Source: Planctomycetota bacterium
GTDB taxonomy: Bacteria > Planctomycetota > JAJSAM01 > JAJVHW01
DNA: 64,000 bases
Assembly: GCA_965248445.1 (NCBI GenBank)
Contig: CBDFJG010000001.1
Coordinates: forward strand, 416,001 to 480,000
Direction of reading: 5' to 3'
Positions 1-64,000 of the stretch are shown one piece after another. The notes under the pieces are model-generated. The model did no database searches. It saw only the letters and a list, made by a program, of their open reading frames with translations, and had not been told where the DNA came from. Made by a program: the position numbers and the translations under genes. Each line of letters begins with the position of its first letter. The first letter of the stretch is position 1.

Positions 1-1110
1 GACGGTGATTCCGTCGTCGCCGTCGCGTTCGTGCACGCGCTCGCGGACACGGACGTGAAGGTCAACCTCGCCGCCAAGGGCCGGGTCGTGGTCGCCCTCG
101 ACGGGAAGATCGTGCACGACGGCGTCGTGGACGGCAGCGACCCAGCCAACACGAAGAAGCGCTCGACCGTCGCGAAGCTGAAGATCTCGAAGGGACGCCA
201 CCGGCTCTCCGTGATCACGGAGCGGCGCGGGCGGGCTGCGTTCGCGTTGGAACTGCAGGGCGGCGGCGAAGAGGGGCGGCTCGTGCGGATCGTTGCGGAC
301 ATGGACGAGGAGCCGTCGACGATGTGTCTCTCCGGCCGGGTGCTGCGCCCCGCCGGCGCCCGCGGCGCGGCGGGCGTATCCGTCGAACTGGCCGTCGGCG
401 ACGCGAAGCACACGACGAAGAGCGACGCGGCGGGGCTCTACTGGTTCGCGGACGTGCCGGCGGGTGCGGCGGTAGTGACCGCTGGCAGCGCACCGGTCCG
501 CACCGTCACGGTGGACGACGCGAACGTCACGGGCGTCGACATCCGTCTGCCCGATACGAAGGAGCCGACGGTTACGCTGCCCGCCGGGAGCGACGGCAGG
601 CACGTCGGCTCGCTCCTTGTGCTCACCGCGGACGTGAAGGACGACGGCAAGGTGCGGCAAGTCCGTCTCCTTCTCGGTGGAGACGAAGCCGCGCCCCCAC
701 TCACCGCTCCGCCGTGGCGCTTCGAGGTCGATGTCGCGGGGCGCGACCGCGGTCCGCTCGCACTCGAGGTCCGCGCGAGCGATGCGTCCGGCAAGGAAGG
801 CACGAGCGGCGAGATCAAGGTGCGCCTGGTCAACGACAAGAGCGGGCCGAAGGTGACGCTCTCCGGTCTCTCCGCGAACGCGCTGCTCAGGAAGACCGCA
901 AGGCTCGTTGCGAAGGTGAGCGATCCGATCGGCGTACGGAGCGTCTCGTTCTCGGTGGACGGCGCGCCGGGCGACACGCTGACCGCGGCGCCCTACGAGA
1001 TCGCGCTGAACCCCGCCGCGTTCGAGAAGGGGAAGCACCTGGTCGAGATCGTGGCGAGGGACACGGACGGACACGAGACAAAGAAGAAGCTGCCATTCCG
1101 CGTCCGGTGA
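1..1110 (+). CDS. 5'-truncated secreted/surface protein with a carboxypeptidase-regulatory-like domain and two Ig-like (Big) domains
   Basis: Frame is open from base 1. Contains 'LSGRVLRP...GVSVEL...TKSDAAGLYWFADVPAG' and two repeats of the type 'P(T/K)VTL...A.V.D..GV..V...V/LGG...LTAPP(W/Y)'. Confidence 0.7.
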   Translation, partial: DGDSVVAVAFVHALADTDVKVNLAAKGRVVVALDGKIVHDGVVDGSDPANTKKRSTVAKLKISKGRHRLSVITERRGRAAFALELQGGGEEGRLVRIVADMDEEPSTMCLSGRVLRPAGARGAAGVSVELAVGDAKHTTKSDAAGLYWFADVPAGAAVVTAGSAPVRTVTVDDANVTGVDIRLPDTKEPTVTLPAGSDGRHVGSLLVLTADVKDDGKVRQVRLLLGGDEAAPPLTAPPWRFEVDVAGRDRGPLALEVRASDASGKEGTSGEIKVRLVNDKSGPKVTLSGLSANALLRKTARLVAKVSDPIGVRSVSFSVDGAPGDTLTAAPYEIALNPAAFEKGKHLVEIVARDTDGHETKKKLPFRVR

Positions 1111-1248
1111 GTCGCGGTCGTCAGTCCGATGGACCCGCGACTGAGGCGCCCCATACCGGCGTCGTCGTAGGGGCCGGGTTCCACCCCCGTCCGCGCGGGG
1201 ACGCGTTCCGCACACACGAGAGGTCGGACGCAGAAGCCCGTCGAGCGG

Positions 1249-1881
1249 TCAGCCGCCGCGGCGATTGACCTGGTTGATGACCTTGCGCGCCTTCTTCTTG
1301 CCGAGCGCATTCTGCAGCGCCTTGTCGCGCTCGCGCTTGAGGTCGCTCTGCAACTTGCTGTCGCCGTCGGTGCGCGCCTTCCAGCTCTTCGTGAACCAGT
1401 CCGTGAGGATCGGCGTGGCGGCGGCCTCTTCGTCCTCGGTCAGGTCGGATCCCTCGAACGCGCGGTCGAGCGCGCGCCGCTGCCAGGCCGCCAGAGGGTC
1501 CTCGTCCGGCTCATCGTCGGCTTCGTCGTTCTTCCCGTCGGCGCCGAGCGCCTTCTTCAGGTCCTCGCGCTCGCTCTCGGTCAGTTCTTCCGGCTTGATC
1601 GGCTTGAGCAGCGCTTTGGCGTCCTCCATGGCCTTCTCGAGGCGGTCGAGCATGGCCGTGTCGGGAGTCTCCGCACCGCGCTCCTTCTCGTAGGAGGCCT
1701 CGAGCGTCGTGAGGATCCGCTTGGTGCGCACCATGCGCAGCACGGGCTTCACCTTCACTGCAGGCGGTGCCTCGGCAGCCTCGTCCTCCGCGAGGAGCCC
1801 CTGAGAGAAGACCAGCGGGCCCGAGATCGCGAGCCAGGCTCCGAAGAGCAGTGCCGCAGAAATGGTGAGAGTGAGTCGCAT
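1249..1881 (-). CDS. Secreted, Glu/Lys-rich helical hypothetical protein
   Basis: ATG at 1881 with GGAGG upstream; signal-peptide-like N-terminus MRLTLTISAALLFGAWLA. Confidence 0.7.
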   Translation of the reverse strand: MRLTLTISAALLFGAWLAISGPLVFSQGLLAEDEAAEAPPAVKVKPVLRMVRTKRILTTLEASYEKERGAETPDTAMLDRLEKAMEDAKALLKPIKPEELTESEREDLKKALGADGKNDEADDEPDEDPLAAWQRRALDRAFEGSDLTEDEEAAATPILTDWFTKSWKARTDGDSKLQSDLKRERDKALQNALGKKKARKVINQVNRRGG

Positions 1882-2012
1882 CGTGGCCTCCGTGCGTTGT
1901 CCCGACTGGGTCTCGTTCGAGGTCAACCACCCCGCCCATCGTTCGGACGCCGTGAGGAACCGGGGTGTTCCAGCGGTCGTCCGTGGGCGGAGAAGGAGAT
2001 ATCCTCGCCGCC

Positions 2013-3803
2013 ATGCCCAAGCTGCACAAGACCGCCACGACCCTCTCGCTCCTGGCCCTCCTGCTGGCCTCGGGGCCGACGATCGCCACCTCGATCGCCC
2101 GCGCCGACGGCAAGGGCTCCGACATCGGAGGCCCCGAACGCGCCGCGGTGCGCAATGACCGGACGCGCTTCGGACTCGATCCCGCGGCGATGTCGGACAC
2201 CGAGAAGGCGGAGCGACTGGCCTCCATCGAGGTGGAGTACGAGGGGCTGCGCCGCAACCAGGATCTCGTCCAGGTCCGCACCCGCCGCAACCGGATCACA
2301 TTCGTCGGCGAGATGAAGTACCCACCGGCCGCGGAGTTCCTCAAGAAGGCGTTCACGACCGACCGCGACGTGCGTGCGCGAGCAGCGGCGATGGCGGCGG
2401 TCGGCAAGTGCGGCGATCCCGACGCGATCGAGTTCGTGGTCAAGAAGGTTCTCGCGAACGCGCGCAAGGATCCCGTGTACGTCGCTCAACTCGGCCGGAT
2501 GTTCGCCGAGGTCGAGAACCAGCAAGCCGCCGAGTGGATCGTCACGCGCCTGAGGCAAAAGGACCAGACGACCCTCGCGAACGTTGTCGAGGCCGTCGGC
2601 TACGGGGGCTCCCCCACGGCGGTGCCGGCGCTGGTGGCTCTGATCGAGAAGACCAAGAACGCGCCGGTCAAGTTCGAGGCGTTGCGCGCGCTCGGACGCT
2701 GCGGTAGGTCCGACGCGATCCCGACACTCCTGCTCTACATCGACGACTCCGACTGGCGCATGCGCATGGCAGCCGCCGAGGGTCTCGGGTACACGGAAGA
2801 CGCGAACGTGATCGACCATCTCGCGCCGCTCATCGCGCGTCACGAGGAACCGATCGTGGTCGAGACGGCGGCCGAAGCCGTCGCGACGCTCGGGACCCCG
2901 GCGGCTGTCGAACCACTGATCAAGTGCCTCGACGTCGGGCGGCTCCGCGCGCGGCAGAAGGCACGCAAGGGCCTTGTGAACATCGCCCGCCGCGACTACC
3001 GCATGGACAAGGACTATCACGTCGATCCGAACGCGTGGAGATCGTGGTGGCGCAAGATCAAGAGCGGCATCGACCCCGACGACCCGACGGTCTCGGGCCG
3101 CGACACCGCGTCCTACTTCACTTTCCCGGTGCACAGCGACCGCGTGCTCTTCATCCTGGACGTATCCGGATCGATGGAGTGGCCGAACGCGCCGCGGGCC
3201 GCCAACATCAAGCCATCCGCCTGGAGAGGCCGCCGCATCGACCTGGCGCACAGCGAGCTCTTCGCGGCACTGCGGGGGCTCGCCAAGCAGAACAAGGGCC
3301 GCATCAAGAAGAAGGGCAGCAAGGGCCGGACCGGCGACCTGCCGTACGCACCTGACGAGAACGGCGTGGAGCCGCCGACCCTCTTCAACGTCGCCACGTT
3401 CGCCGGGCACGTCCCCTCCTGGCAGAAGGAGCCCGTCCTCGCCAGCGAGGAGAACGTCGAGGCCGCCATCAAGTGGCTGACTGTGCAGTTCCCGCGCGGC
3501 GGCACGAACACACACGGCGCGCTCGAGTTCGCGCTCGCGCAGCCCAACGTCGATACCGTGTTCTTCCTCTCCGACGGCGTGCCGTCGGTCGGCAAGATCG
3601 AGGAGCCGGAGCACATCCTCGCCGACGTGCGCCGCATGAACCGTTTCCGGCGCATCACGATCAACACCGTTGCGCTCATCGTCGGTCGCTCCTCCATCGA
3701 GAAGGCGCTCAAGTACGAGGACCCCGAGGAGATGGCGGACTTCATGAACCGCATCGCCACGGAGAACTACGGGAAGTTCGCCGACGAGTCGCGGCCCCAA
3801 TAG
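2013..3803 (+). CDS. Secreted HEAT-repeat + VWA domain protein
   Basis: Signal peptide; HEAT repeats (VRARAAAMAAVG, WRMRMAAAEGLG); MIDAS DVSGS, GGTNT, LSDG. Confidence 0.85.
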   Translation: MPKLHKTATTLSLLALLLASGPTIATSIARADGKGSDIGGPERAAVRNDRTRFGLDPAAMSDTEKAERLASIEVEYEGLRRNQDLVQVRTRRNRITFVGEMKYPPAAEFLKKAFTTDRDVRARAAAMAAVGKCGDPDAIEFVVKKVLANARKDPVYVAQLGRMFAEVENQQAAEWIVTRLRQKDQTTLANVVEAVGYGGSPTAVPALVALIEKTKNAPVKFEALRALGRCGRSDAIPTLLLYIDDSDWRMRMAAAEGLGYTEDANVIDHLAPLIARHEEPIVVETAAEAVATLGTPAAVEPLIKCLDVGRLRARQKARKGLVNIARRDYRMDKDYHVDPNAWRSWWRKIKSGIDPDDPTVSGRDTASYFTFPVHSDRVLFILDVSGSMEWPNAPRAANIKPSAWRGRRIDLAHSELFAALRGLAKQNKGRIKKKGSKGRTGDLPYAPDENGVEPPTLFNVATFAGHVPSWQKEPVLASEENVEAAIKWLTVQFPRGGTNTHGALEFALAQPNVDTVFFLSDGVPSVGKIEEPEHILADVRRMNRFRRITINTVALIVGRSSIEKALKYEDPEEMADFMNRIATENYGKFADESRPQ

Positions 3804-3819
3804 AGATGGCACAGTAGCG

Positions 3820-5343
3820 ATGCAGCCGCGATACGCAGGACCCCGCCAGATTCGCGGAGCCGGCGGCGCGCTCCTGATCGCCGCCATCGCGAGCATCGCG
3901 CTCGCGGCGGACAGTCCCCGGTTCAAGGCGCTGAAGAAGGAGTACGGCGCGCTCAGTCGGAATCACGACGACGAGGCCAGCCGGGCCCGCCGGCTCGTCC
4001 TTCTCGAGATGTTCGACGTGCGCGAGGAGTCCGGCGCCCGCAAGCTGCTCAAGAAGGCGCTCGGCGACGAGAAGCGCATCGACAACCGGGTGGCGGTCGT
4101 CCATCTGCTGGCGGGCTGCGGCGACCCGAAGGCGTTCACCAGCATGCTCTCCGGCCTGAAGAAGGAGCGCTTTCGCGCACCGGTGCTCGCGATCGGGCGC
4201 GGACTCGGCTTCACCCCCGACGCCGCCCGCGCCGATGTCTCGACGGCGGCCCTGAAGGCCTTGAAGAGGGCGAAGGAGGATCTCCGTTCCGCCCTTCTCG
4301 AGGGCCTCGGAGAACTCGGAGCCGCCGAGGCGACACCCGCCCTGCTGGCCTACGAGCCGGACGATACGGTCGAGGGCTTCTACCGCAACCGCAGCATCGG
4401 ACTGTGCAACGGTGAGGGCGCCGAAGCGTTCCTGCTGACGGAGTTGGACAACGCCTACCCCGCGTATCGCCGCGGGGCCGTGCAGGGCCTGGCCGCCATC
4501 GGCAGCGACACGGCGCTCGCGGCGCTGACCAAGACGGCGCTACACGATCTCGACTCGCGCGTCGTGCGCGCCGCCGCGGAGGCGCTGGCTGCCGCCGGCC
4601 ACAAGGCCGCGGCCCCCGAGATGGCCAAGGAGCTGCATCGCTCCCACTGGCGGCGCACGCGCGAGGTCCTGCGTCAGTCACTGAAGACCCTGCTCGGCAA
4701 GGACCTCGGTTACGACGCCAAGAAATGGGAGGCCGCGGCCGCGGGCAAGCCCTCGACACCCGGCGAACTGCCGAAGCAACCTGAGTTCTTCGGCGTCCCG
4801 GTCGCCACCAACTCGGTGCTCGTCATGCTCGACACGTCGCGCTCGGTCCAGTGGATGGGCCGCCTGGAGCGCGAGATCGAGGGGTGCCAGGAGTTCATCA
4901 CGGGGCTCCCTGACGACGCGTTCTTCAGCGTCTGGAACGTGACCCGCAGCTCACAGAAGTACGAAGAGGGCATGGTCGCCGCCGAGTCCCACCGCGACAG
5001 CGCGATCGCGTGGCTCGGCGAACAGAAGTCCGGGCGGGGCTGGCTGTACGTCAAGCGGGCGCTCAAGGAGGCCGTCTCGGACCTGCCGACGGTGGACACG
5101 ATCGTGTTCGCCACCGACTCGCATCCGTGGGGTGAGACCGCGGAAGAGACGTCCCTCGAGACGATCGAGACGTTCCGACACCTGAACCGGGACACCGACG
5201 TCCGTCTCGTCATCGCTCTCGTCATGCCCGGCGGCCGCTTCGAGCAGAGCGAACGCAGCGAAGTCGAGATCGAGGAGCGCATCGAGTTCCTCACCCAGCT
5301 CGCCGAGGAGTCCGGCGGCACGTTCGTGCACGTAGACGAGTAG
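3820..5343 (+). CDS. Secreted HEAT-repeat + divergent VWA domain protein
   Basis: HEAT repeats (YRRGAVQGLAAIG, VVRAAAEALA); FFGVPV...VMLDTSRS MIDAS-like motif; paralogous to the upstream gene. Confidence 0.8.
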   Translation: MQPRYAGPRQIRGAGGALLIAAIASIALAADSPRFKALKKEYGALSRNHDDEASRARRLVLLEMFDVREESGARKLLKKALGDEKRIDNRVAVVHLLAGCGDPKAFTSMLSGLKKERFRAPVLAIGRGLGFTPDAARADVSTAALKALKRAKEDLRSALLEGLGELGAAEATPALLAYEPDDTVEGFYRNRSIGLCNGEGAEAFLLTELDNAYPAYRRGAVQGLAAIGSDTALAALTKTALHDLDSRVVRAAAEALAAAGHKAAAPEMAKELHRSHWRRTREVLRQSLKTLLGKDLGYDAKKWEAAAAGKPSTPGELPKQPEFFGVPVATNSVLVMLDTSRSVQWMGRLEREIEGCQEFITGLPDDAFFSVWNVTRSSQKYEEGMVAAESHRDSAIAWLGEQKSGRGWLYVKRALKEAVSDLPTVDTIVFATDSHPWGETAEETSLETIETFRHLNRDTDVRLVIALVMPGGRFEQSERSEVEIEERIEFLTQLAEESGGTFVHVDE

Positions 5344-6693
5344 CTACTCGCCGTCCGACCGCAGCGTGAGCCTGCCCGGTCGGTCGGCGACGACGCGCGC
5401 CGCCCGGCTCCCCCACCATGCGGCGAACACGGCGGGCTCCCGCCCGAGAAGCGGCAGGAACTCCTCCGCCAAACCGTCGTCGAGGACGCGCGCGACGGCC
5501 TCGCGCACGTGCGCCTCCCGCTCCGGGGTGCGCCACACCTGATCGGCGGCGACGCGCAGCAGCGCGGGGTGGCCGGCCGCCGCGAGCGGAGGCAGCGCGT
5601 CGCGCACGGAGCGGGGAGCTCTCTCGGGACGCCCCTCGAATCCGCCGGGAACGGGCGCCGACAGGCGCTCCCACGCAGCGAGCACCAGCTCGGCGCGCGG
5701 GAAGGAGGGGCGGTGACCTGCGGCGAGGCCATGCAGCGGGCGAGCCGCATCCACGTTCGCGAGGGGCGCTACGGTCCAGAATGCCAGCTTCGTGGCGCGC
5801 GCCGACCGGGGCAGCGGCTTGCCGTCCTTGCGCGGTGCGAACCACGAGTTGCGCGCGTGGTAGTAGAGACCCGTGCTCGACGCCGACGATGAGGCGCGGG
5901 CGAGAACGAGCATCCGTGAAGGTCCGGCAGGCAGTCCCGCCGGGGCGTCGGCCGTGAGCTGCGCCGTCGTCTCCACGGGCACGAAGCCACGATCCGGCAG
6001 ATGCACTTCGGCCAAGCGGTGGAACGTCGAGTCCACCGCCCGTCCGTTGTATCCGCCGCGCAAGAGGGTCCCGCCGGTCCACCGCGCCGGGATGCCCAGG
6101 CGCCGGCAGATGGCCACGAACGCGAACGTGCTCTCGCTGCACGAGCCTTCGCCCGCCAGGAGAACGTCGGGAGCGGAGCGCCAGCCGCCGTCCAGCTCGT
6201 AGCTGACCGATTGACGCACGTGCGCAAGCGCGGCGTAGGCCAGGGCGTGCGGCGAGTCGTCGTCGGCAGCCGCGCGCACCGCCGTCGCCGCGGCGCGGAC
6301 GGCGTCGTGGTCGAGCCCGAGGATCTCGTCGTCTGCGAGGCACGCCGCCAGCTCGGCCTGGCTCGGCGCGGCGGCGCCTGAGTCGTCGAACTCGATCTCC
6401 GCGAGCCACGCGAACGTGACCGCGTCCCCGGCAGCCAGCACATCGACCACGGCATGGGCCGTCCAGCCATCTCCGGCACTGCGCCGCAGCTCGAAGTCAT
6501 GCGGGGAGAGCCGGACCCAGTGCACGCGCTGGCCGTGCCCGGACTGCGGTAGGACGAGATCGCACGCGATGCGTCGCAGGGTCGCCGGCGCGTCGTTCCG
6601 GACCGTGTCCTCGAAGCGGACCAGGTAGCGCTCACCGGCGTGGCCGTGCGCCGTCAGGACAAGGAGTAGGGCAGCGGACAGCGGCCAACGCAC
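5344..6693 (-). CDS. Secreted transglutaminase-like domain protein
   Basis: GSCSE (catalytic Cys), FVAICRRLGIPAR, FHRLAEV, FVPVETT; signal peptide. Confidence 0.8.
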   Translation of the reverse strand: MRWPLSAALLLVLTAHGHAGERYLVRFEDTVRNDAPATLRRIACDLVLPQSGHGQRVHWVRLSPHDFELRRSAGDGWTAHAVVDVLAAGDAVTFAWLAEIEFDDSGAAAPSQAELAACLADDEILGLDHDAVRAAATAVRAAADDDSPHALAYAALAHVRQSVSYELDGGWRSAPDVLLAGEGSCSESTFAFVAICRRLGIPARWTGGTLLRGGYNGRAVDSTFHRLAEVHLPDRGFVPVETTAQLTADAPAGLPAGPSRMLVLARASSSASSTGLYYHARNSWFAPRKDGKPLPRSARATKLAFWTVAPLANVDAARPLHGLAAGHRPSFPRAELVLAAWERLSAPVPGGFEGRPERAPRSVRDALPPLAAAGHPALLRVAADQVWRTPEREAHVREAVARVLDDGLAEEFLPLLGREPAVFAAWWGSRAARVVADRPGRLTLRSDGE

Positions 6694-6702
6694 ACATAGA
6701 GG

Positions 6703-8397
6703 CTACAGCGCGAGGTAGAGCACGTACGCCGCCAGCAGGACGGCCGCCCAGAGCGCGGTCGCGCCGCTGGACCAGGGCTCACCGAGCACGCCCTGCGGGC
6801 TGTGCAGCTTGCGAATGCGCGCTGCGAGCATGGCGAAGAGCGCGAGCGCTGCCGCGATCAGGGCGCTCCACACGCCGCCACCGACACGTCGGACGAAGCC
6901 GACGGTGTTCGGGAGCACGCGGCGATACGACCAGTCCGCGTCGAGGACAGTCGAGCGCAGTTCCGGCGGATACCGGCCGGAGAGGTTGAGCCAGACGAAC
7001 GCCAGTGCGGAGAAGAAGAGGACCTGCAACTGCGTGATCACGTGCCCCGCCGTGTACGGCACGTAGTCGACCGCGTACGGGACCATCTTGTAGAGGAACA
7101 CCTCGGGGAAGCACCCGTTGAAGATGCACAGCGCCGCCGCGATGCTCATGGCGATGAGCATGTTGCGGGGCGCCTCCTTGCAGCGGATCCCCGAGTCGTG
7201 GGCGAAGAACGCGAAGAACGGGATCTTGATGCCCGCGTGGTGGAATACGCCGGCTGACGCAAACAGGAGTACCAGCCACACGGCGATGTGGCCTTCGTGC
7301 ATCGCGGCGGACATCACCATCGACTTGCTGACGAATCCGCTGAACAACGGGAACGCCGAGATCGAGCATGCACCGACGATGCAGAGCGCCGCCGTCTTGG
7401 GCATGCTCTTGTAGAGCCCGCCGAGGTCGCTCCCGTTGATCTTGCCCGTTCTGTAGAGCACCGCGCCCATGGACATGAACAGCAGGCCCTTGAACATCAC
7501 GTCGTTGAACGCGTGCGCGACCGTGCCGTTGAGTGCCAGCTCGGTGCCGATGCCGATGCCGACCACCATGAAACCGATCTGGTTGATCATGCTGTACGCG
7601 AGCACGCGCCGCAGGTCGTTCTCGATGACTGCGAAGAATATCGGGAAGCCGGCCATTCCGGCGCCGACGTAGATGAGCGCTTCCGTGCCCGCGAAACCAC
7701 GCAGGAGCGCATACACCGCGACCTTCGTCGTGAACGCGCTCAGAAACACCGCGCCGCTCGGCGTCGACTCGGGGTACGCGTCCGTCAGCCAGTTGTGCAG
7801 CAGCGGGAACGCGCACTTGATGCCGAACGCAGCCAGGATGAGGTTGGTGCCCGGGGTTCCCGCGCCCAGGTGGTCGAACTCGATCGAACCCGAGGCCTGG
7901 TAGTGGAGGATGATCCCCGCCAAGAGCAGCACGCCCGAGCCGACCTGAACGATCAGGTAGCGCATGCCGGAGCGGAATGCGCGCTCGGTCCCGCTCGCCC
8001 AGACCAGGAACGCGGAGCTGACCGCGAGGATCTCCCAGAACACGAACAGGGTGACGAGGTCGCCCGCGAGGACCGCGCCGACGGCGCTCGCTCCGTAGAT
8101 CAGCGCAGCCGGGTGTTCGACGCGGCTCTTCGCCCGCAGCGAGAAGATCAAGCCGACGAACACGGCGATGTGGAACAGGTATGCGAACAGGCGGCTCGTC
8201 CCGTCGACCCGCACGAGAGTGAACTCGTAGTCGAAGACGCTGATCTGTCCGAACTCGCCCTCGCCGAGGCTCCACAAGTACGCGCAACTGACGATCGGCA
8301 GGAGCAGCACGAACGCCGCGCGCAGCTTGCCGCGCAACGCCGGCACGAGCAGCGCGCCGAGGATCATGATGGCAGCGGGCGGGAGGCTACCGATCAT
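6703..8397 (-). CDS. mrpD: Mrp Na+/H+ antiporter subunit D paralogue (NuoL/M-like)
   Basis: Polytopic; FWE motif, PLLHNWLTDAYP, LAYSMINQIG; operon context. Confidence 0.85.
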   Translation of the reverse strand: MIGSLPPAAIMILGALLVPALRGKLRAAFVLLLPIVSCAYLWSLGEGEFGQISVFDYEFTLVRVDGTSRLFAYLFHIAVFVGLIFSLRAKSRVEHPAALIYGASAVGAVLAGDLVTLFVFWEILAVSSAFLVWASGTERAFRSGMRYLIVQVGSGVLLLAGIILHYQASGSIEFDHLGAGTPGTNLILAAFGIKCAFPLLHNWLTDAYPESTPSGAVFLSAFTTKVAVYALLRGFAGTEALIYVGAGMAGFPIFFAVIENDLRRVLAYSMINQIGFMVVGIGIGTELALNGTVAHAFNDVMFKGLLFMSMGAVLYRTGKINGSDLGGLYKSMPKTAALCIVGACSISAFPLFSGFVSKSMVMSAAMHEGHIAVWLVLLFASAGVFHHAGIKIPFFAFFAHDSGIRCKEAPRNMLIAMSIAAALCIFNGCFPEVFLYKMVPYAVDYVPYTAGHVITQLQVLFFSALAFVWLNLSGRYPPELRSTVLDADWSYRRVLPNTVGFVRRVGGGVWSALIAAALALFAMLAARIRKLHSPQGVLGEPWSSGATALWAAVLLAAYVLYLAL

Positions 8398-8674
8398 AGT
8401 AGTCCTCGTCGCGCATCAGCACCCTGCGCATCTGCTTCGAGACGAGCACCAGCACGACGCAGCCGATGAACCCGTAGATCGCGTAGAAGCCCGGCAGGTT
8501 CTCCCACCAGTGCTCCGCGTGCCGCACGTCAGGTCCGCCGAAGTTGTGCCAGGCCACGATGACGATGTCGATCAGGAACAGCAGCCCACACACGACGTAG
8601 AGCGCACGCAACAGCCGCTGCGTGTTGCGCGGGTCATCGAACATGTGCTTCTTGCCGTCGGGGTCAGGTGTCAT
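8387..8674 (-). CDS. Small two-TM membrane protein in the Mrp operon
   Basis: 95 aa, PGFYAIYGF, C-terminal RDEDYYD; lies between mrpD paralogues. Confidence 0.75.
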   Translation of the reverse strand: MTPDPDGKKHMFDDPRNTQRLLRALYVVCGLLFLIDIVIVAWHNFGGPDVRHAEHWWENLPGFYAIYGFIGCVVLVLVSKQMRRVLMRDEDYYDR

Positions 8675-8677
8675 GGA

Positions 8678-10168
8678 TCAACCTCCCCCCGCAATGGGCA
8701 GGAGCAAGTCGTAGACGTGCTCCGCGAAGAAGAACATCACGACGCAGCCGAGCGCGGTCACGCAGAGCGGCACGACGCACAGCAGCGGCGCCTCGTGAAT
8801 GCCGTCCGCGGGCGCGTGATGGTCGTCGTCCGCGTGCTCGACCGGCTTGACGGGCACGAAGAACGCCCGCCCCACCACGGGCATCAGGTAGCCGATGCTC
8901 AGCAGCGAGCTGACCATGAACGCGGCGACGAACACCAGGTGGCCGGAATCGGCGGCGCCCAGCGCCAGGTACCATTTGCTCCAGGAACCGCCGAGTGGCG
9001 GCAGCCCGATGATGCTGAGCGACCCCACCAGGAACGCGATCATCGTGAACGGCATCGTGCGACCGATGCCGTCCATCTCGCTGATCTTCTTCTTGTGCGT
9101 CGCGACCATGATTGCGCCGGCACAGAAGAAGAGCGTGATCTTGCCCATCGCATGCATCGCGATGTGCATGCCGCCACCGATGGCAGCCTGGGGCGTCGCG
9201 AGCGCAGCGGCCAGAACGATGTACGCCAGTTGGCTGATCGTCGAGTACGCCAGCCGCGCCTTCAGGTTGTCCTTCGTGAGCGCGATCACGGACGCGCAGA
9301 TCATGGTGAATCCGGCGGCGTACATGAGCCACACCGACGCGCCGGTCGTCGTCAGGAAGTCGGTCCCGAAGATGTACACCGAGATCTTGAGCACTGTGAA
9401 CACGCCGGCCTTCACGACGGCGACGGCATGGAGCAGCGCGCTCACCGGTGTGGGCGCGACCATCGCGGCCGGCAGCCATTTGTGGAAGGGCATCAGCGCG
9501 GCCTTGCCCGTCCCGAACGCGAACAGGCCGAGCAGCACGGGGACGACCCAGCCCTCGGCCTTGCCCTCGAGAATGCCACCCGGCGTGAACTCCACGGTGC
9601 CCGAGATCTGCCAGGTCCAGATCACGGCGAGCAACAGGAACGCGACCGAGGTGGAGACCAGGATGCCGAGGTACTTGCGGCCCGCCCGCTTGGCCTCCTC
9701 GTTGCCGTGGTGCGTGACCAGCGGGTACGTCGAGAACGTCAGCACTTCGTAGAAGACGAACAGCGTGAACAGGTTGCGTGAGAACGCGATGCCGAGCGCC
9801 GCGAAGATCGCGAGTGCGAAGCAGATGAAGAACCGTGTCTGGTTCTTCTCGTGGTGCCCGCGCATGTAGCCGAACGCGTAGAACGACGTGACCGGCCAGA
9901 GCCCGCCCGCCACGAGCGCGTAGACCATGCCGAGCGGCTCGACCTTGAACCCGAGCGTCAGACCGGGCAGCACGTCGACCAGGTCGAGCACGGGACGCTC
10001 GCCGCCCGTGACCATCCCGGCGAGGTTGACGACGAAGAACAGGGTGATCGCACCGGCGACGATGGTCACCGTCTCGCGCACGTTCGGCCAGCGGCCGCAC
10101 AGCGCGACACCGCACGCCCCGACTACCGGGGTCAGAAGAGCCAGGGCGATGGTCGTCCCCGGACTCAC
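8678..10168 (-). CDS. mrpD: Mrp antiporter subunit D paralogue
   Basis: GTG start overlaps the upstream TAG; FYEVLT, PFHKWLPAAMVAPTPVSALLHA, LAYSTISQL. Confidence 0.85.
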   Translation of the reverse strand: MSPGTTIALALLTPVVGACGVALCGRWPNVRETVTIVAGAITLFFVVNLAGMVTGGERPVLDLVDVLPGLTLGFKVEPLGMVYALVAGGLWPVTSFYAFGYMRGHHEKNQTRFFICFALAIFAALGIAFSRNLFTLFVFYEVLTFSTYPLVTHHGNEEAKRAGRKYLGILVSTSVAFLLLAVIWTWQISGTVEFTPGGILEGKAEGWVVPVLLGLFAFGTGKAALMPFHKWLPAAMVAPTPVSALLHAVAVVKAGVFTVLKISVYIFGTDFLTTTGASVWLMYAAGFTMICASVIALTKDNLKARLAYSTISQLAYIVLAAALATPQAAIGGGMHIAMHAMGKITLFFCAGAIMVATHKKKISEMDGIGRTMPFTMIAFLVGSLSIIGLPPLGGSWSKWYLALGAADSGHLVFVAAFMVSSLLSIGYLMPVVGRAFFVPVKPVEHADDDHHAPADGIHEAPLLCVVPLCVTALGCVVMFFFAEHVYDLLLPIAGGG

Positions 10169-11640
10169 TACCCACCCCCCAGCAACTGCCGCGCGGCAGA
10201 CGTCGCCACACCGACGGTCTGTTCCGTGAAGATCCCGAAGTAGAGCGTGCCACCGATGAGAATCCAGACCGGGACGAGCATGCTGAGCGGAGCTTCGCTG
10301 ACCTCGCGGTCGTCCGCCGGCTTCTGGAAGTAGGCCACCTCGATCACGCGCCAGACGTAGATGACTGCGAGCAGCGAACTGATGAGCGTCAGCGCCGCGA
10401 CCGGATACCAGCCGCGCTCGAGCGCGCCGAGCACCAGGTACCACTTGCTCACGAAGCCGACGGTTCCCGGCACACCGATGAGCCCGAGGCCGCCCACAAC
10501 AAACGCGGCCATGGTGATCGGCATGCGCCGCCCCAGCCCGCGCATGTCCTCGATGCGCGATGAGCGGATGCGGAACGCAACGCACGCGACGACGAGGAAC
10601 AATCCGCCCTTCATCAGCGCATGGTTGAACAGATGGACGATGCCGCCGGTCAGGCCGTCCACGTTGTGGAAGGACAGCCCGAGCGTCATGTAACCGATCT
10701 GCGCGATCGACGAGTACGCAAGCAGCCGCTTGATCTTCGACTGATAGATCGCCGCGGTCGAGCCGACGAACATCGCGGCCAGCGAGATCGGCACGAGCAG
10801 CCAGTGCAGACTCAGTTCGCCGAACACGAAGTCCTTCCCGAAGATCGAGAAGATCACCCGCAGCAGCACGTAGAACGCGACCTTGGTCGCCGTCGCGGCA
10901 AGGAAGGCCGAGATCTTCGGCGGCGAGTACGTGTAGGCGTTCGGCAGCCACTGGTGCAGCGGGAACACCGCGAGCTTGATGCTCAGCCCCACGAACATGA
11001 CGCCGAACGCGACCGAGAGGGTGCGCGTCGTCGTGACGTCGGGCAGGCGCTCGGACAGGTCGCCCATGTTGAGCGTGCCGGTCATCTGGTAGAGCAGCCC
11101 GGTGCCGATCAGGAAGAGCGCACCGCCGATGGTGCCCATGATCAGGTACGCGTACGCCGCCGTCAGAGCCCGGCGGCCGCGGCCCAGCGCGACCAGCGTG
11201 TACGCCGCCAGCGAGCTGATCTCGAGGAACACGTACACGTTGAAGAGGTCACCCGTCGCCGTCATGCCGAGCAGGCCGGTCAGGCACAGCAGATAGACCG
11301 CGTAGACGGCGTGCCGCTGGCCGCCCTCCAGATCGTCCCCCCGCGGCGCCGGTCCGAACGGCACCACGACCGAAGCGATGAGCGAGATGATCACGGCCAC
11401 GAACGCGTTGACCTGATCGAGGCGGTACTCGATCCCCAGCGGCGCCGGCCACCCGCCTACTTCGTAGGAGATCGTCCCCTCCGAGATCACGCGAGCGAGC
11501 AGCAGCGACGAGATGACCAGGCACGCGAACGACGCGATGCCGGCCAGCGGCCGTGCGAGTTGCGTGTTGCGCAGCAACAGGCAGAACGGGGCCGCCACGA
11601 GCGGCAACGCGACCAGCAGGACGGGGAAATGCTCGCTCAT
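10168..11640 (-). CDS. mrpD: Mrp antiporter subunit D
   Basis: MSEHFPVLL start; DLFNVYVFLEI, FPLHQWLPNAY, LLAYSSIAQIGY. Confidence 0.9.
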   Translation of the reverse strand: MSEHFPVLLVALPLVAAPFCLLLRNTQLARPLAGIASFACLVISSLLLARVISEGTISYEVGGWPAPLGIEYRLDQVNAFVAVIISLIASVVVPFGPAPRGDDLEGGQRHAVYAVYLLCLTGLLGMTATGDLFNVYVFLEISSLAAYTLVALGRGRRALTAAYAYLIMGTIGGALFLIGTGLLYQMTGTLNMGDLSERLPDVTTTRTLSVAFGVMFVGLSIKLAVFPLHQWLPNAYTYSPPKISAFLAATATKVAFYVLLRVIFSIFGKDFVFGELSLHWLLVPISLAAMFVGSTAAIYQSKIKRLLAYSSIAQIGYMTLGLSFHNVDGLTGGIVHLFNHALMKGGLFLVVACVAFRIRSSRIEDMRGLGRRMPITMAAFVVGGLGLIGVPGTVGFVSKWYLVLGALERGWYPVAALTLISSLLAVIYVWRVIEVAYFQKPADDREVSEAPLSMLVPVWILIGGTLYFGIFTEQTVGVATSAARQLLGGG

Positions 11641-11645
11641 CGCGC

Positions 11646-12014
11646 TCACTCCTCCGCCGCGTCCAGGGCGAAGATCTCGTCTTCCTCGGCGGTGCCGTAG
11701 GCCTCGCGGATGCGCACCACCAGCGCAAGCGCCACTGCGCTCGTGGCAACCCCGACCACGATGGCGGTCAGCATCAGCACGTGCGGCAGCGGATTGCTGT
11801 AGAGCTGATCGGGCGGGGCGCCCTCGATGATGATCGGCGCGGTGCCGCCCCGCACCTTCCCCATCGCCACGTAGAACATGATCACGGCGACCTGGAAAAT
11901 GGTCAGCCCCATCAGCTTCTTGACGAGGTTGTCGCGCTCGATGACGACGTACAAGCCGATCATCATGAGCGTGATGCACGCCCAGTAGTGCCACAGTCCC
12001 GGGAAGTTGCTCAC
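11646..12014 (-). CDS. mrpC: Mrp antiporter subunit C
   Basis: NLVKKLMGL, NPLPHVLMLTAIVVG; GTG start overlaps the mrpB stop. Confidence 0.9.
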   Translation of the reverse strand: MSNFPGLWHYWACITLMMIGLYVVIERDNLVKKLMGLTIFQVAVIMFYVAMGKVRGGTAPIIIEGAPPDQLYSNPLPHVLMLTAIVVGVATSAVALALVVRIREAYGTAEEDEIFALDAAEE

Positions 12015-12481
12015 CGGTACGCGCGCCCCGCGAACAGGTAGAAGATCAGCGACATCCCGGACGTGACCGTGAACAGCACGCCGGCCTCGACGATCATGAT
12101 CCCGAGGTGCTGGCCGTGCACCCGCGCCTCCTCGAAGTGCGCGGGGTCGTTCGACGACAGCAGCGCTCCGTAATCGAGGAAGTTGCCGCCCGCCATCAAG
12201 GTCGCAACCGCGGTGCCGGCCCACAGCAGGACGCCGAGCGCCACGCCGGCTTCGAGTGCGCGCGGCGGGACGACCCGCTTGGCGGCGTCGAGCCCAAAGA
12301 TCAGCGCATAGAGGATGATTCCCGCCGCGAAGATCACGCCTGCCTGGAAGCCGCCGCCGGGGCCGAAGTCGCCGTGGAACTGCACGTACAACGCGAACAG
12401 GAAGAAGAAGGGGACGACCGCCTTGCCGACCACCCGGAGGATGATCTTGTCGCGCATGCGCATGTGTGTCCGCGTGCTCAT
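12011..12481 (-). CDS. mrpB: Mrp antiporter subunit B
   Basis: HGDFGPGGGFQAGVI signature. Confidence 0.9.
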   Translation of the reverse strand: MSTRTHMRMRDKIILRVVGKAVVPFFFLFALYVQFHGDFGPGGGFQAGVIFAAGIILYALIFGLDAAKRVVPPRALEAGVALGVLLWAGTAVATLMAGGNFLDYGALLSSNDPAHFEEARVHGQHLGIMIVEAGVLFTVTSGMSLIFYLFAGRAYR

Positions 12482-13053
12482 GCCTCACCCGCGCCGTCGA
12501 CCGGTCCAGCCTGATCTGCGCGGACGTCCGGGCTCACCGGGCGGCGCCCGGCCAGGAGGACGAACACGCCGACTGCCGCGGTGAACACGACCGTCGTCTC
12601 GCCGAAGGTGTCCCATCCGCGGTAGCTCGCGAGCACCGTCGTGACCACGTTGGGGATGCCGAGCGCGCGCGACCCGGCGATGAAGTCGGGAGCCACGTGG
12701 TGGTGGATCACCGACGCGGCGTCGCCGTAGCTCGGCATGTCGAGCGTTCCGAACACGAGAACAGCCCCCGTCACGACGACGACGAGCGCGGGGAGCAGGC
12801 GCATCGGCCGTTGATTCTCACGACTTCCTGTGAGCGACAGCGCGCCGAGCATCAGGACCGTCGAGAGCCCGGCGCCCACCGCGGCCTCCGTGAACGCCAC
12901 GTCCACCGCGTCCATGAGCACGAACAGCCCGGCTGAGAGCAGGCTGAAGATGCCGGTCATCATCGCTGCGGCGAACAGGTCGCGCAGTCGCGCCACCACG
13001 ACCGCCGTGACGATCAGCAACAGGAAGAGGAAGGCCTCGATGGGTACGTCCAT
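12478..13053 (-). CDS. DUF4040/MnhB-related Mrp subunit (equivalent to the C-terminal part of MrpA)
   Basis: DAVDVAFTEAAVGAG, PNVVTTVLASYRGWDTFGE. Confidence 0.85.
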   Translation of the reverse strand: MDVPIEAFLFLLLIVTAVVVARLRDLFAAAMMTGIFSLLSAGLFVLMDAVDVAFTEAAVGAGLSTVLMLGALSLTGSRENQRPMRLLPALVVVVTGAVLVFGTLDMPSYGDAASVIHHHVAPDFIAGSRALGIPNVVTTVLASYRGWDTFGETTVVFTAAVGVFVLLAGRRPVSPDVRADQAGPVDGAGEA

Positions 13054-13057
13054 CGCG

Positions 13058-13381
13058 CTACTCCTCGGCGTCCCGGTTCACGCGCACGCCGTGGGCGTAC
13101 GCCGCCTTGACCAGCGCGTGTGCCGCGGTCGGGCTGCTGATCAGGATGAACACCAACACGATCACGAGCTTGACCGTGACGAGGCTGGCGCCGGAATGGA
13201 GGGCCAGGCCGACGAGGATGAGCCCCGCGCCGAGCGTGTCGATGATGGTCGCTGGGTGTGTGCGTGTGTAGAAGTCGGGCATGCGCAGAAGGCCGAGCGC
13301 ACCGATCACACAGAAGACACTGCCGAGCACGAGCAGCGCGCCGCTCGCGATGACGAGGGGGTCGAGCATGCCGAGCATCAC
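13058..13381 (-). CDS. mrpG: Mrp antiporter subunit G
   Basis: GLLRMPDFYTRTHPA, SPTAAHAL. Confidence 0.9.
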   Translation of the reverse strand: MMLGMLDPLVIASGALLVLGSVFCVIGALGLLRMPDFYTRTHPATIIDTLGAGLILVGLALHSGASLVTVKLVIVLVFILISSPTAAHALVKAAYAHGVRVNRDAEE

Positions 13382-13677
13382 TCGGCCGACCTCCGCTGCT
13401 CGTCCTTGACCCGCCGGTCATCGGCCAGTTCGCCGAAGCGCGCATATTTCGCGACGGCGATCGTCCCGGTGAAGTTGACGATCGCGTACAGGATGGCGAG
13501 ATCGAGCCACTCGGGCCGGCCGGTCAGGAACCCGGCAACAGCGATCAGGAGAATCGTCGCCGTGCCGAACGAGTTGGCGGCAAGCACGCGGTCGTAGACC
13601 GTGGGTCCCTTGATGGCGCGAACCAGCACGAGGGACATCGTGACCAGGACGCCGAACATCGCGACAGTGAACATCAC
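13378..13677 (-). CDS. mrpF: Mrp antiporter subunit F
   Basis: KGPTVYDRVLA, DLAILYA. Confidence 0.9.
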   Translation of the reverse strand: MMFTVAMFGVLVTMSLVLVRAIKGPTVYDRVLAANSFGTATILLIAVAGFLTGRPEWLDLAILYAIVNFTGTIAVAKYARFGELADDRRVKDEQRRSAE

Positions 13678-14150
13678 TCACCGCCCTCGAGCGCCGCGCA
13701 CTTGCGGTTCATGTCACCGCTGCGCAGACCGTCCGCCGCCTCGTCCGTGAGCGCGTGCACCAGGAACGTGCCGTCGCGGCAATCGAGTGTGATCGTGCCG
13801 GGGGTCAGCGTGATCGAGTTGCCGTAGACCACCTGACCGACCTCGGTCTTCTGGTCGGACGGCACGCGAAGCAGGTGCTCCTGGATCGGCAGGCCGGGCG
13901 TCAGCACGACCTTCGCGACCTGCAGGTTCGCCTTGACGATCTCCCACGCCAGCCACGGCACGTAGAAGAGTGGCCGGACGCCGAGCGTGTAGTTCTCCGC
14001 GGCGCCGTCAACACTGTCCATGCGGCGCATGAGTAGGACCACGATCAGCGAGGACACCGCGCCGAACGTCATCAGCATCGGCGTGTAGATCCCCGAGAGC
14101 AGGAGCCACGTCCCGAAGAGCGCCACGAACGCGGTGATCGAGCGAATCAC
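13674..14150 (-). CDS. mrpE: Mrp antiporter subunit E
   Basis: WLLLSG, EIVKANLQVA, NSITLTPGT; GTG at 14150 preceded by GGAG. Confidence 0.9.
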   Translation of the reverse strand: MIRSITAFVALFGTWLLLSGIYTPMLMTFGAVSSLIVVLLMRRMDSVDGAAENYTLGVRPLFYVPWLAWEIVKANLQVAKVVLTPGLPIQEHLLRVPSDQKTEVGQVVYGNSITLTPGTITLDCRDGTFLVHALTDEAADGLRSGDMNRKCAALEGGE

Positions 14151-14405
14151 CGGGCTGCTCCGGCCTCCGGCCGGCCCGTAGCGGGGACACAACGCCAGAT
14201 CGCAGCGGTCATCCCACCTCCGAGCGGATCCACCCCGGGTGCCCGGGGATCCGCGTGCCTTCCTTCGTCCACCTCGCCGCGCCTGCCCTGCGCTGCGGAG
14301 TCTCCTTCCCGGAGCGCGCCAAATGTGGCCTCTGCCCCGCCGCGGGTCAACGAACGCAGGGGCGCGGACGAGGCAGACGTGGCCGCCGCAGGGCGGGGGG
14401 TGAGA

Positions 14406-15116
14406 ATGAGCCGCGTGAGCGAACGTCCGAGCGCAGTGGCCCTCCTCTCCGGCGGCCTGGATTCCGCCGTGGCGGCGGCCTCGGCCCAGGCGGAGGGGCT
14501 TCTGGTTCACGGGCTCACGGTCGACTACGGACAGCGCTGCCGCGCCGAGATCGGCGCCGCCGCCAAGCTCGCGGATCGCATGGGTCTCGTGACGCACCGC
14601 GTGGTCGGCGTCGACCTTCGCGCTGTGGGCGGAAGCTCGCTCACCGGCTCAACCGCGGTTCCACGGGACCGCAGTGACGCTGAGATGGGCCAGGGCGTCC
14701 CCAACACGTACGTCCCCGCACGCAACACGGTCCTCCTCGCGGTGGCGCTCGGTCTCGCCGAGGTCGTCGGCGCCCGGACGCTGGTCATCGGCGCGAACGC
14801 GCTCGACTACTCGGGATACCCCGACTGCCGCGGACCGTTCCTCCGCGCCTTCGAGGAGCTCGCATCGCTCGCGACGGCGGCAGGCACGGAGGAGGGTGCG
14901 CGATTCCGCGTCTCGGCACCGCTGCTCGAGATGTCCAAGGCCGAGATCGTGCTGCGGGGCGTCGAGCTGGACGTGCCGCTCGTGCTGACGGTGTCCTGCT
15001 ACGTGCAGGAGGGCCTCACCGCATGCGGCAAGTGCGACGCCTGCGCCCTGAGAACGAAGGGGTTCCGCGAAGCGGGAGTCGTCAACCCCACTGTCCAGGA
15101 CGGGGGCCGGCTGTGA
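14406..15116 (+). CDS. queC: 7-cyano-7-deazaguanine synthase
   Basis: LSGGLDS, YGQR, TYVPARN, DYSGYPDCR, CY...CGKCDAC zinc site. Confidence 0.95.
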   Translation: MSRVSERPSAVALLSGGLDSAVAAASAQAEGLLVHGLTVDYGQRCRAEIGAAAKLADRMGLVTHRVVGVDLRAVGGSSLTGSTAVPRDRSDAEMGQGVPNTYVPARNTVLLAVALGLAEVVGARTLVIGANALDYSGYPDCRGPFLRAFEELASLATAAGTEEGARFRVSAPLLEMSKAEIVLRGVELDVPLVLTVSCYVQEGLTACGKCDACALRTKGFREAGVVNPTVQDGGRL

Positions 15117-15817
15117 ACCGGACGGAGTCCGCCGCCGAGGTCGCCGCGACGCTCCCGGAGCCGCGCAGTGACTCTCTGCTGCTCACGGAGACGTACACGA
15201 GCATTCAGGGCGAATCGACGTTCGCCGGCCTGCCGTTCGTGCTCGTGCGCACCGCGCGCTGCAATCTGCGTTGCGTCTGGTGCGACTCCGAGTTCACGTT
15301 TCGGGGCGGCGAGCGGAGGCCGGTCGCCGACGTGCTCGCAGAGATCCGAGCGAGCGGTCTCACGCACGTGCTCGTCACGGGTGGCGAGCCGCTGCTCCAG
15401 CCTGCGGTGCTGCCGTTCATGGCGACGCTCTGCGACGAGGGCTTCACGGTGCTGCTCGAGACAGGCGGCTCGCTCGACATCGCGAGCGTGGACCCACGTG
15501 TGCACCGGATCGTGGACGTCAAGTGTCCCGCGAGCGGTGAGAGCGCGCGGAACCGCCTAGAGAACCTCGTGCACCTCGGCGAACGGGACGAGGTGAAGTT
15601 CGTAGTGGCGGATCGCGCCGACTACGAGTGGGCGAAGGAGGTCGTCGCACGAGAGCACCTCGCGGAGCGGGCCGGCGCGGTCCTGTTCTCCCCGGTGGCG
15701 GGCGATGAGACACTGCGCCAGGCCATGGCCGGGTGGCTCGTCGAGGACCGGCTTCCCGTCCGCCTCCAGATCCAGTTGCACAAGATCGTCTGGCCGGCAG
15801 AGGAGCGTGGACGATGA
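15113..15817 (+). CDS. queE: 7-carboxy-7-deazaguanine synthase (radical SAM)
   Basis: SIQGES, CNLRCVWCD, VTGGEP, LETGG, QLHK; overlaps the queC stop. Confidence 0.93.
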   Translation: MNRTESAAEVAATLPEPRSDSLLLTETYTSIQGESTFAGLPFVLVRTARCNLRCVWCDSEFTFRGGERRPVADVLAEIRASGLTHVLVTGGEPLLQPAVLPFMATLCDEGFTVLLETGGSLDIASVDPRVHRIVDVKCPASGESARNRLENLVHLGERDEVKFVVADRADYEWAKEVVAREHLAERAGAVLFSPVAGDETLRQAMAGWLVEDRLPVRLQIQLHKIVWPAEERGR

Positions 15818-16206
15818 GCGACGGCGGTCCGAGAGTCTTGCTGATCGAAGACGAAGCCGAGCTCCGCGCGATGATCGCCGCGATGCTCGCCGCCGACGGT
15901 TACCGCGTTGCCGACTTCGGCGACGCCGAGGCGGCGATGGCGCACGCGGACTCGCTCGCGAAGGCGCCGCGACTGGTCGTCACGGACGCGGGCCTCCCCG
16001 GCATGAGCGGACAGGACCTGATTCGAACCCTCGACGGGAAGTTCCCGGGGCTCGCTGCACGCTCGCTGCTGATCACCGGCGACGACATCGGCCCGGAACT
16101 CGAGCGCTTCTCCACCGAGGTTGGCTGCGGACTGCTGGGCAAACCGTTCCGCATGGACACCTTCCTGCGTCGCTGCCGCGAGATCCTGCGCGACGAACTC
16201 CGATAG
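15814..16206 (+). CDS. Stand-alone response regulator receiver
   Basis: LLIEDE, VVTDAGLPGMSG, ITG, KPF. Confidence 0.85.
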   Translation: MSDGGPRVLLIEDEAELRAMIAAMLAADGYRVADFGDAEAAMAHADSLAKAPRLVVTDAGLPGMSGQDLIRTLDGKFPGLAARSLLITGDDIGPELERFSTEVGCGLLGKPFRMDTFLRRCREILRDELR

Positions 16207-16233
16207 CCTGGACCGCGACAACGGGAGGTTCGG

Positions 16234-16910
16234 ATGACTGCAGCGAAGTCGGGCGCGCTCGGAGCTGCGTTGATCGGCGCGATCGCCGGGGCGCTGGCGG
16301 GATCGTTTGTCACGATGGCACTGCGACCGTCGACTGGCAGCACAGAGACCTCCCCCGCCACCGTCGACCTCGACGAGCGGGTGCTCGCCAGGGCGATCGC
16401 ATCGGCCAACGAGCCGCTGCGCGAAGAGCTGCGACAGCTCCGCGCGTCGCTCGCGAGAGCGCGGGCCGTCCCGGGAGCGGAGGTCGCGGGAACGACCGCC
16501 GACGGCGAATCGAGGGCTGCCGCGCCTGAGCGTCCCGGCCGAGTGACCGCTCGCGCCGAGGCGGCGCTGTGGCGCGGGACCAGGGCGTCCGGCGACGACG
16601 TGCGTGGCGGTGTCGAGTTGACGCCGAAGCCCGACCGCGCGCGGTTGCGCCGGGTGCGTGACTTCGATGACAACTCGCTGACCCGTCGTCGCTACCTGTT
16701 CAGTTCATGACCGAACGCGACGCGCTCGCGTGGTTCGGGTCGCCGGGCACGATCTACGCCGGGGAGGGCGGCGAGGAGTACTGGAACTACGAAGTCGTCG
16801 TCGGGACCGACGACGACGGCGATGAGGTCACACAGGACTTCTCGCTGAAGTTCCAGCGGGGGCGGCTGGTCTATGCGTCAGGCGACGACGATCCCGAAGA
16901 CGACGAGTAG
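16234..16910 (+). pseudogene. Membrane-anchored hypothetical protein, apparently split by a 5-bp tandem duplication (ORFs 16234-16710 and 16707-16910)
   Basis: GTTCA-GTTCA at 16698-16707; removing one copy joins ...RRRYLF in frame to MTERDALAWFGSP. Confidence 0.55.
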
Positions 16911-16913
16911 CCG

Positions 16914-17423
16914 TCAGCGTTTGCGGAGGTAGCGCACGATCTGTACGCGCTCCAGGCTCTCGCGTGACTCCTCGCGCCAGTCGGCCCGGTCCCACTCAGG
17001 GAAGTACACGTCGCCGCCGCCGACCTCGGGGATCTCGGTGAGGAGCAGTTCGTCCGCGTGCGGGAGTGCGAGTCCGTACACAACTCCCCCACCGGCGACG
17101 AACAGGTTGTCGTGCCCGAGCGCGGCCGTCATGCTGACGGCCCCGTCGAGCGTCGCGGCGCCGCCGACCCCCATCCAGCGAGCTTCGGCCTCGCGCGGCT
17201 TGCGCGTCAGCACGAGCGTCGTGCGTCCGGGGAGTGGCCGGCGCACGGACTCCATCGTGCGCGTGCCCATCAGCACGACTGCGCCGGTGGTCAAGCGCTT
17301 GAAGTGCTTGAGGTCCTCCGTGTAGTGCCACGGGAGACCGCCGTCCCGTCCGATCGTTCGGTCGCGCGCGATGCCGGCGACGAGAACGACGCGAACCGCG
17401 TCGCGCGCGCTCACACCGCCCAT
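16914..17423 (-). CDS. folA: Dihydrofolate reductase
   Basis: IGRDGGLPWH..EDLKHFK, MG.RT, RPLPGR, GDVYFP; follows thyA. Confidence 0.93.
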   Translation of the reverse strand: MGGVSARDAVRVVLVAGIARDRTIGRDGGLPWHYTEDLKHFKRLTTGAVVLMGTRTMESVRRPLPGRTTLVLTRKPREAEARWMGVGGAATLDGAVSMTAALGHDNLFVAGGGVVYGLALPHADELLLTEIPEVGGGDVYFPEWDRADWREESRESLERVQIVRYLRKR

Positions 17424-17424
17424 C

Positions 17425-18264
17425 TCAAACTGCTACGGCAAAGTCGAGCTTCTGGCAGGGCTCGTAGCCCTCGACCCTGAAGTCCTCGAACGTCAGTTCG
17501 TCGAGGGGCTTCTTGGCGATGTGCAGTTGTGGCAGCGCGCGGGGCTCCCGTTCGAGCTGCTCGAGCAGACCCGGCACGTGGTCGTACTCAGCCATCGAGC
17601 CGTCGCGCTTCTTCGTGTAGATGTGCGCGTCCACGATGAAGTGGCTGAACACGCCGGGCTCCAGGCCGACGTCCTGCGCGACCGCCATCGTGAGCGCGGA
17701 GTACGCCGCCAAGTTGAACGGGATGCCGAGGGCGATGTCTCCGGAGCGCTGGTTCAGGTGGCAGTTCAGGCGGCCGTCGAGCACGTTGAACGTGAACGTG
17801 TAGTGGCACGGCGGGAGCTTGCTCGTCGTCGCGTTCCCCGGTTCCCACGCCGTGACGACCATGCGCCGGCTGTCGGGCTGATTGCGAAGCTGGTCGAGAA
17901 CGTACTGGATCTGATCGACCTCACGGACGTGCCACTTGCCGTCGCCGTTCTTCTGCGCGGACGGGAAGCGCCGCCAGTAGTAGCCGTATGCGGTGTCGAG
18001 GTTCCCGTCCTCGTCGGCCCACGCGTCCCAGATCTTGGTCTTGCCGCGAAGGTTGCGGATGTGGTCGTCGCCGCTGAGGTACCAAAGGAGTTCGTGCAGC
18101 ATGGACTTCCAGTACATGCGCTTGGTGGTCAGGAGCGGGAAGCCCTCGGCCAGGTCCACCTTGTAGTGGCAGCCGAAGCAGGCGATCGTGTCGACCCCCG
18201 TTCGGCTCGTCTTGCGACGGCCGTGCTCGAGGACATGACGGACCAGATCGAGATACTGCTTCAT
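17425..18264 (-). CDS. thyA: Thymidylate synthase
   Basis: MKQYLDL, RTGVDT, FPLLTTK, LPPCH, QRSGD, PFN. Confidence 0.97.
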   Translation of the reverse strand: MKQYLDLVRHVLEHGRRKTSRTGVDTIACFGCHYKVDLAEGFPLLTTKRMYWKSMLHELLWYLSGDDHIRNLRGKTKIWDAWADEDGNLDTAYGYYWRRFPSAQKNGDGKWHVREVDQIQYVLDQLRNQPDSRRMVVTAWEPGNATTSKLPPCHYTFTFNVLDGRLNCHLNQRSGDIALGIPFNLAAYSALTMAVAQDVGLEPGVFSHFIVDAHIYTKKRDGSMAEYDHVPGLLEQLEREPRALPQLHIAKKPLDELTFEDFRVEGYEPCQKLDFAVAV

Positions 18265-18339
18265 GGTGCCGCTCCTTCCCGTGGGTCTGACGCTTCCCGT
18301 GGGGCGACGAGGCTACCCAGCATCGAGGACACTCGCCCC

Positions 18340-18951
18340 GTGGACGACGAACTCCCCACGCTGCCAGCGATCCTGCTCGCCGCGGGATCCGGGACCCGCC
18401 TCGGAAGACCCAAGGCGCTCCTCGACGTGCGCGGCCGCAGCGCTGTGGCGCACGTCTCGGAGGTCCTCCGCATGGGTGGCGCCGGCCCGGTGATCGCCGT
18501 GACCGGTGCTGCGGCGGCCCACGTCGAGCCGGAGGCGCAGCGCGGCGGCGCCCGGGCCGTGCATTGCGCTGGCTGGGAGGGTGGCCGCACGGCCTCACTC
18601 CAGGCCGGGCTCGCCGCCGTGCCCGACGGCGCGCCGGCCGTGCTCGTTGCGCTGGTGGACATGCCCCTCGTGACCACCGGAACCGTTGGGGCGCTGATCT
18701 CCGCGTGGACCTGCGCGCCGGACGGCACCGAGGTCATCGTCCCCTCCCACGAGGGACGGAGGGGCCATCCGATCGTGCTCGCGCGTTCGCTCTTCCCGGC
18801 GCTCGCGGCTCTCGGACCCGACACTCCTCTCCGCGATGCGCTGCGCACGGCCCGCCGCCTGGTCGTCGACGTCGACGATCCCGGCGTCCTGGTGGATCTC
18901 GATACGCCGGAGGATCTGGCGCGTCATGGTCTCGATCCTTCCAATCGCTGA
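18340..18951 (+). CDS. NTP transferase, MocA-like molybdenum cofactor cytidylyltransferase
   Basis: LAAGSGTRLGRPKALL, LVDMP, GRRGHP, DLDTPED. Confidence 0.8.
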   Translation: MDDELPTLPAILLAAGSGTRLGRPKALLDVRGRSAVAHVSEVLRMGGAGPVIAVTGAAAAHVEPEAQRGGARAVHCAGWEGGRTASLQAGLAAVPDGAPAVLVALVDMPLVTTGTVGALISAWTCAPDGTEVIVPSHEGRRGHPIVLARSLFPALAALGPDTPLRDALRTARRLVVDVDDPGVLVDLDTPEDLARHGLDPSNR

Positions 18952-19034
18952 TCTGTGGTTGGTGTTGCTGTAGCGGCGGGGCGCTGCCCCGCGATCCGGC
19001 GAACCCCAACTCGTGCTCGGTTACCCTCACGGCC

Positions 19035-19979
19035 GTGAAGATCTACCTCGCCTCCCCCCGCGGCTTCTGCGCCGGAGTCGATTACGCGATCGAGATCGTC
19101 GAGCGCGCCCTTGAGCGCTTCGGCGACCGCGTCTACGTGCGGCACGAGATCGTGCACAACGAGCACGTCGTCGACCGGCTCCGCGAGAAGGGGGCGATCT
19201 TCGTCGATGAACCGGGCGAGATCCCCGAGGGCGAGACGGTCATCTACTCGGCCCACGGCGTGTCACCGCAGGTGCGCGCGGAGAGCCGGCAGAAGGGGCT
19301 CCGGGAGATCGACGCCACCTGCCCGCTCGTGCGCAAGGTCCACGACGAAGCAGTGCGCCTCGCGGCCGAGGGGTACGACATCCTGCTGATCGGCCACGCC
19401 GGTCACGTGGAGGTCGAGGGGACGATGGGTGAGGCTCCCGAGCGCATCCGCGTCATCGAGACGCTCGAGGACGCCGAGGTCATCGAGGTCGCGGATCCGT
19501 CGCGGGTCGCCTACCTGACGCAGACCACTCTGTCGGTGGACGACACGGCAAGGATCGTCGACCAGCTACGCGAGCGGTTCCCCGACATCGTCGGTCCGAA
19601 GAAGGACGACATCTGCTACGCCACGCAGAACCGGCAGAACGCGGTCAAGGAACTGTGCAAGCACGTCGATATCGTGCTGGTCGTCGGAGACCCGCACTCG
19701 AGCAACAGCAACCGCCTGGTGGACGTGGCGCGCGGACAGGGCAAGTTCGCGCATCTGCTGCGCGACGCCGACCAACTGGAGGCGCTGATCGAGGAGGCGC
19801 GCGGCTGCCTGGGCCGCCCCATCGCCGCCGTCGGCCTGACCGCCGGCGCGAGCGCCCCGGCGGACCTGATCGACAACGTCTTGGAGACGCTCGTTCAACT
19901 CGGCGGCGAGCTCGCGGACGAGATCGTCACCGCGCGGGAGCGAATCCACTTCGCGCTGCCGCCCGCGCTGCGCGACTGA
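19035..19979 (+). CDS. ispH: 4-hydroxy-3-methylbut-2-enyl diphosphate reductase
   Basis: PRGFCAGV, SAHG, DATCPLV, ICYATQNRQ, SSNS. Confidence 0.97.
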   Translation: MKIYLASPRGFCAGVDYAIEIVERALERFGDRVYVRHEIVHNEHVVDRLREKGAIFVDEPGEIPEGETVIYSAHGVSPQVRAESRQKGLREIDATCPLVRKVHDEAVRLAAEGYDILLIGHAGHVEVEGTMGEAPERIRVIETLEDAEVIEVADPSRVAYLTQTTLSVDDTARIVDQLRERFPDIVGPKKDDICYATQNRQNAVKELCKHVDIVLVVGDPHSSNSNRLVDVARGQGKFAHLLRDADQLEALIEEARGCLGRPIAAVGLTAGASAPADLIDNVLETLVQLGGELADEIVTARERIHFALPPALRD

Positions 19980-19995
19980 TGGGTCCGGGGGCCTG

Positions 19996-20841
19996 ATGGA
20001 CACAGGACTGGCGGAGCGCAGCGTCCTGGTCACCGGCGCCTCGGGCGGCATCGGCCGCGCCGTCGCCGAAGAGCTGGCGGCCGAAGGAGCGCACGTCGCC
20101 CTGCACGGCAACGCGGCGTTCGACGAGATGACGGCCTGGCTCGCGCAGCAGCCGTGGAAGGAGCGCGCGCTCGCGGTGCGCGGGGACGTGCGTGATCCGG
20201 ACGCCATGCAAGCGTGTTGCGACGAGGCCGTGCACCGTTTCGGCCGTCTCGATCACTGCGTGGCGAACGCCGGCCGTTGGAAGCAGGCGCCGGAGCGCCT
20301 CGACGAGATGGACCCCGCCCGCTTCGAGGACTCCGTGGCCGTGAATCTGCTCGGTGCCGCGTGGACCGCACGCGGGTTCCTGCAAGCGCTCGGGTCAACG
20401 GGGCCGCGGGAGGGTGAGGGCGCCTCACTCGTGTTCGTCGGGTCGACGGCCGGTCGCTTCGGCGAGCGGCACCACGCCGACTACGCCGCGGCCAAGGCGG
20501 GCTTGCACGGCCTCTCGCAGAGCCTCAAGAACGAGATCGTGCTGATCGATCCCTTCGGCCGCGTGAACGTGGTCGAGCCGGGCTGGACGGTCACGCACAT
20601 GGCTCGCAAGGCGATCGACACGCCGGGCAGCGTCGAGCGCGCAGTCCGCACGATGGCGCTGCGGCAACTGGCCCGCGCGAAGGACATCGCGCGAACGATC
20701 GTCACGCTGCTCTCACCTCGCCTCTCCCGGCACGTGACGGGCCAGGCCATCACCGTCGCGGGCGGCATGGAAGGCCGTCTGCTCTGGGATGCCGACGCCG
20801 TCGACGAAGACGCCATCCGCGCCCGCGCCCGCAGCGACTGA
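19996..20841 (+). CDS. SDR family oxidoreductase
   Basis: TGASGGIG, NAG, YAAAK. Confidence 0.9.
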   Translation: MDTGLAERSVLVTGASGGIGRAVAEELAAEGAHVALHGNAAFDEMTAWLAQQPWKERALAVRGDVRDPDAMQACCDEAVHRFGRLDHCVANAGRWKQAPERLDEMDPARFEDSVAVNLLGAAWTARGFLQALGSTGPREGEGASLVFVGSTAGRFGERHHADYAAAKAGLHGLSQSLKNEIVLIDPFGRVNVVEPGWTVTHMARKAIDTPGSVERAVRTMALRQLARAKDIARTIVTLLSPRLSRHVTGQAITVAGGMEGRLLWDADAVDEDAIRARARSD

Positions 20842-22662
20842 TCACTCCAGCGAGCGCAGGAACCCGCGCACACGGTCGGCCCCAACGCCATCGGGCGTGA
20901 TTTCGAGCGCCCTCTCGTACGCGCGGCGCGCCTGTTCCCGGTCGCCCTCCGCCTGGAGTGCGCGGCCCACCTGTGCGAAGAAGCGGAAACTCTCGCCCTC
21001 GTCGAGTTCCATTCCGGCGCGGTCCGCAGCGTGCATCGCCGCGGCCGCCTCACCCGGACGGCGGAGCCGCAGGAGAGACCAGGCGCGGTTGTAGTGCCCC
21101 TCCCCCGAGTCCGGACGGATGGCGAGAGCCTCGTTCGCGTACGCGAGCGCGTCTTCGTGACGCCCCAGTGCAATGGCGACATTGGACGCATTCACAAGAG
21201 GGACCGACGCGACGTGGTACTGCGGAGGCCACGGATCGATCTGGCGTTTCCATCCTTCAATTGCGGCGTCGAGGTGCCACAGAGCGCCGTTGAACGCTAC
21301 GACGGACATGTGGCGCCATGCCTCGGCCTCCGCCGCGTCGTCCGCTTCGCGGGCGCGTCTGCGCAGCGCCCAGCCGCGTTCCCGTTGCTGATTGCCCGCC
21401 CACGTGTGGGCGCGCACGCTGTCGTGCTGCTCGAGCGTCTCGGTGTAGATCGTCGCGTCGTCCCGCCAGTCCGGCACGCGCTGGGCGGCGATCGCCCCCA
21501 TGGCGAGCGCCGCCATCCAGACGGCCGCGAGCGCCGCGCGGCTGCCCACTCTCGCGACGCCGGCGCCGACGAGGAGGACGAGGCCCACCAGCGGCACGTA
21601 GAGGAAGCGCTCCGTCGTCGGGATGCCGAGATCGAACGGCCAGTTCGCGACCGGCAGGAGCGCCCCGTAGAACAGCAGCACGCCCGCGAGCGGCACACAG
21701 CGGCCGCGACGGTAGAGCACGGCCGCACCCGCCACGACTCCGAGGTGCACAGCCAACCACGCCAGTGCCACGGGATCGGCGAGCGTCCGGCTGACGGGCA
21801 AGTACCAGTCGTAGGCGGGAGCGACCGGAAGGGCGGCAAACGTCAGGTACGCGCCGAACCCCTTGAACATCGTCGCGAACACACCCGCGACGCCACCGCC
21901 GATGCGGTACCCGACGTGACTGTCCGCTCCCTCGATCAGCCCGAAGCGGTAGACGGCGTAGAGCACAGCGACGGCCACGTACGGCAGCGCGGCCCGCGCT
22001 GCCGAAGCAAGCGGCCGACGCCCGTCGCGCGGCCGAACCAGCAGGACGGCGAACACCAGGAGCGGCAGCACGATCGCCGTCTCCTTCCAGAGCATGGCGA
22101 GCACCGCGCCAGCGAGCGCAAACGCCAGCCAGCGGTCGCGGCCGTTCGAACGCAGCGCGCAATAGAGCGTCGCGGCCGCGAACGCCCCCATGGCGACGTC
22201 TGCGCGGAACCCGATCGCGGCGACCGGCTCGACGTGCATCGGATGCAGCGCCCACACCGCCGCTCCGGCAAGCGCGGCACGCGCATCGCCGAGCAGCCGT
22301 CGGAGGAGACTCAGCACCAGCACGCAAGCGAGTGCGTGCCAGACGACCGAGTGCCAGTGGAAGATCGCGGCCCCTGCGCCGAGCGCCCGGTCGAAGCGAT
22401 ACTCGAGAGTCCGCAGGGGGCGCACGATGCCGCCGTCGTCCCGGGCATCCACGGTCATGGGATCGACGAACGCCCGCCACCACTCGCCCTCTCCGCTGAC
22501 GAACGGGTTCTCGAGGATGAAACGGCTGTCATCGACCGCGAAGCCATTGGTGGCGGCGCCGTATCCGTAGACCGCGACGACGAGCGCGGTGAGAAGGAGA
22601 GCCCCGGCGGCCGGGTGACCCAGAGCGCTTGCGGCCGTCGTGGGCACGACGTCGTCGCTCAC
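20842..22662 (-). CDS. TMTC-like polytopic membrane glycosyltransferase (GT-C fold) with C-terminal TPRs
   Basis: FAVDD..FILENP, RPL, LHPMHVEPV, KET, ERFLYVP, W.DD, TPR helices. Confidence 0.75.
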   Translation of the reverse strand: MSDDVVPTTAASALGHPAAGALLLTALVVAVYGYGAATNGFAVDDSRFILENPFVSGEGEWWRAFVDPMTVDARDDGGIVRPLRTLEYRFDRALGAGAAIFHWHSVVWHALACVLVLSLLRRLLGDARAALAGAAVWALHPMHVEPVAAIGFRADVAMGAFAAATLYCALRSNGRDRWLAFALAGAVLAMLWKETAIVLPLLVFAVLLVRPRDGRRPLASAARAALPYVAVAVLYAVYRFGLIEGADSHVGYRIGGGVAGVFATMFKGFGAYLTFAALPVAPAYDWYLPVSRTLADPVALAWLAVHLGVVAGAAVLYRRGRCVPLAGVLLFYGALLPVANWPFDLGIPTTERFLYVPLVGLVLLVGAGVARVGSRAALAAVWMAALAMGAIAAQRVPDWRDDATIYTETLEQHDSVRAHTWAGNQQRERGWALRRRAREADDAAEAEAWRHMSVVAFNGALWHLDAAIEGWKRQIDPWPPQYHVASVPLVNASNVAIALGRHEDALAYANEALAIRPDSGEGHYNRAWSLLRLRRPGEAAAAMHAADRAGMELDEGESFRFFAQVGRALQAEGDREQARRAYERALEITPDGVGADRVRGFLRSLE

Positions 22663-23474
22663 GCGTCCGATTCAGTTCCGGTCAGGTGTTCGCGCATACG
22701 TTCAGCCAGCCACGAGGGGCGCTCGACGGCGACGGTGTGACCGCAGCGCTCTACCTCGAGGAAGTGCGTGTCCGGGAGCAGGTCCACGAGTTCGTCGTTC
22801 AAGAAACGCGGCACGAGCGGGTCGTCCACTCCGCGAATCACGAGAGCAGCGGCGCGTACAGACTTCAGCTCTTCCCCGAAGTCGCCACCCGGGAGAAGCG
22901 TGTCGAGCAGCATGCGCCGCATGCTCTCCGGATCGTTCCGCCGCCGGAACGCGCGCAGCATCTGCTCGCGCATCTGCTCGTTCTCGCGCAGCCATTCTTC
23001 CCCCACCACGTCCGGGGTGACGACCTGGAACAGGAGGTCCTGACCCCCCGCGTCCAGCGCGTCGAGCCAGCCCTGCACGATCCAGCGCCGCAGCGCGGTC
23101 TCGCGGTGGGCACAGCCGATGAGGACCAGCCGCCGCACGCGCTCGGGCGCCGCGAGAACAACCCGGAGCGCCACACGCGATCCGAACGAGAAGCCGACGA
23201 GATCAACCTGATCCAGTTCGAGCGTGTCGAGCAGGTGGAGCAGGTCGCGACCGTGGTCAGCGGTGCGGGAGCCCTCCGGTGGCGGATCGCTCTTGCCCTG
23301 GCCGGACGCGTCGTACAGCAGGACGTCACGAACTCCGCGCAGCCGCTTCACCTGCAGGCCCCACGCGATGGTGGTCTGCGAGAGTCCGTTCAGGAACACG
23401 ACCACCGGGCCGCCCCCCTGGCGGCGCAGCTCGTAGCGGAGCCGGCGGCCGTCGGGAAGTGCGTGGACCTTCAT
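22659..23474 (-). CDS. Alpha/beta hydrolase
   Basis: GFSFG nucleophile elbow, DDPLVP, GHT. Confidence 0.9.
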   Translation of the reverse strand: MKVHALPDGRRLRYELRRQGGGPVVVFLNGLSQTTIAWGLQVKRLRGVRDVLLYDASGQGKSDPPPEGSRTADHGRDLLHLLDTLELDQVDLVGFSFGSRVALRVVLAAPERVRRLVLIGCAHRETALRRWIVQGWLDALDAGGQDLLFQVVTPDVVGEEWLRENEQMREQMLRAFRRRNDPESMRRMLLDTLLPGGDFGEELKSVRAAALVIRGVDDPLVPRFLNDELVDLLPDTHFLEVERCGHTVAVERPSWLAERMREHLTGTESDA

Positions 23475-23551
23475 CGCGTTCAGAGAATCGCACGATTCCC
23501 GCCGCGGGCCGAACGATGTAGGCTCTCGGGACGAACACCCCGGAGGTCACC

Positions 23552-23641
23552 ATGCCGAGCTGGCTCATCTTCGCAATCGGCGCCGTCGCGGGACTGGTGC
23601 TCATCACCATCCTCAAGGGCGGAGGCGGCGGCTGAGGCTAG
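23552..23641 (+). CDS. Single-TM microprotein MPSWLIFAIGAVAGLVLITILKGGGGG(U)G; candidate selenoprotein (29 aa with Sec, 27 aa if UGA is a stop)
   Basis: GGAGG RBS, ATG at 23552, hydrophobic helix, TGA 23633-23635 then GGC TAG; SECIS-like hairpin follows. Confidence 0.6.
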
Positions 23642-23673
23642 CCCTCACGCCGTCCGTCGGACGGCAGCTAGCC
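23636..23673 (+). promoter_or_regulatory. Candidate bacterial SECIS hairpin (could alternatively be a terminator between convergent genes)
   Basis: Lower stem GGCTAGC/GCTAGCC; upper stem GCCGTCC/GGACGGC; loop GTC begins 20 nt after the UGA. Confidence 0.5.
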
Positions 23674-26322
23674 CTTCTTCGCGCTCTTCTTCGTGCTCTT
23701 CGTGGCGGTCTTCTTCGCCGCCTTCTTGCGCGTTGTCTTCTTGCGGGTCGTCTTCTTGGTGCCCTTGCGTCCGCCACCCGAGGCGACGCGCTTCTCGATG
23801 AGGTCGACGGCCTCCTCGACGGTCAACGCCGCGGGGTCCGCGTAGTCCCTCGGCAGCGATGCGTTGATCTCGCCGTCGGTGACGTAAGGACCGTACCGGC
23901 CCTTCAGGAGTCGGATGTCGGCGCCACCTCGCGCTTCGACCTTCTCGAACGTCTTGATCGGTTCGACCGTCCGCCGAGTGCGCTTCTCTTTCGCGAACAG
24001 CTCGAGCGCTCGAGGCAGTCCGACCGTCAGCACGCCGTCCGTCGCTTCGAGGCTGCGGTACTCCTTCTCGCGCTTCACGAAGGGGCCGTAGCGCCCGACA
24101 CCGGCCTCGATCACGCGGCCCTCGGCATCCACGCCCAACGGCCGCGGCAGCGAAAGCAGTTCCAGCGCGACGTCGAGTGTGACGGAGTCCGGCGCCATGC
24201 CCTTGAGCAACGAGACCATCTTGGGCTTCTCTTCGGACTCGTCCTTTGTGCCGAGCTGGACATACGGTCCGAAGCGCCCGTTCTTCACGAAGACCGGCTT
24301 GCCGTTCTCCGGGTGCTCGCCGATGGGCGTGTCGCCCTTGCGCACCGTCTCGAGCATCTCGATCGCCTTGTCGAGCGAGAGCTCGTCGGGCGGCGTCTTT
24401 TCGGGAACGCGCGCGGTGTCATCACCGCGTGAGATGAACGGACCGTACCGCCCGACACGAATCGCGACCGGCGTGCCGTCCGCGTCGACCCCGAGGGGGA
24501 TCGTGCAGACCGTGCGCGGATCGATCTCCTCCGCCTTCGTGTCGAGCGTGTTGCGGAGTCCGCGCTCGCCACGATAGAAGTCGTTCAGGTAGGCCAGCGT
24601 CTGTTCCTCGCCCCGCGCGATCGCGTCCAGGCGATCTTCCATGCGCGCAGTGAAGTCGAGATCGATGAGCGCGGTCAGGTGCTCGCGCATCAGGCGGACG
24701 ACGGCGAACGCCGTGAACGTCGGGACCAGGGCGTTGCCCTTCTTGAACGTGTACTCGCGCCGCTGGATCGTGTCGATGATCGACGCGTAGGTGCTCGGAC
24801 GGCCGATGCCCGACTCCTCGAGCAGCTTGACGAGCGTGGCCTCGGTGAGGCGGGCCGGCGGCGACGTCGTGTGGGACTCGGACTCGAGCCCGCCGAGTGT
24901 CAGCGGGTCGCCCTCCGCGAGCGCCGGGAGCAGGACGTCCTTGTCGGCCAGCGCGGCCTCGGGGTCATCGGATCCCTCGACGTATGCCCGCAGGAAGCCC
25001 GGGCGGTCGATCACCGTGCCGCCTGCGTGGAACACGGCGAGCTTGCCGTTCGCACTGCCGCCGACGCGAAGAACCATGCGCCGACCGACGGCGTCCCGCA
25101 TCTGGCACGCCATCGTGCGTTTCCAGATGAGCTCGTAGAGGCGCGCCTCGTCATCGCCGAGCTTCGCACGCACGTCGCTGACCGTGCGAACGTGCGAGCC
25201 GGCCGGGCGGATGGCCTCGTGGGCCTCCTGCGCGTTCTTGACCTTGTTCTTGTACTGGCGCGGGTTCGGCGGCAGTTCGTCCTCGCCGTAGGTCTTCGCG
25301 ATCGCCTGGCGGGTCATCCGGATCGCGTCGCCGGAGAGCGCGACCGAGTCCGTTCGCATGTAGGTGATGTAGCCGTTCTCGTACAGCTTCTGCGCCGCAC
25401 GCATCGTTCGGCGAGCGTCGAAGCGCAGCTTGCGGTTGCCCTCCTGCTGCAGCGTCGAGGTCGTGAACGGCGCGGCAGGCCGGCGGACGTAGGGCTTTTC
25501 CTGTGCGTCGGTCACGGAGAACGACGCGGAGCCGAGCGCGTCGGCGAGACCGCGTGCGTCGTCCCCGCCGAGCAGGGCTACCTTCGCGTTCTTCAGCTTG
25601 CCCGTGTCGGCGTCGAAGTCCTTCCCCGTCGCGATGCGCGCGCCGTCGAGTTCGATCAGGCGAGCCTGGAATGCCGCGCCGTCCTTCGTCTTGAAACTGG
25701 CGAGCAGATCCCAGTAAGTCGCTTCGTGGAAACGCATGCGCGCCTGCTCGCGCTCGACGATCACTCGGGTGGCGACGCTCTGCACGCGGCCGGCGGACAA
25801 GCGCGGCGCGATCTTGCGCCAGAGGATCGGCGAGACCTCGTAGCCGTACAGGCGGTCGATGATGCGCCGTGTCTCCTGCGCCTCGACGAGGTTCTTGTCG
25901 ATCTCGCGGGTCTCGCCGACGGCCCTCTCGATGGCCTGGCGGGTGATCTCGTGGAACACCATGCGGTGGACCGGGACCTTGGGAGCGAGCAGCTGCACGA
26001 TGTGCCAGCTGATCGCCTCGCCCTCGCGGTCCTCATCGGTCGCGAGGTAGATCGAGTCGACCGTTTTCGCCAGTTTCCGGAGCGCCGCGATGCGGTCCTT
26101 CTTGTCTGGCTGAATGACGTAGAGCGGCTTGAAATCGTCGTCGACGTTCACGCCGAGCCTGGCCCACTTCTCCTTCTTGTACTTCGCCGGTATCTGCGCA
26201 GCGTTGCCGGGCAGGTCCCGCACGTGACCCACGGTCGCTTCCACGATGTAGTCGTCGCCCAGGAAACGGCGCAGGGTGCGCGCCTTGGTCGGCGACTCGA
26301 CGATGACGAGGTGCTTGGCCAT
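23668..26322 (-). CDS. topA: DNA topoisomerase I with C-terminal Toprim_C repeats and Lys-rich tail
   Basis: IVESPTKA, ATDEDREGE, SAGRVQS, ITYMRTDS, repeated GRYGP(F/Y) motifs. Confidence 0.97.
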   Translation of the reverse strand: MAKHLVIVESPTKARTLRRFLGDDYIVEATVGHVRDLPGNAAQIPAKYKKEKWARLGVNVDDDFKPLYVIQPDKKDRIAALRKLAKTVDSIYLATDEDREGEAISWHIVQLLAPKVPVHRMVFHEITRQAIERAVGETREIDKNLVEAQETRRIIDRLYGYEVSPILWRKIAPRLSAGRVQSVATRVIVEREQARMRFHEATYWDLLASFKTKDGAAFQARLIELDGARIATGKDFDADTGKLKNAKVALLGGDDARGLADALGSASFSVTDAQEKPYVRRPAAPFTTSTLQQEGNRKLRFDARRTMRAAQKLYENGYITYMRTDSVALSGDAIRMTRQAIAKTYGEDELPPNPRQYKNKVKNAQEAHEAIRPAGSHVRTVSDVRAKLGDDEARLYELIWKRTMACQMRDAVGRRMVLRVGGSANGKLAVFHAGGTVIDRPGFLRAYVEGSDDPEAALADKDVLLPALAEGDPLTLGGLESESHTTSPPARLTEATLVKLLEESGIGRPSTYASIIDTIQRREYTFKKGNALVPTFTAFAVVRLMREHLTALIDLDFTARMEDRLDAIARGEEQTLAYLNDFYRGERGLRNTLDTKAEEIDPRTVCTIPLGVDADGTPVAIRVGRYGPFISRGDDTARVPEKTPPDELSLDKAIEMLETVRKGDTPIGEHPENGKPVFVKNGRFGPYVQLGTKDESEEKPKMVSLLKGMAPDSVTLDVALELLSLPRPLGVDAEGRVIEAGVGRYGPFVKREKEYRSLEATDGVLTVGLPRALELFAKEKRTRRTVEPIKTFEKVEARGGADIRLLKGRYGPYVTDGEINASLPRDYADPAALTVEEAVDLIEKRVASGGGRKGTKKTTRKKTTRKKAAKKTATKSTKKSAKKG

Positions 26323-26493
26323 CTGTGGTGCGGGATTCTCCGGTTCGGCGGGCGTTCGTGGACTCGCGGCGCACGCCTCCATGGGTGGCGCGAGCGGAAA
26401 GGGTTACCCGAGATTCGCGGGTCGGACCATGATCTTCCCGGGCGGCAACACCGCTCGCCCCGCGTGCTCCGTAGGAGCAGAGGAGTCGAGAAA

Positions 26494-26730
26494 GTGGCAG
26501 TTGACGAGTTTCTCCTCGGACTTCTGGCCTGCCCCGAGTCACGGGCGCCGCTCGTGCTGGTCGAGGACGGCGAGGCGACATGGCTAGTCTCGACCGACGC
26601 TGCCACGCGGCGGCGGTACGCCGTGCGCGACGGCATCCCGATCCTGCTGATCGACGAGTCCGAGCAACTGGACGAAGAGACCTGGCGCGCCCAAGTGGCG
26701 GCCGGTCGCGCAGCCTCAGGCGCAGCGTAG
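26494..26730 (+). CDS. Trm112 family protein
   Basis: LLACPESRAPL...RYAVRDGIPILLIDE; GAGGAG RBS. Confidence 0.85.
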   Translation: MAVDEFLLGLLACPESRAPLVLVEDGEATWLVSTDAATRRRYAVRDGIPILLIDESEQLDEETWRAQVAAGRAASGAA

Positions 26731-26739
26731 GGAGAGATC

Positions 26740-27411
26740 GTGCAGGCCTATAAGGGTGAGTTCATCGAGTTCATGGTGCGTGCCGGGGTCCTTCTCTTCG
26801 GGGACTTCGTCACGAAGAGTGGCCGGCGGACCCCGTACTTCGTCAACACGGGCAAGTACCGCACCGGCGAGCAGCTTCGGGCGCTCGGCGGTTACTACGC
26901 CGAGTCGATGATCGAGCACTTCGGTGACGGCTTCGACGTCCTGTTCGGGCCCGCCTACAAGGGCATCCCGCTCGTGACCGCCGCTGCGCTGGCCTTGGCG
27001 GATCGCGGCCGCGACGTGGCGTACTGCTTCGATCGCAAGGAGCGCAAGGCCCACGGAGAGGGTGGCGTGATCGTCGGCCACCAGCCCGCGGACGGCGACC
27101 GCGTGCTGATCGTCGAGGACGTCACGACGGCAGGCACGTCGATCCGCGACACGGTCCCCAAGCTCCGCGCCGCCGCGGACATCTCGCTCGCGGGACTCAT
27201 CATCTCCGTGGACCGCCGGGAGCGCGGCCCCACCGGCCGCGGGGCTCTCGAGCAACTGGCCGACGAGTTCGACATGCGCTGCCACGCCATCGTGACCATC
27301 CATGAGGTCATCGAGCACCTGCACGGCCGAGAAGTCGACGGCACGGTCCACATCGACGACGAGGCTCGTGAGCGGATCGCGGGCTACCTCTCCGAGTACG
27401 GCGTCGACTGA
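26740..27411 (+). CDS. pyrE: Orotate phosphoribosyltransferase
   Basis: FGDFVTKSGR, FGPAYKGIP, RKERKAHGEGG, IVEDVTTAGTS. Confidence 0.96.
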   Translation: MQAYKGEFIEFMVRAGVLLFGDFVTKSGRRTPYFVNTGKYRTGEQLRALGGYYAESMIEHFGDGFDVLFGPAYKGIPLVTAAALALADRGRDVAYCFDRKERKAHGEGGVIVGHQPADGDRVLIVEDVTTAGTSIRDTVPKLRAAADISLAGLIISVDRRERGPTGRGALEQLADEFDMRCHAIVTIHEVIEHLHGREVDGTVHIDDEARERIAGYLSEYGVD

Positions 27412-27424
27412 CGCCGCGAAGCGT

Positions 27425-30025
27425 TCATCGCCGCAGATGGTCGAGGATCTCTCGGACGGCCTCGCGGAGCGTCAGGGGCTGCGCCCCACGGCGGCGGTTC
27501 TCCGCAGCGATCCGGAACGCGATGCGCCACTGCTCGAAGAGCACCCGATACGCCTCGACCAGGCCGTGCCTCGGGTCGTAGATGTGCGCCGCCTCGGAGG
27601 TGAGGCCGTTGAGTTCGAGGATGCGGAACCCCTCTCCGCGGCGAAACACGTCGAGATCGGTCGCCCGAACGTCGTACCGGCCGAAGTAGAAGCCGCCGAA
27701 CGCGCGGCTGATGCGGTCGAACGCGTCCTCGAGCGCCGGAGTGCGGAACGCCTCCCCGTCCAGGAACACAGCGCCCAGGGAATGCGTGCCGATCTCCGCG
27801 ATCGGCGCCTCCGCACCCACCGCGGGCACGGTGCGCAGTCGCGAGGCGTTCGTGCGGAGGTACACCGGCGCCATCCGCACGGCACGGGCGTCGTCGAGAA
27901 TCAGCCGTTCCAGCGTGCGGACGCCGTCGCCCGTGAGCGTCGGGAGCCGCTTCTCCGCGATCGAGAACACGCACCCGCGCTCCTCGCCGGGAATGCGGTA
28001 GTAGAAGACACCGAACTCGTGCCCATCGGCGTACTCCTGCACGATCGTGTCCCGCGTCGCGGCGGCGAGGTACGTACCGAGTTGCGCGTCGTCCCGGACG
28101 ATGCTGACGCCCTCGCCGCGCTCTCCGACATCCGGTTTCAACACGACGGGGTACGAGAGTTCGTGGTCACGCAGAAACGCGTTCGCCGCGGCGACGCGCT
28201 CAGCTGCGCCGAGGTTCGCGCCGACCGTCCGCAGCGCGGGCACCGGAGCCCCACTGGCGCGGAGGGCCTCCAGAATCTCGCTCTTCGACTCGCCGACGAG
28301 ACCACCGCCTCGGATCGCCGGGTTCACGGCCGTCACGAGTGAGAGGCTGCGGTGCCGCAGCGCCAGCCACACGACGTACGCCGTGACGGGGGCGTAGAAG
28401 ACCCAGCGTGGCCAGAACTCGAAGTGACGAACGCGCCCGAACGAGCCAACGAGGAGACGCCGACCACGGTGGCTCAGCAGCTTCAGGCCGACGCGCTCGA
28501 CGAAGAAGATCGCGGCGATGAGGATCAGCGCGGCGGGCAGCCCCCACCTGCCCAGTTGCTCGAGAGAGTCGTACGCTCGGGTGCCGACCAACGCGGAGAA
28601 TCCCACGATGATGGGTGTCCAGATCGCGCAGGCGAGTGCGAAGTAGAGAGTGCACACCGCCAGGTTCGTGCGCAGGACGCCGGCCGCGACGTAGGTCGGC
28701 AGGCGTAATCCGGGGACGAAGCGAGAGACGAAGATCGCACGAGCGCTGCGCGCGCCGAACCACGCAGCGGCCGCGTCGACACGGTCCCGTGGGATGAACC
28801 AGCGCAGCGGAGCGCGAGAGAGAACCGGACGACCCAGCCAGCGTCCAGCGACGTACAGCGCGAGGTCGCTCAGGAAGTTGCCCAGCCAGCACGCGAGGAT
28901 CGCTGCGACGAAGTCCATCCGACCCTGTGCGACCAGCAGGCCGGCACCGATGCAGGTCAGATCCTCCGAGACGAACGCCGACGCGATCAGGAGTCCCATC
29001 AGAACGAGCAGAGCGAGGCCCGAGAGCGGCGCGACGTCGTCGATGGCGAACGGCGTGGCCGCCGCCGCGACGCGCTCCGGAGCGGCCCCGGCGCGGCCAG
29101 ACACCCGCCCGAGTTCGACCCGATCGAGGAAGCCGCCGACGACATCTGCGACCTCGTCCGTGCGGCTGAAGAGGACGAGATGCCCCTCCGGCAGCCATTG
29201 CAGTTCGCTCTGCGCAACGATCCGGTGGTGCTCGATTGCGACCTCCGGAGGGACGAGCGCATCCTCCCGTCCGTGCACGATGAGCATCGGGCCGGCATGG
29301 CGCTCGAGCATGGCGCGCAGCGGGCGCTGATCGGTGTCGAAGAAGTTCCGCGCATACGGCACGCCGAACGCCGCGTCGTCGAACGCGCCGAAGTGCGGAA
29401 ACCCCCAGTCGATCGCGCGAATCATCGCGAGCTGCATGCCGTGCACCACGTGGTTCATGCGGTACGAGCCGAACAGCTCGAGCTCTTGGACGCCGATAGC
29501 AGAGATCATGGAGACGGAACGGATTCGGTCGGGCGCCCGGTCCGCCGCGCGGACCGCCGCGCCGCCCGCCATGCTGAACGCCACGAGGTGGGCACTCTCG
29601 CGTCCCAGTTCGTCGAGCAGCTGCTGGACGTACAGGGAGTGGGCGTCGGTCGAGTAGTCCGGCACGTGCCGTTCGGAGTGCATGAAGCCGGGTAGGTCCG
29701 GCACGAAGACGTCGTATCGCTCGCCGAGACGAGCGCCCATCGCGCCGAAGTCCTGGATGCTGCCCGGGCTGCCGTGGAGCAGCACCACGGCCGGAGCATC
29801 CGGCCGTCCACCGGGCGGGAAGCGCCGATAGACGACGCGGACGGACTGCGCAGTGAGTTCACCGCCGTCCACTGCACGCAGATGCGCCACTTGCTGACCC
29901 GGAAGAAGAGGCCTCTTGTCGCTCCGGGCCGCCGCCACGAGGTGCGAGACCACCAGAACGAGCACGTAGGCGATCAAGAGACGGACTGGCCAGCGTCTAC
30001 GCGGCCGGGCGATCTCCGCGTCCAT
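27425..30025 (-). CDS. Alpha/beta hydrolase + DedA/VTT + ATP-grasp fusion protein
   Basis: Hydrolase: HGSPG, AFSMAG, EDALVP, GH. DedA: SEDLTCI, SRFVPGLR. ATP-grasp: VLKPDVGERG, IVQEY, FGRYDV, LELNG. Confidence 0.85.
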   Translation of the reverse strand: MDAEIARPRRRWPVRLLIAYVLVLVVSHLVAAARSDKRPLLPGQQVAHLRAVDGGELTAQSVRVVYRRFPPGGRPDAPAVVLLHGSPGSIQDFGAMGARLGERYDVFVPDLPGFMHSERHVPDYSTDAHSLYVQQLLDELGRESAHLVAFSMAGGAAVRAADRAPDRIRSVSMISAIGVQELELFGSYRMNHVVHGMQLAMIRAIDWGFPHFGAFDDAAFGVPYARNFFDTDQRPLRAMLERHAGPMLIVHGREDALVPPEVAIEHHRIVAQSELQWLPEGHLVLFSRTDEVADVVGGFLDRVELGRVSGRAGAAPERVAAAATPFAIDDVAPLSGLALLVLMGLLIASAFVSEDLTCIGAGLLVAQGRMDFVAAILACWLGNFLSDLALYVAGRWLGRPVLSRAPLRWFIPRDRVDAAAAWFGARSARAIFVSRFVPGLRLPTYVAAGVLRTNLAVCTLYFALACAIWTPIIVGFSALVGTRAYDSLEQLGRWGLPAALILIAAIFFVERVGLKLLSHRGRRLLVGSFGRVRHFEFWPRWVFYAPVTAYVVWLALRHRSLSLVTAVNPAIRGGGLVGESKSEILEALRASGAPVPALRTVGANLGAAERVAAANAFLRDHELSYPVVLKPDVGERGEGVSIVRDDAQLGTYLAAATRDTIVQEYADGHEFGVFYYRIPGEERGCVFSIAEKRLPTLTGDGVRTLERLILDDARAVRMAPVYLRTNASRLRTVPAVGAEAPIAEIGTHSLGAVFLDGEAFRTPALEDAFDRISRAFGGFYFGRYDVRATDLDVFRRGEGFRILELNGLTSEAAHIYDPRHGLVEAYRVLFEQWRIAFRIAAENRRRGAQPLTLREAVREILDHLRR

Positions 30026-30037
30026 GAAGGCTTCCCC

Positions 30038-30772
30038 TCACCGGGGCGCCGCGCGCACAACGCGACGCGGGAGGCTCAGTACGGGGCCGGCGGGGGTCCG
30101 GCACGGCGGGCCCGGTGTGTGGCGCAGCTCCACCGTGACCGGCCCGACGTCGATGCGCGTCATGCTGCGCGTTGCGGCGTCCTCGCGATGCATGCACGGC
30201 GAGTACGGTCCGCGACCACCGGCGTGGCCGCGGTGGAACGCCTCCACGTGGTCGGGGGTTCGTTCAGCGAGTTCCCGGAACGCGGCGCTTCGGCGGACAC
30301 GCACATCGCTCTGGCTGAACGCTGAGGAGATGAGTGGGACACGCCGGTCGGCGCGGCGGTCCTCGAGCCGTGACTGCCCGTCCCACTCGACGACGAGCGC
30401 TTGCGCGGCGGGAGTGAGCGCCGCGAGCACGAACGGGCGGTATGCGCTCAGGTCGGCCGCGGAGAGTCGTGTTGAGACCGCCTCCACCGAAGACGCGTCC
30501 GCCAGTGACGATACGAGCAGCCCGCGACTCGTGAACTCATGCTCCGCGTGATTGGGCCGGCCGTATCCGTTCAGGATGCACACCGTCAGTCCCAGCTCGT
30601 TCGTGGCAATCCACGTCCCGCCGAAGTCCGCGTCCTGCGGGGCCAGAATGCGGACACCGCGAGACTCGTGAACAGAAGGCCCGATCTCCGGGCCGCGCGT
30701 CCGCCGTTCATCCCGGTTGAAGAAGAGGTGGTACCCCGCGTCACGTGCGGGCAGCCAGCTCACGGTGCACAT
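30038..30772 (-). CDS. NRDE/TANGO2 family protein (Ntn-hydrolase-like, N-terminal Cys)
   Basis: MCT start, NRDE motif, GGTWI, ILNG, SRGLLV. Confidence 0.9.
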   Translation of the reverse strand: MCTVSWLPARDAGYHLFFNRDERRTRGPEIGPSVHESRGVRILAPQDADFGGTWIATNELGLTVCILNGYGRPNHAEHEFTSRGLLVSSLADASSVEAVSTRLSAADLSAYRPFVLAALTPAAQALVVEWDGQSRLEDRRADRRVPLISSAFSQSDVRVRRSAAFRELAERTPDHVEAFHRGHAGGRGPYSPCMHREDAATRSMTRIDVGPVTVELRHTPGPPCRTPAGPVLSLPRRVVRAAPR

Positions 30773-31296
30773 GTGCGGCTCTCCTGCCAGCTGTGCAGCG
30801 TGGATGGCGCAACGCCGAATTCCCGCCCCGGATCGTGGCCGGCGACGCGCAGGATCATGGCGACGACTGCGAAGTGATGGACTGTGTGGCTGATCAGTGA
30901 CTGGAGTTCCCGATCGAGCGAAGACGTCGTCCAGGGAACCTCGTCAGAGCCGGTTTGGGCGGCGTCCAGGCGGACCACGAGCGGCCGGGGCACACCAGCG
31001 CCACGCATCCCGCGAAGCCGCGACTTCACGTCCCGGAGCCGCTGGATCACCGCGCTGCAGCTCCGTTCCAGGCGCACGTCGCGCTCTCGCGCGTCGTAGT
31101 TCACGCGGCCGTCCACCAGCCCGGCGAAGAGGCACTCGTAGAAGTCGATGCAGTGGCGCACATGGCTGCCGACGCCGCTCGACGCCAGGCGCGGCTCCGA
31201 ACGCGCGTATGTCGCGTCATCGAGTCTCTCGATAACGCGAATGCCCTCGTCGAGTATCCGAACGTTGCTGCGGATGAGCGCTTCTCGCTGACTCAT
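30760..31296 (-). CDS. DinB family protein
   Basis: GSHVRH, YDARERD, REL, SHTVHHFA, FGVAPST. Confidence 0.8.
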   Translation of the reverse strand: MSQREALIRSNVRILDEGIRVIERLDDATYARSEPRLASSGVGSHVRHCIDFYECLFAGLVDGRVNYDARERDVRLERSCSAVIQRLRDVKSRLRGMRGAGVPRPLVVRLDAAQTGSDEVPWTTSSLDRELQSLISHTVHHFAVVAMILRVAGHDPGREFGVAPSTLHSWQESRTCAP

Positions 31297-31336
31297 GACG
31301 TCTCCGGATGATGAACGACCACGCGTCTCGACATGC

Positions 31337-32098
31337 CTAACCGAGGACCGGTGTGAATTGTGCCTGGACCGACCGATGCGCCGCGCGCGCCAGCGCCTTG
31401 CGGTCCCCGTCCACCACGGGGTTGGCGCCGAACGCCACTCTCGCGCGCACGGAGGGTATCTGGAGCAGCCCGTACAGGTGCCGCCCGAACGTCATGTCGC
31501 CCCACCAGCAAACCGACGTACTCGGTGGATGGGCGGCGCTACCGGTCTGGTACGAGAGGCTCGCGCACCACACCGGGCGTCCCGTCCTCGCTGGAACCTC
31601 GAAGATCGACGGCTTGAAGTGCAGCACCTCCGAACCCGCGGTGCTCGTGCCCTCCGGGAAGACCACGACGCCCACGTCCTCGGCCAGCGTTCGTTCGACC
31701 TCCGCGATCGCGCGCCGCAGATCCGCCTTCCGTTCCCGGTCGACGAAGAGGGTGCCGGACGTCCGCGCCAAGAGCCCGATGACAGGCCACCGCGCGACAT
31801 CCGACTTCGCAACGAACACGCAGTCCGCCAGCGTCAGCAGCACGACGATGTCGAGGTACGACAAGTGGTTGCAGACGAGGAAGAACGGAGCTTGCGGTGC
31901 GTGTCCGACGGTCTCGGTGCGCACGCCGAGCAACCACGCGACACCGCGCGCCCAACTGCGCTTGACCCAGATCCGCGCCCGCGTACCGAGGCGGGGCGCG
32001 ACCAGAGCCAGTACGCGCGCAGCCACCAGCGCGACGAACCACACGAACGTGTGAATGCAGAGCGCAGCAGCTCGGACCCCAGCCCTCAGGTGTCCCAT
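31337..32098 (-). CDS. Lysophospholipid acyltransferase (PlsC/OlsA-like)
   Basis: NHLSYLD (HX4D), FVAK, FVDR, FPEGT. Confidence 0.9.
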   Translation of the reverse strand: MGHLRAGVRAAALCIHTFVWFVALVAARVLALVAPRLGTRARIWVKRSWARGVAWLLGVRTETVGHAPQAPFFLVCNHLSYLDIVVLLTLADCVFVAKSDVARWPVIGLLARTSGTLFVDRERKADLRRAIAEVERTLAEDVGVVVFPEGTSTAGSEVLHFKPSIFEVPARTGRPVWCASLSYQTGSAAHPPSTSVCWWGDMTFGRHLYGLLQIPSVRARVAFGANPVVDGDRKALARAAHRSVQAQFTPVLG

Positions 32099-32129
32099 GT
32101 CGTGTCGATCCGTGCTCTCGGCGAGTCGC

Positions 32130-32921
32130 TCACCGCGTGAAGGTCCGGAACGTCCGCTCGTCCATCGCGGCGACGTCGAGAATCGTGAGGAAGTCGATCG
32201 TGCCGAAGAAGCGGTCGAGAGCCGGCTCGCTGGCCACCTTGGCTCCATAGCGCAGGTAGGTGCTGAACAGCGTAGGGATGGGTGCGTCCTCGCGACTCGG
32301 CACGTAGTCGTCCACGACACACGCGTAGCTCGGCAGCACGGGCACGAGCCAATCCGGGTGCGCGTGTCCCATGCGCCGCAGCTGATCGTGGAAGCGGAGG
32401 CCCTCGAGCGGGTCCTGGCTCGTCAGTGACGAGCATCCGAAGAAGTAGCGCTTCCTGTTCCACAGCACATATGAGGCGAGCCCCTTCCAGAGCAGGAACA
32501 GGACGGTGCGGTTGCGATGCTCCTTCGCGATGCACGCGCGACCGAGCTCGATCGACTGCGCGACGACTTCCGCAGGGAGGCCCGAGAGATCGAACTCGGT
32601 TTCCGCGTAGAAACCGTTCGCACGCTCGGCAGACTCGGCCACCTGCATCCGGTAGGTGCCGATGGTGCTGTCGCTCTCGTCGTCGATCACCATGACGTGC
32701 TCGCATTGTGCGTCGAAGCGGTCCGAGTCCCTGCCGGTGTCGAACGACTCTTCTAGTCCCTCCCCCATCTCGAGGTTGAACACCTCGAAGCGCATGCGAA
32801 ACACGGCATCGAGGTCGGCCTCCGACCGCGCGAAGCGGACCCGGTACCGGCCGCGAACGTGATCGAGGTCCGGCGTCAGAGCTGTGAGTGCCGACCGACG
32901 GGCGTGGACGGTGTCGGACAT
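32130..32921 (-). CDS. GNAT N-acyltransferase, OlsB-like (amino-lipid N-acylation)
   Basis: RFEVFNLE, DSDRFD, IGTYRM, FYAETEF, ELGRACI, FGCSS, D.FFGTID. Confidence 0.85.
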   Translation of the reverse strand: MSDTVHARRSALTALTPDLDHVRGRYRVRFARSEADLDAVFRMRFEVFNLEMGEGLEESFDTGRDSDRFDAQCEHVMVIDDESDSTIGTYRMQVAESAERANGFYAETEFDLSGLPAEVVAQSIELGRACIAKEHRNRTVLFLLWKGLASYVLWNRKRYFFGCSSLTSQDPLEGLRFHDQLRRMGHAHPDWLVPVLPSYACVVDDYVPSREDAPIPTLFSTYLRYGAKVASEPALDRFFGTIDFLTILDVAAMDERTFRTFTR

Positions 32922-32930
32922 GACGCTCTC

Positions 32931-33686
32931 CTACTCGAGTCTCCTATACGTCCCCGGATCGGCGTAGAGCACGAGCTGATCGCCCGCTCGACGCAGCGTG
33001 CCGGTGACTTCGAGTGGCTCGGCCACCATGTCGAGCACCTCGCTGTTCACGGTGCGGCCCTCGGACGAGACGAGAAGGTAGTACGTCGCGATCCCCGATG
33101 CGTCGCGGGCCAGCAGGACCGGCGGGATCCCACCGCTGATGCAGCGGGTCGCACACGCGCGGTGCGGCTTCAGATTTCCGGGCTTCATCACTCCGAGGAA
33201 GCACTTGCTGTCGACGATCTCACCTCGGATCGTCTGCCGTCCCAGATCCTCAATCACGGACGAAGGCGGCGGCCCCGCCCCGGCGACCTGCTCGATCGTC
33301 CCGTCCGCGATCTCGATCATGGTGCGGTGATCGCGGTAGACCAGCGTGCCATCGAGGCGAACGCGCTGTCCGTCCAGTCCACTGACGGCATCGCCGGCGC
33401 CGTGTTTCCCGAACACGACGAGCAGGTAGCGCGACGTGCCCGCTCCGGTACCCGGACGCTCGACGATCAGCGTCGGATAGGGCTTCGCCTCGATCCAGCC
33501 CTCGAACGAACGCACCGTGCCGAACTCGAAGTTCGATTGCGCGAACGGTCTCTGACTCGCGGAGAACACGGCCGCAAGTGCGACGCACGCGACGAGCACG
33601 ATCAGGAGCCGGCCGCGGACGAACCGCGCCAGCGATGCGGGCGCGTCGGGCTTGTACCCGACGTAGAAGTCGCCGTCGTCAGCCAT
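32931..33686 (-). CDS. Membrane-anchored hypothetical protein with Cys/His motif
   Basis: DFYVGY N-terminus, TM helix, GEIVDSKC.LGVMKPG..KPHRACATRCISGGIPP. Confidence 0.75.
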   Translation of the reverse strand: MADDGDFYVGYKPDAPASLARFVRGRLLIVLVACVALAAVFSASQRPFAQSNFEFGTVRSFEGWIEAKPYPTLIVERPGTGAGTSRYLLVVFGKHGAGDAVSGLDGQRVRLDGTLVYRDHRTMIEIADGTIEQVAGAGPPPSSVIEDLGRQTIRGEIVDSKCFLGVMKPGNLKPHRACATRCISGGIPPVLLARDASGIATYYLLVSSEGRTVNSEVLDMVAEPLEVTGTLRRAGDQLVLYADPGTYRRLE

Positions 33687-34746
33687 CGTTCACCACCTCG
33701 GACGCGCCGGGGATCGCCGCCGGCGTAACGTGAGTGCCGGCGGCCAGCGGCTGCGGGTGGACGAGGACTCGCCCGTCCTCGACGCGCACGCGGAACGTCG
33801 GCACCTTCTCCGTGAACGGCTCGGGCGATCGCCCGCAGTCCGGCTTGTACTCGTAGCCGTGCCACGGGCAGACGACGCACCCATTGACGATTCGCCCTTC
33901 GCCCAGCGGACCGTTCTGGTGCTGGCACGCGTTCGAGAGAGCGGAGACCTTCCCGTCGTACCGGAAGACCGCGACGCGATCTCCGGAGAGGGCGAACGTG
34001 CGCCCGCGACCCTCTCTGAGATCGCCGACCGCGCAGAGGTCCACGAACCCTTCGTCCCGTGTTGCCGGGCGCGCCGGTTCCGCGTCCCGGCGCCGCTCCC
34101 GCAGGCCCGCAACGAGGTGCAACCCGAGCACCCAGGCCATGCCGACACCGAGGGCGCCGGCCAGGATCGGACTCGTCTCGGCCTGCAACACGCCGAGAAC
34201 CACGTGCATGACGATCAGTCCGTACGCGAGATACACGAGCATGTGCAGCGCCTTCCAGAGCGGCGCCGTCAGGTTCGCGAGCCAGAAGTCATGGCTTGTG
34301 GCCGCCATGAGAAACAGGATGCCGAGAGCGATCAGACCGAGCGGTTGGAACGGGAACTGCGCGATGCTCTCGAACCGCGTGTTGGAGACCAGCACACTGA
34401 CGAGGGGGTTCACATCGCCCAGTGCGTGGAACTGTACGAGCGAGAACCCGCCGTGCAGCAGCGCCACGAAGAACATCGAGACGCCCAGGTGCCTGCGGTT
34501 GTAGAGCAGCGGCAGGAAGCGGCGATCGAGGCGGCACAGCGGACCGATCGACAGGACCACGTGGAGCATCAAGAACGCGCAGGTGCCGAGCGCCCGGATG
34601 AGCATGGTCTCGGCCGTCGCCTCCGGGTGGATCGCGAACCCCGCCCCCACGAAGATGGCGAGATACCCGACCACGCCGACCGCGATGACCTTGTCGTAGA
34701 TCTTCTTCTGGCGATTCCAGCCGACAGCCTTGTAGGTGAGACTCAT
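33679..34746 (-). CDS. Ferric-reductase/MsrQ-like heme membrane domain fused to a Rieske [2Fe-2S] domain
   Basis: NRRHLG, LLH, ATS, WKALH..VY, H; Rieske CQH...CPWH. Confidence 0.85.
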   Translation of the reverse strand: MSLTYKAVGWNRQKKIYDKVIAVGVVGYLAIFVGAGFAIHPEATAETMLIRALGTCAFLMLHVVLSIGPLCRLDRRFLPLLYNRRHLGVSMFFVALLHGGFSLVQFHALGDVNPLVSVLVSNTRFESIAQFPFQPLGLIALGILFLMAATSHDFWLANLTAPLWKALHMLVYLAYGLIVMHVVLGVLQAETSPILAGALGVGMAWVLGLHLVAGLRERRRDAEPARPATRDEGFVDLCAVGDLREGRGRTFALSGDRVAVFRYDGKVSALSNACQHQNGPLGEGRIVNGCVVCPWHGYEYKPDCGRSPEPFTEKVPTFRVRVEDGRVLVHPQPLAAGTHVTPAAIPGASEVVNDG

Positions 34747-35219
34747 CGCGCTGCTCCGACGTCGGCGCGTCCGACGATCTCCTGGTGCGCCAGGCTGTAG
34801 AGCACAAGGTCGCCCGTGTCCCGCCGGCCTTCCGGGACATCGAAGCGGTGCAAGCCCGAGCCGCCGACCGTGCCCAGCAGATACGCGTCCGCCGGAATCC
34901 CATCGCCCTCGACTCCCGACAGCGACCAATAGAGCAGCAGGTCCGGCCGGCGCAGATCGTCGCCCACCTCGAGTTCGATCGAGTTGCCGCCCGGCGGCGG
35001 GCCGCCGGCCAGGCGACGCGTCACGATCGGCAGCTCGCCCCACAGCGTCGCCGACTCCCATAGGAGGTGACCGGACTGCACCACGGACTGTCCCGGCGCA
35101 GGGCCGTCGGTGCTGGGAATCTCCGTGCGCGCGAGCAGCCCGGCGGCGAAGCCCACCGGTAGCAACAGAGCAAGCGCGGCCAGGACACGGAGGTGGCGCG
35201 AGCGGAGGCGGCTGATCAC
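34743..35219 (-). CDS. Membrane-anchored hypothetical protein
   Basis: GTG overlaps the upstream stop; N-terminal TM; PDLLLYW, LYSLAHQE. Confidence 0.65.
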   Translation of the reverse strand: MISRLRSRHLRVLAALALLLPVGFAAGLLARTEIPSTDGPAPGQSVVQSGHLLWESATLWGELPIVTRRLAGGPPPGGNSIELEVGDDLRRPDLLLYWSLSGVEGDGIPADAYLLGTVGGSGLHRFDVPEGRRDTGDLVLYSLAHQEIVGRADVGAAR

Positions 35220-35479
35220 GTGAGGCTCTCCGCTGCATCTCGGTGCGCGGATCGCTCCGTCGGCGGAGCCGCGTCCCGGCGGGCCCAGCGCAGCAGGAGG
35301 TACGGCCACAGGGCCGCGGCGCCCGGCAGGATCAACAGTTTGAATCCCCAGGTGCTGCCGGCAGCAACCGGATCGATCCGGCGCGCGCCAACGCTCGCAA
35401 ACGCGATTGCGAACAGCAGTCCGATGCCCGCATAGAGCAGCAGCGCCAGGACGATCGCCTCCGCTGTCCCGTGAGACAT
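35216..35479 (-). CDS. Small two-TM membrane protein
   Basis: 87 aa; YAGIGLLFA, IDP, F.LLILPG...WP. Confidence 0.7.
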   Translation of the reverse strand: MSHGTAEAIVLALLLYAGIGLLFAIAFASVGARRIDPVAAGSTWGFKLLILPGAAALWPYLLLRWARRDAAPPTERSAHRDAAESLT

Positions 35480-35655
35480 TCAGCCTTCCCCTCCGTGCGC
35501 GACCTCGAATGGCCCAACGCGGTAGGCTCTCCGAACCGAGACCCACGTCTCCCCATTCCGTCCCTGCACGATTTTGCCGTACCTCGTCTCCGGGCCGTGC
35601 AGAGGAATATGAGGAGCTACCGGAGGGTTCGACAGGCTCGACAGCAGGGGGAAGC

Positions 35656-37284
35656 ATGGGGAACGTGTCCGTTGCGCGCTGGGATGAACTGGAGGACCGC
35701 GCTCCGGCGCATGCTCTGGTCGAGGGTGTCGACCTCGTGGTCGTCCGCTACGACGACAGTGTGTCCGTTTTCTACGGACGCTGTCTGCACCGCGGGGCAC
35801 TGCTCTCCGACGGCTTCGTGCGCGGCCAGGATCTGATCTGCGGCGTCCACGACTGGGACTACCGGCTGGACAGCGGGGTCAGCGCGTACAAGAACGACGA
35901 GGTGCTCCCTCGCTTCCGCTCCTGGCGCGAGGACGGCAACGTCCTGGTGGATGACACCGAGATCGCCGCGTGGGCGCTCGAGCATCCGCAGCCGTTCAAC
36001 CGGGCGGCGTTCCAGGGCGCGTATCAGGACATCCACGGCACTCCGGACGAGCCCCGCACCAAGCTGATCCAGAAGCTCGCAGCGAAGGGCATCGAGGGCG
36101 TCGGGCACCACGGCCCGGTGGCGGCCATGGGAGTACCGGCACCGAACCTCCCTCGGTGGGACGACATCCAGTTCGTGACAGCGCAGCTCTGGAAGGTCCC
36201 CCAGCTCGATGAGGTGCCGGTCGCCAGCGAGGTGGTGATCGGGCCGGGGGCAAAGAAGCCACTGCGGCTCGATATCCCGCTCTTCGTATCGGACATGAGC
36301 TTCGGCGCGCTGTCCGAGGAGGCGAAGGTGTCGCTCGCGATGGGCGCGGAGCTCGCCGGGACCGGGATCTGTTCCGGCGAGGGCGGGATGCTGCCCGAGG
36401 AGCAGGCCGAGAACTCGCGCTACTTCTACGAGCTCGCATCCGCCCGCTTCGGCTTCTCCATGGACAAGCTGCGACGCGTGCAAGCGTTCCACTTCAAGGG
36501 CGGTCAGGGTGCGAAGACCGGCACCGGAGGCCACCTGCCGGGGTCGAAGGTGAAGGGCAAGATCGCGGAGGTGCGCCAGCTCCCCGAGGGGCAACAGGCG
36601 GTCTCGCCGGCTCGGTTCCCCGAGTGGGACTCTCTCGAACCGTTCAAGGAGTTCTCCCACGCCGTGCGCGAGGAGACCGGGGGGATCCCGATCGGGTTCA
36701 AGCTCTCGGCCCAGCACGTGGAGAAGGACATCGACGCCGCCCTCGAGATCGGCGTCGACTACATCATCCTGGACGGCCGCGGCGGCGGCACCGGTGCGGC
36801 ACCGCTCATCTTCCGCAACAACATCTCCGTGCCGACCATCCCGGCGCTGGCGCGCGCGCGGCGCCACCTTGATCGCTGTGGCGCGGACCAGGTGTCGCTC
36901 GTCATCACCGGCGGCCTGCGCGTACCGGACGACTTCGCGAAGGCGTTGGCGCTCGGCGCCGACGCGGTCGCGGTGTCGAACGCCGCCATGCAGGCGATCG
37001 GCTGCATCGCGATGCGCGCGTGCCACACCAACAACTGCCCTGTCGGGATCGCGACACAGAAGAAGCACCTGCGCGAGCGCCTCCCGGTGAACGAAGCAGC
37101 CAAGCGGCTGCACCGGTTCTTCCACGCATCGACGCACCTCATGCAGGTGCTGGCGCGAGCCTGCGGGCACACGCGCCTCGATCAGTTCAACGTCGACGAC
37201 CTGACGACCTGGAAGCGCGACATGGCGCACCTCGCGGGCATCCGCTACGCGGGCGTGGGGTCGGTACAGGGAGAGGACCGGTGA
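35656..37284 (+). CDS. Rieske domain + FMN-binding glutamate-synthase-like (GltB2) protein
   Basis: CLH...CGVH Rieske; MSFGALS, SGEGG, GQGAK, DGRGGGTG, CIAMRACHTNNCP cluster motif. Confidence 0.88.
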   Translation: MGNVSVARWDELEDRAPAHALVEGVDLVVVRYDDSVSVFYGRCLHRGALLSDGFVRGQDLICGVHDWDYRLDSGVSAYKNDEVLPRFRSWREDGNVLVDDTEIAAWALEHPQPFNRAAFQGAYQDIHGTPDEPRTKLIQKLAAKGIEGVGHHGPVAAMGVPAPNLPRWDDIQFVTAQLWKVPQLDEVPVASEVVIGPGAKKPLRLDIPLFVSDMSFGALSEEAKVSLAMGAELAGTGICSGEGGMLPEEQAENSRYFYELASARFGFSMDKLRRVQAFHFKGGQGAKTGTGGHLPGSKVKGKIAEVRQLPEGQQAVSPARFPEWDSLEPFKEFSHAVREETGGIPIGFKLSAQHVEKDIDAALEIGVDYIILDGRGGGTGAAPLIFRNNISVPTIPALARARRHLDRCGADQVSLVITGGLRVPDDFAKALALGADAVAVSNAAMQAIGCIAMRACHTNNCPVGIATQKKHLRERLPVNEAAKRLHRFFHASTHLMQVLARACGHTRLDQFNVDDLTTWKRDMAHLAGIRYAGVGSVQGEDR

Positions 37285-39210
37285 CCGCACCGCAGGCCGG
37301 GAGCACCGAGAGCCGCACCGTCTGGCACCGCGCCCTCGCGCCCGAAGAGTTGCCGGAGGGGCGTGTCACCTCCGTCACCTGCGGACTGAAGACGCTCTGC
37401 GTGACGCACTTCGGTGGCGAGTACGCGGCGCTCGACAACCGTTGCCCTCACCAGGGTGGCCCGCTCGGCGAAGGCTCCATCGAGAAAGGACTGTTGCGCT
37501 GCCCCTGGCACGGCTGGGACTACCACCCGACCACGGGCAAGGCGCCCGGCTTCGACGACGGTGTGGAGACGTTCCCGATACAGGTTCGCGAGGACGGCGT
37601 CTACGTGGGCCTCGAAGAGGAGCAGCCGCACGTCACCACGGTCTCCGACGTGATGGTCGAGACGATGGTGAACTGGGGTGTCACGTCGGTGTTCGGCATC
37701 GTGGGACACAGCAACCTCGGGCTCTCGGACGCCGTCCGCGTCCAGGCCGAGGGCGGCGGACTGCAGTACTTCGGGGTTCGTCACGAGGGCGCCGCGTCGT
37801 TCGCCGTGTCCGCCTACGGCAAGCTCACCGGGCGGCCTGCCGCATGCCTTGCAATCGCGGGTCCCGGCGCGACGAACCTGCTCACGGGACTGTGGGACGC
37901 GAACGTGGACCGCGCACCGGCGCTGGCACTGACCGGTCAGGTCGACACCCAGGTCCTCGGCCCCGGCGCGTTCCAGGAAGTGGACCTCGTCGCGGCATTC
38001 GGCCGTGTAGCGCAGTGGGCACAACCGGTGCTGCACACGAGCAGACATTCGGAACTCGTGAATCTCGCGTGCAAGAGCGCGATCCTGAATCGCGGGGTGT
38101 CGCACCTGATCTTCCCCGACGAGGTGCAGGTGCTGCCCGCGCCCGCCGGAGCGAAGGCGGGCGGACCGGCTGGGCGGCTGCCCGCTCGCGAGATCGCACC
38201 GGCTGCGGAGGCACTTGATGAGGCTCTCGCGCTGCTGCGCCGGTCCAAGCGCCCGCTGATCATCGTCGGCCACGGCGCGCGCTTCCACATGGACGGCGTG
38301 ATCGCGTTGGCGGAGCGACTGGGCGCCGCGGTCGCCACCACGTTCAAGGGAAAGGGCCTGATCGCAGACGACCACGAGCTCGCGTGTGGTGTGCTCGGGC
38401 GCAGCGGGACCCCCATCGCCAGACACGGGGATCACACCCAAGAGGCCGACCATCCAGGTCGACTTCGACGCGATGACGCTGGGCAAGTTCCACGCCGTGG
38501 ACGTGCCCGTGCTGGGCGAGATCGGCGTCACGACAGGGCTTCTGAGAGAGCGCCTGACTGACGGCGACCTCTGGGTCGACCAGCGGTCGGATGTGGCGGC
38601 CCGTTGGACGATCTGGCGCGCAGAGAAGACCCGTCGCGAACAGGACGACTCCGGCAGCGGCATCAACTCGGCGGCCATCTTCGCTGCGCTGAACAGGACG
38701 CTGCCCGCGGACGCGATCATCGCCGTCGACGTCGGCAACAACACCTACTCGTTCGGACGCTACTTCGAGCCGCGGCAACAGGCCGTGCTGATGTCGGGTT
38801 ACCTGGGTTCGATCGGATTTGCCCTGCCGGCGGCGATGGGTGCATGGGCCGCGACGCAGGAAGACGATCCACGCTTCAAGGGCCGCACCGTGGTCTCCAT
38901 CTCGGGCGATGGCGGGTTCGGCCAGTACATGGTCGAACTGCTCACAGCGGTGAAGTACGGCATGAACATCACACACGTCCTGCTGAACAACAGCGAACTG
39001 GGGAAGATCAGCAAGGAGCAGCGCGCCGGCAAGTGGCACGTCTGGCAGACATCACTGCACAACCCCGACTTCGCGGAGTACGCCCGCATCTGCGGCGCAC
39101 ACGGGGCGCGCGTGACCGAGAAGAGCGACCTGGATGCCGCGCTCTCGGCTGCCCTGGCGTACGACGGCCCGGCGCTGGTCGAGATCGTCTCCGACGCGCT
39201 GCTCGTGTAG
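37281..39210 (+). pseudogene. Rieske domain + TPP-dependent pyruvate oxidase/dehydrogenase-like enzyme, frameshifted near 38421
   Basis: CPH...CPWH; RHEG, GPGATN in frame 1; DVGNN, GDGG...LNN in frame 2; frame switch after GRSGTPIA. Confidence 0.8.
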
Positions 39211-39228
39211 CAGACGCAGGCGAGCCGT

Positions 39229-39266
39229 TCAGTACACGATGCGGTCGGGCTCGACGGCGGGCGTGA
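39229..39266 (-). repeat. Duplicated 3' end of the gene at 39888-42092
   Basis: 22-bp exact match TCAGTACACGATGCGGTCGGGC at 39229-39250 and 39888-39909; TPAVEPDRIVY* versus TPALVPDRIVY*. Confidence 0.8.
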
Positions 39267-39417
39267 GGCGCCGTCGATCGTCGCCTGCCGTGGTAGGTTC
39301 TCGCTGCGTTCGATGGTCACCCGAGCACAAGCGATCGAAAGCCGCGGCGTTGTCCGCGCCGCGAGAGCACATCCCGGAGACTGAGATGCAGAAGAGCCCC
39401 GTCACGGGGTCGGACCA

Positions 39418-39774
39418 ATGCCGCACGAGCTAACCGTTGCGGTCGAATGGGTCGTCCACGCGATCAACATCGTCACCATCCTGGTGCTCGTCTGGGGCGT
39501 TGCGCGCGGATTCGTGCAGTTCGTCGCGTGCGAGCTGCGCCGCGTCGGTTCGGCCGCGCGCGCCGCCGCGCAGGCGAGGCTGCGCCGGCAGGTCGGGTTC
39601 TACCTGCTCTTCGGCCTCGAACTGTTGATCGCCGGCGACGTGATCGAGACCATGATCAAGCCAAGCCTGGAGCAACTGGCGATCCTCGCAGGAGTTTCGG
39701 CGATCCGTATCGTCACTGGGTACGCCCTCGGGCGCGAGTTGAGTGCAGAACACGAGGGCGTTTCGAACGCCTGA
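39418..39774 (+). CDS. DUF1622 family membrane protein
   Basis: LLFGLELLIAGDVIET, LAIL..IRIV..Y.L.RE. Confidence 0.85.
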   Translation: MPHELTVAVEWVVHAINIVTILVLVWGVARGFVQFVACELRRVGSAARAAAQARLRRQVGFYLLFGLELLIAGDVIETMIKPSLEQLAILAGVSAIRIVTGYALGRELSAEHEGVSNA

Positions 39775-39887
39775 TGGCAGCTCGCTTCGATGCATAGCGC
39801 CGCCGGACCCGACGAACTGCCCCGTCGTCCCCGCTACGCGGGCGCGGGTTCGGTGCACGGAGAGCACCGATGAAGGTGCGTTGACCG

Positions 39888-42092
39888 TCAGTACACGATG
39901 CGGTCGGGCACGAGCGCCGGGGTGACCTCGGCCTCGCCGTAGAACTCCCCGAGCCAGAGCGAGATGCGGATCCGCCCGTCCGCGTCGAGCACGCTGTGGG
40001 CGCCGTCGAGGATCGCCTTGAACGTGTTGCGCCGCGGGTTGAGGACCAGCTTGCGGACCCTGTTGTTGCGCCCGTACTGGATGCGCGTCTCCTCGAGCAC
40101 GTCGGCCAGTCCGCGCCAGAGTGCCGCCACGTCGCCGACCCGCAGTTCAGCGAGCGGCGGGATCGGCGGCAACCCGCGTCCCAGGTAGCGGCCCTTGATG
40201 ACGGTCTTTCGTCCCGTTGCGCCCGCTCGCTTGCTCGTGACGGCGTCGATGCGCAGGCCCTCGCCGAGCGGCGGGGTGCGCCGGCCGCGGTAGACACCCT
40301 TCTTTGCGCGCACGTCCTCTGTCAGGAACGCGTCGCCGGCGAGCAGTTCCACACGCAGTTCGCTCCCGACGACCGGGAGGTCTGTACGGACGAGCTTCGC
40401 GGTCACGCGCGCCTTCGAGGTGCCGCGCACGGAACCGTCCACTCTCGCGGTCAGGGTGCCGTTCGCGGTCGCCACTTCGCCGCCCGCGGCGAGCGCCGCG
40501 CCGACGTCCAGCCGCACGACCTCCGCCAGCCCGTCCAGGTCGCGCAGCACGATCTCCATCGGTCCAGTCGTGTCGAGCCCGCCGCCGGTCTCGGCGTCGA
40601 GGGAGACCGCGACCGAGTCCCGTCCGACCTTCTTGCGGTCCTTGACCTTGAGCTTGGTGACGAAGAGCTGCACGCTGCGTGCGAAGACCGGACCCTCGTA
40701 ACGCGGACGGATGTGGAGTCGCGCCGACACGAGGTTGCCCGCCTGGCCGGACGTGTCCGCGATCACGAGCGTCCACGTACCGAGCCACGGCTCGCCGATG
40801 AAGCTGTCGAGCGACTCGTGGGGCCGCAGAGATGCGTCGAAGGTCCCGGCGAGATCAGCGCCGCTTGCGTCCGCCTCCCACACCTTGACCTCGGTGCCGC
40901 TCGGCGAACGCAGTGTGACGCCGACCTGGCCGCGCTCGGGGTGCGCGAAGTCGATGTCCAGATCGACGTCGCCCACCAGGGTTCGCAACGGGTGGACATC
41001 CGATACAGCGAACGGGAACTCCGTCGATCCGAGCGCGGGAACCGCGCCCGGCACCGCGTCGAACGCCGCCGCAGCCGGCGGCGCGACCCGGTCCTGCAGG
41101 CGGAAGTCTGCCTTGATGTTCCCGGCGCGTCCGAACTGGAGAGTGCTGCCCGTCGTGGACTGCGCCGTGAAGAGTTCGGACACGGTGCCCGCGACGCCGG
41201 TGGCGCGAATTGTCACTGCGCCGGCAAACCCGTCCACCGGCACGGCGTAACCGCCGCTCGATGAAGAGATCGCATAGCTGCTCGAACGGTTGACGTCGAT
41301 GCGCACGCCCGGCAGTCCCTCGCCCGGATCCCACATCTGGTCGAAGTCCTTGTCCTCGTACACAACACCTGTCACGTAGCGCAGGTTGGCGCCTGCGCGC
41401 GTGCCGAGGACCAGGGTCGCGACCAGCGGGCCGACTCCGCCGGGCGGCGGGTTGTCACGCCGCACAAAGCCCGGCCCGACCTCCACGAAGTCGAGGAACG
41501 CCTGGTTCTGGTGGTTGATGATCGCCGCGCGATTCCACAGCCCCGGACGCCCGGTCGTCGGGTCGAGCACCTGGCCCCAGTCCACGGCCCAGGACGCGTA
41601 CGCCGTCAGCACGTCGGCGGCGTAACCGTTCACGAGCTGTCCGGACCAGAACGCGGGGTACCCGTTCTGCCCCATGCGCGTCAGCAGGCCCGGCTGCCCC
41701 GGCAGCGTCTGCGCCTGGCGGTCGGCGGAGCGCATCGCGATGGACCACTGGTTCCCGACGAGTGCGAGGTTCTGGTTGAAGACGAGCGGCGGCTCCTGCG
41801 AGTACGTCCTCCAAGCCGCCTGGGACTCCGCGCGGGTCCAGTGCAGGGGATCGGCGGCCAGCGCGCCGTCGTACTCGAACTTGACGCTCGCGGAGTTGTA
41901 GTCCGCGGCGATGCGGTCCCCCTCGCCCGACGGATCCGAGCGGGCCCGGTTGATGAGTTCCACCATGTGCTGCTGGTCGTCGGTCGGATCGCCGTGCTCG
42001 TAGAGCAGCGTCCCGGGCACCTCTTGCGCCGCCGCGGTAGCTGCGAACGCGACGCCCGCCAGAATCGCCCCAACTCGCGTGAAGTGCCTCAC
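39888..42092 (-). CDS. Secreted CAP/SCP-like + carboxypeptidase-like + proprotein-convertase P-domain protein
   Basis: Signal peptide; ELINRAR.DP, TGVVYED...DPGEGL, H.ERG..V.L.SP.GT...GTWTL.I.D. Confidence 0.75.
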   Translation of the reverse strand: MRHFTRVGAILAGVAFAATAAAQEVPGTLLYEHGDPTDDQQHMVELINRARSDPSGEGDRIAADYNSASVKFEYDGALAADPLHWTRAESQAAWRTYSQEPPLVFNQNLALVGNQWSIAMRSADRQAQTLPGQPGLLTRMGQNGYPAFWSGQLVNGYAADVLTAYASWAVDWGQVLDPTTGRPGLWNRAAIINHQNQAFLDFVEVGPGFVRRDNPPPGGVGPLVATLVLGTRAGANLRYVTGVVYEDKDFDQMWDPGEGLPGVRIDVNRSSSYAISSSSGGYAVPVDGFAGAVTIRATGVAGTVSELFTAQSTTGSTLQFGRAGNIKADFRLQDRVAPPAAAAFDAVPGAVPALGSTEFPFAVSDVHPLRTLVGDVDLDIDFAHPERGQVGVTLRSPSGTEVKVWEADASGADLAGTFDASLRPHESLDSFIGEPWLGTWTLVIADTSGQAGNLVSARLHIRPRYEGPVFARSVQLFVTKLKVKDRKKVGRDSVAVSLDAETGGGLDTTGPMEIVLRDLDGLAEVVRLDVGAALAAGGEVATANGTLTARVDGSVRGTSKARVTAKLVRTDLPVVGSELRVELLAGDAFLTEDVRAKKGVYRGRRTPPLGEGLRIDAVTSKRAGATGRKTVIKGRYLGRGLPPIPPLAELRVGDVAALWRGLADVLEETRIQYGRNNRVRKLVLNPRRNTFKAILDGAHSVLDADGRIRISLWLGEFYGEAEVTPALVPDRIVY

Positions 42093-42196
42093 GACCGGAG
42101 TCTAGCGGAGCCTGCCCGCGCGGGAACCCGGCCGCGCCCCGACGCCCGGAGGCTCACCATCGTCGACCCGGTCCGGCTTGCTCTACGATCGCGGCG

Positions 42197-42919
42197 ATGA
42201 CGAAGCCCTACATCGGCCCCGACGTGCGACTGGGCGAGAACGTGAAGGTCCACCCGTTCGCCTACATCGAGGGGCACACGACGATCGGGGACGGCTGCGA
42301 GATCTTCCCCCACACGGCGATCGGCACACCGCCGCACGACGTGTCCTACAAGGGCGCCCCGACGCGTCTCGAGATCGGCGCGGAGTGCGTGATCCGCGAG
42401 GGCGTCACGATCCACCGCGGCAGCGAGAAGGAGGACGGCGTGACCCGCGTCGGGTCCCGCTGCTACCTCATGGCCGGCTCCCACGTCGGCCACGACTGCC
42501 GTGTGGGCGACGACGTGATCGTGACGAACGCGTCGACGCTCGGCGGTCACGCGGTCGTGGAGGAGAAGGTCCTGATCTCGGCCCTCGCAGCCGTCCATCA
42601 GTTCACCCGCGTAGGAACGATGGCGATGGTCGCGGGCGGCGCCATGGTGGTTCAGGACGTTCCGCCGTACTGCTTGGCACACGGCGACCGCGCGCGTCTG
42701 GTCGGCCTGAACGAAGTCGGACTCGACCGCCGGGGAGTCCCCACCGACTCGGTCCACGCCCTTCGACGGACGTACCGCCTCGTGTTCCGCTCCGGCCACC
42801 CGCGCGACGAGGCCGTCGACCTCGCCCGCGCCGAATGGGGTGAGGTGCCCGAGGTCGAGCGCATGCTCTCCTTCATCGAGTCCTCGAGGCGCGGCGTGGC
42901 GCGACACGGCCGGAAGTAG
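42197..42919 (+). CDS. lpxA: UDP-N-acetylglucosamine acyltransferase
   Basis: Hexapeptide repeats, IREGVTIHRG, SHVGHDC, LGGH, VHQF, QDVPPY, GLN.VGL.RRG. Confidence 0.92.
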   Translation: MTKPYIGPDVRLGENVKVHPFAYIEGHTTIGDGCEIFPHTAIGTPPHDVSYKGAPTRLEIGAECVIREGVTIHRGSEKEDGVTRVGSRCYLMAGSHVGHDCRVGDDVIVTNASTLGGHAVVEEKVLISALAAVHQFTRVGTMAMVAGGAMVVQDVPPYCLAHGDRARLVGLNEVGLDRRGVPTDSVHALRRTYRLVFRSGHPRDEAVDLARAEWGEVPEVERMLSFIESSRRGVARHGRK

Positions 42920-43020
42920 CGCCGACGTTCGCGAGAGTGGCTCCGGGGGCGCCGGAACGGGCTTGCGCAGCACCGTGGGTTGCGGGCAATCTGGGCGGCA
43001 CACCGCTCGGGGAGGGGAAC

Positions 43021-44163
43021 ATGAGACGCCACGGATTCGGACAGCCGGTCATCTTCGCGGGAACGCTGATCGCAGCACTCGCATCAAGCGCAGCCGCAGG
43101 GACGATCGTCGTCACGCCGGATGGTGACAAGACGATCCAGCAGGCGGTCGACGAGGCGCTGCCAAACGACGTCATCGAACTGCGCGGCGGCACGTTCTTC
43201 GAGTCCGTGATGCTCTCTTCGAGATCGAACATCTCCATCGTCGGCAAGCGCGGAGCCAAGATCGATGCCGGGCAGATCGGAGACGGCATTCACCTCGACC
43301 ACCAGTGCAGCGACATCACGATCTCGAAGGTCCACATCGTCGGCGCCTCGATGACCGGCTTCCGCGTGATCGACTCCCAGGACGTGCTCATCGAGAAGTG
43401 CAACATCAGCGCGATCGGCACGTTCGCAGTCCTCGTTCGCGGGAGCTCACGCGTCACGCTGTCTCGAGCGAAGATCTCGGGCGTCGGGTCCGACGCCGTC
43501 AACTTCGGCGGCCAGGAAGAGCAGGAGGCTCTCGCCCCCGCGCCCTGCCAAGACTGCACGATCGAACGCTGCAAGATCAGTCAGGTGGGCCGCGACGGGG
43601 TCGAGTACGCCGGCACGGGCAACCTCGTCTCGCGATGCAAGATCAAGGAACTGGGCGGCCGCGGCATCACCCACGACGGCTCCGACACGGGAACCGGCAA
43701 CATCGTGGACAGGAACAAGATCAGCGACCTCGGCGTCGGTATCCGCCTTGCCGGCAGTTCCGACACGGCATCGAACAACAGGATCTCGAAGACCGGAGCG
43801 GACGCGATCCGCGGCGAGGGCACCGGCGGCCACACGATCGAGGGCAACAAGATCAAGTCACTCGTTGGCTCGGCGGACGGGATCGAGGTCGAGACGGGCT
43901 CGGACGGTTGCCTCGTCAAGGACAACAAGATCACCAAGCCCGGGGGTGACGGCATCGAGTGCGACGCCGACGGCGCCACGATCGACGGCAACAAGATCCG
44001 GAAGGCCGGCAACCAGGGCGTCCGCATCCAGGGCACGGGCTGCACCATCCAGAACAACAACGTCAAGAAGAGCGGCGACGTCGACCTGCGAGACACGACC
44101 GGCGGCGGATCGAACGTCTACGGGAAGAACAAGTTCGGGACCGAGAACCTCGATCCCGAATAG
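43021..44163 (+). CDS. Secreted right-handed parallel beta-helix protein
   Basis: GGAGG RBS, signal peptide, TIQQAVD, PbH1 repeats (I.GNKI). Confidence 0.85.
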   Translation: MRRHGFGQPVIFAGTLIAALASSAAAGTIVVTPDGDKTIQQAVDEALPNDVIELRGGTFFESVMLSSRSNISIVGKRGAKIDAGQIGDGIHLDHQCSDITISKVHIVGASMTGFRVIDSQDVLIEKCNISAIGTFAVLVRGSSRVTLSRAKISGVGSDAVNFGGQEEQEALAPAPCQDCTIERCKISQVGRDGVEYAGTGNLVSRCKIKELGGRGITHDGSDTGTGNIVDRNKISDLGVGIRLAGSSDTASNNRISKTGADAIRGEGTGGHTIEGNKIKSLVGSADGIEVETGSDGCLVKDNKITKPGGDGIECDADGATIDGNKIRKAGNQGVRIQGTGCTIQNNNVKKSGDVDLRDTTGGGSNVYGKNKFGTENLDPE

Positions 44164-44174
44164 CCCGCTCGAGG

Positions 44175-45257
44175 TCAGTACCGCCTGAGCTTGACGTCGA
44201 CGACGCTCTCGCGGTCCGCACCCAGCTCGACAGCCGGGACGCGGGCGGCCCAGTACTCGGTCCCGGTGCCCACGCGGGCGTCGATCTCATAGTAACCGGG
44301 GTCAGCGAGGAAGAGACCGACTTCACGTCGGTTGTGGCGCAGTTCGTGGAAACTGGCGTCGAGTGCAGCCCCGGGTCGGCGCAGTTCACAGGCGATCCAC
44401 GGTGCATTGATCGTGATCGGAGCGCCGGTCGTCTCGTCGAGCAGGCGGAGAGTGACGGCGAACATGGGCCGGGCGACGAGCCGCACGTCTCGCGCGTGGG
44501 CACTCACCGCGGTCAGGCGCGCGCCCAGCGGCGCGGTCTTCGATCCGCTTGCCGGATCGACGCGCGCGTATACCTCGTAGCGGTACGGACCGACCGCGTT
44601 GAACGTGAATCTGCCGTCCTCGTCCGTGACCATGGACCCGAGCGTCCGGCAGTCGAGGTCGCTCGACAGCAGCGTAACGCGCGCGCCGGCGACCGGCTCA
44701 CCCGATTCGTCCACGACGACGCCGGCGATGGTCCCGGCCGGCGCGAGGCGGATGTCGCCGAGATCGGCAACGTCCGAGTCGTCCTGCGGATAGTCGAGGC
44801 GGACGCGAGCGCCGTCGGGTTGCAGAGCGATCAGGAATCCGCGCCGGCCGCGCGGCTGGCGCAGAACGAGTCGTCCGTCGGCGTCGCTCGTGGCACCGTG
44901 CATCCGCACGCCCGCCGCGGGCAGCCCCGCCATCAGGAAGCGCGCGCGCACGGTCTTGATCTCGGCGGCGCTCTCCCGCTCCGGGGAGTTCACAACGGAA
45001 CTGCGCCCGGCGGCGGCCGAAGAGCCGGACGTCCCTCCCGCCGTCGTCGGCTCCCCCGCGCTCGGGACCGGCGCCTCCGCAGCGGCGGCGCGGACGTGGA
45101 CCCGACTGCGTCGCCGCGGCGGCTCTTGCGGCGGCGTGACGTCGGACGGCGCCACAGCATGCCGAGCGGGACCATCGACGCTGCTGACCCACAGAACGCC
45201 GACGACGCCAGCAAGCACAAGAAACACCACTGCGGCACGGACGCCCCGGGACTTCAT
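44175..45257 (-). CDS. Membrane-anchored carboxypeptidase-regulatory-like domain protein
   Basis: N-terminal TM; GVVVDESGEPVAGARV, TDEDGRFTF. Confidence 0.75.
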   Translation of the reverse strand: MKSRGVRAAVVFLVLAGVVGVLWVSSVDGPARHAVAPSDVTPPQEPPRRRSRVHVRAAAAEAPVPSAGEPTTAGGTSGSSAAAGRSSVVNSPERESAAEIKTVRARFLMAGLPAAGVRMHGATSDADGRLVLRQPRGRRGFLIALQPDGARVRLDYPQDDSDVADLGDIRLAPAGTIAGVVVDESGEPVAGARVTLLSSDLDCRTLGSMVTDEDGRFTFNAVGPYRYEVYARVDPASGSKTAPLGARLTAVSAHARDVRLVARPMFAVTLRLLDETTGAPITINAPWIACELRRPGAALDASFHELRHNRREVGLFLADPGYYEIDARVGTGTEYWAARVPAVELGADRESVVDVKLRRY

Positions 45258-45360
45258 GGCGCCACGATCCTAGCCGCGCAGGGCTTCGTGCGCGCTCGTC
45301 CACGCTCCGGCTACGGGAACGCGGCCGGGGGCAGGCCGGGCGCGGTACCATCCGCCCCGC

Positions 45361-46332
45361 ATGATCAAGCGCATCCTCGTGACCGGCGGCGCCGGCTTCC
45401 TCGGCTCCCACCTCTGCGAGCGGCTCGTCGAGGCCGGGCAAGACGTCATCTGCCTCGACAACCTGTTCACGAGCCAGAAGGCCAACATCGAGCACCTGCT
45501 CGGGCGGGCGAACTTCGACTTCATTCGCCATGACGTGACGCACCCGATCTGGCTCGAGGTCGACGAGGTCTACAACCTCGCGTGCCCGGCGGCGCCCGGC
45601 CACTACCAGTACAACCCGATCAAGACGATGAAGACGTCGGTGATCGGCGCGATCAACGTCCTCGGGATGGCCAAGCGGGTCGGCGCGAAAGTGCTGCACG
45701 CGTCCACGAGCGAGGTCTACGGCGACCCCGCAGTGCACCCGCAGCCGGAGAGTTACCACGGCAACGTCAACCCGATCGGGCCGCGCGCGTGCTACGACGA
45801 GGGAAAGCGCGCCGCCGAGACGCTGATGTTCGACTACCACCGCTCGAACGGGGTCAACATCCGCGTCGTACGGATCTTCAACACCTATGGACCGCGCATG
45901 CATCCGTACGACGGCCGCGTCGTCAGCAACTTCATCCGGCAGGCGCTCGCCGGCGAGGACATCACGCTGTACGGCGACGGCTCGCAGACGCGCGCTTTCT
46001 GCTACCGCGACGACCTGATCGACGGGATCCTGGCGATGATGTCCGCGCCGGACGACTTCACCGGCCCCGTGAACCTCGGCAACCCCGAGGAGTTCACCAT
46101 CCGTCAGCTGGCGGAACTGGTCGTCGAACTGACCGGATCGGGGTCCGAGATCGTGCTCGCCCGGGCCCTGCCCGACGACGATCCGCAGAGGCGGCGACCG
46201 GAGATATCGCTCGCGCGCGAGCGCCTGGGCTGGGAGCCGACGGTCGAGCTCCGCGAGGGTCTGGGCCGGACCATCGACTGGTTCCGATCGGTGGACCTCT
46301 CGGCCTTCCGCGCCCCGACCCCGAACTACTGA
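45361..46332 (+). CDS. uxs: UDP-glucuronic acid decarboxylase (UDP-xylose synthase)
   Basis: [44 protein letters not shown]. Confidence 0.92.
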
Positions 46333-46490
46333 CCGGATCGAGCGTGAGCGAGCCTGGCAGGGCGAGCCCCGCAGTCTCGCGCTCAACTCCAGGCACCCAG
46401 ATGGCCGATTTTCGAACTGGGTCCGCCCCCGGCCGACCCCGGGCTCCTTCCCGCACGGGGTGATGCCGGGCGATCCGTGAGGAGATCGAC

Positions 46491-47993
46491 ATGTCGAAGT
46501 GCTTGGAGTGCGGTGCCGCCGTCGCCGCGGAAGACGGCTTCTGCGTGGTCTGTGAGTTCGTCCCCGGCGACGACGACGACCAGTTCTTGGAAGGCAACGC
46601 ACCTCCTGCCACAGCGCAGGAGACCGCGTCGCTTCTCGTCCCGATCGCGGGGGCGCCCGGCAAGGCGCCCGCGGATCAGCTGGACGCCATGGCGCCCGGC
46701 AATGACGTGTCCGTGCTCCCGCCGACCGCCGCGGCGGACGAGCGGTGCGAGGTCGACATCGCCGTGACTTCCACCTTCGATCACTGGACGGCCCCCGCCG
46801 ACGCGTCCCCGACCGTGCACGCACTGCTCGAGCTGGACCCCTCCGGACCGGCGCTCCGTGCCAGCGACGGCGAGGTCCTCTCGCACGTGATCCTGGCGCT
46901 GGACGTGTCCGCCAGCATGAACCACCCGGACAAGTACCCCGTCCTCACGAACGCCCTGGAGCGCATGCTGACCGAACTCCGATACGCGCCGGGCGGCGAG
47001 GTGCTGATCAGCATCGTCCTGTTCGCGTACGGCTCGGAGGTCATGATCCGCGACGCGCGGGCGTCCGAGCTGGATCCTCGCGAGGTGGTGCGGATGATCG
47101 ACGCGTCGCAGCTCCGCTTCACGCGCTACACCGACTTCGCCGGCGCCATGTCGCGCGCCGGACGCATCGCGTTCGACGCGCACAGCACGGACCGTCGGCT
47201 TCCGATCCGGATCTATGCGCTGACGGACGGAAGGCCCCAGGACATCGCCCGCGCGTCGACCGTTATGCAACGCGTGGAGCGCCTGCCCGTGGACGTGCAC
47301 GGCCTGGCGTTCGGCGCCGACGCCGACGTGGTCGCGCTGAAGTCGCTCATCGCGGGCAAGCGGGGCGGAACCGTGAAGCACGTGCGGCCCGACAACCTCG
47401 AGAGTGCGTTCTCGCGGATCGCCGCCGTGGCGACGGACGTCGTCGCGAAGCGCTGCCTGGTGGACGTGCAGCTCGCACCTGGTGTGGCCGGCGGCTCCGT
47501 CTACCGCTTCCGCCCCGGACGTTATGCGTACGGCGACGACGCGTACGGGCTGGACCGCGACTTCCGCACCGATCTGGGCATCCTGGAAGCGGGCCGCAAG
47601 TACTCGCTGCTACTGGAGTTCGTCCTCCCCCCCACCGTGCAGAAGCAATTCAGCGTCGGCACGGTCACGATGCGCATACCCGGCGAGGGCGGCCCGCGCT
47701 CGTTCGAACACCTCATGGTGGTCCTGCGACATCCCGGTTCCTCACTCGCGACCGCGGATCCGATGGTCACCGAAGCGGTCGACATCGTCACCGCGGACAG
47801 AACGGGAGATCCCGCCGCCACGCTGCGCGCACTGCGCGCCCGCAAGCGCCTCTACGAGGAGGAGCGTCGGGACCCGGCCCTGGTGGAACTCGTCACACGT
47901 GCCATTGCCGAGCTCGAGGAGCAGGGCAGTCTGGACGCGATGTCGAAGGCAGATCGAGCCGCGCTGGTCGCGCACACGCACTCCGCTCGTTGA
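46491..47993 (+). CDS. Zinc-ribbon + VWA domain protein
   Basis: CLEC...CVVC; MIDAS DVSAS, LTDG; AGGAG RBS. Confidence 0.8.
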   Translation: MSKCLECGAAVAAEDGFCVVCEFVPGDDDDQFLEGNAPPATAQETASLLVPIAGAPGKAPADQLDAMAPGNDVSVLPPTAAADERCEVDIAVTSTFDHWTAPADASPTVHALLELDPSGPALRASDGEVLSHVILALDVSASMNHPDKYPVLTNALERMLTELRYAPGGEVLISIVLFAYGSEVMIRDARASELDPREVVRMIDASQLRFTRYTDFAGAMSRAGRIAFDAHSTDRRLPIRIYALTDGRPQDIARASTVMQRVERLPVDVHGLAFGADADVVALKSLIAGKRGGTVKHVRPDNLESAFSRIAAVATDVVAKRCLVDVQLAPGVAGGSVYRFRPGRYAYGDDAYGLDRDFRTDLGILEAGRKYSLLLEFVLPPTVQKQFSVGTVTMRIPGEGGPRSFEHLMVVLRHPGSSLATADPMVTEAVDIVTADRTGDPAATLRALRARKRLYEEERRDPALVELVTRAIAELEEQGSLDAMSKADRAALVAHTHSAR

Positions 47994-48018
47994 GCGGCGG
48001 TCACACCGGGGCATCGGC

Positions 48019-49242
48019 ATGACGACACGGGCAACACGCCTCGAGTCAAGTCCGCGCGAGCGTCGCGTCATCCGCCGGATGGAGGCGCGCGGCGAGAGCG
48101 GGCTGGAAGATGCTCTGCTCACGTTGCGCGGCACCGTCGCGTCTGCGCGCTACCTGCTGACACGTCTCTACGCCGTCGGCGGCGAGGGTGCGGTGTACGA
48201 GTGCAAGGACATCCTCAATCCGCGCGGCCGGCGACTCGTCGCCAAGCTGCCGTTGCACTCCTACCACCGCCCGGCCCGACTACAGGGCGACCGCATCCGG
48301 GAGATGCGCCGCGCACTCCAGATCGAAGCGAGCCACCTGCTCGGGAACTGCACGCAATTCATGGCGGAGGGAATCGGCCTGTTCGAGTTCCAGAATCTTC
48401 TGCTCGATCCGTGCCGCGGCGGCGCGTTCGCCGAACGCGAGCCGCTCCTGGTCATGGAGAAGCTACCGGGACACGATCTGGACCGCTGGCTCGCGCGGGC
48501 GCACCGGTCGGGCAAGCCGCCCGAGCTCATGCGGCGTACGCTGGACCGCGTCGTGGTCGTGCTCCTGCAAGCGCTCACGGACCTGCGCAGCCGAGGCCTG
48601 ATCTACGCGGACCTTCGGCCCGGCAACATCCGCATGATCGGCCGGCCGAGCCGGCGCATCCGGTTGATCGACGCCGGGAGCCTGGTCAGTGTGGACGACG
48701 ACAGCGGCCGCTTCCCGCACGTCCCGGCATACCTCCCTTGCGACCTTTTCGCCGATCGCCTCTCCGGCAAACCGATCCGCGCCACCGACGAGGTGCAGGC
48801 GATCATGGCCGGACGGACCCTGTTCGAAGTCGCGACCGGGCGCGTGCCACGGCCGGGCAGCGAACCCGACCTCTGGTGGCTCGACAGGAGCGACGTGTCA
48901 CCTCCCGTCGCGGGTGTGATCACGGGTCTCCTGGACGGGCAGTTCCCGAGCGCGAAGTCAGCCCTCGCGTGGCTGGCCCGCCGGGCACGTCGCCGCGTGC
49001 CGGGAGGAAACGCGGTGAACCGTCCTACACAGCCGGCGGCCGTTGCGGTCGCGCCGAAGGCCGCCCCGCCGCGGAACTCCCAGGAAGGTCAAGGACTGGC
49101 GTGGACGTCTACAGCGCCGTCCGTGTCGGCGCAGCGCACGCAGCCGGCGGCGGAGAAGCGTTCTCAGAACGCGCGTGCGGCGCAGCGCAAGCGATCCGGC
49201 CTCCGGGGCGTCGTGCGCCGGTTGCTGCGCCGCCGCGACTAG
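48019..49242 (+). CDS. Ser/Thr protein kinase-like protein
   Basis: GGEGAVY, VAK, LVME, YADLRPGN, LIDAG. Confidence 0.8.
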   Translation: MTTRATRLESSPRERRVIRRMEARGESGLEDALLTLRGTVASARYLLTRLYAVGGEGAVYECKDILNPRGRRLVAKLPLHSYHRPARLQGDRIREMRRALQIEASHLLGNCTQFMAEGIGLFEFQNLLLDPCRGGAFAEREPLLVMEKLPGHDLDRWLARAHRSGKPPELMRRTLDRVVVVLLQALTDLRSRGLIYADLRPGNIRMIGRPSRRIRLIDAGSLVSVDDDSGRFPHVPAYLPCDLFADRLSGKPIRATDEVQAIMAGRTLFEVATGRVPRPGSEPDLWWLDRSDVSPPVAGVITGLLDGQFPSAKSALAWLARRARRRVPGGNAVNRPTQPAAVAVAPKAAPPRNSQEGQGLAWTSTAPSVSAQRTQPAAEKRSQNARAAQRKRSGLRGVVRRLLRRRD

Positions 49243-50792
49243 ACCGTCCAGAACGGTTTGGCCGCAGCCGCTTCCGCGACGCGCTTCTCGAGTCGGTCCG
49301 CGTCGGCATCCGCGGCGTGGGCGCACCAGCCCTCGACGATGCCGGCCGCACGATCCAGCTCGCGCGCTGCGGCGGGATCGGACGGGCGTCCGATGCGCTC
49401 CATGAGAGTGCCCGCCACGTACACGTCGTTCAGGCGGCCCAGTCCATCCTGCAGACGCGATAGGCGCCGCGCGAATCGGGCGGCCGGACGGCGCTTGTAC
49501 AGCGAGCCGAAGAACTCGACGCCGTAGCGCAGTTTCTTGACGTCGATCCGGAGCGCGTGTCGTTCCTCCGGCGGCGCCGTCGGGAAGCGCTTGGCCTTTT
49601 TGCGCAACTTGGCGAACAGGCGGCCGAGCAGTTGAGCGCCGAGCTCACGGGCGGGCACGAACAACCGCGCGGAGTCGGCCGAGAGCTCCTGACGCCGCCA
49701 ACCGCGGGTCGCGATCCACTCGCCGAAGACCAGCACGGTGTCCGTGAACATCGGATCCGAGACCGCCTGTCGAGCGTTGGCCCGCGCCCGTGTCCGCGCT
49801 TCGCCGAGAGCTGCCACCAGGTGCGACAGCGACTCCTCGGACGGCAGTGCACGCACGATGGGCGCGACGAGTTCGTCGACGACGACATCGAGGTCGCGGA
49901 TGGGGCCGAGTCGCGCACCCAGTGCCTTGAGCAGCGCGTTCATGCGGCCGTGCTCTGTGGCCGGAAGCACGCCCTTGAACGTCGAGAGCACAGATCGGGC
50001 GCGGCGGCAGCCGACGCGCATCTGATGAACACCCTCGACGTCGTCGTTCTGCATCAGCGGGCGCTCGTTGGCCACGATCTGCTCGAGGGCGGAACCGAAG
50101 ATCGCGACCAGCGCGTCGTCCACGGTGGAGTCGCGATCGAGTTCGACGGCCCGCGCGCGCACCGGCTCCGGGAGCACGCCGTCCGTCAGCCGATATCCGC
50201 GCGCCGCCTTCGAGTCGACGGAGACGCGCAGCGGGACGGACGCGCGGATCTCACGGGCGATCTCGTAGATCGCCTCCGGAGCACCTCGCACGAGTTCGAG
50301 TTCAACCTCGCAGATCGGCTCGCGGCGATCGCCTGAGACGACCTCGCCGACATCGATGTCGAGGCTGATCGCTCCGTCCGCGACGCCGGTGCTCAGCTCG
50401 CGGGACGACCGGCGGATGTCCGTCCGGAACAGAGGCACGAGCGGTCGTTCCCCCACGGCGGCCTGCACTCTGGCTCGCAGGACGATGTCAGGGATCGCAT
50501 TTATGTCCGGCTGGAGCCCCGGCACGCGGATCTCGCTCTCGACGCGCACCAGGATGCCACCCGCTGAGGCGGCGTCCGTCTTGGCGCACTGGATGTGCGT
50601 CCTGCCGCGGCGCCGCACGCGCAGGGCGATCCCCCGCCGCCGCAGATCCTGGCCGGGCGTGTCGTAGTAGACGCTGAGCAGGTGCAGGTGCCGTGGGCGC
50701 CCTGACGCCCGGGCACGCAACTCCGGGATGCGCCGCAGCCTGTTGACCTGCGTCGCGTCGGCCAGGAGTTTCAGTTCGATCTCATTCGCCAT
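49239..50792 (-). CDS. CYTH + CHAD domain protein (polyphosphate-related)
   Basis: EIELK, YYDTP, LRVR, EVELEL; VHQMRV, RDLDV, H.LRI.VKKLRY, LQDGLG.LND. Confidence 0.92.
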   Translation of the reverse strand: MANEIELKLLADATQVNRLRRIPELRARASGRPRHLHLLSVYYDTPGQDLRRRGIALRVRRRGRTHIQCAKTDAASAGGILVRVESEIRVPGLQPDINAIPDIVLRARVQAAVGERPLVPLFRTDIRRSSRELSTGVADGAISLDIDVGEVVSGDRREPICEVELELVRGAPEAIYEIAREIRASVPLRVSVDSKAARGYRLTDGVLPEPVRARAVELDRDSTVDDALVAIFGSALEQIVANERPLMQNDDVEGVHQMRVGCRRARSVLSTFKGVLPATEHGRMNALLKALGARLGPIRDLDVVVDELVAPIVRALPSEESLSHLVAALGEARTRARANARQAVSDPMFTDTVLVFGEWIATRGWRRQELSADSARLFVPARELGAQLLGRLFAKLRKKAKRFPTAPPEERHALRIDVKKLRYGVEFFGSLYKRRPAARFARRLSRLQDGLGRLNDVYVAGTLMERIGRPSDPAAARELDRAAGIVEGWCAHAADADADRLEKRVAEAAAAKPFWTV

Positions 50793-50910
50793 TCCTGCTC
50801 CCGATCTCCGGCGCCCCGACCCCGAGCGCCCTGCTGGATGTTCGCACACCGGGCTCCGAGACCCGATTCTGGTCGGCACGCGCAGGCGTAGCGTTAGCGT
50901 TGCGCTTGCA

Positions 50911-51495
50911 GTGAGTGAGTCAGCACAACCGTTCGTGACCGTGGTCACCGGCGTGCCCAGATCGGGCACGTCGATGATGATGCGGATGCTCGAACAGGGC
51001 GGGCTGCCGCCGCTCACCGACACGCTCCGGACGGCGGACCGGGACAACCCGAACGGATACTACGAGTTCGAACCCGTCAAGCGCCTCCCGGACGACACGT
51101 CCTGGCTGCCGGACGCGGAAGGGCATGCCGTCAAGATGGTCTACGCGCTGTTGCGCCATCTACCGCTCGACCGCCCGTACCGGGTCGTTCTGATGACGCG
51201 CAACCTGGACGAAGTCGTCCGCTCGCAGAACCGGATGCTCGAACGCCTAGGTCGCCCACCGCGGAAGATCGCCGACGAGAAGGCGGTGGCAATGTTCCGC
51301 TCGCACCTGGTGGACACCGAACGGTGGCTTGACGCCGCGCCGAGCGTCACGTGGCGCAAGCTCGACTACAACGACCTGCTGCGCGACCCGGGCGCGGTGC
51401 TCGCTACACTGAACGAGATGTTCGGTGGATCTCTTGACGTCCCGACCATGAGCGCAGTCGTCGATCCGGCTCTCTATCGCAACCGCATCGAGTAA
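50911..51495 (+). CDS. Sulfotransferase family protein
   Basis: GVPRSGTSMMM PAPS-binding loop, NPNGYYE, DP.LYRNR. Confidence 0.85.
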   Translation: MSESAQPFVTVVTGVPRSGTSMMMRMLEQGGLPPLTDTLRTADRDNPNGYYEFEPVKRLPDDTSWLPDAEGHAVKMVYALLRHLPLDRPYRVVLMTRNLDEVVRSQNRMLERLGRPPRKIADEKAVAMFRSHLVDTERWLDAAPSVTWRKLDYNDLLRDPGAVLATLNEMFGGSLDVPTMSAVVDPALYRNRIE

Positions 51496-51527
51496 CCGCA
51501 CGGCGTTGCCGCGCTGCGTAGCCGCGC

Positions 51528-51866
51528 CTACTCGAACGAGGCGATCGCGTCGTCGACCGTGGGGTGCACGGCGAACACCTCGAGGAGGCCGAGTGTCGAG
51601 AAGCACTTCTGAATGAGCGGGGGTGGCGCGGCGATCGCGAACCCGCCGCCGCTCTTCTGCGCAGCCTTGTGCGCCTCGAGCAAGAGGACGATGGAGCCCG
51701 AGTCGAGGAAGGACGTCTTGGCGAGGTCCAGCACGATGCGGCTACCCGCCTCGTCGATGACGCGCGTGAACGCGCCGGGAGTCGCTTCCATCGCGCCTCG
51801 ATCGAAGTCGCCCTCGACTCGCACGACAGTCACGTCTCCGCGCTCGTCACTCAAGATGCGCAGCAT
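51528..51866 (-). CDS. STAS domain anti-sigma-factor antagonist
   Basis: VRVEGDFD, VLDL...FLDSG. Confidence 0.88.
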   Translation of the reverse strand: MLRILSDERGDVTVVRVEGDFDRGAMEATPGAFTRVIDEAGSRIVLDLAKTSFLDSGSIVLLLEAHKAAQKSGGGFAIAAPPPLIQKCFSTLGLLEVFAVHPTVDDAIASFE

Positions 51867-51902
51867 CGCGTCTCCGCTCCGGTTCCGTTCCCCTACCCGC
51901 CC

Positions 51903-52919
51903 TTATGACGAGGCGAGCCCCTGCAGCAGTTCCCCGGCCTTGAAGATCAGTTTCAGCGACTTCTCGACCTGCTTGTTCACGGCCTTGGGCGGCTTTCCGC
52001 CGTCCAGCTTCGAGCGCGCCTTCTCCCGCGCGCGCTTCCCGCCTCCGAGCATACCGAGCGCGCGCGCCTCCGGGGGCTTCCGCTTCGTCGGAATCGCCGT
52101 CTCGACCTGAGCAGCCGCGTTCTCGATGTGCTCGATCGCCGCGGCAATCTCCACCCGGGCCTGGGCTCGATCCGGCGCGTCCTTCTCCAGCCGGTAGAGG
52201 GCGGAGAGCCCGTCATCCCCGGCCAGGAACGTCTCGTGCAGGGCGTGCTCGAACCCACCGACGCAGACGGCCGCCGTCTGCACGACGCGCAGGTCGTCGA
52301 ACACCACCTTGCCGGGCTTCGTGACCTGGAACACCCCGAGCGTCGGGTAGACGGGGAACGTCTGTCCCGCGGCCGCCACCTCGCCGACGAGGGTCCAGGG
52401 GGCCGACTCCGAGGCCCGGGCCTGGAACGTCACGATCGAACCACTGTGGTCGATGGCGACGTACAGCAGGTTCGCCCCCGCGAAGAACTCGTCGCCGACG
52501 GCGGACCCCGACAGGTGCGTGGCACCGAACGTCTGGAGTCCCCCGGCAGTGCGCAGCACGACCGACGAGTAGAACTCGGTGGGCGGTCGGGCACCGGGGA
52601 GGGCCATCTCGATCGAGAAGCGACCGTTGTCCTCGAGCTTCGCGGCCGCCTTGTCGTCGTTCGCGCCGAGACACGCCTCCACGCGGAACGGCGGATAGAG
52701 CGGCCGTTCGTAGACGAGCGAGCCGGCCGCCTGCGGCCCCTCGGGATCGAGGGGGCCCTTGAGCTTGCTCGCCGCCTCGACAAAGCGGTCGCCCTTCTTG
52801 CTCTTGATCTTCCACTTGATGTCGTTGCCGCGCTGCGAGACCTTCCCCCCGACGAGTGCGCATCCCGGAAGCACCCACAGTGCGATTGCGAGCGCGGCGA
52901 TCGTGGCCGTGATCCTCAA
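51903..52919 (-). CDS. Putative lipoprotein, hypothetical
   Basis: TTG start overlaps the MFS stop; GGAGG RBS; lipobox-like LPGC. Confidence 0.65.
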   Translation of the reverse strand: MRITATIAALAIALWVLPGCALVGGKVSQRGNDIKWKIKSKKGDRFVEAASKLKGPLDPEGPQAAGSLVYERPLYPPFRVEACLGANDDKAAAKLEDNGRFSIEMALPGARPPTEFYSSVVLRTAGGLQTFGATHLSGSAVGDEFFAGANLLYVAIDHSGSIVTFQARASESAPWTLVGEVAAAGQTFPVYPTLGVFQVTKPGKVVFDDLRVVQTAAVCVGGFEHALHETFLAGDDGLSALYRLEKDAPDRAQARVEIAAAIEHIENAAAQVETAIPTKRKPPEARALGMLGGGKRAREKARSKLDGGKPPKAVNKQVEKSLKLIFKAGELLQGLASS

Positions 52920-54127
52920 CTCTCCACCTCCGATCCCCAGGATACGCCACGGCCTCCGCGGTGCGTCACGCTCAACGCAAACCACGCGACCAGCGTGGCC
53001 GCTGTCATCACCCCGCCCACGACCAGGAGCACCGGGTGGAAGCCGTGGGCATCGACGCCCGCCCCGATGAAGGGGGCCATTCCGAAGAAGCACAGGCGGA
53101 AGATCAGGCTGCTGAGGGACAGGTAGCCAGCCCGGTCCTCGGATGGGACGCGCATCTGCTCCTCGTGCAGGAGCGCAGGCGAGCGAACGCCGCGCAGGAA
53201 CGTCAGGGCGAAGTACCAGACGAACCCGAACAGCCCAAACGAGAGGGCCATGCCGCCGTACCCCACGCCCACCAGCACCACGCACCCGAGCAGCGCGGGC
53301 AGGAGTCCGATGCGCGTGATGATGCGGTCGCTCCCGAGCGCGGCGAACGCGACTGTGAAGTTGGCGACCGCCCAGATCGGTCCGATCCACGCGTCGGGCA
53401 CGCCGGCTTCACGCGCGTAGAGCGGGAGCATCCAGACCGGGACGAACGTCGCGAGACCGAACGCGGTGCTCGCGAAGACGATCGCCGCCAGCTTGCGATC
53501 GCCGCCGAACACGCGCCCGAGCATTCGCACCATCTGCAGCATGTGTCCGCCCGAGGGCGGCTTCGGCCGCCGTGGCTCGACCAGCCGCAGCACGACGAAG
53601 AACGCCGCGATCCAGGCGACGACCTGCATCACGAACGGGAGCCGTGGCCACGCCGCATACAGCAGGCCCGCTGAGAGCGCGGCGACGGCCTCCGAACTCT
53701 GTCCGAAGAACCGCCTCCGTCCGTCCCACTTGCGGAACGAGCGTTCCTGTCCCGCCTCCCGCAGTGATTCGAACAGGAGCGCGACGTCGCAACCGGAGAT
53801 CAGCGCGAGGCCCGCACCGAGGATGATCTCCGCCAGCAGTGCGATGGCGAAGTCGTTCGCCACGACGTAGACGGACCAGCCCACCACCTGGAGACACACG
53901 GCGAGTAGCAGCGTGCGGCGGTACCCCAGCCGGTCCGCCACATAGCCGGACGGGAACTCGAGCGCCGCAACCGAGACCCCGAACAGACCCTGCAAGAGGA
54001 AGATCTCGCGCATCGACATGCCGAGTGCGTCTTGCCAGAAGAGCGTGACGATGGCGACCGGGAAGAGCGCCATCATCAGCGCCTGGAACGCCATCAGGAG
54101 ACGCGGGTTGCGGCTTGAGTCGTTCAC
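52916..54127 (-). CDS. MFS transporter
   Basis: EFPSGYVADRLGYR motif A, SG.D.ALLFESL, about 12 TM segments. Confidence 0.9.
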   Translation of the reverse strand: MNDSSRNPRLLMAFQALMMALFPVAIVTLFWQDALGMSMREIFLLQGLFGVSVAALEFPSGYVADRLGYRRTLLLAVCLQVVGWSVYVVANDFAIALLAEIILGAGLALISGCDVALLFESLREAGQERSFRKWDGRRRFFGQSSEAVAALSAGLLYAAWPRLPFVMQVVAWIAAFFVVLRLVEPRRPKPPSGGHMLQMVRMLGRVFGGDRKLAAIVFASTAFGLATFVPVWMLPLYAREAGVPDAWIGPIWAVANFTVAFAALGSDRIITRIGLLPALLGCVVLVGVGYGGMALSFGLFGFVWYFALTFLRGVRSPALLHEEQMRVPSEDRAGYLSLSSLIFRLCFFGMAPFIGAGVDAHGFHPVLLVVGGVMTAATLVAWFALSVTHRGGRGVSWGSEVES

Positions 54128-54202
54128 GCCGCCGAGGGTCGGCCGTGGGCACGGGCCGGGCGAGTTCTGCTCGCGCGCGCCGGCGAGACAGAATGCCATC
54201 GC

Positions 54203-54967
54203 GTGCGCGACCTGCTCTCCCGGCCGATACGACTCTCACTCGTCCTCGCGATCCTGGTCGCGGCGACCGGCGCAGTCTGGTCGTTCGGGCCGATCCCTCA
54301 AGACCAGGCGTACCACGCGTTCGCCGACACGCGCACCTGTCTCGGCTGCAGCAACTGCGGCGACGTGTTCTCGAACTTGCCGTTCTTGCTCGTCGGGTTC
54401 TTCGGCCTGCGCGCACTCTTGGCAGGACGCGTGGTCGTGCGGGCCCCGTGGGAGCGGCGCGCCTGGGGCGTCTTGTTCGCCGGCATTGCCCTCACAGCGT
54501 TCGGATCGGCGTACTACCACCTGGCACCGGACGACGCGCGACTGGCGTGGGACCGGTATCCGATGACGCTCGTGTTCACGTCACTGACAGCGCTGCTGGT
54601 GGGCGAGCGCGTCAGCCCGTGGCTGGGCAAGCACCTGCTCTGGCCGCTCATCATCGCCGGAGTCGGAAGCGTGGCGCTGTGGCGCTACGGCAACGGCGAT
54701 CTGCGGCTCTACGCGACCCTGCACTACGTCCCGCTCGCGGGCGTGCCGCTGCTGCTCTGGCTCTTCCCCCGCCGGTACACCCGCGCCCTCGACCTGCTCG
54801 TCTGCGGCGTGCTGTACGGCATCGCCAAGGCGACCGAGGCGCTCGACCACGAGGTCTTCGAGGCGCTCGGCATCGTCAGCGGCCACACGCTGAAGCACCT
54901 GTTCGCAGCCGCGTGCACCGCGATGCTCGTCGTGCATGCGGTCCGCCGCGAGCGGATCAGCGACTGA
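54203..54967 (+). CDS. Alkaline-ceramidase-like (CREST superfamily) membrane protein
   Basis: YHAFAD, SNLPF, GSAYYH, WDR.PM, SGHTLKH. Confidence 0.8.
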   Translation: MRDLLSRPIRLSLVLAILVAATGAVWSFGPIPQDQAYHAFADTRTCLGCSNCGDVFSNLPFLLVGFFGLRALLAGRVVVRAPWERRAWGVLFAGIALTAFGSAYYHLAPDDARLAWDRYPMTLVFTSLTALLVGERVSPWLGKHLLWPLIIAGVGSVALWRYGNGDLRLYATLHYVPLAGVPLLLWLFPRRYTRALDLLVCGVLYGIAKATEALDHEVFEALGIVSGHTLKHLFAAACTAMLVVHAVRRERISD

Positions 54968-55025
54968 CCGCGCGTGCGGTAGGCTGTCCCACTGTCCATC
55001 GCGACTGGAACCCGGAGAACCTCAG

Positions 55026-55451
55026 ATGAGCAGCAAGAAGGTCCTGATCGGCGCGGCGGTGCTGATCGTCGGCGTCGTCGGCTACGTGTCGGTGTTCATG
55101 GGTCACTCCGCCGCGTCCCTGACGCCCGTGGAGGCCGGCAGTACGGCCAAAGCCGGGTTGATCTCGTCCGGCGAAGCGGTGGATCTCGCAGCCCACGCGC
55201 GGGCACAGGGGCTGACCGTCTTCGAATTCATGTCGCCCATGTGAATGGGCTGCAAGGTGCTCGCGCCTCGGGTCGAGGCGCTCGTGAACGGCCGGGACGA
55301 CGCGACGCTGCGGGTCATCAACATCGGGGGCGGCAGTTCCGCCGTGGTCAACCAGTACCAGGTGCCGTCGGTCCCCTACCTCGTGCTCTACGAGGACGGC
55401 GTCGAGGTCGCGAGGGGCCGCGAAGAAGTGCTCGCCCGCCTGGGCGACTGA
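55026..55451 (+). CDS. Membrane-anchored thioredoxin-like selenoprotein (UMGC motif, Sec73)
   Basis: In-frame TGA at 55242-55244 occupies the first Cys position of the Trx motif (VFEFMSPM-U-MGC); cis-Pro VPYL downstream; SECIS-like hairpin. Confidence 0.88.
55245..55281 (+). promoter_or_regulatory. Bacterial SECIS-like element
   Basis: Stem GCGCCTCG (55263-55270)/CGAGGCGC (55274-55281); loop GGT begins 26 nt after the UGA. Confidence 0.7.
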
Positions 55452-57479
55452 TCAGTCCGCGGGCAGCACCCTGCGCAGCGGGTCGAGGGCCCGCGCCCGT
55501 GCGAGCAGCGCCTCCCGAACGTCTGCATCATCGGTGCGTCGCGCCGCGGCGTGGACCAGCGCGGCACGCAGGTGCGCCGGCAGCCGCACCTCGCGGGCCG
55601 GGAGCTGCGGCAGATCGTCGAGCAGTTCTCGCTTGAGGCTCGTCCTGGCAAACCCGGAGAGTCCGTTGAAGAGGATGTCCACGAGCGCGGTGTCGCCGCT
55701 CCGCACGAACTCGGCAGCGAGCTGGACCTTCGTCAGGTCACCCAACTGAACGAGCGGCTCCGGACCCGCCGACACCAGCGCTCGCGCCGCCGCGACCGCA
55801 GAATCCAAGTCCTGCGCCGTCAAGACGGTGATCTCGATGAGAGCGCGCGGCTCGTCCTCCAGCTCCGCCGCAAGCTCCCTGGCCACGGCCGCGTCTCCGC
55901 CCTCCGCCGCGAGCATCGCCCGCCCCCACGTCGAGAACGCTGCATCGCTGCCTTCCGGCGGCAGGAACGCGCTGACGGGCTTCGACTCGATGCCGGGGTG
56001 GAGCACACGGTTCCGCTGGTAGACCGGGAGCACGTCGAACTCGAGCTGGTGCGGCTCCATCTTGGCAAGACGCGCATCCAGCTCGTTGAGCGCTCCTTCC
56101 GCATCCCCCATCGCGGTCAGCGCGGTGGCCAAGTCGGAGAGCATGGTTACGTGCCGCGGCTGGTCCACCACGACGCGGTAGTGCGGGATCGACTCTTCGA
56201 AGAACCCGTTCGAGGACAGCGAGTGCGCGTAGCTGGCGTGGAGCCATGGCGAGCCGGGCGTGTTCTCCAGTCCCGCCTCATAGATGGCGCGAGACTCTCC
56301 GAGCGGCAGCAGACGCGCGAGCAGCATCGTGTTCTTCTCACTGGGGTCGGCTGCGTGCTGGGTACGGAACCGCTCGGTGAGTGCGGACGGACGTCGGCTG
56401 CGCAGCAGCACCGATTGGTGCAGCAACGCCACGTCGAAGTCGTCTGGCGCCAGTTCGGTCGCGCGCGGCGTCAGCGACTCGGCGAGAGCCGGTTCATCGG
56501 CCAGGTCGGCGAAGGTCGTGGCGGTCGTCACCGCATGTGAGTCGATCGGTGGAACGGTCGCCGCAGCGGCGGCCAAGCGCGCCGCCTCCTTCGAACGGTT
56601 GCGCTCGAGCCACCAGCTCGCGGTCCTCCACCACCCGCCCTCGGCTTGGTCCACCACCATGCGCGTTGCCACGTTCTTGCCGCGCGGGATCTCCACCTCG
56701 TCCGGTGTCGGCTCGAAGACGTGGTCGGCGTCCTCGTACACCTGCCACGCCGCGCCGGTCGGGATGTCCATGTGCTCGGCGGCGCTGGTCTCCTGCTCGG
56801 TCGCGTTGAAGGCGTACACGACCGCCCGACGGTGGACCGCCGCCGCACCGAGCGGGTTGTAGACGACCGCGTCCGCACGCCCGGGCACGTCGACGTCGCG
56901 CTCGTCCACGACATACCCTTCCGGCGTGATCGCAGAGACGTGCAGCGCACCCGCCGAGACCTCTACTTTGCGCACCTGACCGGGCTCGACGCGCAGCGCC
57001 TCCTCGCCGAGCCGGATGTCGAGTGCGACATCGAGTCCGTTCACGACGTGCACATCCGCTTCCGAGCCCGCCTTGAAGATGAAGATGGCGACCATGAGCA
57101 CGGCAAGGGCCGCCAGGGCGAGAACCCCGCGGCGCTTGCCCTTGGCGGACTCCGACATCGGGACCTTCCCGTGGAAGTACCAGCCCTTGTCCTCGGCATC
57201 GCTTACGAGGTACTGCGCGATCGGGAACACGGGGACCCAGAACACGCTGAACGCGAGCGTCTTGATGTACGTGCCGTCGTCCGCCGGCGACGAGCGTCCG
57301 TACATCCCGGTGCCGACGCCGTTCAATCGGCCCAGACTCGGCGGCTTACACTCCCGCACGTTCGCGCGCTGGTCGTCGAGGAACGCACCCTGCGCTTCGG
57401 ATCCCCGCATCGCCTCAGAAGCAAAGTCCTCGCCCGCGTGCCCGCCGAAGTCCTGATCGTCGCTCACAGACTCCTCCAT
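55452..57479 (-). CDS. Membrane protein with TPR-like helical region, hypothetical
   Basis: LNGVGTGMYG..FWVPVFPI..YLV N-terminal motif, TM segment, helical repeats. Confidence 0.7.
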   Translation of the reverse strand: MEESVSDDQDFGGHAGEDFASEAMRGSEAQGAFLDDQRANVRECKPPSLGRLNGVGTGMYGRSSPADDGTYIKTLAFSVFWVPVFPIAQYLVSDAEDKGWYFHGKVPMSESAKGKRRGVLALAALAVLMVAIFIFKAGSEADVHVVNGLDVALDIRLGEEALRVEPGQVRKVEVSAGALHVSAITPEGYVVDERDVDVPGRADAVVYNPLGAAAVHRRAVVYAFNATEQETSAAEHMDIPTGAAWQVYEDADHVFEPTPDEVEIPRGKNVATRMVVDQAEGGWWRTASWWLERNRSKEAARLAAAAATVPPIDSHAVTTATTFADLADEPALAESLTPRATELAPDDFDVALLHQSVLLRSRRPSALTERFRTQHAADPSEKNTMLLARLLPLGESRAIYEAGLENTPGSPWLHASYAHSLSSNGFFEESIPHYRVVVDQPRHVTMLSDLATALTAMGDAEGALNELDARLAKMEPHQLEFDVLPVYQRNRVLHPGIESKPVSAFLPPEGSDAAFSTWGRAMLAAEGGDAAVARELAAELEDEPRALIEITVLTAQDLDSAVAAARALVSAGPEPLVQLGDLTKVQLAAEFVRSGDTALVDILFNGLSGFARTSLKRELLDDLPQLPAREVRLPAHLRAALVHAAARRTDDADVREALLARARALDPLRRVLPAD

Positions 57480-57512
57480 CGGCAGGCTACGAGAGGGGAT
57501 TGACGCCGCGGC

Positions 57513-58715
57513 TCACTTCACCGGCGTCATGCGGTGAGCCGGCCACGGATCGCCAACCCGCCAGGTGAACTGCAACGGCTGGTGACCCAGCGCGGCGAGG
57601 GAGACTTCGATGACCAGATGGCGCCACGCCTCGTCCGCCTCGTCCTCGCCCATCACTCGCGCCTCGCTGACCGCTTCCACATGGGCCGCTTGGACGTCAA
57701 ACGGCTCGCCGTCCGACGTCACGACGTCGCTCAAGAGGTCTGCGACAGGCACCGAAAGGCCGACGTACACGGAGCCCTCGCGAACGCGTCGCCCGCTGAC
57801 CGCACAGCGGACGGTCGTGCCGCCCTCCGGCACCAGGTTGACGCGGCGCGACGCAACTCCGATGCGCGTCGCTTCGAGGATGGTTCCCAGGTCGAACCCC
57901 GAGCCATCGTCCTCGATGTCTCGAACCCGCCGCCCGCTGCTCCCCCCACGCCGCCCACCAAATCTCAGATTCCACTGCAATCGGTCGTGCCGACGGACCG
58001 ACGCCCAGTCCGGAGCAGTCGGAATTCGGCTCGACGAGTGGTTGTTCCGGCCAACGCCGCTCGTGACTCGGAAGATGCGTTCGCCACTGGCGGTGAACAC
58101 CAGCGCCCGCACCGGCAGAGTGCGAGGCATGGCGACGCGCAATGCAACCTCGTTCTCTCCGGACGAGATGGTGAAAGACGGAGGGTCCTCGGACGTGTGA
58201 CGCTGGAAGTCGCAGCGTGCGCGATACGTACCGGGAGGCAGGCCGGCGAGGACTTTGCCGTCGGTGGGAACGTGGCCGCTCCATTGAATGTGGTCCCCGG
58301 CGCTCCACCCGTCGTGCGCGGACACCCCGATCCGCCAGAGGTCGACCGCGACCGTCAACACCGGGCGCAGTGTCTCCCCGTCGACGAGACGCAGCCACAG
58401 AGTCGCGTCACCGCTGCCCTTCACTTCATCGGGGACTGTGCCCTCGTTACCGGGCAGGTACTCGGCGTCGGTAGCCTCCGCGTCGTCGACCTCGACGGAC
58501 GGCGCGTCCTGGGACGGCTGCGCCTCGAGGCGCACGCGGCCCGGCTCTACCTCCGCAGCAGGCGGCACGACCGTGATCGGAGCAGGGGGAGTGACCGGTA
58601 CACCGCCCGTCTCACCGCTGCACCGGTCGGAGAGCAGGACCAGGAGGATCAGCGCGACTACCGCCGCCAGGGTGCTCAGCGTGACGAGGTGAGGCAGGAG
58701 CCGGCGCCGTTCCAC
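57513..58715 (-). CDS. Membrane-anchored hypothetical protein (carboxypeptidase-regulatory-like)
   Basis: N-terminal TM, Pro-rich linker, LVDGET.RPV, GLPPGTY. Confidence 0.65.
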   Translation of the reverse strand: MERRRLLPHLVTLSTLAAVVALILLVLLSDRCSGETGGVPVTPPAPITVVPPAAEVEPGRVRLEAQPSQDAPSVEVDDAEATDAEYLPGNEGTVPDEVKGSGDATLWLRLVDGETLRPVLTVAVDLWRIGVSAHDGWSAGDHIQWSGHVPTDGKVLAGLPPGTYRARCDFQRHTSEDPPSFTISSGENEVALRVAMPRTLPVRALVFTASGERIFRVTSGVGRNNHSSSRIPTAPDWASVRRHDRLQWNLRFGGRRGGSSGRRVRDIEDDGSGFDLGTILEATRIGVASRRVNLVPEGGTTVRCAVSGRRVREGSVYVGLSVPVADLLSDVVTSDGEPFDVQAAHVEAVSEARVMGEDEADEAWRHLVIEVSLAALGHQPLQFTWRVGDPWPAHRMTPVK

Positions 58716-58725
58716 GGCGTGCAGA

Positions 58726-59703
58726 CTACTCGTCGCCGCGGATCTCGCGCATCGCGCGGGCGGCCATGACGCCGGCCATCTGCTTGCGATAGGCCGGCGG
58801 GAGCAGCGTCGCGCGGACCGGCTTGACGGCCTTGGTGACCGCCGCGGAGATCGCGTCGATCGTGGCGTCATCGAGCTCTCGGCCGACGAACTGCGCCGCG
58901 ACCTCGTCGAGCGGCACCGGGATCGCGGCAACAGCGTTGGCGACGAGGTTCAGCTCCGCGATCGTGTCGCCGTCGAGTCGCGCAGACGCCGCGATGGCGA
59001 GCTCCGGGAAGTCCCAGGCCTCGCGCACGCGGAACTTCTGGTAAGACGCGCGCATGGTCTTCGCGTCCGACGGGATCGACAGTGAGACGATGATCTCCTC
59101 TCGCTTCTTGACGTTCCGCGTGATGCCGTCGAGCGCGAAGAATTCGGACAGCAGCATGGACCGCGTACCCTCCGGCCCCGCGAGGTCGATCTGTGCGCCC
59201 AGCACCATGAACACCGGCGCGAGGTCGCCCGAGTAGTTCGCGTAGCAGATGTCGGTCGAGCCCTTCACGACGCGGCACTCCGGGCCGTCGGCCTTCAGGC
59301 ACTTGCCGAGCGCCTGCCGCGCGAACTCGGACTGGTTCAGCCAGATGCAGCGGGTGTCCACCAGGATGTTGCCCGCGACGGTGCCCGTCTGCCGGATGAG
59401 CGGGGACGCGAGCCGGTCGAGCGTCCGCACGAACACCGGGAAGTCGTTGAGGAAGTCCTCGTCCTCTTCGAGTTGCGAGAGCGTGAGCCCCCCGCCGAGG
59501 CTGCCGTTCGTGCGCCGGTTCAGTTCCTCGATGTGCCGCAGGCTGATCACCGTCGGCTGCGCGTTGATGCCCCACTTGTAGTTGCAGAGCAGATCGGTGC
59601 CGCCGCCCAGGTAGTCGAAGCGGCCGTCCGCGTCACGCGCGTCGGCAACCGCCTCGTCGACGCTCTTCGGCCGCTTGAGGTCGAACTCCGGCAGGATCAT
59701 CAT
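58726..59703 (-). CDS. hcrB: Xanthine-dehydrogenase-family FAD subunit, 4-hydroxybenzoyl-CoA reductase beta-like
   Basis: GGGTDL, ASPLIR..GTVAGN, four-Cys insert RC...CLK...C...C typical of the HcrB [4Fe-4S] site. Confidence 0.75.
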   Translation of the reverse strand: MMILPEFDLKRPKSVDEAVADARDADGRFDYLGGGTDLLCNYKWGINAQPTVISLRHIEELNRRTNGSLGGGLTLSQLEEDEDFLNDFPVFVRTLDRLASPLIRQTGTVAGNILVDTRCIWLNQSEFARQALGKCLKADGPECRVVKGSTDICYANYSGDLAPVFMVLGAQIDLAGPEGTRSMLLSEFFALDGITRNVKKREEIIVSLSIPSDAKTMRASYQKFRVREAWDFPELAIAASARLDGDTIAELNLVANAVAAIPVPLDEVAAQFVGRELDDATIDAISAAVTKAVKPVRATLLPPAYRKQMAGVMAARAMREIRGDE

Positions 59704-62072
59704 CGGCCGTTCTCCTGGCCGTTCCCGTTCTCGTTCGTGGGCATCTCCCAGGTCTTTTTCTGCCAGTCGCCGCCGTTCTTGGCAGCGTCCTTCTTGAGCG
59801 ACTGCAAGTGACGGAACACCTTCTCCGGCCGAACCGGGAGGTCGTACGAGCGGTAGCCCACCGCGTTGTAAAGCGCGTTGCCGAGTGCGGGCAGCACGGG
59901 GATGAGCGGTCCTTCACCGGCTTCCTTGGCGCCGAACGGGCCTTCCTTGTCCTCGGACTCGACCACGATCACGCGCATCTCCGGCGTCTCGAACGGTCCG
60001 AGGATCTTGTAGTCCAGCAGGTTCGGGTTGGTGATGCGCCCGTCGTGGTAGCGCATCTCCTCCATCAGCGCCTGACCGAGGCCCATGTGCATGCAGCCCT
60101 CGATCTGGCCCTCGACCGCCAGGCGGTTGATGGCCCGGCCGCAGTCGTGCGCGAGCGTCATCGTCGTGCACTTGACCAAGCCGGTCTCGATGTCGACATC
60201 CACCTCGGCGACGCACGCGTTGAACGAGTACGCCGGCGCGAGTCCGGCGCCCGCGCCCTTGAACGTGCCGCCCATGCGCGCGCTCTGGTACCAGCCCTTG
60301 GCGATCAACGCGCCGTTGTCGGCCAGCGCCTCGGTCAGTGCGTCGAAGTAGCTGACCTTGACCGAGTCGTCCTCCGACGACGTGAGAATCGTGTCCTCGA
60401 AGTCGAAGCTGTCGGCCGGGTGCGCGGTGATGCGCTCAGCGGCGCGGGACAGCTTCGCCTTGATGACCAGCGCTGCCTCGCGGGCGGCGTTCCCGATCAT
60501 GAAGCAGCCGCGGGAACTGTACGCGCCGAGGTCGAGCGGCGCCGTGTCCGTGTCCTCGCTCTTGACACGGATGAAGTCCATCGGGACGCCCAGCACCTCG
60601 GCGATCGCGATCGCAATGACGGTGTCGCTGCCTTGCCCGATCTCGGCACCCATCGAGTGCGCCGTGATGCCGCCGTCCACGTCGATCTTGAGGTGCACGG
60701 TGCTCTGCGGAGTGCGCGACTTGTGGATAGGCAGCACCGACCCGGAGATGTAGAAGCCCGCGGCGACGCCGATGCCCTTGCCGAACGGAAGGTTGCCCTT
60801 CTTCTCGCGCCATCCGGACTCGTCGCGCACGCGCTCCAGGCACTCGCGAATGCCGTTCGACGTGATGCGGAACTCGTTGATCGTCTTCGTGTACGCCTCG
60901 AGGACGTTGTCGAGACGCATCTGGATCGGATCGAGGCCGAGTTGCTCGGCCGCCATGTCGAACACGTTCTCGATGGCGTAGCGGCAGTTGACCGCGCCGT
61001 GTCCGCGCATCGCGCCGCAGGGCGCCTTGTTCGTGTAGACGCGGCGGCCGGCGTATCGGAAGTTCGGGACGCGGTACGGGCCCTGGCTGAGGACGCCGTT
61101 GTAGTAGGTCGTCACAACACCGAACGACGAGAACGCGCCGCCGTCGATCATCGCCTTGATGTCCATGCCCTGGATCTTGCCGTTCTCGTCGAACGGGATC
61201 TGGACCTCGACGGTCCCAGGGTGACGCCCGCGGTTCGTGAGGAAGATCTCCTCGCGGTCGAAGGTGAGCCGCACCGGGCGCTTGACCTTGCGCGCGAGGA
61301 GGCACGCCGCCATCTCGTGCGGGAACGGATCGCTCTTGCCACCAAATCCGCCGCCCACCGCAGTGCGAAACACGCGGATGCGGTGCATCGGCATGTCGAG
61401 CACCTTGGCGAGCGCGCGGTGCACGTAGTGCGGCACCTGCGTCGGCGTGTAGAGCGACATGCGCCCGTCGGCCTCCGGCACTGCGGTGACCGAGTGCGGC
61501 TCGGTGAACGCGTGGCCGACGCCGATGAAGTCGAACTTGCCGTGCGGCGCGACCTTCGCGCCGGCGATCGCCGCGTCGACGTCACCGAAGTGCTGGTCGA
61601 CGCGCTTCTGCGTGTTGGAGTGGTCCGGCGTCCACGCGTGGATCGGGTGCTCGACCGGATCCAGGCCCTTGACCGGGTCGAAGTAGGTCGGGAGCCGCTC
61701 GTACACGACCTCGATCGCCGCGCAAGCGGCCTTGGCCGTCTGCTCGTCGTCGGCGGCAATCGCGGCGACGATGTCGCCGACGAAGCGGACCTTGTCCGAC
61801 GCGACGGCCTCTTCGTCCTGGCTGATCGGCAGCACACCGAACTTCGCGGCGCCGTCGGCGCCGGTGATGACCCCGTGCACGCCCTCCATCGCCAACGCGC
61901 GGGAGGTGTCGACGCGCAGGATCCGCGCGTGCGGCAGCGTGGACCGCAGCAACCTGCAGATGAGGGTGTTCGGGAACCGTACGTCGTCGCCGTAGATCGC
62001 GGAGCCCGCGACCTTCTGCCAGCTATCGACGAGAGGTTGCCGGCTCCCGACGACCTTGAAGCCCTGCGTCAT
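59700..62072 (-). CDS. hcrA: Molybdopterin-binding subunit, 4-hydroxybenzoyl-CoA reductase alpha-like
   Basis: GGGFGGK, AMRGHG, EIGQGS, SSRG, GAKEAGE. Confidence 0.75.
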   Translation of the reverse strand: MTQGFKVVGSRQPLVDSWQKVAGSAIYGDDVRFPNTLICRLLRSTLPHARILRVDTSRALAMEGVHGVITGADGAAKFGVLPISQDEEAVASDKVRFVGDIVAAIAADDEQTAKAACAAIEVVYERLPTYFDPVKGLDPVEHPIHAWTPDHSNTQKRVDQHFGDVDAAIAGAKVAPHGKFDFIGVGHAFTEPHSVTAVPEADGRMSLYTPTQVPHYVHRALAKVLDMPMHRIRVFRTAVGGGFGGKSDPFPHEMAACLLARKVKRPVRLTFDREEIFLTNRGRHPGTVEVQIPFDENGKIQGMDIKAMIDGGAFSSFGVVTTYYNGVLSQGPYRVPNFRYAGRRVYTNKAPCGAMRGHGAVNCRYAIENVFDMAAEQLGLDPIQMRLDNVLEAYTKTINEFRITSNGIRECLERVRDESGWREKKGNLPFGKGIGVAAGFYISGSVLPIHKSRTPQSTVHLKIDVDGGITAHSMGAEIGQGSDTVIAIAIAEVLGVPMDFIRVKSEDTDTAPLDLGAYSSRGCFMIGNAAREAALVIKAKLSRAAERITAHPADSFDFEDTILTSSEDDSVKVSYFDALTEALADNGALIAKGWYQSARMGGTFKGAGAGLAPAYSFNACVAEVDVDIETGLVKCTTMTLAHDCGRAINRLAVEGQIEGCMHMGLGQALMEEMRYHDGRITNPNLLDYKILGPFETPEMRVIVVESEDKEGPFGAKEAGEGPLIPVLPALGNALYNAVGYRSYDLPVRPEKVFRHLQSLKKDAAKNGGDWQKKTWEMPTNENGNGQENGR

Positions 62073-62595
62073 CCTTCTCACCTGTCTCTGTTGGTTCGGG
62101 CGCTTCGGCGGTTGCGCCGCGCAGTTCCTCGGCGGCCGTCTCGACGGCCTCCACGATCTTGGCGTAGCCCGTGCAGCGGCAGAGGTTGCCGGCAATCGCC
62201 GACTTGATCTCGTCGCGCGACGGCGCGGCGTTCTGCCGCAGCAGCGCCACCGACGTCATGATGAACCCGGGCGTGCAGTACCCGCACTGGCTGCCGCCGC
62301 ACGTGGCGAACGCCTCTTGCACGGGGTGCAGCCGCTCGGCGCCTGTCAGCCCCTCGACCGTCTCGAGACTTCGCCCCTCCGCCTCGAGCGCAAGGGTCAG
62401 GCAGGAGAGGATCGGTCGCCCCTCCATGAGCACCGTGCAACAGCCGCACGTGCCCATGTCGCAGCCGATTTTGGTCCCCGTCAGCCCGACCTGGTCCCGC
62501 AGCGCCAGCGCGAGCGTGTCGTGAGGGCGCACCGCGACCTCGTACGAGGTCCCGTTGACCACGAGCGTCACGAGTGTCTTGGGCGTGCCAGCCAT
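62023..62595 (-). CDS. hcrC: 2x[2Fe-2S] subunit, 4-hydroxybenzoyl-CoA reductase gamma-like
   Basis: GCDMGTCGCCTV...SC, QCGYCTPG, NLCRCTGY. Confidence 0.75.
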   Translation of the reverse strand: MAGTPKTLVTLVVNGTSYEVAVRPHDTLALALRDQVGLTGTKIGCDMGTCGCCTVLMEGRPILSCLTLALEAEGRSLETVEGLTGAERLHPVQEAFATCGGSQCGYCTPGFIMTSVALLRQNAAPSRDEIKSAIAGNLCRCTGYAKIVEAVETAAEELRGATAEAPEPTETGEKDDAGLQGRREPATSRR

Positions 62596-62754
62596 ACCGA
62601 GCGGTCTCCTGCGAGCGCAGCGCCAGAGGGTACCCCGTCCCCCTCGGCGGAGGGAGTTCGGAAGCGGCGCCGCAGCGCCCGCCTTCCCGCCGAGGCGTCA
62701 ACTGTCGTAGCGCCCCCCTCTGCTCATCGTACTTCCGTCGCTTCAGCCGTGTCT

Positions 62755-62844
62755 TCAGCCAGGCCTCTTCCCGACCATCTGAGCGAGACCGGCCAGGGCC
62801 AGCAGACAGAGCAGCAGCGTCATCACGAGCCGCATGAGCCTCAC
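62755..62844 (-). CDS. Possible 29-aa hydrophobic microprotein upstream of hcrC
   Basis: TAGAAT -10-like box (62863-62868), AGGAGG RBS, VRLMRLVMTLLLCLLALAGLAQMVGKRPG*. Confidence 0.4.
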   Translation of the reverse strand: MRLMRLVMTLLLCLLALAGLAQMVGKRPG

Positions 62845-62930
62845 CTCACCCTCCTGGGCGAGATTCTACGGGATACGTTGCGGGGCCCGGTCGTGGACGG
62901 TGTTCGCACTGGAGGAGGAGGACCACACCC

Positions 62931-63734
62931 ATGACGTCCACGACTGAGAGCGACACTGTCCCCGGATTTGCGCGGCGGCTGCTGGGCCTGGCGTACGGGC
63001 TGTTCAGCTATGCCGTCTTCTTCGGTTCTTTCCTCTACACGATCGGCTTCCTGGCGGAGCAGGTCGTGCCGAACACGATCAACTACGGCCACACGGCCTC
63101 GCCAGGCGTCGCCCTCGCCGTCAATCTGGGTCTGCTGCTCGCATTCGGGCTGCAGCACAGCGTGATGGCGCGGCCCACGTTCAAGCGAGCGATGGCCGGC
63201 ATCGTGGCGCCCTCGCAGGAGCGGCAGACCTACGTGCTCGCTTCGGCGATCGTGCTGTTCGCCGTCGGCCTGTTCTGGCATCCGCTGGGCGGCGAGATCT
63301 TCGACCTGCGTGGGAGCGCAGCGGGTTGGGCCCTCACAAGCCTGCAGTTGGGCGGGTTCGGACTGGTGCTGGCGGCGACGATCGCCATCGACCACTTCGA
63401 GCTGTTCGGTCTCTCCCAGACGTTCGCCTACGCCCGCGGCAAGCGCCACGAGGACCGCGGGTTCCGCGTTCCGACGCTCTACCGCTTCGTGCGCCATCCC
63501 ATCCAGACCGGGTTCCTGATTGCGTCGTGGGCGACACCCCACATGACGATCAGCCACCTGGTGTTCGCTGTCGTCATCACGGCCTACATCGTCGTCGCGC
63601 TGAAACTCGAAGAGCGCAACCTGGTCGACGCTTTCGGCGACGACTACCGGAAGTACCGCGAGCAGGTCGGCATGCTCTTCCCGCGCGGTCGCTACACCGG
63701 GGACAGCGCTCAGTTGTCAGCAGCGTCCGGGTAG
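62931..63734 (+). CDS. mddA: Methanethiol S-methyltransferase (ICMT/NnrU-like family)
   Basis: LQHSVMARP.FK, ER.TYVL, DHFELFGL, LYRFVRHP, WATP.MT, EERNL; GGAGG RBS. Confidence 0.85.
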   Translation: MTSTTESDTVPGFARRLLGLAYGLFSYAVFFGSFLYTIGFLAEQVVPNTINYGHTASPGVALAVNLGLLLAFGLQHSVMARPTFKRAMAGIVAPSQERQTYVLASAIVLFAVGLFWHPLGGEIFDLRGSAAGWALTSLQLGGFGLVLAATIAIDHFELFGLSQTFAYARGKRHEDRGFRVPTLYRFVRHPIQTGFLIASWATPHMTISHLVFAVVITAYIVVALKLEERNLVDAFGDDYRKYREQVGMLFPRGRYTGDSAQLSAASG

Positions 63735-63972
63735 ACCCCAGGCCTTTCGGATGACTCCCACGCGAAGGGGCGGTTAACGGAAGCGGGGCGAGCCAAGGCC
63801 ATGCCCCTGGGGTCCTCACTCAACGTAGCGCAGCCGTTCCTCGTCGAACTCGGCTGCGGCGAACAGGACACGCCCCGGCGGGTGTTCGAAGACGACGGGC
63901 GGGGACACGGGCTGCGAGACGGAGTCGTGAAACGGCACGGAGACCGCGAGCGTCCCTGCTCTGCGGCAGCGG

Positions 63973-64000
63973 TCACTCGTCTTCGGGGGTCTCATCCTCG
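63973..64000 (-). CDS. Possible 3' end of a gene running off the window (...EDETPEDE*)
   Basis: Acidic in-frame codons ending in TGA; very short, so weak evidence. Confidence 0.3.

Follow-up and report, generated by a model that had tools for sequence, protein, structure and literature searches.

Does a TGA codon standing one codon before the second in-frame stop of a very short gene end a small membrane peptide, or does it encode selenocysteine (Sec)? The question is raised by an open reading frame (ORF) that lies between the genes for an alpha/beta hydrolase and for DNA topoisomerase I (topA) in a genome of the Planctomycetota, within the stretch of 64,000 nucleotides that was analyzed as a whole (hereafter called the window). 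An initial annotation of this DNA considered the ORF to be a candidate selenium microprotein, with a single membrane helix and a hairpin resembling a bacterial Sec insertion sequence (SECIS). We have analyzed the locus together with its homologues and with the genome to which it belongs (G000, hereafter the reference genome). The features under discussion are collected in table 1.

Table 1. Features of the Microprotein Locus (Window Coordinates) and Candidate Sec Sites Elsewhere in the Reference Genome (Contig Coordinates)
Feature	Position	Strand	Remarks
Microprotein gene	23552..23641	+	ATG at 23552, 27 codons, TGA (predicted Sec), Gly, TAG
Shine-Dalgarno GGAGG	23542..23546	+	Separated from the ATG by 5 nt
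-10-like hexamer TAGGCT, putative own promoter	23519..23524	+	Single TAnnnT hexamer
Predicted transmembrane helix, residues 3-21	23558..23614	+	Kyte-Doolittle; followed by Lys and Gly linker
In-frame TGA, predicted penultimate Sec	23633..23635	+	TGA in 7/7 homologues
True stop TAG	23639..23641	+	Second in-frame stop, one codon past the TGA
Predicted bacterial SECIS, 7-bp stem and GUC loop	23649..23665	+	Wholly in the 3' untranslated region
Lower stem GGCTAGC/GCTAGCC, arms at the outer ends of the two-stem hairpin	23636..23673	+	Overlaps the topA stop; not conserved
Alpha/beta hydrolase, divergent neighbour	22659..23474	-	Synteny anchor
DNA topoisomerase I (topA), convergent neighbour	23668..26382	-	Stop at 23668-23670
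Candidate Sec sites, contig C1	172965 (-), 614313 (-), 315009 (+)		UxxC/CxxU-type context
Candidate Sec sites, contig C3	1530783 (+), 1771889 (-), 628783 (-)		UxxC/CxxU-type context
Candidate Sec sites, contig C4	1613192 (-), 548911 (-), 135754 (-), 1756433 (-), 1902683 (+)		UxxC/CxxU-type context

Gene Structure and Coding Evidence

The ORF translates as MPSWLIFAIGAVAGLVLITILKGGGGG*G* (asterisks indicating in-frame stops), namely 27 sense codons followed by TGA-GGC-TAG, and its product would have 29 residues if the TGA is decoded but 27 if the TGA acts as a stop. Both this ending and the ribosome-binding site (RBS) GGAGG lie where the initial annotation had placed them. The hexamer that it had likened to a -10 box is also present, but a sigma-70 scan of the locus found no full promoter around it, so that we treat it as a lone hexamer. 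On the basis of hydropathy alone, the best 19-residue Kyte-Doolittle window of the peptide has a mean of 2.45, and its predicted C-terminus reads Gly-Gly-Sec-Gly.

An ORF this short could be a chance hydrophobic frame in an intergenic spacer, and among the sequencing runs listed none recorded as RNA contains it. Against this, the coding frame is the best of the six in every one of the seven family members described below (dicodon model of the reference genome), with GC3 values of 0.81-1.0, and the upstream signals are conserved: a TAnnnT hexamer precedes the start by 12-39 nt in all members, GGAGG or GAGG is present in six, whereas G001 has no RBS and carries the hexamer 6 nt before its GTG. 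Data from other sequencing runs point in the same direction. In one related contig of depth 2.1 (run X5), the 77-nt spacer has diverged at 12 listed places and by four indels, versus a single listed difference, which is synonymous, over the 62 nt of the ORF that are covered. A near-identical contig of run X1 spans the stretch with 0 differences; it probably derives from the source sample and is therefore not independent. A 152-nt contig present in runs X6 and X7 spans positions 23540-23672 with four differences, none of which is listed at the TGA, but it cannot be taken as evidence of expression because X6 (which may be RNA) and X7 appear to represent a single data set. Given the homologues, the best-of-six coding frame and the retention of upstream hexamer and RBS, these sequence data indicate with high confidence that the microprotein gene is real, and the chance frame is strongly disfavoured.

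Distribution and Conservation of the Family

Homologues were located by synteny, with topA and the hydrolase as anchors. The resulting set of seven members comprises the reference gene, those of genomes G001, G005, G006 and G007, and those of the metagenome contigs L103 and L104. The gene is thereby present in five of the eight genomes of its taxonomic family, including four of the seven others (from three other genera), as well as in both metagenome loci. Since these seven sequences are kin, with hydrolase identities to the reference of 63-69% for five of the six homologue loci and 88% for L103, the counts given below should not be multiplied as if they were independent.

The predicted products have 29-35 residues, an uncharged N-terminus followed by Lys or Arg in the tail (7/7), and a best 19-residue hydropathy mean of 2.45-3.28. 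Between 4 and 10 residues separate the helix window from the predicted Sec, which in all members is the penultimate or antepenultimate residue and in six is preceded by Gly-Gly. The tails (U being the predicted Sec) read KGGGGG-U-G, RSGG-U-S, RCGGG-U-GG, RSGG-U-SS, TCRT-U-G, KGSGGG-U-N and CKGGGG-U-G. The peptide of L104 would thus end in Gly-Gly-Sec-Gly like that of the reference genome, and the peptide of G001 in Gly-Gly-Sec-Gly-Gly. Cys is absent from four of the seven peptides, the reference one included, and lies near the predicted Sec in the other three; tails of redox-like appearance are C-R-T-U (G005), S-G-G-U (G006 and G007) and C-G-G-G-U (G001). Two Ala residues placed seven apart are invariant in the alignment, a hint of a possible helix-packing face. 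Two other identities were considered for these peptides and rejected: a lipoprotein signal, which by the lipobox rule does not fit the missing basic N-region and the missing Cys in 4/7 members, and a ubiquitin-like Gly-Gly carrier, which does not fit G005 with its lack of Gly-Gly.

The hydrolase gene adjoins the microprotein gene in all seven loci, partly by construction of the search, with a small membrane-protein gene intervening in G007; topA is adjacent in G000, G001, G006 and G007 but lies about 3 kb away in G005. The neighbourhoods compared gave no functional clue and no linkage to a partner gene. Other features of this region were recorded as side observations. A small two-helix membrane protein ending in LRR is encoded directly upstream of the hydrolase in G007 (L214:1671-1967) and G004 (L216:1113-1349), and is absent there in the reference genome. 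The C-terminus of topA (window 23671-23790, minus strand) forms a histone-like repeat tail rich in Lys, Thr and Ala that is kept in several relatives, and further along the window (27425-30025, minus strand) an 866-residue protein fuses an alpha/beta hydrolase, an UptA/DedA-like membrane domain and an ATP-grasp-like domain.

Among the genomes searched, the gene is found in one family of uncultured Planctomycetota only. It was not found in the other nine genomes of the class, nor in the 294 genomes outside the family that were covered by a profile search of 301 genomes of the phylum; the 14 weak out-of-family matches of this search all lie in open frames of at least 150 residues, and none has the family's ending. 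Genomes G002, G003 and G004 (87, 76 and 89% complete, respectively) also gave no match; all three have a rearranged hydrolase locus, and nothing in them matches topA at more than 41-48% identity, so that loss of the gene and gaps in assembly are indistinguishable in these cases.

Peptides under about 30 residues are often missed by gene calling. A profile search of 1.84 billion protein representatives returned three of the members, whose database entries stop just before the TGA position, plus one unrelated protein. The initial annotation had proposed looking either for Cys at the UGA position or for a conserved TGA near the stop with a covarying hairpin; the latter is found in all seven members, whereas no Cys homologue appeared among the 1.84 billion representatives, in a word search or in the 301 phylum genomes, a 31-position hydrophobic profile having little reach. 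Other searches added little. With the single peptide as query against 61 genomes, the self match alone was significant and true homologues were missed; a loose DNA pattern matched 401 phylum genomes roughly as often as its reversed control did, and a hydrolase-anchored search of the contig collection gave no match. A covariance model run on 17 genomes of the class retrieved weak matches alone beyond the known members, and the loci of these matches held no further case of helix, TGA and hairpin, in a survey that was not exhaustive, G001 and G005 being themselves lost to its open-frame length filter. Finally, a pattern scan of the contig collection yielded 74 loci, of which one is a family member (L191, excluded from our counts because its peptide is identical to one already counted) and two are unrelated terminal-Sec candidates considered later; the other 71 were dropped, as they did not combine a hydrophobic ORF with a long stem.

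A Conserved Hairpin downstream of the TGA

The segment 23636-23673 folds as the two-stem hairpin that had been described in the initial annotation, with an energy of -22.1 kcal/mol (z -4.4; 0/200 shuffles as stable). Its two stems differ in conservation. All 49 cells of the upper stem across the seven members are Watson-Crick, both partners having changed at pairs 3, 4 and 6, whereas the lower stem occurs in its GGCTAGC/GCTAGCC form in the reference genome but in none of the six homologues. The overlap with the topA stop, previously raised as a caveat, is real but limited to the 3' arm of this non-conserved lower stem. The upper stem is perfect in every member, with 7-8 bp, a C-G closing pair, a loop of 3-4 nt and stem energies of -11.6 to -17.0. 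Its G-first loop is retained throughout, being GTC in four members, GGTC in two and GGC in one, and starts 17-21 nt after the TGA; in the reference genome it is the GTC at 20 nt that the initial annotation had singled out.

The spacing of the hairpin is constant relative to the TGA, not to topA, and the structure is kept in G005, where topA is distant and the next gene is co-oriented. A hairpin that is unconserved, or that serves as a terminator for topA only, had been envisaged as evidence contrary to a SECIS; instead, the stem covaries and its distance follows the TGA. The absence of a U-tract is borne out on both strands of the reference locus and extends to the sense strand of the homologues. 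However, this absence does not exclude termination, because T-tracts are rare in this genome: perfect hairpins of at least 7 bp lie downstream of 245 of the 1913 ordinary genes, and just five of them have one. As a separate observation, the next gene in G005 (L213:3915-3925) starts 16 nt past the hairpin, its ATG being preceded at 7 nt by a TAACCT hexamer, possibly a leaderless promoter directly behind the predicted SECIS.

The current model of bacterial SECIS elements specifies a loop of 3-9 nt on a stem of 4-16 bp, a G as the first or second loop nucleotide (mostly G[G/U]), 16-37 nt from UGA to loop and a minimum free energy of at most -7.5 kcal/mol (PMC13188914, its fig. 2A). All seven members fall within all four limits of this model, which is permissive, since 445 of the 1913 ordinary stops of the reference genome also pass it.

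Selenium Machinery and Other Candidate Sec Sites of the Host

The genes selA, selB and selD and the tRNA for Sec (selC) are all present in the reference genome, each above its curated cut-off, and selD carries an in-frame TGA of its own. The initial expectation of a Sec-decoding host is supported by this result, and selA is found in all 17 genomes of the order, among them the four other carrier genomes. A dicodon scan of the reference genome returned 37 TGA read-through candidates, 12 of which were picked for their UxxC/CxxU-type context. Several of these candidate sites have stems of 6-8 bp with G-first triloops (GTG, GGT) situated 18-26 nt past the TGA. When 13 such sites (selD included) were compared with the SECIS model, eight passed in the minimum-energy fold, whereas selD and four others failed.

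The window itself contains one such site, in a gene for a thioredoxin-like, membrane-anchored protein (55026-55451, plus strand) having U-M-G-C at the TGA at 55242; the GGT loop of its 8-bp stem lies 26 nt past this TGA. The eleven further candidate sites listed in table 1 have UxxC, CxxU or similar motifs, many with G-first triloop hairpins. On these sequence features, the reference genome looks rich in selenoproteins. Two additional read-through candidates lack a Cys partner, C1:331183 (-) with GIW-U-PGK and C2:189625 (-) with SLP-U-PSF; in their hairpins, perfect stems of 7-8 bp carry loops of GTT or GGC at distances of 25 and 19 nt, and the two could possibly represent further uncatalogued selenoproteins.

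Is the TGA Decoded as Selenocysteine?

The main alternative to decoding is an ordinary membrane peptide of 27 residues that ends at the TGA, its hairpin being a U-less terminator or an RNA-stabilizing stem and its second stop a back-up. The frequent hairpins behind ordinary genes of the reference genome, nearly always without a T-tract, would suit this reading, as would the facing position of topA in four of the five carrier genomes and the failure of the searches made to find a Cys homologue. TGA is moreover the commonest stop in the reference genome (1132/1913 genes), and the stop of the neighbouring hydrolase is likewise TGA in 5/5 carrier genomes; hence the invariance of the TGA among the seven members, none of which has the TAA or TAG that the initial annotation had considered contrary evidence, is weak when taken alone.

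The combination of a second stop with a specific hairpin argues the other way. A second in-frame stop follows within two sense codons in 7/7 members, as opposed to 52 of the 1913 ordinary long genes of the reference genome; it comes after one codon in five members and after two in the remaining two, and is TAG in four and TGA in three, thereby differing in both codon and position. The residues encoded past the TGA are only one or two small ones (G, S, GG, SS, G, N and G) in all members. Of the seven hydrolase stops scored in the same way, one has a second stop, two codons on. A strict form of the hairpin, drawn up after the homologues were seen, occurs in 7/7 members versus 7/1913 ordinary stops; the same strict form fits only two of the 12 picked UxxC-type sites of the genome, probably because these must also code for protein. 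Even with a loose definition of the hairpin, the combination with a second stop is found in 0/1132 genes ending with TGA. The loops also differ: those of the perfect hairpins behind ordinary genes are scattered, with GTC, GGTC or GGC in just 3/245, and only 4/1913 ordinary genes have, at a spacing of 17-21 nt, a G[GT] loop no longer than 4 nt. In the family, by contrast, the loop and its distance from the TGA are both kept, and the stem covaries. Retention of the hairpin in G005 ahead of a co-oriented gene also speaks against a role bound to convergent topA, and with SelB in the cell a hairpin so placed would be expected to recode the UGA. The ordinary peptide is consequently quite unlikely in our judgement, and the pattern of sequence conservation makes it very likely that the TGA is decoded as Sec.

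Proposed Mechanism and Function

In the mechanism that we propose, the small gene would form a monocistronic unit whose transcription starts from its own -10 element, and a strong RBS would drive its translation. SelB-Sec-tRNA would be bound by the hairpin that lies immediately past the true stop, leading to insertion of Sec at the penultimate UGA, and translation would end one or two codons past this UGA. The product, of 29-35 residues, would begin with a short N-terminus lacking charge, span the membrane once as a helix, and continue through a basic residue and a short, flexible linker to a terminal Sec-Gly, Sec-Ser or Sec-Asn. By general rules it is probably inserted in the inner membrane with the N-terminus out and the C-terminus in, the cytoplasmic location of the tail following from the positive-inside rule. 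Its selenol, exposed at the membrane surface, could react with peroxides or disulfides and be re-reduced by thioredoxin-fold partners, while the resolving residue might be the nearby Cys (in three of the seven homologues), a thiol of a partner or a second molecule of the peptide. We consider a redox handle the best guess because most characterized selenoproteins are oxidoreductases (PMC13188914, section 7) and because of the CxxU, SxxU and CxxxU types of tail. To this reading, that of a Sec-decoded, membrane-tethered selenol with a redox role and partners suggested by analogy, we assign a rough probability of 0.55.

A terminal selenolate is also a soft-metal ligand, and the peptide could be a selenoprotein devoted to the binding of metals or metalloids (Hg, Cu, Ag, As), or to cofactor ligation within a larger membrane complex, its helix packing against a transporter or enzyme. 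Near-terminal Sec does occur in metal-related systems, of which SaoC is one, and an efflux permease of the SO_0444 family presented below ends with HGG-TGA-GGC-TAA followed by a hairpin with a GGTC loop. The invariant Ala pair would provide the packing face, and the lack of a resolving Cys in four of the seven peptides would also suit this role. Nevertheless, no metal-handling gene lies beside the microprotein gene in the four carrier loci with neighbours listed, and the seven members share no conserved His, CC or CU motif; we regard metal binding as unlikely, albeit worth considering.

A different role can be envisaged from the truncated product. Six of the seven forms ending at the TGA terminate in Gly-Gly, as does truncated human SELENOS, in which this end constitutes a degron (PMC7090344). 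Forms ending in Gly-Gly or in Gly-Gly-Sec-X could differ in stability or partners and so report the selenium supply to a membrane partner, which would have a use in a host rich in candidate selenoproteins. However, G005 has C-R-T before the TGA instead of Gly-Gly, and no regulated gene is consistently linked to the family. The known readers of Gly-Gly degrons are, moreover, eukaryotic ubiquitin ligases, of which we know no bacterial counterpart. A selenium-status switch is, in our view, very doubtful, and the redox handle remains the preferred interpretation.

Other Terminal-Sec Candidates and Wider Implications

The two unrelated proteins that emerged from the pattern scan deserve description in their own right. 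In Desulfovibrio caledoniensis, the C-terminal part of an SO_0444-family efflux permease (L197:414-830, minus strand) ends with SRSHGG-TGA-GGC-TAA and is followed by a hairpin with a 6-bp stem and a GGTC loop, making a candidate Gly-Gly-Sec-Gly end; the motif given for the SO_0444 family in the review, namely UxC, is unlike this ending (PMC13188914). In a metagenome-assembled genome of Symbiobacterium thermophilum, a zinc-ribbon protein of the FmdB family (L167:413-673, minus strand) ends with GGCSSGG-TGA-GGC-TGG-TAG, a candidate near-terminal Sec with a 7-bp hairpin and a GGTC loop; FmdB is among the selenoprotein families listed in the same review (PMC13188914). The same type of ending has thus been retrieved in two unrelated proteins from one narrow pattern scan.

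We tentatively suggest, as an idea that could well prove wrong, that a bacterial lineage has independently evolved a minimal version of the SELENOS/SELENOK design, in which the Gly-Gly-Sec-Gly tail would work as a stand-alone tag of the inner membrane for redox reactions or selenium sensing. If so, the present family would be the first representative of a larger and still hidden class of bacterial terminal-Sec peptides and tails, invisible to gene callers, and would offer a 29-residue model for the terminal Sec of SELENOS and SELENOK without the rest of the protein. The catalytic role of these two proteins is still open (10.1101/2021.05.15.444318). As the peptide can be synthesized whole, the chemistry of a membrane-tethered terminal Sec would be directly testable. 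The predicted SECIS is also a clean model element, because it lies wholly in untranslated RNA and is under no coding constraint. For annotation the locus exposes a blind spot, since no broken gene results when Sec occupies the penultimate codon. These implications are limited in breadth to the single family of uncultured Planctomycetota that carries the gene in the genomes searched, with a function proposed by analogy.

Comparison with Known Selenoproteins

The SelK/SelS family is taken here in its general definition. The label SelS/SelK-like applied in the initial annotation holds as an analogy of architecture, since the bacterial peptides share with SELENOS and SELENOK a single membrane helix, a Gly-rich tail and a (here predicted) Sec beside the C-terminus, but it does not hold as family membership: there is no cytosolic domain and no profile match. 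A Pfam scan of the seven members with E values up to 1 gave one weak match to Prominin and nothing to the SELENOS/SELENOK families. Human SELENOS has 189 residues with Sec at 188 and also ends in Gly-Gly-Sec-Gly (PMC7090344), whereas the bacterial peptides have 29-35 residues. The cytosolic helix, long disordered region and p97 site described for SELENOS (10.1101/2021.05.15.444318) are all missing from them. Their predicted Sec lies just 4-10 residues from the helix and would depend on a SECIS of bacterial type, unlike that of SELENOS and SELENOK. By this comparison of architectures, the likeness is best read as convergence. If Sec is inserted, the peptides would be a convergent bacterial counterpart of the human single-helix, terminal-Sec design, and among the shortest genetically encoded selenoproteins.

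Closer precedents for the predicted decoding are found in bacteria. SaoC (NF040734) and the KCU-star proteins (NF033934) have Sec at or beside the C-terminus, as predicted for the microproteins, and in the Sec form of SaoC the sequence UGA-UAG precedes a hairpin, past the stop, whose 7-bp stem is perfect and whose loop is GGU (10.1101/2022.07.06.499078). The published SaoC form and the present gene hence share a UGA succeeded by a stop and, within the 3' untranslated region, a perfect 7-bp stem whose triloop starts with G. The differences lie in the proteins: SaoC and KCU-star carry a Cys-Sec motif, whereas the microprotein is a bare helix without this dipeptide, and SaoC, which in the same account averages about 158 residues, has homologues with Cys-Cys, unlike the microprotein family. 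None of the seven members matches NF040734 or NF033934. The annotation pipeline PGAP is stated to be unable to predict C-terminal Sec (10.1101/2022.07.06.499078).

The 2026 review PMC13188914 names no single-helix microprotein among the 119 families of its Table 1, which gives names and motifs but no lengths, and no selenoprotein model of NCBIfam release 20.0 is matched by the seven members, which produced two weak unrelated matches (E of 0.016 and 0.046). The literature searched, in which subscription journals are thinly covered and supplementary lists may hold entries, likewise presented no bacterial family of such microproteins. Judged from its sequences, the family is very probably a selenoprotein family that is absent from the selenoprotein lists and family libraries checked. 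With the general bacterial selenoproteins of that table (PMC13188914) it shares the UGA, the G-first apical loop 16-37 nt downstream and a host equipped with selA, selB, selC and selD; the decoding mechanism is in this respect already known, and it is the architecture that is, as far as checked, new for bacteria.
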